Positions 1 through 64,000 of a stretch of 64,000 nucleotides of DNA are shown here, piece after piece (within the stretch, counting starts at the first letter, position 1; every line of letters begins with the position of its first letter). The translations under genes and the position numbers were made by a program. The DNA is taken from positions 930,001 to 994,000 of the forward strand of contig CM026548.1 of assembly GCA_014905635.1 (NCBI GenBank), in the 5' to 3' direction. The notes beneath the pieces are model-generated. The model did not search any database. It was given only the letters and a program-made list of their open reading frames with translations, and was not told the DNA's origin. The DNA is from Scenedesmus sp. PABB004. Lineage: Eukaryota.

Positions 1-37
1 GCCGCTGCTGCCGCCGCGCCGCGCCGCGCCGCGCAGG

Positions 38-1800
38 TCCACACCGCCAGGGCGTTCGCCGAGTGCATCCTGCCGACCGACAAGGTGGGGCGCAGCTTGC
101 TGGCCCAGCAGCGCGCCGCCGCCACGAGCGTTCTCTCGCGCGCGGGCCACATGCTGCCGCCTCCTCTCCGCGCGCAGGTGCTCGAGGTCGAGTCGCCGGA
201 CGTGCACGTGGGCCGCTTCACGCCCGACGGCACCCACCTGGTGCGCGCTCCCGCGGCCTGCCGCCAGAGCCGCGGAGCAGCTGGTCAGGCGTGCCAGCCG
301 CGGTCGCCCGGCCGCGGTGGCCCGGCCGTTGGAGCGCCGAGCCGTGGCCGCGCCTCGCCGCGCAGGTGTGCTTCTCGCTGCAGCTACAGAGCCTCGTGCT
401 CTATGCCTACACCGGCCCCGCGCCCTGCCCGGCGCCGGCGCCCGGCGCGGCGCCCGGCTTTGCGAGCTTCTTTTGCGAGCGCGGCCGCGTGCCGCTCTGC
501 AGCGGCGGCGAGCAGCTGAGCCGCGACTTCTGCCTCGCGCTGCGGCGGGGCGCGTACCTGCTGCTCGCGTCCAGCGTGCCGAGCCGGCGCGAGGCGGGCG
601 GCGGCACCGCCGACAACGCCGCGGCGGCGGGCGTCGCGCCCACGGGCGAGCCAGGGCCGGCGCCCGCGCCGCAGCAGGCGGCGGCGGCGGCGGCGGGCGG
701 CCTGCAGCAGCAGGCTGCGCCCCGACCGCCGGTCAACCCTGGGGCAGCCAGCAGCGACTGGTGCGAGGCGACCACCTTCCACGTGGTGAGGGCTGCGTGG
801 CGCTGCCGGTCGTGCGCCCCAGCGGCCGAGGTGTCTCATGCCAGCGTGTCGCATGCCCCCCCCCCTCGCAGGTCGACGTGCAGCGCTGCATGAAGGTTGA
901 GGAGCGCCGCTTCGCGAGCGACTTTTTCGAGCTCGCCGGCAACGGCTGCGCCAGCCTGTTTGACGACATGCTCGCGCTCACCTCGGTGCGCCGCGCGCCG
1001 CGCCGCGCAGCCCGGCTGCGGCGACGCGCGGCGGCGCCTTGCTGACGCCGCCCCGCTCGGCCAACGCGTCCGCTGCAGCTCTACACGCAGACCATCCACC
1101 TGCTGCGAGTGAATGCAGACGGCAGCCTGACCGAGGCGCAGAGCATCGGGCGCTTGACCCAGGCCGACGACCAGCTGCCCATCCAGCTGGCCGCCGAGGC
1201 GGAGGAGCGGTGGCAGCTGGCGCAGGCGCGCGCGCGCATGCGGGCGCACGCTGACAAGATGGCGGCAGTGGGGCAGCAGGTGCTGCAGAACCTGCCGCAG
1301 CTCGCGCAGGCGCAGCAGGCGCAGCAGGCGCAGCAGGCGCAGCAGGCGCAGCAAGCGCAGCAGGCGCAGCAGAGGCCGCCGCCTCCCGCAGCCAGTCGGC
1401 AGCAGCCGCCGCCCCAGGAGCCGGCGCCAGCGCTGCAGGAGCAGCCAGGGCAGCCGGAGCAGCCAGGGCAGCCGGAGCAGCAGCCGGCAGTCGCTCAAGC
1501 GGCGGCGCCGCAGCAGGCGTCGGCGCCACCCGCCAACTCGCTGTGGGCCCAGGTCACGGCGGCCGCGATGGGCGCGGCCGCCGGCGGCCTGGGCAGCGCA
1601 GCGACGGGCCTGGCCCCCGCTGCAGACGCTGCGGCCGCGGCGGCCAGGGCCACCGCCAGGACCCGGGGCAGGGGCGACAGTGCGTCGGACGAGTCTGATG
1701 ACGAGATGGAGCGGCGAGAGCGGCGGCGGCGCGTGCCGGCCGGCCGGCGCCAGCAGGAGCAGCAGGAGCAGCAGGAGCAGGAGCAGCTGCAGCAGCAGTT

Positions 1801-1845
<45 letters not shown>

Positions 1846-3112
1846 GCCGACGGACCTGCAGCAGCGCACGCCGCCGCCTGGCGCGGGGGTGGCGCTGCCG
1901 ATAGGCAGCGCGATTGCAGCTGAGGCCGCCGCCGCCGCGGCCGCGGCCGCGGCGGTGCTCGACCCCGGCGGGCAGCTCATTCAGGGGCTGCGCCAGCGCC
2001 TGCTGGCCTACCTGCACCGCCGCGCGCTCACTCGCGAGCCCTGCGACGTCGCGCCGAGCCTCTGGGACTTCCAGGCCAACTTTGCCGCGCTGGCGAGCCT
2101 CGTCGTGTTCCGCGCGCGCCTGCTGGACGGGCGGCGGCTGCTGCTGAAGCTCGGCGCGCCCACGGGCGGCCCCGCCGCAGCGGCGGAGCTCAACCCGCAG
2201 CGCGCGCACTTTTTCGCGGTGTATGACGCGCACGCCACGCGCTTCACCGGCTTTTGGCGCGCCGCCGACGCTGCGCTGCTCGGCAGGGTGCTGGCCGAGC
2301 CGGCGCGCCTGCTCGCGCCAGGGGCCGACCCCAGCCCCTGGGAGCGCTGCGCGGCGGGCGCCCTGTACCCGCGTGGCTGCGTCGTCGGCCTCGGCGCGGC
2401 GGCCGCGGACCAGCAGCCGGGCGAGCAGCAGCCAGGCGGCGGCGCTGCCGCGCCAGCCGAGGCCAGCCCCTCGCCGCGCGCGGGTGATGAGCCCGGCCTC
2501 GCATTCGGCAGCGGCGCGCAGGGCAAGGCGGCCAGGGAGCGGCTCAAGCTGCTGCGCCAGGTCGTGCTGCTGGTGCTGCCGGGCCTGCAGGTGCGCGGCG
2601 CCGCCCGGCGCCGCCGGCGGTGCGACTCGCGCCGCTCGGCGTCACCGGCGCCGCCGCTCATGGCCGCGCGCCCGCGCTGCGCGCAGAACCTGAGCGCCAA
2701 CCCCTACCTCGACCCGCACCTGTACGCCTACAGCAAGCAGGTCTCGCCCATCACGGGCCTGCGCAACAGCCCCACCCACCCGCTCACCTTCCACCTTGCG
2801 CGGCGCTACCCGGGGCTCGCAGAGCCGCCCGGAAGCGGCGGCGGCAACGGCGGCGGCGGCAGCGGCTCGGGCGAGCAGCAGCAGGCACAGCAGCCGCAGC
2901 GGCGGCGGGGGCAGCAGCAGCAGCGGCGGCAGGCGCAGGCGCAGCGTGCGCTGCTGTCGCTGGAGCCGGCGCGGCCGCCGAGCGTGGCGTGGGGCGGCGA
3001 GGAGGTGCCGCGCCGCCAGCTGCACCTCTTCCACCCGGCCGACCCCTTTGTGCTCACGGTGGTGCAGACCATCGCGCAGCCCGCGGTGGTGAGCTTTGCG
3101 TTCCGCGGCTGA
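38..3112 (+). CDS. DET1: De-etiolated 1 (DET1) homolog, multi-exon, 5' end outside window
   Basis: Spliced N-part ARAFAECILPTDK|VLEVESPDVHVGRFTPDGTHL|VCFS resembles the DET1 N-terminus. C-part NLSANPYLDPHLYAYS and LFHPADPFVLTVVQT match the DET1 SPYLD and FHP-x-xPF motifs. Stop TGA at 3110-3112. Confidence 0.85.
1751..1843 (+). repeat. CAG-rich/poly-Gln coding microsatellite in DET1
   Basis: Visible (CAGGAGCAG)n then (CAG)n tract. A GCGCAGCAG (AQQ) array lies at about 1304-1370. Confidence 0.9.
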
Positions 3113-3453
3113 GCGCTGCCGAGGGGCACAGGCAGCCTCAGCCAGGCTGACCGCGAGACCAGCCTGGCGGTGGCGCGTTGGCTGGTGGCGTGGCTGCCGC
3201 GGGCGCCTTGGCCCGGCCGGCGAGTGACGTGGCTCATGAACGTGTCCCGACCTGACTCATGAATGTGTGCCCACAGCGAGGCGGCGAGTGGACACTAACA
3301 GAACTGGCCGGGCTGATGCTTTTACCAGCGACCGCCGCGACCCGCGCGCTGCCCAGACCGGGTCCGCCAGCGTCCCCGCCAGCCACACGTATCGATGGGC
3401 AGGTGACCGCCGGCGCGCCGCGCCAGGACGGTGCTGCAAGCGAGAACGCCGCA

Positions 3454-6400
3454 ATGGAGGCCCGCCCCGCGCCGCCGGGCCGGGGCGCCGCTGATGGAGC
3501 GCAAGGCACTCCTCTCGTCTGCATGGTGCGCGCGCGGCAGCGGGCAACCCGCGCGCGGGACGGCACGCCATCGCTCCCGGTCGCGAGCGGCCGCCGCGCG
3601 CCACCGAGCCCACGACGCCTGCACGACGCCGCGCTCACGGCTTCGGCTTGGGCCCCGCCACGTCCTGCTCGCCGGCGGACGGCTGGCGTGGCGCGGCTGT
3701 GGCACTCACCGGTGCCGCCGCTGCCGCCGCGGTCTGCTGTCCGCAGGTGCCGGGCTGCGACGCCGACCTGAGCGAGGGCAGCCACTACCTGCGGCGTCAC
3801 CGTGTGTGCCACACGCACCTCAAGGCGCCCGCGGTGGCCATCAACGGCGTCGACTGCCGCTTCTGCCAGCAGTGCGGGCGCTTCCAGCCGCTCGACGAGT
3901 TCAAGGGCGAGCGCAAGTCCTGCGAGGCCGCGCTCGCCGCGCACAACGCGCGGCGGCGCGTCAAGCGCGACAGCAGCGTCGGCTGCTTCGACGACCGCGT
4001 GCGCGCGGCCAAGCGCAGCCACCACCTCTACGCCGCCGGCGGCGGCGCGCCGCGCAGCACGTCCGCCGACGGCGCGGGCACAGCGGCGGGCGCGGCGGCG
4101 GGCCGGCGCGCCGCGGCGCGCCGGCACGCCTCGCAGCGCAGCGCGTCCGCGGCGGCGGCGGCGGCGGCCGCCGCCGCGCACGCGGCCGCCGAGCTGCCGG
4201 CCGCCGCCGGCAGCGGCAGCGACGGCACGCGCAGCAACTCGCGCGAGCCGCACGAGAGCGGCAGCTTCAGCAGCCGCTCGCCGGAGCAGCACAGCTCCGG
4301 CTCGGGCGAGGCCGGCGGCCGCGCGCTGTACGCGGGGCAGGCGCGCGACGCGGCGGCGAGCATGCAGCAGCAGCTGCGCCTGCACTCCCTGAGCGGCAGC
4401 GGCGGCGCCGGCGCCGCGCACGGCAGCGGCGCGTCGCCGCCCGAGGAGGCCTGGGGCACGGTGGGCGCGGAGCTGCAGGGCGCCATCAACGCTGTTACGG
4501 ACTGGTACAACAGCGAGGAGGCGGTCGCGGCGGGCATGCTGCCCGCCAAGCCGGCGGGGCCCGGCAGCGGGAGCGGCAACGCGAGCAGCAGCGGGGAGAT
4601 GCTCACCGTTCTCCCGCCGCAGCAGCTGCTGCAGCAGGACCTGGCGGCGCTCTACGCGGCACGCCCGCTGGTGCAGCAGGCGGCCCCGCGGCAGCCGCAC
4701 GGGGCGCAGCGCGTCGCCCCGGGCGGGGGCGCGGGCGCGTCGCCGCCATCGCTGGCCTGGACCGGCTTGGCCGCTGGTGCTCCCGGCGCAGGGGCCGGCA
4801 GCGCCCAGTGGCAGGTGCAGCAGCTGAGGGAGCTCCTGGCGGCGGAGGAGCTCGCCGCGCCGCGCGGCGGCGCGGCCGCACGCGCGCCGGCGCCGCCCGC
4901 CGCGCCGCTGGCGACGGGCGCCGTCGCGCCCGCCGGCGGCGTGGCGGCCGCGGCGGGCGCGGCGGCCGGCCCCGACGCCGATTCGATCCTGGACCAGACG
5001 CTGGACCTGCTGCTCGCTGCGTACCCCGGCTGGCAGGTCATGGACACGCCCGCGGCGTCGGCGCAGGTCAGCCCCGCCGGCTCGGGCATGACCGCCCCGG
5101 CCGCGGGCTCGCCCCAGCGCAGCGGCGCGGCGTGCCTGTCCGCGGCGCACTCGCTCAGCTCGGGCGCGACGGCGGCAGCGGGCTGCCCCGGCGCGAGCGT
5201 GGGCAGCCAGCCGGGCAGCGGGCTCGGCGCCGGCGGCGCGTGCCTGCCGGTCGGCAGCGGGCCGCATGCGGCGGCGCTGGCGCCGTGGCAGCAGCAGCAG
5301 CAGCAGCTGTCGCCGCCGCGTCACGCCTCGTCACAGCTCGCGCAGCCGCAGCTCGCGCGGCACCCGGCGCCGCTGCAGGCGCCGCTGGGCTTCTGCCAGC
5401 AGCAGCTGCAGCACGATCTGCAGCAGCTGCAGCAGCAGCACCTGGACCTGGCGGCGATGCAGGTGTCCCAGGGCATGGTCGCGATGATGCAGCAGCAGCA
5501 CCTGGACCTGGCGGCGATGCAGGTGTCCCAGGGCATGGTCGCGATGATGCAGCAGCAGCACCTGGACCTGGCGACCATGCACGTTTCCCAGGGCATGGCT
5601 GCGCCGGCGCAGCAGCCGGGTGCGCCGTTTGTGCCGCACGGCCTCTCGGCGCCGCTCGCGGCGCCCGGCGGCGCGGCGCAGCACGCGTTTGGCGCGCACC
5701 CGCCGGTGCCGCTACAGCTGGCGAACCAGCCCCGCTTCGTGCCCGGGCCGGCGGCGCCGGCGGCGACCGCGGCGGTGGCGCAGCCACAGCAGCAGGTGCT
5801 CGCCTCTTTCACGCAGCAGCTGGTCCGCATGAGCGTCAAGCTGCACGGCGTCACGCCGGAGCAGCTGCCGCCGCACACGCTCACGGCGCTGCACCGCGTC
5901 GTGGCCACGAGTGCGGCGGAGCTTGAGATCCTGCTTCTCTCGCCGGCCATCCGCTCCGGGTGCGTGCAGCTCGAGCTCGACGTGCTCGTCAAGTGCCCCG
6001 AGCTCGCCGGCGCAGGGCTGGAGGAGCCCAGCGTCAGGGGCGCTGGCAGTGGCGGCGGCAGCGGCAGCGGCAGCGGCAGCGAGCTCGGTGACGAGCCGAG
6101 CGGCGAGCCGAGCGGCGAGCCGAGCGACGCGAGCAGCGACGTGAGCAGCGAGGCGGGCAGCAGGGACCTGGGCGAGCACGACGTGGCGACGGAGGAGGAG
6201 GAGGCAGACGAGCACGCGGGCACCGAGAGCGCCGCGCAGCTGCGCGCGGAGGCGCTGCTGCGGCTGCGGGTGCCGGTCCGGCTGCTCGTGGACGCGCTGC
6301 TGGCGCCGCCGCCGCCGGGCGGCCCCGCCGGCGACGCCGGCCTGGGCGGGCGGCTGACGGCTGTGTACGCTCAGGTCGGCAACGCGCTGGGCACGTGGCG

Positions 6401-8030
6401 GCGCGGCGGCGCGCTGCGCGAGTGGACCCGCGAGCTCGGCGACCTGGCAGAGGCGCCCGACGACGGCCCCGCCGCGAGCGAGGGCGCGCTGGCGGCGGCG
6501 GGCGTGCAGCTCTGCGACGCGTCCAGCCAGCTGTCGGACGACTCCTCCGCCTCAACGGGCCGGCACGGCGGCGGCGTGGAGCGGCCCGCGCTGGTCTGCG
6601 TTGAGCCCTGGGCGGCGCCCGCGGCGGTGGTGCCGGCCGGCGGCGCGCGCGTGGTGGAGCTGCAGGTGGCCCTGGTGCAGGGCGGCGCCGGCGGCGACGC
6701 GCCGCTGGTCCGCCTGTGGGCCACGCGGCGTGGCGCGTTCTGTGCCGTTGAGTGCGCGGCGCTCCCGCGCGGCGAGGGCGCCGCGCCCGCGGAGGCCGCG
6801 GCGGCGCGCGGCCTCGCGCCGGGCGAGCGCCTGGCGCTGCGACGCCTGACCGTGTCCCTGCCGGACGGCGCGCCCGGCCTGCTGCTGCTCCAGGCGGAGC
6901 GCGGGCTCGCGCTGCGGCGCGCGCTGGCGCCGCCCGCGGGGCGCGCCGGCGGCGCGGCCGCGGCGCGCGGGCAGGAGGCCGACGGCCTCGGCCTGATGAG
7001 CAACCTGCTGCCCGTCGTGGTGTGCTCGCCAGACATGGCCGCCGAGGTCGAGGCCAAGCTGCGCGGCGCGCCGCCCACGGCGGCGCGCCAGCTGCTGCTG
7101 CACCTCGGCCTGCTCCTTGATTTTGGAGAGCTGCTCGCGGCGGCGCAGCGCGGCGGCAGTGCCGCCGCCGCTGCCGCCGGCGCGCCGGGCGGCGGGCTCG
7201 CCGGCGCGGCGCGCGCGCACGAGGCGGCGCTGCTGGCCAGCCGGCCGTACCTGTCGGCGATGCGGTGCGCGCGCCGCGGCCGCGGCCGCGCGCGCGGGGC
7301 CTCCCCGCGCCCCGACGCCCGCGCTGACGCGCCGCCGCCTGCCCGCCCGCCCGCCCGCCCGCCCGCCAGATTCATCGGCTACCGCCTGCTCGTGTTCGCG
7401 CTCGGCCAATCAATGGGCGCGACCGCCGCGCACGTGGGCAGCATCCTGCGCGCCATGCAGCCGCGCGCGAGCGCGGCGCGCGCGGCGCCCCCGCGGGCCG
7501 GCGCCGGCGCGCCCGGCGGTGGCGCCGGGGAGCTCGAGGAGTGCGGCGCCCCGCCGGCCAAGCCCGCCCACTGCGGCGCGGGCAGCAGCGGCGCGCCCGC
7601 CTCTGGCGGCGCGGGCAGCTCCAAGGCCGGCGGCGCGCCGCCGGGCGGCGCCAAGGGCGGCGGCGCCGCGGCCCGCGCGCCGTCGTCGCAGTCGCCGCTG
7701 CACATCCTGCGCGGCGCGCTTCAGGTCATGGCCATGCTGCTCGTGATGTACCTCCTGCTCGGCGTCGCGGCCGCCGCGGTCAAGGGCCGGCGCCCCGCGG
7801 CGGAGCTGCTGCGGTCGCTGAGGCAGATCCGGGCGCTGCTCGGCCTCATGCTCGCGCCGCTCGCGATGATGCTGCTCGGCCTGCTCGCCGCGGCCGCGCA
7901 GTACGGCGCCGCGCCGCGGGCGGCCGCGGCGGCGCCGGCGCGCGGCGGCGCAGCGTGCGCGGGCGCGCCCTTGCCGCCCGGCAAGGGCGGCGCGCGCACG
8001 CGCGCCGACGCGGCCGCGTGCCCGTGCTGA
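3454..8030 (+). CDS. SBP (SQUAMOSA promoter-binding) transcription factor, long CRR1/SPL1/SPL7-like architecture with C-terminal hydrophobic helices
   Basis: Exon 1 3454-3525 splices (GT 3526, AG 3746) to give CM|VPGCDADL...RHRVCHTH...RFCQQCGRF..EF...KSC...HNARRR. Downstream are SVKLHGVTPEQLP and IRSGC (IRPGC-type) motifs and two hydrophobic segments near the C-terminus. An upstream in-frame ATG at 3259 is possible. Confidence 0.9.
5428..5598 (+). repeat. 60-bp coding tandem repeat, about 2.8 copies (QQQHLDLAAMQVSQGMVAMM)
   Basis: 5431-5490 and 5491-5550 are identical; the third copy at 5551-5598 is diverged. Confidence 0.95.
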
Positions 8031-9101
8031 CCGCCCCCGCGCGCGCCGCCCAGCCCGGGTGGCTCGGTGCTCGGTGCTTTTGAGTTTCCAACGTGCGAGG
8101 GGGGGGAGGGACTGGGGTGGTTTTGGGCTGCCTGGGGCGACATCCTCTCTCTCTTCCTAAGCACATGCATGCGCAGCTGCGGCTGGGGCGGCCAGCCCAT
8201 GTGCGCGGCGCCGCCGTGGCCCCGTCCGACGACGGCCGCGGCGGCGGTGCCGCCGGGCTGCGCGGACCCGCGAGCGCGCGCCGGCCAGCTGAGCGGGGCC
8301 TGGTGCCGTTGTGGCGCTCGCAGGACTGAATTGCCACATAGCGTGGCTGCGCGCCAGGCCGCGGGGGCCTGCAGTGTCGAATGGCGGGGGCTGCGCACCG
8401 CTGCGCGCCCAGGCGCATCTGAGCTGGCAGCGGCGTCGCCGCCGCGCCCATGGTTGCGGCGTGCGCGCGTGCGCAGGGGGGCCTGTGAGAAGCGAATCGG
8501 CACGGATCGATGGTTTGTGAGGGGCCGCGCGCTGAGCCGCCGGAGCCCGCCACGCCACGCGTGGCTGTTGATCATCCGCCCGCACTGCCACCAACTAAAC
8601 ACCTGGCTTCGTATCGTACTGCGTTAGGGGTGCGTGCGGCACGGCGCGGTGCTCTGGTGCCGCGATAGCACCAGCGCACGGCGCGCCCGCCCCTGCTTCT
8701 TTTGTCACGCCCTGTCGGCCGAAGCGCGCCAGCGCGCGTGGTGCCGGCCTGTGGCCGGGGCGGTGGGCGCGTGGGGGCTCACCAGTCGCGTCGCGCGCGG
8801 GGAGGGAAGAAAAGAGGAAATCACAGTCGGTGAGGCGCAATCAAAAACGGTAGTATGCATGCACCAGGTGAGCCGGCCCCACCACCAACGACGCACTGTC
8901 TGTAGTCGGTCGGTCCCACGGCCTCGCTGAGTGAGCTCCCTGGAGCGGTTGACCTGCAATGACCGGAGGCCCGAAGACGACCGGCACTGCTTCTGTCGGG
9001 CGTGCACACTGCTGCTGCGTGCGGGAGCACCACCACTCAGTCACACTGAGACCGACGGGAATTAACGGCTTCGGCAACAAGGCCGGAGAGGGGCCGGGCC
9101 T

Positions 9102-9106
9102 TGTAA
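9102..9106 (+). promoter_or_regulatory. Candidate chlorophyte polyadenylation signal TGTAA (SBP gene)
   Basis: TGTAA is the established chlorophyte poly(A) signal. This is the first copy I noticed downstream of the SBP stop, about 1.1 kb away. Confidence 0.3.
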
Positions 9107-9139
9107 TCCGGCGCGCGCGCGTCCACGGCGCCGGCCGGC

Positions 9140-9743
9140 CGTCGCGGCCGCGGTCACAGCTTCCCCGGCGCTGGTTGGCCTCCCACCGCCCGGTCGTGAC
9201 CGCGCCCTGCTTTGCGCAGAGCTGGCGGCGTGCCGCAGCCGCGCGTGGGCGGGAGACGGATGGTGGCGCGCGTCCGCGCGGGCTGAACGCCCTCGGCCAA
9301 TGGGCGCGCGGCGCGCCCCCGCGCTGGCGGGGGCGCTGCTGCTGGGCGTCCTGGGCGCCCTGGCCGCACCGGCGGGCGCGCCGGTGGGCGCGCCGGCGGG
9401 CGCGCCGGCGGGCGTGGCCCACGTCTCCGATGAGGCGATGAGCGTGCTCTGGGCCGCCCTGGCCGCGCCCGACGTGGCCAGCATCGTGCTGGAGCAGGAC
9501 ATCCTGTGGCAGCCGGGCACGCCGGAGCGCCTCGGCTACAGCCGGGAGCGCCCGCTGCGGCTCGCGCGCGCCGTCAACCTGACCAGCAGCCCGCCGTGGC
9601 GCCGGCTTGACTTTGCGTTCCTGGGCGACGGCCAGCTCCAGCTCGCGCCCGGCGTCATGCTGAGCATCAACGCCACCATCCTCGCGCACGCCAGGTCGCC
9701 GGCGCCGCGCGCTCGCAGCTCGCGCGCGCGCGGGCGCGCAGCT
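9140..9743 (+). repeat. Direct segmental duplication of 12094-12680 (5' flank, exon 1 and start of intron 1 of the receptor kinase)
   Basis: Near-identical sequence from cgtcgcggccgcggtcacagcttcccc to gcgcgcagct in both copies, with few substitutions and small indels. Confidence 0.97.
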
Positions 9744-9755
9744 GCAATGGGCTGA
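9300..9755 (+). pseudogene. Truncated copy of kinase exon 1: signal peptide plus N-terminal ectodomain half (151 aa if unspliced); pseudogene, secreted fragment or alternative first exon
   Basis: ATG 9300, intact frame, intact donor AG|GT at 9694/9695, stop TGA at 9753-9755 just past the homology breakpoint. Confidence 0.6.
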
Positions 9756-9842
9756 TCAGCCCATGTCATGACCGCCGCCGGCCGAGGGCGGCCCAGCGTC
9801 CGCCGAGAGCCGCGGGGCCAGCGGAACGTGGCGCGTCCAAGA

Positions 9843-9847
9843 TTACA
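9843..9847 (-). promoter_or_regulatory. Candidate TGTAA poly(A) signal for the PAN-like gene
   Basis: ttaca on + strand, about 380 nt downstream of the stop at 10228 on the minus strand. Confidence 0.4.
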
Positions 9848-10227
9848 CGCTGCGGACGCGGCCGCACTCTCTTTGTCTGTCGCCTCACCAAAACCACAAC
9901 ACCCGCGGCCCTGGACAGGGCTCATGCGTCTGCTCCTTCTGTTCTGTTACCTGCCTGCCTGCCCGTACGCCCAGGCCGCGCCCCAGTGCTGCCAACGCCG
10001 ACGCGCCGCGCCGCCGGCGGCGCGCGGCGCCGCGTGCTCCCGGTGTTTTGCTGTGCACATTCCAGAGCGGAGATCTGCCGGCTGCAATACTGAAACTCCC
10101 GTTCAGGAGGCCCACGCTGCAGTTGGACCAGCGCTGTCGTTCAGACGGGGCGCTGCAGCCCCCGACGGCCTCGGTCCTTTGTCTGCCGCACTCAGGGCCA
10201 CGGGGCCGAGGCGTGCGGCCGCGCCTC

Positions 10228-11155
10228 TCACTCGCGAACGTACGCCGTCCAGCCGCGCTTGCCCGCGACGCCCGCCCCGGCCTTGAGGTAGCCGCACTGG
10301 TTGACCGCGTCCCTGCGCGTGCGCGCCGCCGTGCGCGCCCCATGCGCGCTCGACGCCCGCCCCGCGCGCGCGCCGCCGTGCGCGCCCCGCCGCGCGCGCC
10401 CGCCCCGCCCCGCCCTGCCGCTCACCAGGTGAAGGCGACGCAGCGCCCGCGCGCCGCGCACGCGTCCTTGACATCGGTGAGCGTGCCGCAGACCATGCAG
10501 AACGCGTTCTTGTCACACGGGATCTGTGCGCGGCGCGGGCGCGGCGGGGCGCGCGCGTGGGGCGCGGGGCGCGCGGCGGCGCGCGCGCACGCCGGCCGCG
10601 CGGCGCGGCGCGGCCCGCGGCACGGCGCGGCGCGGCCCGCGGCACGGCGCGGCGGCGCGCGCGCGAGGCGTGGCGCGGCGGCGCGGTGCAGCGCGGCGGT
10701 GCGGCGCAGCGCGGCGGTGCGGCGGTGCGGTGCGGTGCGGGCGGCGGTGTGGCGGCGCGCACGTCGTTGCCTGGGATGTCCATGTCGGCCTTGGGCTTGA
10801 GCTGCACCGTCATCTGCGGCGCCAGGAGCAAGGGCGGTCCGCCGTGCGGCTCGGCGCGGCGCCGCCAGGCTGCGCGGCGCCCGGCGCGCGGCGCGCGGCC
10901 GCCCGCGCCCGCGCGCGCGCGCGCGCCCACCGAGACGGGGACGACCGCAGAGGGGGTCGTGCCGACGGACGGGTTGGAGCAGCGGCACTCGGTGCTGCCG
11001 GGCGGGCCCTGGCTGTTGCCCTGGACCAGCACGTCGTAGTTCGCGCCGCCCGCGGTGCACGTGCGCGTGCGCCGCCAGCTCACGGGCGTGCCGCCCCACG
11101 CGCACTTCGCATTGGAGTTGAAGTTGTTCTTGCAGCAATCGACTGGGCCGCCCAT
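10228..11155 (-). CDS. Small Cys-rich protein with C-terminal PAN/Apple-like domain (4 exons)
   Basis: Exons 11155-10931, 10813-10763, 10523-about 10426 and about 10312-10228 join in frame: MGGPVDCCKNN...CRCSNP...|MTVQLKPKADMDIPGND|IPCDKNAFCMVCGTLTDVKDACAARGRCVAFTW|DAVNQCGYLKAGAGVAGKRGWTAYVRE. The D-xx-GND...C...C-VAFT...YLK pattern is PAN-like. Start codon uncertain. Confidence 0.7.
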
Positions 11156-12254
11156 GGCATTGGCTGCGCGCGGGGGTGCGGTGCGCGCGAGGGGCGGTGA
11201 GCCGGCAGGGCGGCAGCGCAGCGCACGTTGGCTGCGCGGCGGCGCCGCGCGAGCCGGCGTGGCAGCGACGGGCGGGGTGCGGCGCGCACCGGCGCGACGG
11301 GCGGGCGGCGGCGCGCGCCGACGCTGGGGGCTGCGCTGGGGCTGTGATCGGGCTGCGAGCGGCGCCCTGGGGCCGCGATCGGCGCCGATCTGCATCTGCG
11401 CCGCTGCCGCGCCGGCGCCGCCGGCGGCCGCCGCTGCAGCAACCGCTTCTAGCCGCCGCGCGCACCGAAATACGCATTGCACGTCGCGGACGGGCAGCCC
11501 TGCGCGGCCGCGCCGGCGGCAGCGCCCAGGAGGGCGAGGAGGGCGAGCTGCGCGAACATGGCTGCAGCGGGGTCGCGGGCAGGTGCGTCGACGAGATCTA
11601 AAAAATGATCGTGGTGCGCCGGGGGAGGCGGGCCAACATGGCAGACGCCGCGCCGGCGACCGCTGCGCCTCGACCGTTCGCGCGCCGGCGCCGGCGCCGG
11701 CGGCGGCGGGTGAGGCGCTCAGCGGTCCGCTGCGGAGGGCCGCCCTCTGTCTCGCTCCGCCCGGCCCGGCTCGCCGGCGTCGGCAACAGGCGCTCGCCGC
11801 CGTGCGCGCGCTCGCCCGGGCGCGCGCCGGCCGATGGGCGCAGCCGCAGCAGCAGCTTGGCCGCCGCGCGCTGGCCGGCCGGCAGGCCTGCGTCGGGGAC
11901 GCGAGAGGGCCGGCCGTCGCGCGCCGTGCGCGCGGCGCGATCGCGTCGTCGCAAATCGGCGACGCGACGCGCGCCGCAGCGCCCCGGCGGCGAGCCCGCG
12001 CGGCGCTGCTGCGCCGCCGCCGTCCACCACCTCCGGTGCGTCAGGCAGAGCGCCAGAGGCAGCGCCCAGGCGACGGCGCGCTGGGCGAGCAGTCGTCGCG
12101 GCCGCGGTCACAGCTTCCCCGGCCGCTGGTTGGCCTCCCACCGCCCGGTCGTGACCGCGCCCTGCTTTGCGCGGAGCTGGCGGCGTGCCGCAGCCGCGCG
12201 TGGGCGGGAGACGGATGGTGGCGCGCGTCCGCGCGGGCTGAACGCCCTCGGCCA

Positions 12255-15200
12255 ATGGGCACGCGGCGCGCCCCCGCGCTGGCGGGGGCGCTGCTGCTGG
12301 GCGTCCTGGGCGCCCTGGCCGCGCCGGCGGGCGCGCCGGCGGTCGCGCCGGCGGGCGTGGCCCACGTCTCCGATGAGGGCGCGCTCTGGGCCGCCCTGGC
12401 CGCGCCCGACGTGGCCAGCATCGTGCTGGAGCAGGACATCCTGTGGCAGCCGGGCACGCCGGAGCGCCTCGGCTACAGCCGGGAGCGCCCGCTGCGGCTC
12501 GCGCGCGCCGTCAACCTGACCAGCAGCCCGCCGTGGCGCCGGCTTGACTTTGCGTTCCTGGGCGACGGCCAGCTCCAGCTCGCGCCCGGCGTCATGCTGA
12601 GCATCAACGCCACCATCCTCGCGCACGCCAGGTCGCCGGCGCCGCGCGCTCGCAGCTCGCGCGCGCGCAGGCGCGCAGCTTCCGCGCGGCGCGCTGCGCG
12701 CAACCGCAACCGACGCCGCGCAACCGCCGCCGCCGCCGCAGCAGGTATGGGGTCGGCGTCGGCCTCGACTTCCTGGCCAACTCCCCCGGCGCGTTCCTGG
12801 TCCTGGCGGACTCGATCCAGATGCGCCTGGCCTGCGTGCCGACGTCGGGCGAGCCGGACGCCGTGCGCGTGCAGCCGCGCCTGCCGGGTGCGCGGCCGCG
12901 CGGCCCCGCGGCCGCGCGGCCCGCGGCCGCGCGCGGCGTCGCCGCCCCGCCGCGCGCCCTGCGCGCCGCCGCGCCCTGCGCACGACGCCCCGGCCGCGCG
13001 CGCCGCGCCCCGGCTGCGCAGGCTTCCCCGGGCACCAGGAGGCGCGGTACTTGGACCAGGTGTGCGTGCGCCGCGCGTGCTACTCCAACGCGCTGCGCTA
13101 CGACGACTACACCAAGCTCACGGGCACGCCCACCGAGGACACCGCGGCAGGTCCGCGCCGCGCGCCGCGCGGGCGCGGCGCCCGCCGCCGCAGAGCGCCG
13201 CGCGCGCGGCCGGCGCCACAACCCGCCCGCCAGCCCGCCGCTGTCACCCACCGCCCGCCCGCGCGCCGCCCAGGCGGCTACGCGATCATCATGCGAAACT
13301 TCACCAAGGTCTGCATGTCCTTTGTGCGCCAGTGCGCCGAGTCGACGGTGCACTCGGCGGAGCGCTGCGTGCAGGACGCGCTCGACGACCTCGCCGACGT
13401 GCCCACGCCGGGGCAGCGCGACGCGGCCGCGGCGGCGGCGAGCCGCCGCGCGGCCGCGCTCGCGGCGGGCCTCGGCGCGGGCCTCGGCGCCGCCGGCGCC
13501 GCCGCGGCGGCGGCGCTCGCGCTGCTGCTCTGGCGGCGGCGCCGGCGGGCGCGCCGGGGTGACGACGAGGAGGCGGTGCAGCGCAGGTCGGGCAAGCGCC
13601 TGGCCGGCCACAGCGGCAGCGGCGGCGGGCTGGCGTCAGCGTCGACCGGCAGCACGCCGGAGCCCCCGTGCGGCGCGGCGGCGGTGCTGGGTCCGCGCGG
13701 CAGTCCCGTGTGCGGGTGAGCGGCGCGGCGCGGCGCTGCGCGCGCCGGGCGGGCGCGCGGCCGCGGCGCGCGGCCGTCGACGGCGCCGCCGCCCGCAGGG
13801 GCAAGTCGGCGGCGTTTGATGCGACGTCCACGCCGCCCAGCGGCCACAACAGCTGGGAGCTGGCCGCGTGTAAGACGTCGCAGCACTTCCTGCACGCGAG
13901 CCAGCACCAGCACTCCGGCAGCGCCGAGCTCGGCGGCTGGCCGATGCGCGGCCCCCGCGGCGGCAGCCGCGGCAGCGGGCTGCTGAGCGGCGCGAGCGGC
14001 ACGAGCGGCGGCGCGCTGCCCGCGAGCGCCAGCACCGCCGACCTCATCGCCGGCACGTGCACCGGCAGCGACCGGGTCACGCTCGGCGTGCTCCTCGGCG
14101 CAGGTGCGCACGCCCAGCGGCGGCCGCGCCGCCGCCGCCGCAGCGCCGCCCCGGCCGCGCCGCCGCGCTGCGGCCGACGCGCGCCCGCGCGCGCCGCGCC
14201 GCCGCCGCCTGCCGCCCGCCGCGCCGGGCACAGGCAGCTACGGCCGTGTCTACCGGGGCCGCTGGCGGGGCATGGACGTCGCGGTCAAGGTGCTGCAGCA
14301 CTCCCGGCGAGCAGCCAACAGCGTGGCGAACGAGGTCGACCTCATGTGCGCAGCGCAGCGCACAGCACGCACAGCGCGCACAGCGCGCGGCGCACAGCGC
14401 ACGCGGAGGCCGGGGCCCCGCCCGCCGCCGCCGCCGCCGCGCTCGCGCCCTGGGGCGGTAGCGCGCGGCAGGGGCGGCAGCGCGGGCGCCGACGCCGCCT
14501 GCGCGCGCGCGTGGCGCCGCCCGCAGGATGGGATTCCGGCACCCGCACGTGGTGTCGGCGCACCACTTTGTGTCGTGGCGCAAGCGCGGCGGCCGCACGC
14601 TGGCCCTGCCCAAGGAGGCGCGTGCGCCCGCCCCGCCCCCGGGCGGCACCGTCGCGCGGCGCGGCCGTGGCGCCGGCCGCGCCGCCGGCAGCGGCGCCCG
14701 CCCGCTCACCCCGCCGCGCCGCGCCCGCCGCCGCGCCCTGCCCGCGCCCGTGCAGCTCGGCTCGGGGGACGCCTGGCTGGACGAGGCCGACACGCGCGCC
14801 GCGGCGGACGCGAGCGCGGGGGACTGGCCCGTCGAGGGCACGGGGGGCACAGAGTTCCAGGAGGAGCTGCTGGAGGACACGGTCACCTGGATTGTGCAGG
14901 AGTTTTGCGACGCCGGTGCGCGCGGGCCTGCCCGGCCGGCGCGGGCCTGCCCGGCCGGCGGGCCTGCGGCGGCGCACCGCACGCCCGCGAGTCGGCGGGG
15001 CCGGCCGCTCCGCCGCTCAGCGCGCGCGCTGCCGCCGGCGCCCCCGCAGGCAGCCTGGCGGAGTACCGGATCCACCCCAGCGACCGGCCGGGCGAGGAGC
15101 GGCTGCAGCTGCCGGACGGCCACGCCATGGTGCGCCGCCGCCGGCCCCGGCGACGCGCCGCTGACGCCGCTGCAGCTGCTGCTGCCGCTGCCGCCCGCCG

Positions 15201-15387
15201 CCGCACGGTGCTGCCTGCTGCTGCCGCTCACCGCCACCCCTCACCACCCCCACCCCCTCCCCCACAGCTGCGCCTGCTGTTCCGGCTGCGCGAGGTCGCG
15301 GACGGCATGTCGCACCTGCACGAGCGCGGCGTGGTGCACGGCGGTGCGTCCCCCTGTCGCACGGGCGCCGCGCCGCCTGCCTGCGTG

Positions 15388-15439
<52 letters not shown>

Positions 15440-16485
15440 CTGGCGCTAACCGCACACGGGCCGCCGCCGACGGTCACGCGCCACAGACCTCAAGTCGGGC
15501 AACGTGATGCTTTGCGTCTCGCCCTCCTCGCCCTACGGCCGCGTGGCAAAGATCACCGACTTTGGTCTGAGCCGGGCCTTCGCGAGCGGCCAGACGCACC
15601 GCAGCACGCACACGCTCGGCACAGTGCGGCGCCGCGCGGCGCAGCACACCGCCGCGTGCGCGCGCACGCGGGGCGCGGCGCCCCACGCCCGCGCGCGCGC
15701 GCGCCCGCAGGTCTCGCACATGGCGCCGGAGCTGCTGCGCTGGGGCAAGATGTCGCCGCCGGTCGACGTGTTCAGCTTTGGGATCATGAGTGCGCCCCGC
15801 GGCTGCCGCGGGCCCCCGCGCGCCCACACCCGCGACCCGCCCGGCGGCCCGGCCCGCCGCCGCCGGCCCTCGCCGCGCGGCCGAGCCCCGCCGCCGCCGC
15901 CGCCGCCGCCGCCGCTGCCGCCGCCGCCGCGCGCGCAGTGTGGGAGCTGCTCACCGGCCGCGCCGCCTACTCGGGGCAGCACTACGGCGCCATCATCGAG
16001 CACGTGGCGCTGCTCGGCGAGCGCCCCGCCGTGCCGGCCGCGGCGCCGGAGGACTTTTCTCTGCTCATGGGCTCCTGCTGGCACGCCGACCCCGCGCAGC
16101 GCCCCACGTTTGAGCAGGCGCGCGCGCGCGCGCCCGCTGCGGCTGGCGCGGGGGCGGGGGCGGGGGCTGCGCGGCGCGGCGCGGCGGGCCGCGCGCCCGC
16201 GCTGCGCGCCCACGCACCACCCCGCGCGCCCGCGCCGCCGCGCCGCCGCCGTTGCCGCGGCCACAGGTGGTTCGCTGCCTGGACATCATGATCACCGCGC
16301 GGCAGCAGGAGCTGGCCGAGGCCAAGAGCGGCAGCGGCCTGTTTGACGGCCCGCTGCGCGACTCGCCGGCGCCCGCCGGCAGCGGCGGCCCGGCCTGCGT
16401 GCCCGCCGGCAGCGGCAGCCCGGCATGCGCGCGCGCCGGCAGCGGCAGCCTCGCGGGCGCGCGCACGGGCAGCGGCAGCCTCGCG

Positions 16486-16527
<42 letters not shown>

Positions 16528-16821
16528 GGCAGCTTGCTGGGCATGTCCCAGCTGTCGGCGAGCAGTGGCGAGTTTGACATGCTGCTTCGCGGCGGCCACT
16601 CTCTCTCTGGCAGCAGGCTGGCGCGGCAGACGTCGCCCCAGGTGCTCGTGCTGCGCAGCGGCAGCGGCGGGCTCGGCGCCTCTGGCGAGCACATCTCTGG
16701 CGGCGCCGGCGTCTCGGCGGGCGCGTTTGCGGCCGTGCAGCGGCAGCGCCAGCAGGCGCCGCTGCGGGGGCCGGCCGGAGCGCTGCCAGACGGCGGCCCG
16801 CACGGCCCGCAGGACCTCTGA
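12255..16821 (+). CDS. Receptor-like Ser/Thr kinase (TKL group): signal peptide, Cys-containing ectodomain, TM helix, kinase domain
   Basis: Signal [35 protein letters not shown] followed by RRRRR. Kinase motifs LGAG|SYGRVY, VAVK, HG|DLKSGN, DFG, T|VSHMAPE, DVFSFG and RPTFEQ are all recovered by splicing. Confidence 0.92.
15375..15440 (+). repeat. (GCCT)n intronic microsatellite
   Basis: Directly visible in the kinase intron. Confidence 0.95.
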
Positions 16822-17638
16822 GCGGCCGCGCGCGGCGCTCGCCCCCCCGCCGGCGGCGGCGCCTGCTGCCCGGCCGGCGATTGGGGGACGGCTGGGATGG
16901 CGGCTGGGCGGCTCCGGCGGGCCATGATGGAATCATGTCGGCACTTGGATGCCTGGGGCTGACGGCTCGTCTGGGCACACCGTCGTGAGAGTGAACACTT
17001 GTCAGCAGGCCCACCTTGCTCATGCTTGCCGCGCGATGCGCACTCTGCATCAGTGCCGCTACCAGGGGCCTCGCGCCCTGGACGGCTTGCTATAGCCATC
17101 CGCCAGTGCGCGCGCGCGTGCGCTTGGCGGGGGGAGTGCGCGTCGGCAGTGTCTTATCGGGGGGAGGCCGGCCGCACCTCTCAATTGCTTGGGCTTCCTG
17201 CGCGGGCCGGCACCGGGCGCGGGCGTGCGCACGTGGCGCGCGGCCATGTATGGCCGCCGAAGCTCGGGCGGTGGCGCCGCCACCTCGTCTTGTGCAGGAC
17301 TGATGATGATGCCTCGCCGATCGGTCGGGGGGGCTGTGCTGCTGCCCCAGCGCCAGCTCAGCTCAGGGGGCGCGCAGCCGCGCGCGCGGCGGCGGCCCAC
17401 TCTCCCTCAAACCCAAGCTCGGTGTGCTGTCTATCGCTCGATCGATCGTGGCCCGGGGCCAGCAGCGGCTGTATGACTGTTGTGCGCGAGCCTGTCGACG
17501 GCGCGTGGGCTATCGGGCGCCGCTGGACTTGCCGGCCTTGCCGGCCGGCGGGTTGTGGGGACGCGGCGGGAGGCAAAGTTGCAGCGAGGAGCCCGATCCA
17601 CCGCCTGCCCGCCCCGCACCGCCGCGGCGCCGCCGCGG

Positions 17639-20496
17639 TCAGTGCAGCGCCGCGAGCGCGAGCCACGCTGCGGCCGCGCCCGCGAGCGCCGCCGCGCCGC
17701 GCCCGCCGCGCCGCGCGCCGCCGCCGGCGCCGCTGAGCGACGGCGGCGCGTCGCCGCGGCCGTCCTCGAGCCCCGCGGCCTTGCAGTCGTCCCACGACAC
17801 GCCCGCGTCGGCGAGCCCGGCGAGCATGCCGGTGAAGCCGGCGTTCCAGTCGAGCGCGACCTCGGCCTTTTCAAAGTCCCAGCGCAGGTCCTCATACGCG
17901 TCGTCCTTTGTCGGCCCGCCCACGAGCGCGCCGTAGATGGTGTTGGGGTTGCACCCGGGGTTGAAGTACGCGGTGCAGTCGCACGGCTGCCCCGGCGGCC
18001 CCGGCGCGACGCACGACGCGCCGCGGTGGTGCGGGCGGCACGGCGGGTTGGTCCCGATGCCGACCACGTAGCTGCGCCCCGTCTCGCCGAGCATGATGCG
18101 CGCCTGCTTGCGCGCAAAGCACGTGTACGCGCGCGCGCGGCTGCCGCCGGGGTAGGCCTTGTTGTGCAGCAGGCCCATGAGCGCCTGGTTGGCCACGTAG
18201 CGCAGGTTGCCCCACGAGTCAATCCAGGCCATGCCCTGCGCGCGCGTGGCGCGCGTCGCGCCGCGCCGCGCAGCAGTCGGGGCGAGCGGGGCTCGGCGGC
18301 GGCGCGCCCCGGCGCTGCACCCCGCGCCGCGCAGCGCCCATGACGCCGGCGCCGTCCCCCAGCACCGCCCCAGCGCCGCCGCGCCGCGCCTTGGGCGAGT
18401 ATGTGATGTTGCTCTGGCCGCCGAGCCAGAGCGCCATGACGTCGCGGATCGGCTGCGTGTAGCCGGACTTGCCGTTGGGCACGAGCTGCGACAGCAGGTA
18501 GCCGGTCGGCTGTACCATGTTGTTGTAGTCAAACCTGGCCAGCAGCGCGCCGGCCGGCGCGGATCACGCGCCGCGCGTCACGCGGCGCGGGCGGGCGCGG
18601 CGCGGCGCCGCCCAGCCCGGCCGCGCTGGCGCACCGCCGGCCCTCGCCGCCGCCCTCGACCATCCAGTGGCGGTCGTAGTAAAACTTTGCCTCCTCGAGC
18701 GCGTCGGCGGTGTCGGGCTGGCGCCGCGCGAGCCACGCGGCCGCCCAGGCGAGGTCGTCGATGTAAGAGTACGAGTCGTAGTAGCCCCGCACCTCGGGGA
18801 TGGACGACGAGTAGAGGCCCTCCGAGTCGATCGCCTGCCGACGCAGGGAGCGGCGCGGCGCGGCGCGCGGCGCCCGGTGGCGTGCGGCGCGGGGGCGCGG
18901 GGGTGGGCTGCGCGGCGCGCGCGCGGGCGGGGCGGGCAGCGCTGCGCGGCGCGTGCGCGCGCAGGGCCCTGGGCTCTGCCAGGGGCGAGCGCCGGCGGCG
19001 GCGCGCCTGGCGGTAGAGGCCTTCGGCGGCGTCGAGCAGCTCCCGGGAGTAGTCGGGGTCGCGCTCCACGAACACGACGCTCACCGCCGCGAGCGCCGCG
19101 GCGGCCTGCGCGAGCAGGTCGGCGCCGCGCTGCGGCGCCACGAGCGAGCGCACCGCGCTCGCGCCGGGCATCTCCTCGGGCCGCGTCCACATGAGGTGCG
19201 ACGCGCGCACGTCGGGCGCGGCGCCGGGCAGCCACGTGACCGCGACGAGCGCGCCGTCGGCGTAGCGCGCCTTGAGCAGCCAGTCGGCGCCCCAGCGCAG
19301 CGTTTCGAGCATGTGGTCCGTCTGCGCGGCGCGGCGCGGGGGTCTGCGTGTGGGCATGCAGCTGCGGCGCAGCGGCAGCACCCCGCGCGCGTGGCGGCTC
19401 GCTTGCGCCGGCTCGCCCGCGCCGGGCACACTGCGCGGCGCGCCGCGCGCGCCTGGCCCGCGCCGTCAAAGGCCTCGGGAAACTCCAGAAAGCCGAGCGC
19501 GAGCGTGGAGACGGTGAAGGCGGCGGGGAAGGTGAAGCGCGTCGCGTCGCCGGCGTCGTACCTGGGCGGCGGCGCGGCGGCGCGTGCGGTCGGCCGGCCG
19601 CCGGCGGCGCGCCGCGCGCTGCTTCGCGCAGGCGTCCGGGAGTGCGCGCGCGTGTGAGGGCGCGCAAGGCGGCGGCGCGCACCAGCCGCCGGCAATGCTC
19701 TGCCCGTTGGGCGACTTGTCGGCGAGCGCCGAGTCGCCGCGCCAGGGGACGCGGTTGCCCGCGGGCAGGCGGCCGCTGCGCTGCGCGTCGTAGAAGAGCA
19801 GCGAGGCGCCGAGCACGCAGGCGTAGTCAAAGTCGCCGCTGGCCGCGAGCCGCGTGCACATCGGCGCCGCGGCGTCGTCGGCGGTCTTCGACGCGACCGC
19901 GAGCGCCGGCGGCAGCCCGCCGCCGCACGACCAGCACGTGTCGCCACTCGTGGGGATGCCGGAGCACGCGGTGCCCGCGGGGCAGCACGCGCCCGCCCAC
20001 GCGGTGTTGTTGCAGCTCGCAAACGCGGAGCAGTTGCCCGCGGGGTTGGTCATGTTGCCGCCGCACTGCTGCCCCGCGCCAAACACGGCCGCGCACGCGC
20101 CCGCCGCCGGCCGCGCCGTGGGGATGGCCTGCACGCTGGGGAAGGCCGCGGCCGCCGCCGCGGGCGCGGCCGGCAGCGGCGCGCCGAGCTGGGCGGTGCC
20201 CGTCGGCAGCAGGTCGACGCCGGCTGCGGCGGCGGGCGGCGAGCGGCGGGCCCGCCCGGGCGGCGGTTGGCGGCCCGCCCGCGCGGCGGCGCCCCCGGCG
20301 CGGCGGCGCCCCCGGCGCGGCGGCGCGCGCCGCGGCGGCCGGTCGCCCGCAGGCGCCGCTCGCCGCCGCCGGCCCACCACCCACCTGGGACGGGCGCGCC
20401 GCTGCTGCGGCGCACGGCGGCGCCCGCCAGCAGCAGCGCGGCCAGCGCGCGCCAGCTCCGCCCGGCTGGCCCGGGTCTGGCGGGCCTGGTGGCCAT
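17639..20496 (-). CDS. Glycoside hydrolase family 9 endoglucanase with signal peptide, N-terminal Cys-rich CBM1-like module and hydrophobic C-terminal tail
   Basis: GH9 motifs LLFYDAQRSGRLP, WRGDS, GGW|YDAGD, LRWGADWLLK, RPHHRGASC and GALVGGP..D.Y.D.R.D....EVALDWNA (catalytic D/D/E present). QQCGG...C...C...W...CCP...C...WSC module upstream. Confidence 0.95.
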
Positions 20497-21005
20497 CGCA
20501 GGGGGCGATGGGGCGCCCTGGCCGCTCCCCAGGCGCCCGGTGAGGCGCTCTGCTGCCGCCGCCCGCTGGTGCCACGCGCGCTCCGGGCCCGGCGCGGCGT
20601 CCCTGAGCGCGGGAGCGAGGTCTAGCAGCACCACAGCACTGCGGCAGCGGGAGTCCGCGGGCGGGCGTCCGGCTGTGGCACCGGCGGGAGGCTCGCGAGC
20701 GCCTCCACGGCTCGCTCGGGTGCACAGCGAGGCGGGGAGGCCCGGTGACGGTGAGTGGCGGGCCGCCGGCAGCGCGGGGCGCCGCGCATTGCCGGCCTGG
20801 CACCAAAAGTGGAACCGCGCCGCTCGAAACGCCTGCGCCGGCTGTCGCGCGCCGCCGCTGCCCGCCCTGGTCCGCGCGTGCCTGCCGTCCCATCCAGACG
20901 CCGCCCGTCCCGCCTCCCCCTCCGCCCCCGGGCCCCGGAGCAGGATCAGGCGCTGCGCGGCAGCGCGCGACAGCAGCGCGGCCGGCGCCCTGAGAAGCAG
21001 CCGCG

Positions 21006-23349
21006 ATGAGCGCGCTGGGGAAGAACGGCTTCAACCTGCCCAAGCTTCGCAAGGAGCTGGTCGCGGGAAAGCCCGGCGGCCAGGCGTCGCGCGGCAGGGC
21101 CGACGGCGCCGCTGCGGCGCCGCCGCTGCCGGAGGCGGAGCCCGAGAACGCGGCGCCGGCCGGCTCGCCGGACGCTGCGGCGGCACAGCAGGGCGTGCCG
21201 CCGGCGGCAGCGGCGGCGGCCGCGGCGGCGCCCGGCACGGCGCACAAGCCCAAGCGCGCCAAGCCGCGCGGCGCGGCCCGGCACAGCGAGGCGCCGACGG
21301 TCTACCACGATGCCCTGCAGTCGCCCGCCGACGGCGCCGCGCCGCGCAGGCAGCAGCAGCAGCCGCGCGGCGCGCGTGGCGGCCGCACGGCGGCCGCTGC
21401 CGCCGAGCCGGCCGCCGGTGGCGCGCCGGACGGCGCCGACCTGTTCGCGACGCAGCCCGAGCCCATGGAGCTGAGTGACGACGAGCCGCCGCTGGCGCCC
21501 GTGCAGGAGGAGGAGGCGCCGGCGGCCGCGGCGCCCGGCCGGCGCGGCAGCGGCGGCCGGCGCGGCAGCGGCAGCGGCGGCCGCGCCGGCCGCGCCGGCC
21601 GCGCGCGCAAGCCCAGCCCGCCGTCGACGGCGGGCAGCCCCGGCTCGCCGGGCAGCGCCGAGCACGGCGACGCGCCGCAGCAGGCGGCCGGCAGCACGGC
21701 CATGCGCGACGGCCAGCAGATCTTCAGGTGCGCGCACGGGCGGCCCGGGGCGGCGGCGCGCCCCGCCGTGCCCAGCTCAGCCCGGGGCAGCCGCTGCGAG
21801 CGGCCCGGCTGCGCGCTGACGCCGCCGCCCTGCCCGGCCGGCCCTGGCCCGGCCCGCGCCGCAGGTCGATGCAGCAGCTGGCGGAGGACGCGGCCGAGCT
21901 GCTGCCGCAGGAGGCCGAGGCGAAGAAGCGCGGCCGCGGGCGCGCCAAGAAGGACCTGCGGCTCGTCGACGCGCTGCACCAGTGCTGGAACGGCAAGGTG
22001 CGTACGCGTGCGCGTGCGCGCGCGCTAAGCGGCCGGCGCGGGAGGCGGCGAGGTGCGCGCGCGCGCTGCGCCTCGCGCCGAGCACGCTGCGCCCCCGCCC
22101 CGCCCCGCGCGGCGCCGCGCAGAGCTACTACGAGCGGCTGCAGGAGATCACGCGCCCGGAGGCGGAGGAGGCGGAGGAGGCGGCCGCGGTGGCGGCGGGG
22201 GCGGGGCCCGAGTATCGCCCCGCCGGCCCGGGCGCCGCGGGCGCCGCGCCGCCCGCGGCGGCGGGCGGCGAGGCCGGCGCTGCCGGCGGCGGCGCGCGCA
22301 AGCGCAAGACGGCGCGCCCGAGCGCGCGGCCGGTGCCCGCGGGCGAGGCGGCGCGCGGTGGCGAGGCGGGGCTCGCGGCGGTGGGCGAGGAGGCCGAGGA
22401 GGGCGGCGGGGCGGCGGCCGCCGCCCCCGCCGCCAAGCGCCGCGCCACTGCGGGCGCCAAGGCTGCCGCAGGCAGCGCCGCCGTGGCGCTCGCGGCGGCG
22501 GGCGCGGGCGGGGGCGCGCGGGGGCGGCGCATGACGATCGCAGTGCCCGGCGCCGGCGCCACCCGGGGCAGCCCTGGTGGCGCGGGCCGGCCTGGCAGCC
22601 GGCCGCTGGCCTGGCCCGACAGCGGCACGCCCGTCGGCGGCGCGCCCGCCGCGGAGCGCCCGCCCTGGAGCGTGGGCGGCGCCGCCGCCGCGGCCGGCGC
22701 CGCCGCGGGCGCGGCGGGCAAGGCCGAGCGCGGCGCGCTGCAGCGGCTGCAGGCCGCGCTGGACGCCAAGAGCGAGGAGCTGTCCGGCGCCAGGGAGCAG
22801 CTCAGGGAGGCGCAGGTGAGCTCCTGAGGGCGCAGGCGCCGTGAGCTCGGCCCGGCAACGCACGGGGCGCCAGCAGCTCACGCCCGCCGCCGCCGCGCGC
22901 CGCCCGGCAGGAGCTGGTGGCGCGGCTGCGCGCGGACGGCAAGGCGCACCCCCAGGCCCTGCAGCAGCTGGAGAAGCAGCGGCTCGCGCTCGAGAAGCGT
23001 GTCGACGCCGGCGACCGCAAGCAGGCGCGGTCGGCGCGGGGCGCCGCCGCGGGTGCCTGGCTTGCCGCCGCGCCGGCCGCGCGGGGTGAGCGCCCACTCA
23101 CGCGCGCGCCGCCGCCACCCACAGGCGGCGCTCGAGCGCGACAACGCGGCGCTGCACGAGCGCCTGGCCAAGCAGGACGGCGAGCGGGCGGCGCTGCAGG
23201 AGCAGCTGGCGCGGAGCGAGAAGGAGGGCAAGGCCCTGCGCCTGAAGCTCAAGCAGGCCGCGGTGCGCCTGGACCGCTGCCAGGCGCTCGGCGCGCGGCT
23301 CGCTGAGATGGGCGCGCAGCTCACGGCGGACGCAAAGCCGATTGAGTGA
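21006..23349 (+). CDS. Hypothetical protein, low-complexity, with AT-hook-like KRGRGRAKK and a C-terminal coiled coil
   Basis: Five exons with consensus splice sites join in frame (one GC donor near 23025). The C-terminus is rich in E/K/R/Q/L heptads and ends AKPIE*. No family recognised. Confidence 0.65.
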
Positions 23350-23597
23350 GAGCCGCCGGGCGCCGGGCGGCGGCTGTGCACGGCACGGCGGGCGCGCGCT
23401 GTGGGGCCGGGGGCGTCAATCACCTGACGTCACCGTGCGACTGCGGGCAATCGCGCCCGCGGTCGTGCTGGTGCGCGCCCACGCGCTCGGCCGTGCGGGG
23501 GGCTCAGTGCTCAGTGCTCAAACATTATTGACGGATCGTAAAGAAGAAGAATGCCACAGCCTGCAGGCCGCCTGCCGAGGCCGCCGCGACGCCTCGC

Positions 23598-24773
23598 TCA
23601 CAGCCAGAGCACCTTCTCCTCCAGCGGCGCGCGGCGCGCCCGCAGCGCCGCGACGCGCTCGCCGTCGGGATGGCCCACCGACAGCACGCCCAGGCAGCGA
23701 TCGCCACGCGCGCCGTCGATGCGCAGCAGCGCGTGCATCTCGGGCGAGTCGCGCGCGGCCGGCTGCCAGCTGGACCAGTAGCAGCCGACGCCGAGCGCCG
23801 CCGCGGCGAGCTGCATGTTTTGCACGGCCGCCGCGACCGCCGCGAGCTCCTCCCACTCGGGGACTGATTCGTTGCGTTTCATGCAGATCGCGATGAACGC
23901 GCGCACCTTGGGCCAGTCCTTGCCGCGCTTGCGCGTGAGCTTGGCGACCGTCGCCTCGGCCTTGTCCGGCGGCAGCAGCGCGCCGCAGCGGTCGATGGTG
24001 AGCGCCTCAAACTCCGCCTTGGCGCCGCCCTCGAGAATCACAAAGTGCCACGGCTGCGCGCGCGGACCGGCGACGGGTTGGCAGGCGGGCGCCCGCGGGC
24101 GTGAGAGCGCCACCGCCGGCCGCCGCGCCGCCCCGGCGCAGCGCGCGCCGCCGCGGACCGACGGCCGCGCCGCCCACCTCGGTCAGCTTGTGCGTGGGCG
24201 CCCAGCGCGCGGCCTCGAGCATCGCCTCGAGCTGCGCCCGCGTCACCGCCGCCGGCGTGTCTGGCGGCGCGGCGCGGCACGGCGCTTCGGTGGGCGGCGC
24301 GGCGGGCCGGCCGGCCGCGCGCGGCCGCAGCGCCAGCGTTCCGCCGTGCGGGCGCCGTCGCCGGGGCCCACCTGTGAAGTCCTTTGGGTAGACGCTGCGG
24401 CGCGAGCGGATGAGCTGGAGCAGCTGCTCCGCGCTCGCCCTCCCGCCGCCGCCGCCGCCGGCGCCGCCCGGGCGGGCGCCGAGCCACTGCGCCGCCGCGG
24501 CGAGCAGCAGCAGCGCGACGCCGGCGCCGGCGATGTGCGCGAGCAGCGGCGGGTGCAGCGTGGCCGCCGACGCCAGCGCCACGCCGCCCACCGCCACCAC
24601 CCAGGGCGCCGCGCTGCTGCGGCGTGCGGCGGCGGGCGCGGCGGCGGCTGAGCGCGCGTCGCGGGCCGCTCCCCGGCCCGCCGCCGCCGCGGCCGCCGCT
24701 GTCGCCGCTGCCGCCGCTGCGGCCGCTGCGGCCGCTGCTGCCGCCGCCCACACCTGCTCTCCTGCCGCGCCAT
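23598..24773 (-). CDS. Nitroreductase-family (FMN-binding) protein with two N-terminal hydrophobic helices
   Basis: LIRSRRS, LEAARWAPTHKLTE|PWHFV, AVAAAVQNMQLAAAALGVGCYWSS and CLGVLSVGHP motifs. Exon 1 MARQES splices in frame to SAAPWVV. Confidence 0.92.
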
Positions 24774-25126
24774 GCGTGCGCGCGGTCGCGATACAACCGC
24801 TGGGCGCTGGAGCGGCGGGCAGCGCGCCGGCAGCGGACGGCAGGCGGCGGTGCGAAGAGTGGCGAGCATCGGCGCCGCGCGGCCTGCTGCAGCGGCGGCG
24901 AGCTCTGAACGGCGGGCGGTGTGTGCAGCCGGTCACAAGAGTGCGAGCCGAGCGGGCGCGGGTTTTGTGCTCACACACGAGCAGCGGCGACCCGCCGACC
25001 GCTGCGCCGTGCGCCAGGCCGCGCCCCGCCGCTCTGGCGCCAGATCCGCCGCCCGCCGCTCGCCGGGGGCTGGTGGCTGCTCAGACGCACGCGCTCGCGC
25101 GATCCCAGCAGCAGGGCGATCCCAGC

Positions 25127-28057
25127 ATGGCGTCGTCGGAGCAGCGCGCGGCGCTGGTGCCCGTCGCTGCCGCGGCGGCGGTCGCCGGCGGCCTGGCCGC
25201 CGCCTGCCTGCTGGCGGGGAGCAGCCCCCTCGGCCTGGCGCGCGCCGGCGCCGCGCGGTGGCGGCGCGGTGGCGGCGCGCCGTCTGCTGCAGCGGTCGTC
25301 GAGGAGGCGGCGAGCGGCGAGCCCTGGCCTGGCTCCGCGCGCCCCGGCCCGCCGCGCTGCCGGCCCCTGAGCAGCGTGCTCGAGCTGCGCACCTGGGCGC
25401 CGCCGCCGGTCGGCGCCGACCCGTGCGGCGCGGGGCGGTGCGCGCCGCTGCTGCGCGGCGCCGCGGCGCCGGCGCCGCCGGCCGGCGGCGCGCGCCCGCT
25501 GCTGCTCGTCTGCCACGACATGATGGGCGGCTACCTCGACGCCGAGGCGCGCCTCGCGGGCTGCGGCGACAGCAGCCGGCACTACCGCCTCTGGCATTGG
25601 GACGCGGTGGACGCCTTCGTGTACTTCTCACACCACCTCGTCAGCGTCCCGCCCGCGGGCTGGACGCACGCGGCGCACGTGCACGGCGTCAAGGTGCGCC
25701 CGGCCGGCCGGCCGCCGCCCGCCCGCCGGACCCGCGGCCGGCCGCTCGCCGAGGCCAGCTCGAGGCCGCGTCGGGCGCCTGGTGCCCCCCTCCCCCCAAA
25801 CACCACGCTCGAGCCGCACGCCGCCCACCCTTTTTTGAACACCAACCCACACCGCCGGGGCCGGCAGGTGATCGGGACGATCATCACAGAGTTTGGCCAG
25901 GGCCGGCGCCGCTGCGGGGCGCTGTTCGAGAGCGCCGCCGCGGCGCGGGGCGTCGCCGACACGCTCGTGTCGCTCGCGGCGCACCACGGCTTCGAGGGCT
26001 GGCTCGTCAACATTGAGAACGCCCTCACCCAGGACCAGGCGCGGCGGCGGCCTCGGCGGCGGCGGCGGCCTGCGCGGCGGCGTCGGCGGCGCGACCGCGG
26101 CCTCCGCGCGCGGCGGCGCGGCCCCCCGACCGCGGCCGCGGCGCGCCCCGGCCGCCCGCCTGGCGCGCAGGTCGCCGTGGTGATGCACTTTGTGGGCTAC
26201 CTCCGCGCCCGCATGGCCGCGGCCGTCCCTGGCGGCATGGTCATCTGGTGGGCGGCAAGCTTGCGCGCACGCGCGCGCGGCCCCGCCCTCGGCGGCGGCG
26301 CGCCCACGCGGCGCCGCTCCGCGCCGCGCCAGGTACGACGCGGTGACGGCCGCCGGCGAGCTGCGCTGGCAGAACGGGCTCGTCGCCGCCAACGCGCCGT
26401 TTTTCGACCTCGCCGACGCGCTGTTCGTGAATTACAACTGGACGCCCGCGACGCTGCCGGCCACCGCCGCCGCCGCGGGCGGGCGCGCGGCCGACGTGCT
26501 GCTGGGCATCGACGTGCACGGCCGCGGCAGCTACGGCGGCGGCGGGCACGGCGTCGGCGCCGCGCTGACCGCGGCGGCGCGCGCGGGGCTGTCGGCGGCG
26601 CTCTTTGCGCCGGGGTGGGTGTTTGAGAACCTGGAGCGGTCCAGGTTTGAGGAGCTGCAGGAGCGCTGGTGGAATGCCGTGCAGGAGGCGTGGGGCGCGA
26701 GCCACCCGGTGCTGCTGGCGCTGCCCTTTGGCACCCGCTTCGGCGCCGGCGCGGGCTGCGGCTGGTTTGCGTCCGGCGCGCTCGCCGCGAGCGGGCGCGC
26801 GGCGGGCGCGGCCGCGGCGGCCGCGGCGGGCGTGGAGGCGTGCGGCGAGCTCGGGGCGGGCGAGGCGCAGCAGCCGGCGGCGCAGGAGCAGGAGGCGGAG
26901 GGGCAGCGGGGCAAGGAGGAGCAGCAGGCAGAGCAGGCGCCCGGCTGGTTCAACCTGCTGCTGACTGAACCGCTGCCGTGCAGCCGCGACCCCATCAGCC
27001 AGCAGGTGGGCGCGGCTGACCCCCCCCCCCCCCCCGGCACGCCGCGCCGTCCGCCAGACCGGCCGCTCACGTGGGCCGCCGCCGTCGCCGCGCGCAGGTG
27101 GTTCGCGGCCCGCTGGTCGGCCGGCTCACGTCTGCCACTGCGTTCCAGGGCGGTTCGTGCCTCGCGCTCTGCTGGACGCCGGAGCAGCAGCAGGCGCCGG
27201 CGGGGCAGCAGCAGGCGCCCGCAGTCGCCCCCTGCTGCTCGCTGCCGGGCGGTGGCAGCGTTGTGCTGCTGCAGCTGTTTGGCGCGAGCGTCGCCCTGCC
27301 GACGGAGCGCGACGCGACGCTGGCGCTGACCTGGGTGTGCGCTACGCCGCCCGCGGCCGACGGCGGCGGCGGCGCAGGCGCGCCTGTGATCTGGCTGATG
27401 ACGGAGCCGGGCGACGGCGGCGGCGCCGAGGCGGCGCCCGGCGGCTGCGCCGGCCGGCGGTGCATCCACGTGCCGGGCCGCGGCGCCGCGGCGGGGCAGC
27501 CGCCGCCGGCGCCGCAGGAGCTGCAGCTCGCGGACGGGCGGGGCTCGGGGGTCGCCGTGCAGCTCGTGCCCGCGGCGGCGCTGGCGGGCGAGGCGCAGCC
27601 GCTCGGGCCCGTCGAGTGCGCGTGCGCGGCGGGCGGCGCCGGCGAGCCGCTGCCGGCCGTGGACGCCCTGTGGCCGCCCAGCGCGCTTGCGGACGCGCTG
27701 GCGGGCTGGACCTGGCGCCGCGCGGCCGCGACGCTGTCGCTGCCCGCCGGGCGGCGCCTCGCCGGCCTCGGCGTCGCGCTGGCCCCGCCCTCGGGGCCCG
27801 GCAGCGCTGGCGGCGGCGCCGCCGGGACGCCGCGCCTGGCCGCGCTGCTGGGCGAGGTCTCGCTGTCCCTGGCGGCGGCCGGCGGCGGCGGCGGCGGCGG
27901 CGGCGGTTGCGGCGCCGGCGAGCAGCTGCCGGTGCTGCCGCGCGTCGCCGCGCTGCGGGGCCACGGCGGCGCGGCAAGCGTGAGCTCCTCCGGCAGTCCC
28001 TGCGGCACGCCCAAGCTGGCGGCGGCGGTGCTGGGCGCTCTCGCGGGGGAGTTTTGA
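25127..28057 (+). CDS. Endo-beta-N-acetylglucosaminidase (GH85, ENGase)
   Basis: LVCHDMMGGY, FVYFSHH, AAHVHGVK|VIGTIITE, GFEGWLVNIEN (catalytic N-x-E), W|YDAV, FVNYNW, GIDVHGRG and SAALFAPGW. Confidence 0.95.
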
Positions 28058-28297
28058 GTGACCCGGGCGCCCGGGCGCGGCGGCGGTGCACCGACCCTGC
28101 CGGCGCCTTCGTGAAAACCTGCCGCGTTCCGGAGAGCGTGCTGCGTTCTCACTCCAGCCAGCCCCGCGCGCGGCCGTTCGGCCAGGCTCAAGCGCTCGCT
28201 CGTTCGGCAGCGCCCGCCGCCGCGCGCAGGACAGCGCCGCGCTACTCAGCAGCGCGCGCGCCCCGCTCGCAGCTTCACCGGGCCGCGTGAAGAGAGC

Positions 28298-29454
28298 ATG
28301 CGGTGCCTGGCGAGCAGCGGCGCGGGCCGCATGTGCAGCGGCGGCAGCAGGTGGGCGCTGCCTCGGCGCTCGCGGCCGGGGCGCCGCCGCGGCGCGCCGC
28401 GGGACCGCGGCCGCTGCCCTGCGGGGCTGAGAGACGCAAGCGGGAGCGCTGGGAGCAGCGGGGGGCGGCAGCGGCGACGGCGGCGCCGTGCGCCAGCAGC
28501 AGCGGCAGCGCCCGCCGGCACGCCACCCCCACGCCACGCCCATTGACCCCCCACTCTCTCTCTCTTCCCGCCCGTGCATCCCGCAGGCCAGCAGCGCCAG
28601 CGCCCGCGCCGCGCTGCGCACCCCTCGGCGGCACAGCGGCGCCGCGCGCGCAGCGCGCGTCTGTGGTCGCGCGGGGCATCCTCGACGCGTACCGCCGCGA
28701 CAAGGGCCTGCCCTCGCCTGGCGGCGCCGCGACGGCGCAGCAGCGGCAGCAGCAGCAGCGGCAGCCGCGGCCCGCGGTGGACGACGACGAGGAGGACTGC
28801 CCCGTGGAGTGCGTCGAGGAAGTCTTCACGCCCGAGCAGTTTGCCGCCGCGCTCGCCGCCGCGGGGCCGTCGGCGCTCGTGGTGCGGCGCGGGCGCGGCG
28901 CGTGCGCGTGCGCAGACGCAGGGTGGGGCGGCGCGCCCACGCCCACGCCCACGCCGCGCCGCGCGGCGCGCAGGTCGTAGACTTTTTCAAGACCGCGTGC
29001 GGCGCGTGCAAGTTCATTTACCCGGGCTTCGTCAAGCTCTGCCGCGCGTCGGCGGGCGGCGGCGGCGGCGCCGGCGCGGCGCCGGTTATGTTCCTCAAGC
29101 ACAACGTGTTTGACGACGAGGAGGAGGAGGTCACTGCGCTGTGCAAGCAGTACAACGTCCGGGTGCGGCACCGCACGCCGCGGCGCGCCCGCGGCGCCGC
29201 GCGCCGGCGCCCGCCGCACGTCGACGCCCGCGGCGCCGCCGCCGCCGACGCCGCACGCCGACGCCGCCGCCCGCCGCCGCCGCCCGCCCGCCGCGCAGAG
29301 TGTGCCAAAGTTCATCTTTTTCAAGGGCGGCCGCGAGCTGGAGGCCTTCTCGACGCGAGACAAGGCCAAGGTCGCGGCGGCGATCCTGAAGCACGCGGAG
29401 CCGGGGTCGGTCGAGTTTGGCGACTGGGCGCTCGCGCCCGCGCCGACCAAGTGA
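28298..29454 (+). CDS. Chloroplast thioredoxin-like 4 type protein (atypical CGAC active site)
   Basis: Transit-peptide-like N-terminus, then DCPVECVEE, VVDFFKTACGACKFI..GFVKLC, FLKHNV, VPKFIFFKGG and FSTRDK. This matches my recollection of plant thioredoxin-like 4. Confidence 0.88.
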
Positions 29455-29740
29455 GCGGGCGCGAGGGCGGCGCCGCCGCCAGCGCGGCGGCGGCGCGCGA
29501 CTGAACTCTCTGTGCGCTGTGAGAGCGGCCGGACTGAAATCGGGGCGGGCGGGCGGGCGGGCGGCGAGGGCGGGCGGCGCAGCCGCGAAGGCGGCGCCGA
29601 GCGTTTTGTGGCTGCGGCCAGCGCGTTTTGGGTTGAGGGCGCGGGCGGGCGAGAGCCGTTCGCGGGTCGTTGGTGGTCACCTTTTGCTGAGCGACGAGGC
29701 GCACGTGTGACAGCGCCGCTGCGTCGCGCCCGCCCGCCGA

Positions 29741-29790
29741 CAGTCAGTCAGTCAGTCAGTCAGTCAGTCAGTCAGTCAGTCAGTCAGTCA
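29741..29790 (+). repeat. (CAGT)n microsatellite, about 12 copies, between convergent genes
   Basis: Directly visible. Confidence 0.97.
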
Positions 29791-29859
29791 ATCACGAGAC
29801 GAGCGGGGCCCGCGGCGCGCTGCCGGCCGGCGGCAGCGCGCCGCGCCGCGCGCGCCGCG

Positions 29860-31316
29860 TCAGTCAAACTGCAGCCGCTGCGCGCCCAGCTTTGACGCGC
29901 CCAGCTTCATCGCGCCCCGCTGCCCAGCCGGCTTGGCGCCGAGGCCGGCGCCGCCGGCCGGCCGCGCGGCCGCGAGCGCGCCGCGGTCAGGCTGGTCGGG
30001 CTGCTCACAGTGTGGCTGCCGCCGCCGCTGCTGCCCGCGGCGCTGCTGCTGCCGCTCAGGACGCGCGCCGAGCTCCCCAGGTCCAGCTCCGCGTCGCCCC
30101 AGCCGTCGCCGTCGTCCATGTCGCCCCACCCGCCGCCGCCCGCCGCTGCTGCCGGCGCCGCCGGCGGCGCGGCGGCGGCCCGCGCGCTGCTGGGCGTGCT
30201 GCCGCCCGCGCGAGCGCCGCCGCCGGCCGCCGCCGGCGCCGCGGCGCGGCCGGCGCTGCGCGACGTGCCCAGCGCCGCCAGCCGGCTGCGCGCCTGCGGG
30301 CGCAGGGTGCAACGGGGACGGAGGTGACGCGCCGCGCCGCGCCCGGCCCAGAGAACAGGGAGCCCCGCTGCCCGCGGCCCGCCGCCGCGCGCCGTGGGGC
30401 CCGCCCGCCGGCAGGCGTGGCCCAGGATGCAAGCCTCACCTCAAGCTCCGCCTTGTCCATCCCCCCATCCCCGTCATCGTCGTCAAAGTCAGCGTCCCAG
30501 CCGTCCTTGGCGCCGCCGCCGAGGCCGCCGCCGCCGCCGAGGCCCGCGCCGCTGCTCGAGCGGCGCGCCGCGAGCGCGGACGGCGCCGCCGCCGGCCGCG
30601 CCGCCGGCGCGGCGGTTGCGGCTGCGGCGGCAGCCGGCGCGCCGGGCGGCGGCGCGCCGGGCGGCGGCGCACCTGGCGTCGGCGCGCCGCCACCAGCGCG
30701 GCGGACGACGCGGCGAGGCTGGACATCGCCCAGCCCAGCACGCCGCTGCCGCTGGGCGCCGCGGCGCCGGCGCCGCCGCCGCCGCCCGCCGCGGCGGGGT
30801 TGGCGCCGGCCGCGGCCGCGGCGGCCGCCGCGTCCTTCTGCAGCTTCACGTCGTGCTGCCGCAGCACGGTCGTGAACGCGTCGAGGCAGGCCAGCGCCGC
30901 GGTGCGCACGTCTGCGCGCGCGCGGGGCGGCCGCGGCCGCGGCCGGGCGTCGGGGACGGCGAGGCCCGCGCGGCGCGGCGCCGCGCAGCGCGCGGCTGGC
31001 GCGCCCCGCGCGGGCGCGGGCGTGCGTGCAGCGAGGCGGGCGCCCGCACCGGCGAGCGGGTCGACACAGAGCGGGCAGACCGCGGGCAGCGCGCGCAGCG
31101 CGACCTCCTCCGGGCTGTAGTGCGACACCGTGGCCACGAGCGCGCGCAGCGCAGCGCAGCGCGCGGGTGGGAAGGAGTCCTTCAGCGCGCGGCCAAACGC
31201 GTTGAGCAGCACCTGCGCAGCGGGGCGGGGCGCGCGGCGCGGGGCCGGCAGGGCGCGGGTCGGGCGCCGGCGCCGCGCGGGCCGTGTACGCGTGCGGCTG
31301 CGACGGCGGCGGCGCC

Positions 31317-31353
<37 letters not shown>

Positions 31354-34240
31354 GTGCCTTTTTGCAGTAGGTGTCGCCTAGGTACTGTGCGATGTTGCCC
31401 AGCAGCACCGTGGTGTTGGCGCGGATGGAGGGCTCGGTGTCGACCTGTCGAGGGCGGCAGCACGGCGCGCAGCGTGGGCGGAGTCGGCCTGCGCAATGCG
31501 CGACACGCGACGGCGGCGGCGGCGGCGGCGGCTCCGCGGCGCCGCGCGCCTGGAGGCGTGAGAGGTGCTTGAGCAGGTTGTTGGTGAGCGTTGTCTGCCG
31601 CATGCGCGGCGCGAGGGAGAGCGCGGCCTTGAGCGTGAGCTCGCGGATGTACGCGTTCTCGTCGCTGAAGCCGGCCGAGAGGGGCGGGTAGATCTGGGCC
31701 TCGATCACGTCCTGGGCACCACGTCAGCAGCGATGACGACGGCAGCGTTGGATCACGTCACCACCAGGTGAGTCGGCGGCGCCAGGGGCGGGGCGCGGGC
31801 GCGCGGAGGGGCGAGAGGGGGGCGGGCGGCGCGGAGGGGTGGGTGACGGGGCGGGCGGGCCAGGCGCGGGGGAGCGGGAGGGAGCGGGAGGGAGCGGGAG
31901 GGAGCGGCGCGCGCGCGCGGCGCCGCACCGTGGGGAGGTGCTTGGCGTAGGAGTCGACCGATTCGAGCAGGTTGCGCCGCAGGCCGCGGTCGCTGCTGGC
32001 AAAGAGCCGGCTGAGCGTCGGCACAACGCGGCGGATGAACTCGTCGCCCTCCAGCGACCTGCGCCGCGGGCGCGCGGCGGGCGCGGCAGGCGGGCGGGCG
32101 GGTGGGCCGGCCGCCCCGGCGCCGGCCGCGGACGCGGCGCGGCCGCGCCCTCCCCGCGCCGCCGCCGCCGCGCCCGCCGCCGCGGCGCCGTCCGCCGCGC
32201 CGCCCGCGCCGCGCCGCACCGGCCGATGACGAGCAGGCTGCCGACCGCGCTTGCAGGCGCGCCGCCGTACTCGAGCGCGCGGCCGAGCAGCGGCAGCAGC
32301 TTGCGCACGGCGACGGGCTCGGGGATGGCGGGCAGCAGCGCGGGGAGGCGCTTGAAGAACGCGTCCTTCTCGGCGCCGTCCTTGACTGCGCGTGTGGGTG
32401 GGCGGGTGGGCGGGTGGGTGGGTGGGTGGGTGGGTGGGTGGATTTTGCGGGGAGAGGGAGCGACCGCCAGCCGCCAGCCCCCAGCCACCAGCCAGCCGCC
32501 AGGCAGGCGCCAGCCAGCCCCCCCCCCCTCCCTCCCCCCTACAGCCTGCCCGCCGCACCCACCCACCCGCAATGTTCTCCATGAACGCCGCCACCTCCAC
32601 GAGCCGGTTGTTGAGGAACTTTGACTCGGCCACCTGCGCGCGGGCGGCGCAGAGCGACGCCGACGGGGCGCATGTGCAACTCGCGAGGCGCATTGCAGTG
32701 CGCCGGCCGCCGCGGCCGCCGGCGGCGCGCTGCGCAGCGCGCCGCGCCGCGCGTGCCTTGGCGGGGTTGAGCCGCCGCGCGGCGGTGCTGCTGAGGAGCT
32801 TCTGGTAGTCGGCCAGCAGCGCGGGCGGGATGGCCTCGGTGCGGCGCAGCTGCTCCACGCCCCCGAGCGGCGCCCCGCTGAACACCTCCTGCGCGCGCGG
32901 CGGCGGCGCGGCGCGCGGCGCGAGGGCCGCGCCCAGTTGAGTGGGAGGCCCTGGGAGGCCGGGCCGGGCAGCCGCCGCGCGGCGCGGCGCGCCGCGGCGC
33001 GTCCGCCAGCGCCGCGCCGCCGCCGCGCCTGCATCATGCACCCGAGGCCCCAGCTGTCCACCGCCCACGGCGGCGCCTCGCGCACGACCTCCCACTCGCT
33101 GCGCGCGAGCTCCGCCGCCTTGTACTGCGCGGGAACCATCCAGCTCGCGTGGCGCAGGCCAAAGTCGCCTGCGGAGGGCGCGGCGGCGGCGGCGGCGGCG
33201 GCGAATCGGCCGGCCGCGCGCCGGCGCCGCTGCGGTGCAGAGAGGGCAGCGACGGCGGCGGCGGCGGTTGCGGCGGCGCACCCGGCAGCGCGTGCTCGCT
33301 GAGCAGGTCGAAGCCGTGCAGCTTCCAGTCGAGCGTGTCGGTCACGACCACCGCCGCCATGCACAGGTAGCCGTGGACCTGCGGTCGGCACACACGCGCA
33401 GGCACGTCGCACGTCACGCGTCACGCGCAGCGCGGCGCGGTCCGCAGCACCACCACAGCACGAGTGGGCGCGGATGCGGGCGCGGCGGCGGCGGCGGCGG
33501 AGGGCGCGGCGCGGCGCGGCGCGCGTGCTGCGGCGGACGCGGCGCGCGCGTGCCATGTTGCAGCTGTTGTTTATGAACGCGACTGCGTTGGTCATGTGGA
33601 GCACGCCCGTCGCGAGGTACTCGTCCCTGCGGGCGGCGCCGCGGCCGGGGCATCAGCGCTCGCGCGCCGGCGCCGCCGGGCGCCGCCCGCCGCGTGCCGT
33701 GCGCTGCGCTGCGCCGCGCCGCGCCGTGCCGCGCGCCGCGCGCCGTCACCTGTGCTGCCCCGCGAGGTTGAGCTCGCGCAGCACCGACGCGAGCGGGCGC
33801 ACCGCCTCTGTGACGAGGTAGATGACCGTCACGCCCTTCTCCTGCGTCTCAAGGCTGTCCTTGAACGCCAGCACGTTGGGGTGGCGCAGCTGCGGCGGCG
33901 GCGGCGGCGGCGCGCGGGCTGGGGCGCTGCTGCTCCCCGGCCGGGGCGGGGGCGCGGGACGGGAGGGTGCGGCGAGCGCGGCCGCCGCGCTGGGCGGGCC
34001 GGGCGCTCCATGCGCGCGGCGCACCATCTTGAGCCGCTTGACGCCGTTGCGCGCGGCGACGAGCTTGGGGTCGTTGGGCTCGGCCGCGGCGATCCTGAAG
34101 ACCGACACGGGCGCGCCGTCCTCGCGGCTCGTGCCGCCGTGGTGCGCCCAGCAGCCCCACGCGCACTCGTAGGGCTCGGGCTCGACGTTGTAGTTCAGCG
34201 CCGGCCCGCCGCCCACCAGGGCGGTGAGCTTGGCGAACAT
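29860..34240 (-). CDS. SCYL1: SCY1-like pseudokinase (SCYL1/CEX1 family) with HEAT repeats
   Basis: ARNGVKRLKM|LRHPNVLAF, IYLVTEAVRPL, DWKLHGFDL, DSWGLGC, GFSDENAYIRELTLK, IRANTTVLLG, ALKDSFPPAR and GWAMSSL; C-terminal MKLGASKLGAQRL. Confidence 0.93.
31317..31350 (+). repeat. (TGCG)n intronic microsatellite
   Basis: Directly visible. Confidence 0.9.
32395..32441 (+). repeat. (GGGT)n intronic microsatellite
   Basis: Directly visible. Confidence 0.9.
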
Positions 34241-34796
34241 GGTCGCCCGTGCCGCCGCCGGCGCGGAGCGACCTGCGCCGCTGCTGCTCCCGCCGCGCCG
34301 CCGCGGCTAGGGCGCCACGCACGCAGGCCCCGGCGCCGCGTGCGCGAGGGACGCGCCGGCGCTACGGCGACGGCTCAGGCATGGCGAGCAGCGGGCTGGC
34401 GAGGGCGCGGCGGCGGGGGCGCTGTTGTTGGCGGGGCGTCGCGCGCGTCCCAGTGGCCACGCCAGGCTGTTGCAGGCAGCGCCTGCGGCGGTAGCGTCGC
34501 GGCGTCGTTCTGGCAGCGAAACCGGACGGCGTCGCGATGCCCGCCGGCAGCAGCGCCATTCGGCGGTTGAAGGGCTCCGCCGCTGCGCCGGAGCGGCGCC
34601 CGCCCGGCCCCCGCGGAGCCCGCACACCTCCGCCTCGGCCGGGAAGTTCGGGCCACGCCGCTACGGCACCCGCGCGGGACGCACCGCCGCAACCGCCAAC
34701 AGCGGCGCTGTCCCCGGCGCGGCGCGCGCCGCGGCCGCCGGCGATGCGGGGGCCCGGCTAGCTCGCCCCGCGGCCGCCACACGTGCCGGCGTGGCC

Positions 34797-37700
34797 ATGG
34801 CGAGCGACGCGGCGGCCGGGGGCGTCGGCGCAGCGGCGGCGTCCGAGCTGGCGCGGGCGGCCAACCTGATCGAGGTGCTGGAGGCAGACCTGCGCGCGCT
34901 GTGCACCGAGGCGCGCAAGGACGGCCTGGCCACGCAGTTCACGGCGTGGGTGCAGCACACCGACATGCCGCAAATCAAGGACGCCGCGGAGCGCGCGCTG
35001 CTGCAGCTGCGCACGAGCGCGCAGCAGGGCCGCGGCGTCGAGGGCGTGCGCAGCAAGGTGCGGCGGCCGCCGCTGGCGGCGCACACCGCGCGCCGGCCGG
35101 CCGGCGGCCCTCGGCAGGGCGCGGCGCGCGCGCTGGCTGGCTGCGAGCGCGCGGCGCTGCGCGGCGGCCGACGCGGCGGCGGCCGCGCCGCAGGAGGTGC
35201 TGCGGCCCTTCCTGCTCGTCTGCGAGAGCAAGAACCCGCGGCTCATCGGCGCGGTGCTGGGCAGCATCCAGAAGCTGCTCGCCAACAACGCGGTCTCCGA
35301 CGAGGGCCGCGCGCGCGTCGTCGCGGCGCTGAACCAGGTCGAGCGCAGCAGCGACGACACGGTGAAGCTCAAAATCCTGCAGACCGCGCTCACGATGCTG
35401 CAGAGCCCGAGCAACGCCGACGACCAGGCGCGGCGGGCGCGGCGGCGGCGGGCGCAGCGGCGGCGGGCGCGGCGGCGGCGGCGCGCGGGCGCCGCCCGAG
35501 CCCGAGCCTGCCGCCCGCGCCGTGCGCCGCCGCAGGAGGCCGCGGGGCAGGTGCTGAGCCTCTGCATGCGCATCTACAGCCACAGCAAGGCCTCGCCGAC
35601 GGTCGTGAGCACCGCGGCCGCGACCGTGCGCCAGGCGGTGGCGCTGCTGTTTGACCACGCGGTCGTGGTCAGCGCCGGCGGCGTGCGCGGCAGCGACGGC
35701 GTCGCGTCGGGCCGCGAGGTCGCGGCAGTGCTGCTGCTGCAGGACCTGCTCAACATGGTCGCCGGTGCGGCGCCGGCGCGGGCACGGCGCCGCGCCGCGC
35801 CGTCTGCGGCGCGACGACGCGCGCGCCACCGCCACGGCCGCGCGCAGGCGCGCCGCCGAGCTGGCTCAAGTGCCCCCTGCTGGGGCGGCCGTTCGTGCTG
35901 GACCTGCTGGAGTTTGTGCTGATGCACCGCCCCGCCGCGTTCCAGAGCCACACAGCGTTCAAGGCGCTGCTGCAAAACAAGGCGCGCCGCCGTGGCGGGG
36001 GCTGCTGCGCGCGCCGGCCGCCGCGCTGGGCCGGGCCGCTGCGCGTGGGCCCGCCGACCCCGCCGCCGCACGCTGCGCACGCAGATGGGTCCCTCCGTGG
36101 CAGACCTGGCGCGCGCCGCGCTCGACCCGGGCGCCGACCCCGCGTCGGCGGGCGAGGCCAAGCTGCTGCTGCGCTGCGTCGGCGCGCTGCTCCGCAAGCA
36201 CGCGCTCGCGCTGCCCGACCTGGCGCTGGCGCTGATGCAGACGCTGCTGGCGGGCTGCAGCACCAACAGGCGCGCGCGCGCGCGCGCGCGCGCTCCGCGC
36301 CGCGTGCCGCGCGCGTCGTGCGACCGCCGCCGCGCCCGCGCCCCCGCCGCGCGCGCGCAGGCAGCCGTGGCAGCGCGTGCTGGCGCTGCAGGTGCTGCGC
36401 TGGGTGCTCGCGGACGCGCAGCTGCTGTACGCGCTGTTTGCTGCGTACGACATGAGCATTCACCACGACGCCAACGCGGTGCACGACTCGCTCTCCGTCG
36501 CGCTGGACATCGTCAAGGCGCGGCGCCGGCCGCGGCCGCGCGCGCCGCGCCGCGCCGGCGCCCTCGCCGGCGGCCGTGCGCTGCCGGCCCGCGAGCCCCG
36601 CGCCGCGCCGCGAGCCTGACGCTGCCGCCGCCGCCGCCGTGCCCGCCGCGCGTCAGGCCTACATGCGCGCCGCTGACGCCTCGGACGACGACCTGCTGGC
36701 GGTGCTGGGCAGCATCTACCGCACCAAGCAGGACGGCAAGGAGGCGCTGCTGGACGCGGAGGCGCTGACCGCGCCCGGGCAGGCCGGCACGGCCGAGGTG
36801 CGCGCGCCGCGCGCCGCGCGCCGCGCCGGCCCGCGCGCCGCCGCGGCGGGGCACACGTGCCCACGCCGCGCCCGCTGGCGCCCCGCCAGGCCTGCATCGC
36901 GTACCTGGCCCTGGAGGTGCTGCTGGCGGTGGTGGCGAGCGTGGAGACGCTGGCCGACGCGGTCAGCGCCGGCAGCGCCGGCGGCGCCGGCGGCGGCGTG
37001 GAGCAGCAGCTGGCGCTCGCGCCCATTGCGCTCACAGGTGGGCGGCGGCCAGGGCGCGGCGCAGCGCGCGCTCCGGCCGCGCCCCAGCAGCCCGCCGACG
37101 CGCCGCCCGCGCCCGCCCCGTGCGCGTAGGCGCGGACCGCAGCAACAGCAGCAGCAGCGGCTCGCTGCTGGGCCTCGCGCGCGGCGGCTCGATCGCGGCG
37201 GCCGCCGCCGCGGGCACGCCGCGCGCGCCGGGCACGCCCTCGACGTCGCTGGCCGACGCGGGCGCCGCGCCGCGGCCGCGCGCCAGCGGCGGCCTCGCCG
37301 CGCCGCGCGCGCCGCCGCCCGGCGCCGCCGGCGGCGCGCCCGCGGCGCCGCTACTGTCGGGGCCGGGCGCGGCGGCGCAGGTGCAGCTCACTGCGGCCAC
37401 GGTCGCGACGCTCGTCGACGTGCTGTGGCGGCCGCTGCTCGCGGGCCTCGCCGCGGTGCTCGCGCGCTGCTGGGACGCCGGCCGGCACGAGCCGGTGATG
37501 CTGGCAGTGCTCCGTGGGTATCAGAGCTACACCTACAGCGCCGGCGGGCTGGGCGAGGTCCCCGCGCGGGACGCCTTCCTCGCCGCGCTGTGCGAGGTCG
37601 CCGTGACGCCCGCGGGCGCGGCCCCCGGCGACGAGCCGCGCCCGGCGCGCGGCGGCGGCGACGGCGCGCAGGTGCGCGGCGCCGGCGCGCGCCGTTGCCT

Positions 37701-38786
37701 GGCCGCCGAGCTCACGCGCCGCGCACCGCACCGCACGCAGGCGCCCGCGCGCGGGGCGCGCCCGGCGCCGACGATGCGCCCGGCGGCGGCGCGCCGGGGC
37801 AGGGCGGCGGCGCGCTGCTGCCGCCCGGGTGCGTGGTGGGCGTGGGCGAGCTGGGCGTGAAGAACGTGCACGCGCTGCGCATCCTCTTCAACTGCGCGTA
37901 CCGCCTCGCCGACGTGCTGGGGCCGAGCTGGGTGCTCGTGGTGGAGGTGCTCTGCGTGCTCGACCGCGTGCTGCCGCCGGGCGGCGGCGGCGGCGCGGGC
38001 AAGGTGTGCGCACGCGCGCGGGAGACAGAAAGAGAGAGGGAGAGTGGGAGAGAGAGAGGCCGGGCCCCGCCGCCGCCGAGTCGGGCTCACGCGCGCCTGC
38101 CGCCGCCCGCCGCCTGCCCGCCCGCCGCGCGCGCAGCACGACGAGCCCGCGCCGGGCGGGCCGTACGGCCCCGCGAGCGTGCTGAGCGAGCTGCTGATCG
38201 TGCTGACCGTGGCCAACCAGCTCTTTGAGGCGAGCGCGTCGATGAGCCCCGACGCCCAGGTCTCGCTCATGCTCGCGCTGTCCGAGGTCTCCAGCCGCAC
38301 GCTCGCCGCCGCGGGCGCGGCCGGCGGCGCGCCGCCCGGCCCCGGCGCGCCCGGCGGCGGCGCGCCGGGCGGCGCGCTCGGCGCCGCGGGCGGGCCGGGC
38401 GGCGCCGGCGGCGGCTCTGGCGGCGCCGGCGCCGGGCTGAAGCTCACGGCGCTGAACCGCATGGTCGAGGTCCTGCTCTGCAACCTGCCACGCATTCAGG
38501 TCCGGCGCGGGGCGCGCAGCAGCGGCGGCGGTCGCCACCTCGAGGGGCGGGCGGCGGCTGCCCGCCGCCCGCCTGCTCGGGGCGCGCGCCGACCGCGCCT
38601 CGCCTGGCCGCCTGCAGGACCTCTGGGGCATCTTCCTGGCGCACCTGATGGAGGTGCTGCACAGCGGCAACGCGGCCGCGCGCGCGGCGGCGATCGAGGC
38701 GCTGGACCGCGCGCTCACGGGCGCGATCGCGGCGCCGGAGCTGGCGCTGGCGGGCGCGCAGCAGAATCAGCACGGGCAGCAGCAGG

Positions 38787-38828
<42 letters not shown>

Positions 38829-41800
38829 CTGGCGGCGGCGAGCCGGGCGGCGGCGGCGACGGCGACGGCGGGCCCGCGGGCGACGTGGAGCACATGCTGC
38901 TGGTGGCCCTGGAGTCCATGTACAAAGAGGAGCGCGAGCCGGACGTGCGCCTGGGGCTGCTGCGCGTCGCGCTGCACGTGCTCCAGCGCCACGGCGAGGC
39001 ACTCAGCAGGTGCGCGGCGCGGCGCCGTCCCGCCGCGCCCTGCTGCGCCGCGCCTCGCGCGCCGCGCGCCGCGCGGCAACCGCGCCGCCGCTGCCGCGCC
39101 GGTCCAGGGGCTGGGTGCCGCTGCTGCGGCTGCTCGCGGCGGTGCCGGCGTGGGAGGAGGGCAGCACCATCGCGGCAGCGTTCCTGTGCGTCGAGTCGAT
39201 CAGCAGGTGCGGCGGCGCCGGCCCGCGTGCCGCCGCTGCCGGCCGCCGTGCACCGCCCGCTGTCGCGCCCACGCCCGGCGCCCGGCGCCCGCGCCGCGCA
39301 GCGACTTCTTGCCCACCATGCCGAAGGCGCACCTCGAGCGCGCGCTGGAGGCGGTGTCGGGCTTTGCCGCGCAAAAGGCGGCGCTCAACGTGGCGCTGGC
39401 GGCGATCGGGCTGCTCTGGAACGCGACGGACCAGCTCGGCCGCAGCCAGGACGCCGCGGCGGCCGCGGCCGCGGACGCCGCGGCCGCGCAGCCCGCGACG
39501 CCGTCGGGCCTGCAGGGCGCGTTGGGGGGGCTGCTGTCGATGCTTACGCGGCGCCCGTCGGCGGAGGAGGCCGCCGCGACGGCCGAGGCGGCCAGGGCCG
39601 CAGCGGCGGCCCGGCAGCAGCTGCAGCGCGGCGGCAGCCTCGGCGGCGGCGCCGGCGCGCCGCCGCGGCCGCCGCCCGCGCCGGGGCTGGGCAGCGCCGC
39701 CGGCGGCGCCGCGGACGCCGAGCCGGCGGCGGGCGACCCGCACCTCGCAGGGCGCAGCGACCTGAGCGAGGCGGAGTGCACGGAGCTGCTGCTGCGCCTC
39801 TTCACCCACCTGCGCAAGGTCGCGATGGACCCCCGCCCCGAGGTGCGCGGCGGCGCGGCTGTGGCCCGCCCGCGCGCGCAGAGCCTCACACGCCCACGGG
39901 CGCCCGCGGTGCCGCCGCCCCGCGCTGCCGCCGCGCCGCCGCCGCGCCGCAGGTGCGCAACAGCGGCGTGCGCACGCTCTTCCTCGCCGTCGGCAGCCAG
40001 GCGGGCCGGCTGAGCGCGCCGTCGTGGCGGTTCTGCCTGTGGGAGGTGCTCTTCCCGCTCGTCACGTACGTCCACGTCATGGGCGACACCTCGAGCGCGG
40101 CCGAGGCGGAGGCGGTGGAGCTCGGGCGCGAGCGCGGCCGTTCGGTGCTCATGCTCACGCACCACTCGCGCAACTCGGAGCAGAAGCAGTGGTGCGCTGC
40201 TTGCGCGCCCGCCTGCCCGTGCCGCGAGGAGGGGCGTGTGCGCAGGCCGCGCGCCCCCGCGCGCTCTCGGCGGCGCGCGCCGCGCACCACGCGCGCCTCG
40301 CCGCCCCGCCCCGCCGCGCCCGTCAGGGACGAGACGACCGTGCTCGCCTTCAATGGCCTCGGCAAGGTGCTGAAGGCCAACCTCGGCACCGTGGGGTCGA
40401 TGCCGGGCTTTGACGCCAAGTGGGACGAGGTCTGCGCCATCGCGGCCAAGGCGCTCGCGTCGGGCCGCAAGGCCGTCGCCGTCGCGGCGGCGCAGCTGCT
40501 GACCGGCATGCTGCAGGCGCGCGCTGGGGCGCGGCGCGGGCTGCGGGGGCTGCGCGGGCTGAGGAGGCCGCCGCTCCGGCCCGGGCCGGCCGCGAGCCCG
40601 CGCCGCGCCGCGCCGCGCCGCAGAGCTACAAGCCACCGCCGGGGCAGGCGGCCGCCGGCGGCGCCGGCTACGCGTGGAAGCGCGCGCTCACGGCGATCGA
40701 CGAGGCCATGCCGGTGCTGGCGGCGCCGAGCACGCGCGTGCCGCTGCAGGTCGGTCCGGCGCACGCGCCGCGCTGTGCGGCCCCGCTCTGCCGCCCGCTC
40801 ACACGGCGCCGCCCGCTCACTCGCCGCCGCCGCGGCCGCCGCCGCTGCCGCCGCGCGCGGCCTGGCCCGGCAGGCACGCACCGAGCTGCTGGGCGGGCTG
40901 TCGGGCGCGGTGGGCGCGCAGGGCGTGGACGGCGCGTTTGACGGCGACGACCTGCGCCTTCTGCTGCGCTGGCTCGACGCGCTCGCGCGGCGCCCGACGG
41001 GCGCGGACGACGTGACGCCCGTGCCGGGCGTGCTGCCGCCGGTGCAAAAGGGCGTGCTCGCTGTTCTTGCACACTTCAGCGCGGTGCGGCGCGCCGGCCG
41101 CAGCGGCCCCTCTGCGCCGCGGCGACGCGACGCGACGCGCAGGCGGAGGCCGCCCGCCGCGCAGCCCGCCTGACCGCCCGCGCTGCGTCGGCGCCGCGCG
41201 GCGCAGGGCGTGCTGCCGGACGCCTGGCCTGATGTGCTGCGCACGCTGGCGGGCTTCCTCTGTCCCTTTCGGGCGATGCAGCAGCGCCAGGCGCTGGAGG
41301 CCGCCGCCGCCGCCGCCGCTGCCGCCGCGGCAGCCGCGGACGGCCCGGCCGCGGCGCCAGGCGCGCCCACGGCGGCCAAGCCTGCCGCGCCTGGCAGCCC
41401 CGGCGGCGGCGTGCTCGGCCGGGCGATGGGCAGGTGCGCTGCCCGCCGCGCGCCGCCGCGACGCTCCCCGCTGTGCGCTCGCGCAGTGGGCCACCCCTGC
41501 GCTCACGCGCGCGCTGCCGCCGCCGCGCCGCACAGGCTGCCGTCCTCCCGCCCGGGCACCGCCGTCGCCGCGGCGGCCGCCGCCGCGAGCGACGCCGCGG
41601 CGCTGAGCCACCAGTGGATGGGGAAGGTTGCTGAGCGCCTCGTCGCGATCTACCCACACGCGCCCTGGCAGGCGCGCGCAGCGCGGCCGCGCAGCGCGCG
41701 CTGGCGCAGAGGCGCCCTGGCCGGCCGGGCCGAGCGCCCGCCGCGCCGCCGCCGCCGCCGGTCGCCGCAGGTGCGCGCCACGCTGTTTGGCGCCGTCGTC

Positions 41801-43198
41801 GCCGGCCTCGGCGAGTGCGCGGCGCTGCGGCACCTGGCGCCGTGCGAGCCGCTCTGGCAGGTCGCGGCGGGCGGCCTCGTGGCGGCGGTCAACGCCGGCC
41901 TGCCCGCGGTCAACATAATGTTTGTCAACCGCCACCAGCCGCCCGAGAACGCATGGCAGGTGCTGGCGGGCGCGTTCGAGGCCTTCCTGCTCGCGCAGGG
42001 ACTCCCCGACGCGCTCGCGGCGGCGGCGCGGGAGCAGCAGCGGCAGCAGCAGGCCGCGGCGGCGGCGGCGGCGGCGGAGGCGGCGGCGGCGCAGCAGGCG
42101 CCGGCGCGGCAGCCCGCCGGGCAGGGCGCGAGGAGCGGCCGGCGGCGCAGCAGCGACGGCGGCAGCAAGGCGCGCGTGAGCAGCGGCGGCGACGGCGGGG
42201 CCGGCAGTCCAGAGGCGGCCGAGAGCAAGCTGCAGGCGCTGGTCCTGGACAGCCTGACCGACGTGGTGCTGGCGTCCTGCAGCAGCGCGCCGCACGAGCT
42301 GCGCGCGCGGCTCGTGCGCATCGTGGCCGCCGGCGCCGCGTCCACGTCCGGCCACGCCTGCTGCAGCGGCAGCGGCGGCGGTCGGGGCGCGCCCCGGGGC
42401 GCAGCCGCGCCGGGGGCCAAGCCGCCTGTGGCGGCGGCGCCGCCGCCGCCGCTCGACCACGCGGCGCCGTGCCCGCCGCCCGGCGCGCGCTTCAGCCAGC
42501 TCTGCCTGCGCAAGCTCGCGATGCTGGCGGGGCGCGGCGCGGACGGGCCCGCGGGCGGCGCGAGCGCGGTCGTGGTCGAGGTGGCGGCCATCGCGCTGCC
42601 GCTGCTGCTGGACCGCGCCGCGGCGGTGCTGGGCGCGTTCGCCGACGCCGAGGACGCGGCGCAGCCGGGCGACGCCGACGCGGCGCAGCCGGGCGGCGGC
42701 GAGACTGACACGGCGCAGCCGGGCGCCGGCGGCGCCGACGCGCAGCCCGCCGAGCCGCCGGCGCCGGAGCAGCCGGCGCAGCAGGAGCTGCTGCTGGCGC
42801 CGCCGCCGCCGCCGGGGCAGCCGGCGGCGCTGCAGCCGCGCTGCCTCGCCGACGAGGTCGCGTGCGTGCTGCGCGTGGTGGTGGCGCTGCAGCTGGACAT
42901 CGCCGTCCTGGAGGGCCTGCTGGAGCAGCACCCCCAGGCGGGCGCGTGCCTGCAGGCGGCCTACCACGCGCACATCTACCAGCAGCAGCAGCAGCAGCAG
43001 GAGCCGGCGGGCGGCGGCGCTGGCGGCGCCGACGGCGCGGGCCCAGGCGCCGGCGCCGACGTGCCCGGCCGGCAGGGGCACCTGCTGCTGCTGTACGCGC
43101 CGCTCGCGCGCTGCGTGGGCTGCCGCGACCGCGGCGTGGGCGCGCTGCTGCGGCAGGCGCTGCTCGCGGCGGGGCGGCAGCTGCTGCTGGCGGGCTAA
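34797..43198 (+). CDS. MON2: Protein MON2 homolog (Golgi/endosome trafficking, Sec7-family-related)
   Basis: LEADLRALCTEARK, IKDAAER, LRPFLLVCESKN, LKILQT, TAAATVRQAV, W|QRVLALQV, KNVHALRILFN, LGPSWVLV, NVALAAIGLLW, DPRPE|VRNSGVRTL and HHSRNSEQKQW|DET. Stop TAA at 43196-43198. Confidence 0.95.
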
Positions 43199-43256
43199 CG
43201 ACGGCTGCGCGGCTGGGCGGCGCTCAGCGTGCGCCGCCGGCAACTCTTGCCTCCCC

Positions 43257-45149
43257 TCAACCGCAATCGCGAGAGCAGCGCAGGGTCCACATGCACAACT
43301 CAGGCGGTCGCGCGCGCGCGCCGCCGCCCGCGCGCCAGGGCAGCCTCCACAGCTGCAGCGCCGCCGGCCGCGCGCCCGCGCCGCCGCCATCCCCCGGCCC
43401 GCCCCGCCCGCCGCGCCGCCACCGCGCCGCGCCGGCAGCGCGGGCGTCTTGCCGTCCCAGCCCGCGTCGCGCGCGGCCTGCATTGCGGCACCGACCGCCG
43501 CGAGCGCGTCGTAGAGGCGCTGCTGCCCCTCCGCGCCCGTCGTGCCGGTCGCCTCGGCGACCTCGCGCCGGATGCGCAGGCTGAGCTCGCCGTTCTTGGG
43601 GCGCACGCCCGCCACAGCGTCGTCAAACGTTGTATTGTATTTTATGACCAGGTTGGCCTGCGGCGAGCGGCGGCCGCGACGCAGGGCCGCGTCGGGCAAG
43701 GCGCGCGGCGGCGCGGCAGCGGGCGGTGCGCCGCGCCCCGCCGGCCCCCGCACCTCGCCGACGACGCCGCGGAACACGACCGCCCACACGATCTTGGCGC
43801 GGTGCACCTGCGCCGTGCACCGCGGCCGGCGCGCGTCGCCGCCCGCCGCGGCCGCCGCCGCCGGCGGCGCGCCGGGCCCGGCCGGGCGGCATGCCTCTGC
43901 TGCGCCCGCGCCGGCCCGCACCGTGTGCATGAATGGGAGCGGCTCGTCCGGGTCCAGCCGCGCGATGGCCGCGAGGTTTGGGAACCACGTCGCCACGTGC
44001 GTGACGCGCGAGACGTTGAGGTCCTGGCTCACCGGCCGGAACACTGCGCGGGCGCGGCGCGGCGTGCGCCGCGCGCGTGGCACGGCTGCGCGCGCGCGGC
44101 GGCCACGCGGCGCGGCGCGCGCGCGCACACGTGGGCTCATCGTCACGCGCGCGTGGTCGCAGTGCACGTCCTGCTCCACCTTGGCCGTCAGCGACGCGCG
44201 CCCGACCTTGCGGGCGGCGCGGGAGGAGGAGCGGGGAGGGGTCGCGGGGCGTGCTGCGCGCGGCGTCGCGCGGGCCCGCGGCGCCGTGCGCGCACGCCCT
44301 GCCGCGCCGCTCGCGCACCGTCTCCGGCAGCAGCAGCGGCCGGGCGCGGTGTCGGGGTCGACCTCCTTCATTTTGAACGCCAGGTCGGCGGTGCCTGCGG
44401 CGCGGCGCGGCGCGGCGTGGCGCACTTCAGGGCGCGCGCGCGCGCCGCCGCCGCGGGCGCGGCGCGGCCCCGGCGGCGCAGCTGCGGCGGCGCGGTGTCT
44501 CCCTCGCGCGGCGCCGCACCCGGCATGGCCGACGGGACGAACGCCCCCGCGGGGGTCAGCAGGCGATAGACGCGCACGCGCAGGTATCCGAGTCCCTGCC
44601 AGGGAAACGGCTTGGCCTTGGGGTGCTCGGGGTCGGGGTGCAGCGCGTGCCCGTGCCGGCTCGACAGCTGCGGTGGGATGCGGCGGGAGGTGGGCGGCGG
44701 CCATGCCGGCGGCGCGCGGGGAGGTGGGCAGCGTGCGCGCGTGCGTCCAAGCGTGCGCGCGTGCGCGCAGTTCGCGCGCGGCGCGCCTGGAAGGCGGTCT
44801 CCCGGAAGATGGACAGCGTGCGGCTGTGCGGCACGAGCTGCACGCCCGAGGCCGGGTCGGCCGAGAGGCGGCGCAGGAGCGCCTCGACCCGCCGGATCGC
44901 GCGGTCGCGGTCGCGCACCATGTGGCGGTGCGGCTGGGCCTGGAACTCCCAGGCCGACAGGCGGTCGTGGCGCATGTAGTCCTGCCACATGCACTCCGGC
45001 GCGTCGCCGGCGCCGCCGCCGCTCGCGTGCGGGGCGCCGATCGTGAGCAGCGCCGCTACCCCCGCGGCCGCGAGCAGGACGCCGGCCACGCCCGCCGCGG
45101 CCAGGGCCGCCACCGCCGCCGGGCGCGGCGGCGACGCGGCGCCCCGCAT
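43257..45149 (-). CDS. Uncharacterised N-terminally anchored protein with CYTH/triphosphate-tunnel-like motif order
   Basis: About seven exons. TM AAVAALAAAGVAGVLLAAAGVAALLTIG, then SAWEFQ, IFRETAFQL, YLRVRVY, DLAFKMKE, AKVEQDV, WFPNL, NLVIKY and GELSLRI. One junction near 44190-44345 is out of phase, and the last exon is inferred through a GC donor. Confidence 0.6.
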
Positions 45150-45362
45150 GCTCGCGCGTGCGCGGGCTGTCAGGCGACGATCAAGGCGCGCTTGCCGTGG
45201 AATCGGTGTCGGGAGACAGAGGGTTGGCGGCAGAGATGGGTGCCCGCGGCGACGGGGCAGCGGGCAGCCCGCGCGGCGCAGAACTGGGCGCGCTTCAGCG
45301 GCGCCGCCTGTGTCAGTCCCGCCGCGCCGCACGGTCTCGCTCAGCAGTATCGCGCCGCCCGC

Positions 45363-45410
45363 CCGACACTGGCCGCGCTGCCGACACTCGCCGCGCCGCC
45401 GACACACTCG
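45363..45410 (+). repeat. 18-bp period tandem repeat with CCGACAC core in the divergent promoter/5' UTR
   Basis: ccgacac at 45363, 45381 and 45399. Confidence 0.75.
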
Positions 45411-45422
45411 CTCCGCCGCAAG

Positions 45423-46805
45423 ATGGCCCGCGGCGCCCCTGCGGGGCAGCGCCGCAACTGGGCGACGCGCGTCGCGGCGTGGGCGTTCGGAGCGGGATAC
45501 CTGTGGGACTGGGCGCTCGCGATTGCGCTCATCGTCATAAATTTCACGATCCCGGGCACGGCGCTGCTGCCGCCGGGTGCGCGCGCTGCTGCTGCTGCCG
45601 GCGGCGCCGCGGCGCCGCTCCAGCCCGCTCACAGCTGCGCCCGGTGCCGCCCGCAGTGGACCGGCTGTACTTCACAGACGACCCGGCGCTGCGGTGCGAG
45701 CGGCGGCGCGCGCGAGCGGCGGCGCGCGCGCACGCGTCTCACGCGCCGCCGCGCCGCGGCGCAGCTACCCAGCGGTCGAGTCGTGGCTCAGCGAGCGGGG
45801 CAAGTTCCCGGTGGAGCTCGGCCTGCCGCTCGCGGTCGTGGCGCTCGCGCAGCTGCGCTACCGCAGCGCCGGCGACTGGTGCGCGCCGCGCGGGCTGGCG
45901 CGCGCGGCGCGCGCTGCGCCGACGCGGTGCTGCACGGCCGCCGCCGCCGCGGCAGGCACGTGTTTGCGCTCGCGCTGCTCGAGGCGTTTGCGGTCGAGTC
46001 GAGCTTCAAGAAGTGGATGAACCTCGTGGGCAAGCCCCGCCCCGACTTCCTGCACCGCCTCGCGGGCGGCGACCCCGAGGCCATCCGCGAGGGCCGCACC
46101 TCCTACCCGAGCGGCCACGCGGCCGAGACGTTCATGGCCTTTGGCCTGCTCTCGGCGTACCTGCTCGGCCGCGCGCGCGCGTTCACTGCCCAGGCGCCGG
46201 TGCGCGCGCGCCGCGCCGCGCCGCTCCGTGCCGCGCCGCGACGGCCCTCCTCCGAGGCTTTGCCCGCCCGCGCGCGCGCGCGCGCGCGCGCAGGGGCACT
46301 TTGCCCGTGTCGTGCTGTGCCTCGCGCCGCTGGGCTTTGCCGCGTTCATCACTCTGAGCCGGGTGGCCGCCTACAAGGTGTGCTGCGCCGCGCCGCGCCG
46401 CGCCGCGCCGCGCCGCGCCGCGCCGCGCCGTGCCGTGCCGCGCCGCGCCGCGCCGCGCTGTGCTGCGCCGCGCGGGGGACCAGCTGGGGCTCGTGCCGCT
46501 GCGAGCGCCGCCGCTGCCGCCGCTGCGAGCGCGCGCGACACGTCCGCCGCCGCGTCCGTCCGCAGCACGACTTTGCAGACGTGAACGCCGGCATGGCCAT
46601 CGGGCTCGGCGCGGGGCTGCTGGCCTACGCGATCAACTACCACTCGCCCTGGGACGCCGAGCGCGCGGGGCAGCCGCGCCTGCGCGCCGGCGCCGCGCCG
46701 GCGTGGGCCGAGAAGCTGCTGGGCGGCCGCGGCGGCGACGACGAGCTGGAGGGCGCGCCCGCGGGCGAGGAGGGCGCGCTGCGCGCGCCGCTCGTCGGCG
46801 CGTGA
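45423..46805 (+). CDS. PAP2-superfamily lipid phosphate phosphatase
   Basis: C1 K......VGKPRPDF, C2 SYPSGH, C3 SRVAAYK|HDFADV..G, plus several hydrophobic helices. Confidence 0.93.
   Translation: MARGAPAGQRRNWATRVAAWAFGAGYLWDWALAIALIVINFTIPGTALLPPGARAAAAAGGAAAPLQPAHSCARCRPQWTGCTSQTTRRCGASGGARERRRARTRLTRRRAAAQLPSGRVVAQRAGQVPGGARPAARGRGARAAALPQRRRLVRAARAGARGARCADAVLHGRRRRGRHVFALALLEAFAVESSFKKWMNLVGKPRPDFLHRLAGGDPEAIREGRTSYPSGHAAETFMAFGLLSAYLLGRARAFTAQAPVRARRAAPLRAAPRRPSSEALPARARARARAGALCPCRAVPRAAGLCRVHHSEPGGRLQGVLRRAAPRRAAPRRAAPCRAAPRRAALCCAARGTSWGSCRCERRRCRRCERARHVRRRVRPQHDFADVNAGMAIGLGAGLLAYAINYHSPWDAERAGQPRLRAGAAPAWAEKLLGGRGGDDELEGAPAGEEGALRAPLVGA
46385..46457 (+). repeat. (GCGCC)n intronic pentamer repeat
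   Basis: Directly visible. A degenerate form of this pentamer fills most introns in the window. Confidence 0.9.
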
Positions 46806-47086
46806 GCCCGGCGTGCGTGAGAGGGGCGTTGAGTTGATGCTGATGTTGACGCGGCCGACGTTGATGTTCGCAGTTGACCGCCCGTTTGACCGCTGCCACC
46901 GCGACCTGCCGCTGTCCCGCGCCAGGCGCTCCGCACGCGCGGACACACACACGCGCCAGGCCGTCGTCGGACGCGGACCACACACACCGCACGCGTGCGG
47001 CACGAGCTGCAGCGTGCCGACGATGGTGCCGCCGCGCGGGCCACCGCGTTCGTCTTGAGGGCGCGCCCCACGCCCGCCAGTCCGGC

Positions 47087-47888
47087 ATGGAGCCTGGAGC
47101 AGAAAAGCGCCGGTGCGCGCACCCCGGGCGCGCTGCAGCAGCGGCGGCAGGGCGCCGCGCACAACCCCGCCGCTGCTCGTGCGCGCCCGCAGACAGCGCG
47201 CGGCGCCGCCGCTTGGGGCGGGCAGTCGCCGAGTCGCCGCTCCAGTCAAGGTGCGGGCCTGGCCGCCGCCCGGCTGCCACCGGCGGGGGCCGCGCGCCGC
47301 GCGCCGCTGCTCGCGCGCCGCTCACGCCGCGGACGGCGCCCTGCGGCAGATTGTGCTGCCGGGCGCGCTCAAGGACGCTGCCGCCCTCTCTGGCAACGCC
47401 CAGCTGCTGGCCAGCAAGTCGGGCGCGAAATCAGGCGCGCGGCGCGGGCGCTTGTGGCAGCGCGCCGCGCGGCAGCGGCGCGGCGCGCGCTCAGCTCACC
47501 GCCCCGCGACCGCGCGCCGCAGGCGGCGGCAGCGGCCTCATCCGGGCGGCGGCGCCCGGCGCGCGCGGCGATGGCGCCCAGCGGCAGGGGGCGCCGCAGC
47601 TGGCGCCGCCAGCAGGCCAGCAGCAGCCGCCCGCCGGCGGCGTCGAGCTGGCGCCCGGCCGCTCGGCACGCCCCGGCAGGGCCGAGCTTGGGTTTGACCC
47701 CGCCGACGGCGGCGGCAGCTTCCCGCCGCGCCTCCACCTCCACGCCGCGTTCTGGCAGGACATGGCGGCCGCCGGCGCGGCGCCGGGCGAGCCGGGCGGC
47801 GACTGCGGCGGCGGCGACGGCGCGCAGGCGGGCGGCTCCGGCGCCGCAGACGCCGCGCGGGACGACGACCCCTTTGCCTGGGTGCCGG

Positions 47889-47925
<37 letters not shown>

Positions 47926-50900
47926 CGACGACGGCGGCAGCGCGACGCCCGACGCGCCCGGCGGCGCGGCGGCGGGCGGCAGCGTGCGGCCGCGCACGGC
48001 GCAGATCCGCGCGCGCACCGCGGTGAGCCTGCCGCTGGAGGCGTTCGACTCGCCCGAGCTGGAGGTCCCCGGCCTCGCGGCGCGCTGCGCCGAGGCGGCC
48101 GCGTCCGGCCGCGGCCTGCCGGCGCGCTCGCGCTTCTTCACCACCGCCGGCGCGTTCTCGTGGGCGCCGTGCGAGGTGCTGGAGCACGACGGGTGAGCTG
48201 CGTTCTCGTGCGCAGCGCCGCCGCGGCGGCGGCCGGCGCCTAGCGCGGCCGCGCCGGTCGCGCGCCGCGCGTGCCGGCCGCGTGTCGTCGTGTGCCGATC
48301 ACGCTGGCCGCGCCGCAGTGCGAGCAGGCAGTTCCGCATCCGCTGGGCCGCCAACGGCTGTGAAAAGTGGGTGAAGCGGCTCAACCTGCTGCTGGACTGC
48401 GAGGACGCGCGCGCGTTCCGCGCCCGCCTGCGCCAGGCGCAGCGGCGCCGCGACGAGGTGCGGCGCGGCGGGCCGCGCGCGGGCTGCAGCGCGGGCCGCG
48501 CGCGCGCTCTCGCCGACCCGGCTGCCCCGCGCGCGCGCGAGCAAAAGGTCGAGCGCGAGGCGCGGTACGTGCACTACGTGGGCCGCCTGCAGTGGTACAA
48601 CCGGTCAAAGCTCGACGAGCACCTCCGCGCACGCGTGACGGCGCTGGCGGGCGCCGCGCGCGCGGCCGCGCTGCCGCGCGTCACAGACAGTGCGCGCCCT
48701 GCGGCACCGCGGTCGCGCGGTCGAGCGCGCGCCGACTGCGCCGCGCGCACCGCCCCTCACCGCGCCCCACCCCGCCCCTGCGCCCCCGCGCCCCGTCTGG
48801 CACACAGACTTCTTCGCCGCCGCCGAGGAGCACTACCGGCAGGCGGTCAACGCGGGCATCGTCGACCACCAATTCACACGGCCCGAGGGCGCCGTGCACC
48901 TGGCGGCCGCCGGCGTCGCGCCCGTGCGGGTCGCGGTGCCCGCGCCGGCGCAGGGCTGCCTGCCGCTCGCGGCGCTGCCGGACGGCGCCGCGGTCACCAC
49001 GCGCACGCCGCCCAGCGCGGCGACCAAGGCGGCGGCGGCCGGCGCGGCCGCGGCCGCGGGGCGCCGCTGGGGGCGCGCGACGGTCGAGGAGCGCGCGGCG
49101 GCGGACGACGTGGCCGAATGGCACGCGGCCGGCCCGGGGCCGGACGTCGAGCCGCTGCGCCGCGCGGCCTTCGGCGACCTGCGCGCGGCGCTGTCGCGGC
49201 GCGCGCTGCTCGTGCAGCCCCGCCTGCTCGCGGCGCTGGCTGCGTACCAGGGCGCCTGCGCCGCGGTGGAGCGGCTGTGCCTCGTTGACGCGCGCATGGC
49301 CGAGCTGCCGCGCCCCGCGCACCTGGGCGGCTTCCTGGCGCTGCAACGGCAGCACCTCGAGGGCGCGCTGGAGACGCTGCACTGCAGCTGGGCGATCAAG
49401 GTGCGGCGGCGCGCGCGCGGGCCCCCGCCCTGCCCTGCGCCGCGCGCGGCCGAGCGAGCCGCGGCCGACCCGCCGCCCCACGTGCCGCCGCGCGCCCGGG
49501 AGCAGGCCTCCAACGTCGCGGACGCTCTCGTGCGCCCCCGCGACGCGGCTGCGGAGCCCTCCGAGGGCCTGGCGGGCTGCTACGACGACGACGAGGGGCG
49601 CGCCGCGGCAGCTGCCGTCGCGCTGCCGGGGCCGCCCGTGCCGGCGGAGCAGGCGCGGCGCTGCGTGGGCGTGATGGCGCTGCTGATGCGGCACTTCCTG
49701 CGAGGGCTGGTCGAGGCCAGCCTTCACGCCTACGTGCGCCTGTGGGCCGACTACGACCTGCCGCCCGGCAGCCGCGCGGCGTTCGCAGGCTACCCCGACG
49801 CGCTCGTGCCGCCCGACCCCGACGCCGCTGCGACCGCGGCGCTCGGCGACGCCAACCTCGCGTGGCGCGCGTCGCGGCCAGGCGCGGGCGCCGCGTGGGG
49901 CGGCGACGCGTTCTGCCCCGCGCCGCCGCCGCTGCTGGCGCTCGCGCTCGTGCTGCGCGGCGGCGGGCCGCCGGCGCTCGTGCCGAGCCTGGCCGAGGTG
50001 CGCGCCGCCGCGCTGGGCGTGCTAGACGGCGTCATCGAGGCAGGCATGGGCGTTGAGGACCTCGGCGCCAAGGCGGGTCGGCGTGGGCGTGGTGGGGTCA
50101 GCCAGGGCCTGTGTGGCGCGTGTTCTGTCAGAACGCGCCGGCCCCCGGCGCCGTGCAGGGCGAGCCCTTGCGCTGCCCTGGCCGCCTGCGTTCTGACGAG
50201 CGGCTCCCGCGCTCCGCCTGCCGCCCTTCCTCCCTGCCCAGGCCCTGGACCCCAGCTCGGCCGCGGCGCTGTGCCCGATGGAGCTGGACGACCCGCTGGC
50301 CGAGGAGCTGCGCGGCCGCGTGTCCGCGGTGCTCGACGCGGGCCTCGCCGGCCCCGCCGCGCTGCTGGAGGCGTTCGTCCAGCTCCAGCGCGAGCTCGAC
50401 GGCGCCGCCGGCGCGGGCGGGCACCTCGGGGCCTGGGCGGCGGGCGAGCACAGCCTGGCGGAGACGGAGGCTGAGATCGAGCGCCTGCAGCAGGTACGGC
50501 CGCGGCGCCGGGCCAGGCTGGCGTGGGATCGGAGGCCGCGCCAGCTCTGCACAGCGCGCGCAGCGCGCGCACGCACGCGCGCGCGTTGGTGGCGCTGAGC
50601 GCCCGCGCGCGTCTGGCCGCCGCTTGCAGCTCGCTGCCGCGGTGGAGGCGCGGTCGGACGATGTCGTCAGGTTCCGGCTCGTGCACGTCGACGTGGCGCA
50701 GGCCAAGGCGGCGCTCGCGGCGCAGGCGCTCGCGGCGCGCCGCGCGCTGCAGGCCTGGCTCGCGGAGCGCTGGCACGCGGACAACGCGGCGGCGCTCCTC
50801 AGGTTCGAAGAGATCACCGCCACGCTCAGCCAGGAGCCCGCCAGCACAGAGGAGATGGACGCCCTGGACAAGTCCCTTGCCGCGCTCGAGCACGTGCGCC

Positions 50901-53900
50901 GGGGGGCGGCGCATCGCCGGGCTGGGGCGGCGCGGCGCGGCGCGGCCGGAGCGCCGCACGAGGCCTCCCCGCGCATGCGCCCGCGCCCGCAGGAGCTCCC
51001 AAGCATCCAGGCCCGCATCGACGCCTCGGCCGCGACGCACGCGGTGCTGGAGGCGAGCCACGCAGCGCTGCCCGACGACGCCGCGGACGCGTTCTGGGCG
51101 CTGCGGCGCGCGCCGCGCGCGCTGCGCGAGGAGGCGGCGGGCACGGCGCAGCGGCTGCTGGGCCACCGCGAGGCGTTCCGGGCGCAGCTCGCGGACGACC
51201 AGGAGGACCTTGCGGCGGCGCTGGCGACGCTCAGGGTGCGGCGCGGCCCACCCGCGCGCGCGCCGTCTTTCTGTGTGCACGGCCGCGCCCCGGCGCATCG
51301 CGCGGCGCTCACACACCCGTGCCTCGCGGGTGCGCCGGCAGGCCGACGTGGAGGCGTTCGCGCAGCTCGGCGGCCTGCCAGCCGCGGAGGAGCGCCTCGC
51401 GGCGGCGCAGGAGCTGGAGGCGCGCCTGGGCGAGCTGGGCGTGCGCGCGGAGCTGTACCAGGTGCGCACACGCAGCCGGGCGGCGCAGTTCCGAGGGGGT
51501 CCAGCACGACAGCGCCTGCCGCGCGCGCTCCAAGCGTCCCGCCCGCCGACGCCTCACGCCGGCCTGCGTTGGACCACGCTGCGCGCGCCGCCAGGCACGG
51601 GAGGACATCTTTGGCGTGCCCCGCACGCCCCAGCCGCTGCTGGGAGAGGTCGGGCGGGCGCTCGAGCCGCCAGCGACGCTGTGGCGCATCGCGTGCGAGC
51701 TCGGCCGCCGCCTGCCGGACTGGATGGACGGTGAGCCGAGGGCCGGCACTGGGTCGCCTGGCGGCGGCGGCCTCGGCGCGCACGGCAACGCCGCCGCCGA
51801 CCAACCGCCACGCGCAGGGCCCTTCAACGAGATCGACGCCGACGCCGTAGCGGCCGACGTGGACACGTGTGCCCGCGCTCGCCGCGCTCACTCGCTGCGC
51901 CGACACCGCGCTCGTTCGCTGCGCCGACGCCGCGCCGACGCCGCGATTGCTACGCAGGTGGACCCGTGCGGGCGCAAAGCTGCTCAAGCAGCTTACCGGC
52001 GCGCCGCTCGCGGCGGCCGAGGCAGTGCGGGGGCAGCTGGCCGCGTTTGCGGGCCACCTCCCGCTCGTCGCGGCGCTGCGCAACCCGGGGCTGCGCGACC
52101 GGCACTGGGACAAGATCAGCGCCGCGGTGGGCTGCCCGGTCAAGGCCGACGCAGGTGCGTGCAGGGTGTGGGCAGAGGGCCGCTTCGCTACCTGCAGCGG
52201 TGCGCGCTGCCGCCGCGCACGTTCCACGCCGCCGCTGCCGCCGCCGCCGCTGCCGCTGCCGCTGCCGCTGCAGGCTTCAGCCTCAGCCGCGCGCTGCAGC
52301 TGGGCCTCCCGGCTCAGGTGGCGGCGATCGAGGAGGTCAGCGAGTACGCGGGCAAGGTGCGGCGGGGGTCGGGATGAGCCGGACTAGGCTGCGCACGCGA
52401 GCGGGCGTGACACGGCGTTCAGTGTGCAGCCACACTCACACTCGCACGCGTGCGCCGCGCGCGCCGCGCGTGCCGCGCCGCGCCGCGCCGCGCCGCGCAG
52501 GAGTTCACGCTGGAGCGCACCCTCGACAAGATGGCCGAGGAGTGGGCCGGCGTCAGCTTTGAGACGGCGCCGTGGCGCGCCACGGGCTGCTGCGTGCTGC
52601 GCGGCGTCGACGACATCCAGCAGCAGGCGCGCGGGGGCGCCCCGCTCGCGGCTGCTTTCTGCTCGCGCGCCGCCTCGCCCGCCGCCGCATCCTGACTGGC
52701 GAGTCCGACCGGCCGCCGCCGCTGCCGCCGCGCCTGCGCCTGCGCCGCCACCCCAGCTGGACGACCAGGTGGTCAAGGCGCAGGCGATGCGGGCGAGCCC
52801 GTACGTGGCCCCGTTCGAGGCGCGCGTGACCGCCTGGGCTGCCAAGCTCAACCAGGCGCAGGCGAGCTGCGTCGGGGGCGGGCGCCGGCGCGCGGCCGGC
52901 TGCGCGCGCGCGCCGCGCCGCGCGGCCGTGACGCTCGCGACGTCGACGCCGCCGCCGCCGCGCGCGCGCGTCTCAGGACGTGCTGGACGAGTGGCTGCGC
53001 GTGCAGCAGGGCTGGCTGTACCTGGAGCCGATCTTTGGGTCGGACGACATCACGCAGCAGATGCCCAACGAGGCGCGCAAGTTCAAGGCCGTCGACGCAA
53101 CGTGGCGGCGCGTGATGGAGCAGCTCGCGAAGCAGGCCGAGGCGCGGCGCGCCACGCGGCGCAGCGCGGCGCGGCGCGCGGGGCCGCGGCGCGCGGCGCG
53201 GCGGCGTCTGCGGCGGCGCGGCACCGCGGCCGCGACTGCCCAGCCACCACCCGGCCGCGGCGGTGCCGCAGGTCCTCGTCGTCACCGCAAACGACGAGCT
53301 GCTCAAGAGCCTGCGCGAGGCGTCCAAGCTGCTCGAGCAGGTGCAGGGCTTTGGCGCCGCGCCGCGCCGCCGCCCGGGCCCGGGCCTCGCTGCTCGTGTC
53401 GGCCCGGCCAGCCGCGCTGAGCGCGGCGCCCCCGCCCAATCACGTGCCCCACAGGTGCAGAAGGGCCTGGCCGACTACCTCGAGACCAAGCGCCTCGCCT
53501 TCCCGCGGTGAGCCCGCCGCGCCAGCGCCCCGGCGCACGGGCGCCCTGGTTGCGCAGGCCGCCCCGGGCTGAGCAGCGCTGCGCGGTGCGCGGCCGCCGC
53601 CCGCCCAACTTCCCGCCCGCCCGCCCGCCCGCTGCCGCTCCCGTCCCCCGCCAGCTTCTTCTTCCTGTCAAACGACGAGCTGCTGGAGATCCTCAGCCAG
53701 ACGCGCGACCCATCGGCGGTCACGCCCTTCCTGCGCAAGATCTTTGAGGGCGTGGCGGGGCTGTCCTTCCGCGCCGACGGCTGGGCCGACGCGATGCTCA
53801 GCGAGGAGGGCGAGCGCGTGCCGTTTGCCAGGTGCGGGCGCTGCTGCGTCCGAGGGCTCTGGGCGGCCTCCCGGCGGCCGCTGGCGCGCAGCGCGCGGCG

Positions 53901-56900
53901 CACACACGCGCACGCGCGCGCGCTCACGCCGGCCCGCCGCGGCCGCAGGCCGTTCAACCCCTCGGCCGCCGGCGGCGCGGTCGAGCGCTGGCTGATCGAG
54001 TGCGAGGGCGCGATGCGCGGCACGGTGCGGTCGGTGCTGCGCGCGGCGTGGGACGCGCACGCGAGCACGCCGCGCGGCGCGTGGACGGGCGCCTGGCCGG
54101 GGCAGTGCGTGCTGGCGGCGGACCAGCTCGTGTGGTCGGCGGCCACGGCGGAGGCCATCGTGCGCGGCACGCTGGCTGCGTACGCCGAGCAGCTGACGCA
54201 GGAGCTGCTGGAGGTGCGCCGCGCGGGAGGGCGGGGCCTCGGGCTGTGGCGCTGCAAGCCCGAGCCCGCCGCGCGCCCCGCCCGCCCCGCCGCAGGTGGT
54301 CGACCGCGTGCGTGGGCCGCTGAGCCGGCTGGAGCGCAAGACGCTGGCGGCGCTGATCGTGATTGACGTGCACGCGCGCGACGTGACGGCGGGGCTGGCC
54401 GAGAAGCGCGTCAGCAGCACGGCCGACTTTGAGTGGACCTCGAACCTGCGGTGCGGCGCGGGCGCCCGTGCCGGGCGCGGGTTGCTGCCAGGCGGCCGAT
54501 CGGCGCGGGCGGGCGGCCGAGCGGCGCGCGCGCGCCGCCGCCGCCGCAGGTACGACTGGGAGGGGGAGGGCGGCGATGGGCTGGTCGTGCGCATGGTCAA
54601 CGCCACCCTGCCCTACGGTGCGCGCGGCGGCCAGCGGCGCCGCGGCGGGGGCCTCGCTCCAGGCGCTGCGCGGGCGCGCGCTCTTGCTCCCCAGGCGGCC
54701 GCCCGCGCGCGCGGCCGCCGGCACCGCGCACCCGCACGCCGCCACCGCCGGCCCTGCCGCCGCGTCACTCGCCCCAGGCTACGAGTACCTGGGCAACAGC
54801 TCCCGCCTCGTCATCACGCCCCTCACCGACCGCTGCTACCGCACGCTGCTCGGCGCGCTGCACCTCAACCTCGGCGGCGCGCCGGAGGGGCCCGCGGGTG
54901 CGCGGGCGCCGCGCCTCGCCGCGCCCCGCCCGCGCCCGCTGCGCCCCGCCCCCGCGCCGCGCGGCGACGAGCGCGCGGGGCCGCCGCCGAGCGCGCGCGC
55001 GTGGGCCGGCGCCGCCGAGCGCGCAGGCACGGGCAAGACGGAGACGGTGAAGGACCTGGCCAAGGCGGTGGGGATGCAGTGCGTCGTGTTCAACTGCTCC
55101 GACGGCCTCGACTACCTCGCCATGGCGCGCCGCGCCGTCCCGCCGCTGTTGCAGCGCCGCCGCCGCCGCCCGCGCCTGCTGCGCATGCTGCGCCCGCCGC
55201 CTGCCGCCCCGCCAACGATGCTGCCGCTCCTGCCGCTCCCGCCGCGTCGCAGGGCAAGTTCTTCAAGGGCCTCGCGGCGAGCGGCGCGTGGGCGTGCTTC
55301 GACGAGTTCAACCGCATCGACCTCGAGGTTTGTGTTGTTTATTTGGGGAGGGCGGGGCTGTCCGCGTGTGTGGGCCTTGCTGCCGCCCCACCGGTGGCGG
55401 TCGCGGCGCCGCGCTGCGCCGCGCGCGCTGAGCACGCCGCCGGCGCGCCGCTGCCAGGTGCTGAGCGTCGTGGCGCAGCAGATCCTCACCATGCAGCGCG
55501 CCAAGGCGGCGGGGCTCAAGAACTTTGAGTTTGACGGCACGCGCCTCGCGCTACGGTGCGCGCGTGCTCCGGCGCGCGGGCGTGCGTCAAGCGTGCGTCT
55601 GCCTGCCCCGCTGTCCTCCCGCGCGCACGCCCACGCCCGCCGCCGCCCCTGCCCAGGGCCACGTTCTCAACCTTCATCACCATGAACCCTGGCTATGCAG
55701 GTGCGGCAGGCGGCGGGCAGCTGCAGCCAACCAATTAGCGCCCGAGCGGCGCCGCCGCGACGCGCCCGCCGCGTTGGCCCGCCGCGCCGCGCCGCGCGCG
55801 TGCGCCGGCGGGGGCGGCGGCCCTGACGGCCGGCGCCGCCGCCGCCGCGCCGCCCGGGCCAGGCCGCACGGAGCTGCCCGACAACCTCAAGGCGCTCTTC
55901 AGGCGCGCCACAGCCCCGGGGCCGGGGCAGGCAGCGCGCACCCAGCGACCGGCGTGCACGCCGCGCAGCCGGCGCCGCGCGCGCCTCGGCGTGGTGCCGT
56001 GCTGACCTGACCATGAGAGCCAACCCCCACGCCACGCCGCGCGATGCGACCCAGGAGCGTGGCGATGATGGTGCCTGACTATGCGCTCATCGGTGAGATA
56101 AGCCTGTATGCCGCCGGCTTCCTGCGCGCGAGAGAGCTCGCGCGCAAGCTCGTCGCGACGTACCGGTGCGGCGGAGCGCGCGTGCGGCTGCGTGGGCGCT
56201 GTGTGCAGCGACGAGGGCGGGGCGCTGAGCGCGCGCTCGCGGCGGGCGCGGCGCTGGCGCCCGCCGGCGTTCCGTGCCGCCGGCGCCTCGCGCAGGCTCT
56301 GCAGCGAGCAGCTGAGTAGCCAGTCCCACTACGGTGCGCGGCGCAGCACTGGCGGCCCAGCGCGCACGCGGCGCCGCCAGCCGCGCGCCTTGGAGCCCCC
56401 TCCCCGGCAGCGCTCTCAAACCCCGCTGCCGCCGCCGCCGCCGCCGCCGCCGCCGCGCCGCCGCGCGGCAGACTACGGCATGCGCGCGGTCGTGTCGGTC
56501 CTACGCGCCGCGGCGGCGCTCAAGCAGGCGAGCCCCGGCGGCGACGAGGCCGCGGCAATGCTGCGCGTCATCCGGGACGTCAACGCACCGAAGTTCCACG
56601 CCCCAGACCTGCCCCTCTTTGATGGCATCCTCTCAGACCTCTTCCCGGGTGCGGCGCCAGTTGCACCCGGCAGAGCCTGCGACCCCAGCAATGCTGGGGT
56701 GGCGCCCGGGCGCGCGGGCGGTGAGCGCGGGCGGTGATGCGCCCCCGCCGCCGTGCTGCCACGCAGGCGTGGCGCTGCCGCCGCCCGACCACGCGCAGCT
56801 CGCGGCTGCGCTGCGCGGCGCGGCGGGCGCGGCGGGGCTCGTGGCGACGCCCGCGTTTGTGGACAAGGCGCTGCAGCTGCACGAGATGGTGCTCGTGCGC

Positions 56901-59900
56901 CACGGCCTCATGCTCGTGGGCGCCCCCTTCTCGGCCAAGACGTCCATGATCAAGTGAGGGCCGCGCCAGGAGGCTCTCAGCGCGCCGCGCCGCGCAGCGT
57001 GCGCAGCGCGCGCAGCGCGCGCAGCGCGCGCAGCGTGCGCGCCGCGGCGCGACCCTCAAACCGCCGCGCCGCGCAGGACGCTCGCGGCGGCGCTCGGCGA
57101 CCTCGCCGCGGGCGGGCAGGTGGGGCAGCAGCGGGTGCACACGCGCGTGATCAACCCCAAGGCCGTCACGCTCGGCCAGCTCTACGGCGCGTTTGACGCG
57201 GTCAGCCACGAGTGGACGGACGGCGTGCTCGCAAAGGCCTTCCGCGACGCGGCGGTTGACACGCGCCCCGACCGCCAGTGGCTCGTCTTTGACGGCCCCG
57301 TGGACCCGGTCTGGATCGAGGTGCGCAGCGGCGGGCGCGGGCATGGCTGCTGGTCCGTGCGCGCAGCCTCGGCACGCCCGCCGAGGCCGCGCCCCCGGCG
57401 TGCCGCGCCGCAGAACATGAACACCGTGCTGGATGACAACAAGAAGCTCTGCCTGAACTCGGGTGCGCGCTCGGCGCCAAGCCCTGCCACGCCCGGCCGC
57501 GCCGCCCAGCCCCGCGCCGCCAACGCGAAACCGGCGCTGCTCCGCCGTGTCGCCCGCCGCCGCACCGCAGGCGAGATCATCCAGATGTCGCCGCATATGA
57601 GCCTGCTGTTCGAGGTCCAGGACCTCGCCGCCGCCAGCCCGGCGACGGTGTCCCGCACGGGGATGATCTACGCCGAGCCGTCGCAGGCGCGCGCGCCGCG
57701 CTTTGGCGTCGTCCGGCCCCACCCGCGCCTCGCCGGCCGCGCCCGCCCGGCCGACGCCGGCCGGCGTCGACGCCCGCCGCCGCGTCCGCCGCAGATCGGC
57801 TGGCGCCCGCTGTGCGAGGCGTGGCTGGCGCACCGCCTGCCGGCGAGCGTGACCGCGGAGCAGCGCGCGCGGCTGCGGGAGCTGTTCGAGTGGGCCGTCG
57901 ACCCGTGCGTCGCGTTCGTGCGCAAGCACTGCCAGTGAGTGTGGTGTGGGCTGGGGGCGCTGCGCGCGGGCCGCACCACGAGGTCAGCTCTGTGCGCGCA
58001 CCGCGCGCGCGCGCGCGCGCGCCCACCAATCGCACCGCCGGCACCGCTGCCAGGGAGCTGATGGGCACGTCGGACATCGCGCTGCCGGTCAGCCTGATGA
58101 CCCTGCTGTGGAGCCAGCTCGACGAGTGGCGCGCCGCCGACGCCGCCGGCGCGCCGGTGCGCGCGGTGCAGCAGGGCTCCGACGCCGCCGCGCCGCGCTG
58201 CGCGCGCCACATCGCCAAGCCCGCGCCCGGCCGCTGCGCCGCACACCACAGGTCAAGCTGGCCGACCCGAGCGCCGCGCTGGACGGGCTGTTCGTGTTCA
58301 GCCTGGTCTGGTCGCTCGGCGCGACGTGCGACCGGCTGAGCGCGGCGCGCTTCGACGCGTTCCTGCGCGCGCTCCTCGCGCGCCGTGTGGCGGCCGAGCC
58401 CGAGCGCACCGGCTGGGACCTCGGGCCGGGGCTCGCGATCGCTTACCCCGCGCAGCTCCCGGCGGCGCCGCCAGAGGTGCGGGCCCGCCGCGCGGGCGGG
58501 CCGCGAGGGGCACGCCGCGCCGGGCGCTGACGCCTCGGCCTGCTGCCTGCTGCCTGCTGCCTGCCTGTGTGACGCCGCGGCGCGGGCGCCCCCGCCTGGC
58601 CGCGCAGGAGGGCGGCGTGCACGACTATGCCTATGACAAGGCCGCCTGCGCGTGGCGCCACTGGATGGCGGGCGCCCCCGGCGGCGACGGCGCGCCGCGC
58701 TGCGCGCCGCCGGTGCTGCCTGAGGCGCTGCGCTTCACGGAGCTCGTCGTGCCGACCATCGACACGGCGCGCTACGGCGCGCTGCTCGCCCTGCTCGCGG
58801 GGCACCGCCAGCACGTGCTGCTCGTGGGGCCGACGGGTGCGCTCTGGCCCGCGCCGCGCAGCGCGGGAGGGCCGCCGCGCCGCCGGCGCGCGGCGCCAGA
58901 CGCCGTGCGATACACACGCGTGCGCGCGCAGGCACGGGCAAGACGCTGTACGCCAAGGCGGCGCTCGAGGCGCTCGCGCGCGGCGGGCACACCGTCATTG
59001 CCACCGCCTTTAGCGCGCAGACGAGCGCCAACCAGGCACGGCGCCGGCGGGGCGCTGCCTGGGGGCCGGGTGCGTCGGATCTGCCAAGCCGCCGGCGCGT
59101 GCGGCGCCGAGCTCGAGCGCGGCGGCGCCGCGCCCGCAGGTGCAAGACACCGTGGACGGCCGCCTCGACCGGCGGCGCAAGGGCGTGTACGGCCCGCCGC
59201 TCGGCGCGCAGGCGCTGGTGTTTGTCGACGACCTCAACATGCCCGCGCCCGAGGCGTTTGGCGCGCAGCCGCCCTGCGAGCTGCTGCGCCAGCTGCTCGA
59301 CCACGGCGGCTGGTGCGCGCCGCGACGCGCGGCTGTGCCAAACCCGACCATGGGATGCGCGCGCGCGGCCGCTGAGCCCCGCGCATCCGCAGGTACGACC
59401 GCGCCGACAACTCGTTCCGCCAGCTCGCGGACGTGCAGCTCGTGTGCGCGATGGGCCCGCCCGGCGGCGGGCGCAGCGCGGTCAGCGCGCGCCTGCTGCG
59501 CCACTTTGTGGTGCTGGGCGTCAACGAATTCGACGACGCCACGCACGCGCGCATCTTCACGGCGATCAGCGACTGGTGCGGCCGGGCGGGTGGGGCAGCG
59601 CGTGCGGGGCTGCGTGCGTGCCGGGCCTGGCGCCGGCAGCCAGCGTGCGGCCGCTGCGCGCGCCCCGTCACGCCACCCGCGCGCCGCCGCAGGTGGGCGC
59701 GGCGCGCGCGCCTGCCGGGCCCGGTCGCGGCGGCGCTGCCCGGCGTCGTCGCCGCGAGCGTGGAGGCGTACGCGGCGATCCGCGGCGCGCTGCTGCCGAC
59801 GCCGGCGAAGAGCCACTACACGTTCAACCTCCGCGACCTGGGCAAGGTCTTCCAGGGCATGGCTTGCGTCGGCGCGCCCCCGCCCGACGCGCGCGCGCTG

Positions 59901-61513
59901 CTGCGGCTGTGGGCGCACGAGGCGTGCCGCGTGTTTGGTGACCGCCTCGTCGCCGACGGCGACCGCGAGTGGCTCGCGGGGCTGCTCGCGGGCATGGTGC
60001 CCAAGCACATGGGCGGCATGCGCTTCGACGAAGCGTTTGAGGTCGACGACCCGCCCGCGCCCGCGCCTGAGCCGGGGGCCGCCGCCGGGGGCGGCGCCGG
60101 CGCCCCGGACGGCGGCGCGGCGGAGCGCGCGCGCTGCGCGGTGGCCGCGGCAGCGCTGCGGCGCGTCGTGTTTGCTGACTTCCTGCAGCCCGGCGGGCCC
60201 GACGCGGCCGCGTACGAGGAGGCGGGCGACCCCGCGCGCCTGCTGCGCGCGGTGGAGGACGCGCTGTCAGACTACAACGCCCAGGTGCGCTGCCAACGCG
60301 TGTGTGTGCAGCGGCGGCGCCGCTGTGCAGCGCAGCGGGTCACCGCACCGCCGCCGTGCTGTGCCGCGCCGCGGCAGATGAAGAGCCGGCTGGACCTCGT
60401 CGTCTTTGAATACGCGGCGGAGCACGTCTGCCGCATCAGCCGCATCATGAAGCAGCCCCACGGCAACGCCCTGCTGGTGCGCGGGCGGGGCCTGGCGCAG
60501 CCGCGCGCCGCGCGCCGCGCGCACCCGACCGACGCCGCGCGCCGCCGCGCCGCAGGTGGGCGTGGGCGGGAGCGGGCGGAGCAGCCTCACGCGCCTCGCC
60601 GCGTTTGTGGCGGACTACCGCCTCGCGGAGGTCCAGCCGGCCAAGGGCTACGGCGTCGCCAAGTGGCGGGAGGATGTCAAGAAGATACTGCTGCAGGCGA
60701 GTGGCGCGGCGCGGCCGCACGGCCGACCAACGCGCCTGATGCGCACGAGGCGCCGCCGCCGGCCCGGGCGTGGAGCGCGCGGCCGCGCGCCCGGCCGACC
60801 TCCCGCCGCCGCCGCGCGCCGCAGGCCGGCGCGGGCGGCACGCAGACGGTGTTCCTGCTCGCGGACGGGCAGCTGAAGGACGAGGCGTTCCTGGAGGACA
60901 TCAACAGCATCCTCAACACCGGTGCGCTGCGACGGCCGGGCGCAGCACACGCTGCGCAGATGTTCTGCGCTGTGCTGACCTGACCGGCTGACGCCGGCCG
61001 CCGCACGCACGCGCGCGCGGCCCGCAGGCGAGGTGCCCGGCCTGTTCGCCAAGGACGAGGTGGTGGGCATCCTGGAGGCGGTGTCGCCGCGCGCGCGCCG
61101 CGCCGGCGCGCCGCTCACGCCGGCGGGGCTGTGGGCGTTCTTCTTGGGCAGCGTGCGCGACCACCTGCACCTCGTGCTCACCATGAGCCCCGTCGGCGGC
61201 ACGTTCCGCGAGCGCCTGCGCAAGTGAGCTGCGGGCGGGGCGCCGCCGGGCGTGGCCGCGCCCGCCGGCGCTCGCGGCACCGGCGGCTCACGGCGCCGCG
61301 CGACGCGCCGCCCCGGCGCCCGCGGCGCCGCGGCGCAGGTTCCCCTCGCTCGTCTCGTGCACGACGATCGACTGGTTCAGCGTGTGGCCCGCCGACGCGC
61401 TCAAGTCGGTCGCCGCCAAGTTCCTGCCCGCCGTCGAGCTGCCGCCCGGCGCCGCGCCCGCGCCGCAGCCCGGCGGCGCCGCGCCCGGCCCCGCCGGCGA
61501 GGCCCGCGGCGAC

Positions 61514-61559
<46 letters not shown>

Positions 61560-61701
61560 TGCAGGGCGCCCTGGAGGGCACCTGCATCCTCTTCCACACG
61601 AGCGTGCGCGAGCTCGCCGAGGACTTCCGGCGGTGAGCGCGCCGCGCCCGGCCCCGTGGTCCCCCGCGTGCGCGCGGCGGCGACATAAAAGCTGACGGTG
61701 C

Positions 61702-61764
<63 letters not shown>

Positions 61765-64000
61765 GGCGCCGCAGCGACCTGGGGCGGCACGTGTACGTGA
61801 CGCCCACGAGCTACCTCGCGCTCATCACCACGTACCGCGACCTGCTCGCCCGCCAGCGCGGCGCCGTGTCGGCGGCGCGCGACCGCTACGCCCTGGGGGT
61901 GCAGAAGCTGCTCGCGGCCGAGGCCGACGTCACGACCATGCGCGCGGAGCTCACGGAGCTGCAGCCCAAGCTCATCAGCACCGGTGCGCGTGGGCTCGTC
62001 GGCGCGCGTGTGGCTCGTCGGCGCGGCCGCGACGGGCGCGGCCGCGGCCCGGCGTCGGCGAGCGAGGCGCGGCTCACCCCAGGCCCGCCGCTGCCGCAGG
62101 CGCCGAGGTGCAGGAGACGCTGCGCGTGGTCGACGCGCAGACGCGCGAGGCGGCTGCCAAGAAGGAGCTGGTCGCGGCCGAGGAGGCGGTCGCAGCCGAA
62201 AAGGCGGCGGCGGCCAAGGCGATCAAGGTGCGCCGGCGCCGCCCGCGCCGCCGCCCGCGCCGCCAGCCGCGCAGCGCCCGACCGCGCCTTGCGCCGGCGC
62301 CCGCGCTGGCAGGACGAGTGCGAGGCCGAGCTGGCGGTGGCGATGCCAATGCTGGACGCGGCGCTCGCCGCGCTCAACACGCTGACCAAGGCCGACATCA
62401 CCGAGGCGCGCGCCGTGCCGCGCCGCGACCTGCAGCGCCCGCCCACGGCGCAAGCGCCGCGCCGGCCCTGCGCGCCGGCCCCGCGCGCGCCACGCAGACG
62501 GGGCGCCGCTGCGCCCCGCAGGTGCGGTCGATGAAGAGCCCTCCCGCGGCGGTCAAGGTCACGCTGGAGGCGGTCTGCCAGCTGCTCGCCGTCAAGCCCA
62601 AGAAGGCGCGGCGCGGTCGCGGCGCCGCGCTGGCCGGCCCTGCGGCGCACGCTGCCGCGCCGGCGGCGGGCCGGGCTCGCGAGCGCCGCGCGTGACGCCG
62701 CGCCGCGCCGCGCACGCCGCAGGTGAACGACCCCACCGACCCTACGAAGAAGGTGGACGACTACTGGGGGCCCTCGCAGGCGCTGCTCGGCGACTCAGGC
62801 TTTATGGCTCAGCTCCAGGCGCGGCGGCACGGCGGGGCTGCGGCGGCGGCGCGTGGCGCGCGGGGCGGAGCGCGCCCGCGCGACGCTGGAGGGTGGTGGC
62901 CGTGACATGCTTTGCGCCGCCGGTCATTCAACCAATCCGCAGGAGTTTGACAAGGACAACGTGCCGCCCGAGCGCATCGCGGCGGTGCGGCCGTACCTGG
63001 CGCGGCCCGAGTTCCAGCCCGAGACCGTGCGCAAGGCGAGCAAGGCGGCGCACGGGCTCTGCTGCTGGGCGCGGGCGATGGAGGCGTACGACAGGTGCGC
63101 GCGGCCGCGAGCGGAGGGAGGGCAGGTCAGGCGCCCTGCGGCCGTGCCGCGCACAGGCTCCTGGCGGCGCGGCGGGCCCGGCGCGGGGGCCTCGCGCCCA
63201 GCCCCGCCCGGCGCCGCGCCCACGGCGGCTCGCCGGCGTGCCCGCAGGGTGGCCAAGGTCGTCGCGCCGAAGCGGGCGGCGCTGGCGCAGGCGGAGGCGG
63301 AGTTTGCGGCGCTCATGTCGGGCCTGGAGGCAAAGAAGGCGGAGCTCGCGGCCGTGGTCGCGGCGCTGGACGGCCTGAGCGCGCGGCTCGCGGAGATGCA
63401 GGCGCGGCGCGCCGCGCTCGCGGGCGAGGTCGGGCTGTGCGAGGCCAAGCTCGGCCGCGCGACGGCGCTCATCGGCGGCCTCGGCGGCGAGAAGGCGCGC
63501 TGGGGCGACGTTGCGGCGGGGCTGGCGGCCGACTACGCGTGCCTCACCGGCGACGTGCTGCTCGCCGCCGGCTGCATCGCGTACCTGGGACCGTTCTCCC
63601 AGCCGTACCGCGAGGCCGCGCTGGCGCAGTGGGCGGAGCGCTGCAGGTGGGTGCGCGTCGCTGGCCGAGCGGCCGGCGCAAGCGCGGCGTTGTGGCACGC
63701 GCGGTGCGGTGGCGCACCCTGACCCACCCGCGCGCCGCGCCGCCCCCGCACCACGCCGGCGCAGGTCGGCCGGCATCCCCTGCAGCGCGCGCTTCAGCCT
63801 CGCCGCGACGCTCGGCGACGCCGTGACGACGCGCGCGTGGCTGCTCGACGGCCTGCCCAACGACGCGCTGAGCATTGACAACGCCATCATCGTCAACAAT
63901 GCGCAGCGCTGGCCGCTCATGATCGACCCGCAGGTGCGTGCGTGTTGTGCACGCAGGGACCGCCGCTCTGTTCGGCGCTGCGCGGCGCGGTGGCCGGCGC
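47087..64000 (+). CDS. Axonemal inner-arm dynein heavy chain, about 59 introns, 3'-partial (ends at start of AAA5)
   Basis: Linker [10 protein letters not shown] and [20 protein letters not shown]1 [35 protein letters not shown]2 [12 protein letters not shown]3 GPTG|TGKT, DDLNMP; AAA4 GVGGSGRS; stalk; [18 protein letters not shown]. The first four exons from ATG 47087 join in frame. Confidence 0.97.
61703..61763 (+). repeat. (GCCCGC)n intronic hexamer repeat
   Basis: Directly visible. Confidence 0.9.

Follow-up and report, generated by a model that had tools for sequence, protein, structure and literature searches.

A receptor kinase gene of Scenedesmus sp. PABB004 is preceded by a second copy of its own 5′ end, which is probably a young, DNA-level partial duplicate and a functionless relic. 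The window, by which we mean the whole 64,000-nt stretch of contig CM026548.1 that was analysed, carries this block (copy A) upstream of the gene and its counterpart (copy B) at the start of the gene. The original prediction had offered three fates for copy A, namely an alternative first exon giving a variant receptor, a secreted ectodomain fragment, and a young pseudogene. Indirect evidence favours the third, because no further kinase exons accompany the copy, its site lies between convergent 3′ ends, it is unannotated, and the domain that it encodes is truncated. The features concerned are as follows.

8028..9139, + strand: stop codon (8028-8030) of the upstream gene X, then a UTR-like tail of 70.7% GC
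9140..9743, + strand: copy A, the upstream duplicate block, in which the exon-1 copy is preceded by 160 nt of 5′ flank and followed by 49 nt of intron
9300..9694, + strand: exon-1 copy in copy A, opening with the ATG at 9300 and comprising 131 codons and 2 further nt, followed by an intact GT donor at 9695-9696
9300..9755, + strand: 151-aa ORF obtained by reading copy A past its donor, exon 1 being continued by translated intron and flank up to the stop at 9753-9755
9747..9764, no strand: perfect 18-nt palindrome, beginning 4 nt past the right end of copy A
10228..11559, − strand: gene Y between the copies, hypothetical protein HT031_002660, 186 aa, five exons, cysteine-rich, with a signal-peptide-like start
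12094..12680, + strand: copy B at the native start of the receptor kinase gene, spanning 5′ flank, exon 1 and the opening 49 nt of intron 1
12255..16821, + strand: receptor kinase CDS, 14 exons and 13 introns, whose model translation is exactly P0001 (954 aa)
12632..12744, + strand: intron 1, 113 nt, phase 2, of which copy A has the first 49 nt only

Extent and divergence of the two copies

The repeat had been placed at 9140-9743 and 12094-12680 on the same strand, and the repeat search, MAFFT and blastn all returned exactly these coordinates. Using blastn of the window against itself, the two copies aligned over 605 columns (bit score 966, E = 0) with 6 substitutions and 3 indels, an identity far beyond chance. 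At E ≤ 1e-20, the 64-kb window contains no other dispersed repeat of at least 100 nt, and the sole further self-match is a tandem repeat of 60-nt offset at 5428-5598. The junctions are clean on both sides: identity begins at C9140/C12094, the base just before being C in copy A but T in copy B, and ends at T9743/T12680, beyond which A reads GCAATGGG and B reads TCCGCGCG. Between the copies lie 2350 nt of unique sequence.

The substitutions fall at 9218 in the 5′ flank, at 9306, 9385, 9400 and 9445 in the coding part (G, T, G and T in copy A, respectively) and at 9732 in the intron. One indel, an extra C at 12123 in B, is a 1-nt difference in the 5′ flank; the other two are coding, with copy A having 12 nt more at 9365-9376, equal to one GAPx unit, and 6 nt more at 9436-9441, which gives EAMSVLW in A and EGALW in B. 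Both coding indels are multiples of three and keep the frame, as had been noted before. The ATG stands at 9300 in A and at 12255 in B and the donor GT at 9695 and 12632, respectively, and the donor together with the first 37 intron bases is identical between the copies. At the protein level, tblastn matched residues 1-126 of P0001 to the exon-1 copy in A with 92% identity over 132 columns.

The count of six substitutions in ~586 aligned nt, none of them in 9446-9731, suggests from sequence divergence that copy A is young. The differences are unevenly spaced, with an event-free run of at least 286 nt (P = 0.024 for the nine events; 0.13 for substitutions only), and gene conversion could account for this, which would leave a divergence-based age unreliable. 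The four coding substitutions are all nonsynonymous, a number that, with no outgroup, leaves dN/dS without power. Some features would speak against a relic. Copy A retains all that a first exon needs, since its flank of 160 nt, start codon and open reading frame are in place and its donor matches that of B, and frame-preserving coding indels beside a 1-nt non-coding indel would be the pattern expected of constraint. The 12-nt difference, however, corresponds to a single unit of a 12-nt repeat, and copy B may be the one in which either coding indel arose.

The inclusion of both the 5′ flank and the intron start places the duplication at the DNA level, as proposed, and not in a retrocopy. A processed retrocopy was rejected on the retained intron start and on junctions that carry no A-run and no duplicated target. 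An arrangement as the two ends of an LTR retrotransposon was likewise rejected: the repeat ends are CGTC...AGCT, not TG..CA, the interior is a conserved 186-aa secreted protein gene with introns and no Pfam family, and one of the two "repeats" serves P0001 as its first exon.

The parent gene and the setting of copy A

Copy B starts the gene annotated as "Map3k12". The 13 introns of this gene measure 83-181 nt, with 11 GT-AG and two GC-AG, and exon 2 starts at 12745. A protein kinase domain was identified in P0001 (PF07714, E = 2.1e-48), to whose profile the kinase exon pieces are colinear, and inspection by eye pointed to a signal peptide and to an Ala/Leu-rich span ahead of RRRRRARR. The earlier description of the gene as a receptor kinase agrees with these features, and its product is a predicted single-pass transmembrane receptor kinase. 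When the full 954-aa P0001 was searched by tblastn, no part of the kinase gene was found outside 12255-16818 except residues 1-126 at copy A. The exon-1 peptide matched only P0001 among annotated proteins of 220-2000 aa, and neither this peptide nor the 151-aa ORF matched a Pfam family.

Copy A is situated between the 3′ ends of the convergent genes X and Y, where it forms an island of 79% GC between the tail of X and that of Y, the latter beginning after the stop of Y at 10228-10230 and having 70.2% GC. The context of copy B has 80.5% GC, like the remainder of the kinase gene. Gene Y is a complete, conserved gene; its protein gave no Pfam family, and a PAN/apple-like look of its C-terminus is an unsupported impression. 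TGTAA motifs occur on the + strand at 9102, 38 nt ahead of copy A, and on the − strand of gene Y at 9847-9843, 100 nt past it. The window holds three and two TGTAA motifs on its strands against ~2.6 per strand estimated from base composition, so both motifs are only weak 3′-end markers. The palindrome at 9747-9764 is the only one with more than two A/T bases among 69 listed perfect palindromes of at least 16 nt; as a hairpin its local fold is ordinary for its composition (z = −0.88), and an Rfam search of 8000-17500 gave no match at E ≤ 0.1.

Composition and position suggest that A is the secondary copy and B the source. A reversed history, in which the gene originally began with A as its first exon and housed gene Y in a long first intron until a newer B, 64 nt upstream of exon 2, took over, is in our estimate distinctly unlikely. 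The sequence data are symmetrical and two copies leave the event unpolarised, and in an N-terminal alignment of relatives the 6-nt indel can be read either way, since the alignment is weak upstream of it. Such a history would, however, require that a gene with introns of 83-181 nt once had one of 3 kb, and it has A as a GC-rich island in UTR-like sequence of 70% GC and B in gene-like sequence of 80% GC. The exon-1 boundary conserved in relatives is uninformative on intron length.

With B as the source, 604 nt from the gene start, reaching from 160 nt of flank through exon 1 to 49 nt into intron 1, would have been copied. The insertion site would be 2.95 kb upstream, where the convergent genes X and Y leave a short gap between their 3′ ends. 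The origin may lie in repair or recombination, for example in a templated patch inserted at a break near the 9747-9764 palindrome. Templated ("filler") insertions occur at repaired double-strand breaks. Copy A would resemble them as a copy of sequence 2.3 kb off, placed between genes with no target-site duplication and with an unusual perfect palindrome 4 nt from one junction; unlike them it is long, at 604 nt, and its junctions have no evident microhomology, and the mechanism here is inferred. Compared with partial gene duplicates, copy A is alike in its high identity, same strand, proximity, inclusion of flank and intron, and absence of the remainder of the gene, and it differs in being very short (604 nt), non-tandem and beyond a complete opposite-strand gene. 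Its host genome is repeat-poor, with 1.31% repeats according to PMC12571836.

Copy A as a possible alternative first exon

Copy A presents an ATG, a signal-peptide-like start (judged by eye) and a donor. In one alternative reading, copy A has its own promoter and its donor at 9695 is spliced over gene Y and copy B to 12744/12745, giving a receptor of 960 aa whose N-terminus is slightly altered; we regard this as very improbable. As had been claimed, the 9694-to-12745 splice keeps phase: the GT at 9695 is in phase 2, as in copy B, and the joined ORF of 960 aa is open. The identical donor and 37 intron bases also fit this reading, and copy B, as a first exon, would offer no acceptor to trap the transcript. 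The intron required is, however, 3050 nt long, the size that had been pointed out as its weakness, which is 17 to 37 times the lengths found in the kinase gene, and it would contain the complete conserved gene Y on the opposite strand. Furthermore, the second, identical donor in B lies much closer to the acceptor, just 160 nt of upstream sequence was copied, with the tail of gene X beyond, and the annotated model uses copy B. The protein differences between A and B are confined to the signal peptide, the low-complexity GAPx linker and the first residues of the domain, so the resulting receptor would barely differ.

Variable first-exon clusters are represented by UGT1A and the clustered protocadherins. 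The two first exons here are similar in that each has flank, ATG, predicted signal peptide and donor before shared exons, and either stays in frame with exon 2; the locus differs in having two near-identical units, known from sequence alone, and in a would-be intron of 3050 nt that contains another gene. Whether the locus were a minimal version of such a cluster across a nested gene, or whether read-through RNA of gene Y ran antisense to kinase exon 1, gene Y would be coupled to the receptor. Both ideas, for which the intact signals and frame would be the basis, are long shots.

For a relic, the absence of a nearby acceptor partner and of any other kinase exon means that copy A most likely does nothing useful. 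At most, a rare unspliced transcript might arise from it, and its 151-aa ORF would cover less than half of a one-domain ectodomain. We therefore regard copy A as most likely non-functional.

Support for the assembly at copy A

We also considered that alleles or reads of a single exon 1 were laid down twice by the assembler, leaving one true copy, which is quite improbable. The divergence of ~1% plus small indels is allele-like. Against this, the 2350 nt between the copies are unique and contain a complete conserved gene, the junctions are clean, and the assembly is highly contiguous (77 contigs, N50 1.3 Mb and 1.31% repeats, as given in PMC12571836). Contigs were taken from three DNA metagenome runs that share 5-12% of sampled words. 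The left junction of A, between gene X and the copy, is bridged with at least 60 nt on each side by contigs from two other samples and studies, X1 record 1 (9009-9271) and X2 record 10 (9049-9199), which argues against a mis-join. A weaker indication came from X1 record 3 (9722-9955, no differences), which runs from A into the tail of Y and carries the A-specific G9732, with just 22 nt inside the repeat where the joining rule is 31 nt.

The same-organism contigs were few and short, at 9009-9955 and 11316-11607, and the others were GC-rich fragments of other organisms. Among the metagenome contigs listed, none carried a 9743-to-12681 or a 9694-to-12745 joint, and none ran across 12094. In JGI metagenome contigs, a protein-pattern scan revealed no relative locus, and the exact 20-mer matches L001-L003 were dismissed as chance, with no further similarity to the window.

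The ectodomain and the share encoded by exon 1

The ectodomain of P0001 (residues 35-266) gave no Pfam match and had 94 relatives at E ≤ 1e-3, the long ones aligning in one stretch over ectodomain residues ~5-230; a kinase domain was found in 9 of 9 long proteins tested, P0001 included. For PF20585 (threshold 24.3 bits), relatives P0065 and P0005 scored 25.3 and 23.2 bits, respectively. AlphaFold2 modelled the 232 residues as one compact domain (pLDDT 92.3, pTM 0.88). A Foldseek search of this model against the PDB gave no match at E ≤ 0.001. By VIA-align, the top structural match was the beta-solenoid of the Lactobacillus reuteri serine-rich repeat protein (SRRP), with Z 10.7 and an rmsd of 2.7 for 125 residues distributed over model residues 1-212, and the rows below it in the wide search were mostly right-handed beta-helix enzymes and tailspikes. 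As modelled, the ectodomain is a single right-handed beta-helix of ~230 aa. The ectodomain model is like the binding region of the L. reuteri protein, a pectate-lyase-like beta-helix (PDB 5nxk; 5nxk_A, Z 10.7), from which it differs in its sequence, with 16% identity, in belonging to a predicted transmembrane kinase of a eukaryote and in having cysteines in its C-terminal part.

Exon 1 encodes model residues 1-92 of the 232, i.e. ~40% of the ectodomain. This share bears on a further reading, in which copy A is transcribed, left unspliced and translated into a 151-aa secreted product, predicted to consist of a signal peptide, the GAPx linker, the first beta-helix rungs and a 20-aa Arg-rich tail. 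Its ORF runs unbroken from the ATG to the stop at 9753-9755, the start resembles a signal peptide by eye, and neither coding indel disturbs the frame; even so, we hold this reading to be unlikely. The later rungs would be missing from the product, and so would the cysteine-bearing C-terminal part conserved in the family, and the ORF is exon 1 continued into the intron, an ORF of the same kind being present in copy B. At least eight database "proteins" of relatives have a match that ends at query residue 92-93, and these short entries look like exon ORF calls rather than stand-alone genes. No protein of 83-265 aa on record matched the 151-aa ORF, and the + strand carries no TGTAA from 9744 to 13868, the motif being a weak marker here.

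To our knowledge, soluble decoy receptors retain the complete binding domain. The copy-A product would be like such decoy or truncated receptors in having a signal peptide and an N-terminal part of the ectodomain with no anchor or kinase, and unlike decoys in retaining only part of its single beta-helix domain; copy A, at 92 of 232 residues, does not encode a complete ligand-binding domain freed of its anchor. The decoy idea is thus weakened.

Significance of the duplicate

Copy A on its own is an ordinary by-product of duplication. If it is indeed a young relic, it would be a clean, very young case of the copying of a promoter-plus-first-exon module in a compact, repeat-poor algal genome of 78.5% GC, and alternative first exons, exon shuffling and new small secreted proteins can all draw on copies of this kind. 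A more useful by-product of the analysis is the family of the parent gene, since P0001 belongs to a putative algal transmembrane kinase family with a right-handed beta-helix ectodomain that has no Pfam model of its own. Gene Y and the kinase promoter also lie between the two direct repeats of ~600 nt and could both be lost if these recombined, so the region may differ among strains.

Copy A is a probable partial DNA-level duplicate of the kinase gene

Using find_repeats, MAFFT and blastn, a single same-strand repeat pair was identified at exactly the coordinates of the original prediction, 9140-9743 (copy A, upstream) and 12094-12680 (copy B, the native 5′ end of the receptor kinase gene). It is the sole dispersed repeat of at least 100 nt across the 64-kb window at E ≤ 1e-20; identity extends from C9140/C12094 to T9743/T12680, and the flanking sequences are unrelated. 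The repeat takes in 160 nt of 5′ flank with the ATG that follows, the complete exon 1, and 49 nt of intron along with its GT donor. Between the copies there are six substitutions (9218, 9306, 9385, 9400, 9445 and 9732) and three indels.

Start codons, donors and indels of the repeat pair
9300 (copy A) and 12255 (copy B); + strand; ATG
9695 (copy A) and 12632 (copy B); + strand; GT donor
12123; indel in the 5′ flank, one extra C in copy B
9365-9376; indel, 12 extra nt in copy A, one GAPx unit
9436-9441; indel, 6 extra nt in copy A, EAMSVLW (A) versus EGALW (B)

Copy A retains the flank and the intron start and carries no retrocopy marks, as expected from the DNA-level origin proposed for it, and is a new instance of an already known kind, the partial gene duplicate. 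Its likeness to variable-first-exon loci is one of layout only. An LTR element reading of the repeats was rejected, since the LTR marks are missing. Both copies also have, in the duplicated 5′ flank, an upstream ORF of 8 codons (ATG...TGA; 9260-9286 and 12215-12241), which ends 14 nt before the main ATG and is relevant only if the transcript start precedes it.

That the duplicate is an assembly artefact is very improbable. Three metagenome runs from three studies (X1-X3) yielded short, low-depth contigs of this organism near-identical to the region, and two of these bridge the junction of gene X (the + strand gene upstream) with copy A, with at least 60 nt on each side: X1 record 1 (9009-9271) and X2 record 10 (9049-9199).

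Near-identical metagenome contigs
8908-9955 and 11316-11607; runs X1-X3

At 9034, X1 and X2 share an 8-nt deletion against the window sequence, so neither sample is the reference strain. X1 record 3 (9722-9955, zero differences) runs from copy A into the tail of gene Y, the - strand gene between the copies, and carries the A-specific G9732, with just 22 nt within the repeat, under the 31-nt rule applied; none of the X1-X3 contigs listed spans 12094. The contiguity of the assembly also argues against an artefact (39.8 Mb, 77 contigs, N50 1.3 Mb, 78.5% GC and 1.31% repeats in the available part of PMC12571836); GC content of the window is ~80%.

The parent gene encodes a kinase with a predicted beta-helix ectodomain

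The copy-B exon-1 peptide is 100% identical to one protein, P0001 (954 aa, 'Map3k12 [Scenedesmus sp. PABB004]'), encoded on a 1.59-Mb contig. A 14-exon model at 12255-16821 yields the P0001 sequence exactly, and its 13 introns (83-181 nt) comprise 11 GT-AG and two GC-AG introns.

GC-AG introns of the kinase gene
14618-14755 and 16118-16266; both needed for the exact annotated protein

A strong kinase domain (PF07714, E = 2.1e-48) upheld the kinase part of the receptor kinase identity first assigned to the gene; judged by eye, P0001 begins like a signal peptide and has a span rich in Ala and Leu that precedes RRRRRARR. A (GCCT)n microsatellite (15375-15442) lies in the intron separating the kinase HG and DLK motifs.

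P0001 residues 35-266 (within 12255-13440), used as query in an exhaustive HMMER search, recovered 94 relatives at E ≤ 1e-3; the long ones align to the query in one stretch (~residues 5-230), and a kinase domain was found in all nine long proteins scanned, P0001 counted. No Pfam model matched the P0001 ectodomain, and PF20585, a pectate-lyase-like adhesive domain (cut-off 24.3 bits), reached or came near threshold in some relatives only (P0065, 25.3 bits; P0005, 23.2 bits). AlphaFold2, run on an alignment with 30 relatives, gave one compact domain (mean pLDDT 92.3, pTM 0.88). Foldseek against the PDB returned weak rows only (best E = 0.043), and in the wide VIA-align search the best PDB match was 5nxk_A, a beta-solenoid of the L. 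reuteri SRRP (Z 10.7, rmsd 2.7), with 125 aligned residues lying between model residues 1 and 212; lower-ranked matches were mostly right-handed beta-helix lyases and tailspikes (Z 4.3-7.8). The model thus predicts that the ectodomain is a single right-handed beta-helix domain, and would place the parent gene in a family of algal transmembrane kinases with such ectodomains. A term search found neither 'pectate' nor 'pectin lyase' in the main text, as available, of a Chlorophyta receptor kinase survey (PMC12757656), which there omits strain PABB004, its Scenedesmus entry being taxid 2650976, NREL 46B-D3.

The exon 1 boundary falls at model residue 92, and among the relatives at least eight short 'proteins' in the database cease to match at query residue 92-93. 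Read as ORF calls on single exons rather than stand-alone genes, they would imply that the intron position is conserved.

Copy A lies between convergent gene ends

Coding periodicity in gene X continues to the stop (8028-8030), after which comes a 70.7% GC tail, and the 70.2% GC 3′ tail of gene Y is directed towards copy A, a 79% GC island occupying most of the gap between these convergent 3′ ends. Copy B lies in an 80.5% GC context, where a 695-nt divergent intergenic region is common to the kinase gene and gene Y. Within the coding part of the gene X region, a tandem repeat (5428-5598) has a 60-nt offset and 96% identity.

Gene Y and the junction palindrome
ATG 11559, stop 10228-10230; - strand; gene Y (HT031_002660), 186 aa, cysteine-rich, signal-peptide-like start
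9747-9764; perfect 18-nt palindrome, 4 nt past the right junction of copy A

Gene Y is conserved: two other assemblies hold relatives with 60% identity to it, although it matched no Pfam family. TGTAA motifs occur at 9102 (+) and 9847-9843 (-); because, by our estimate, the TGTAA frequency of the window does not exceed that expected from composition, they are taken as a hint only.

With P0001 as tblastn query, copy A matched residues 1-126 only (9300-9695), and no other kinase exons were found in the window outside 12255-16818. The most economical history would be that a 604-nt patch was copied from the kinase gene start and inserted into the X-Y gap. The palindrome has A/T at 8 of its 18 bases, alone in exceeding two among the 69 listed for the window (perfect, at least 16 nt), and nothing in its fold stands out; it could mark a site prone to breaks, or else be a shared terminator hairpin. 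The reverse history, with copy A ancestral and gene Y nested in a long intron, appears improbable.

Copy A is probably a young relic

Copy A is in no annotated protein (searched at 83-265 aa and 220-2000 aa), and we consider it probably a young relic of local DNA duplication without function of its own. The original prediction had also offered an alternative first exon, and its arithmetic holds: the predicted 9694->12745 splice preserves the reading frame, for a product of 960 aa. Against this use stand the 3050-nt intron, already flagged as oversized (kinase introns, 83-181 nt), which would enclose the whole of gene Y and contain a second identical donor nearer to the acceptor, and a resulting receptor altered in leader and linker only. 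As for a secreted decoy, the anticipated 151-aa ORF is indeed open through to a stop at 9753-9755; because this product would be ~40% of a one-domain solenoid, lacking the later rungs and the family-conserved cysteine-bearing end of the model, a working decoy is unlikely.

None of the four coding substitutions is synonymous (A3T, V29A, G34V and V49A, written A-to-B), and they affect the signal peptide, GAPx linker and first domain turn; a dataset of this size permits no inference on selection. The coding indels keep the frame as first noted (12 nt and 6 nt), and are ambiguous: the 12-nt indel equals one unit of a repeat with a 12-nt period, either may have arisen in the working copy B, and the relatives' alignment gives no polarity for the 6-nt indel. 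No A/B difference falls within 9446-9731 (event-free run of at least 286 nt, P = 0.024 for the nine events together, or 0.13 counting substitutions alone), and the lack of synonymous changes there would point to recency or gene conversion rather than selection.

Gene Y is flanked by both 600-nt direct repeats, and recombination between them could delete gene Y plus the kinase promoter.
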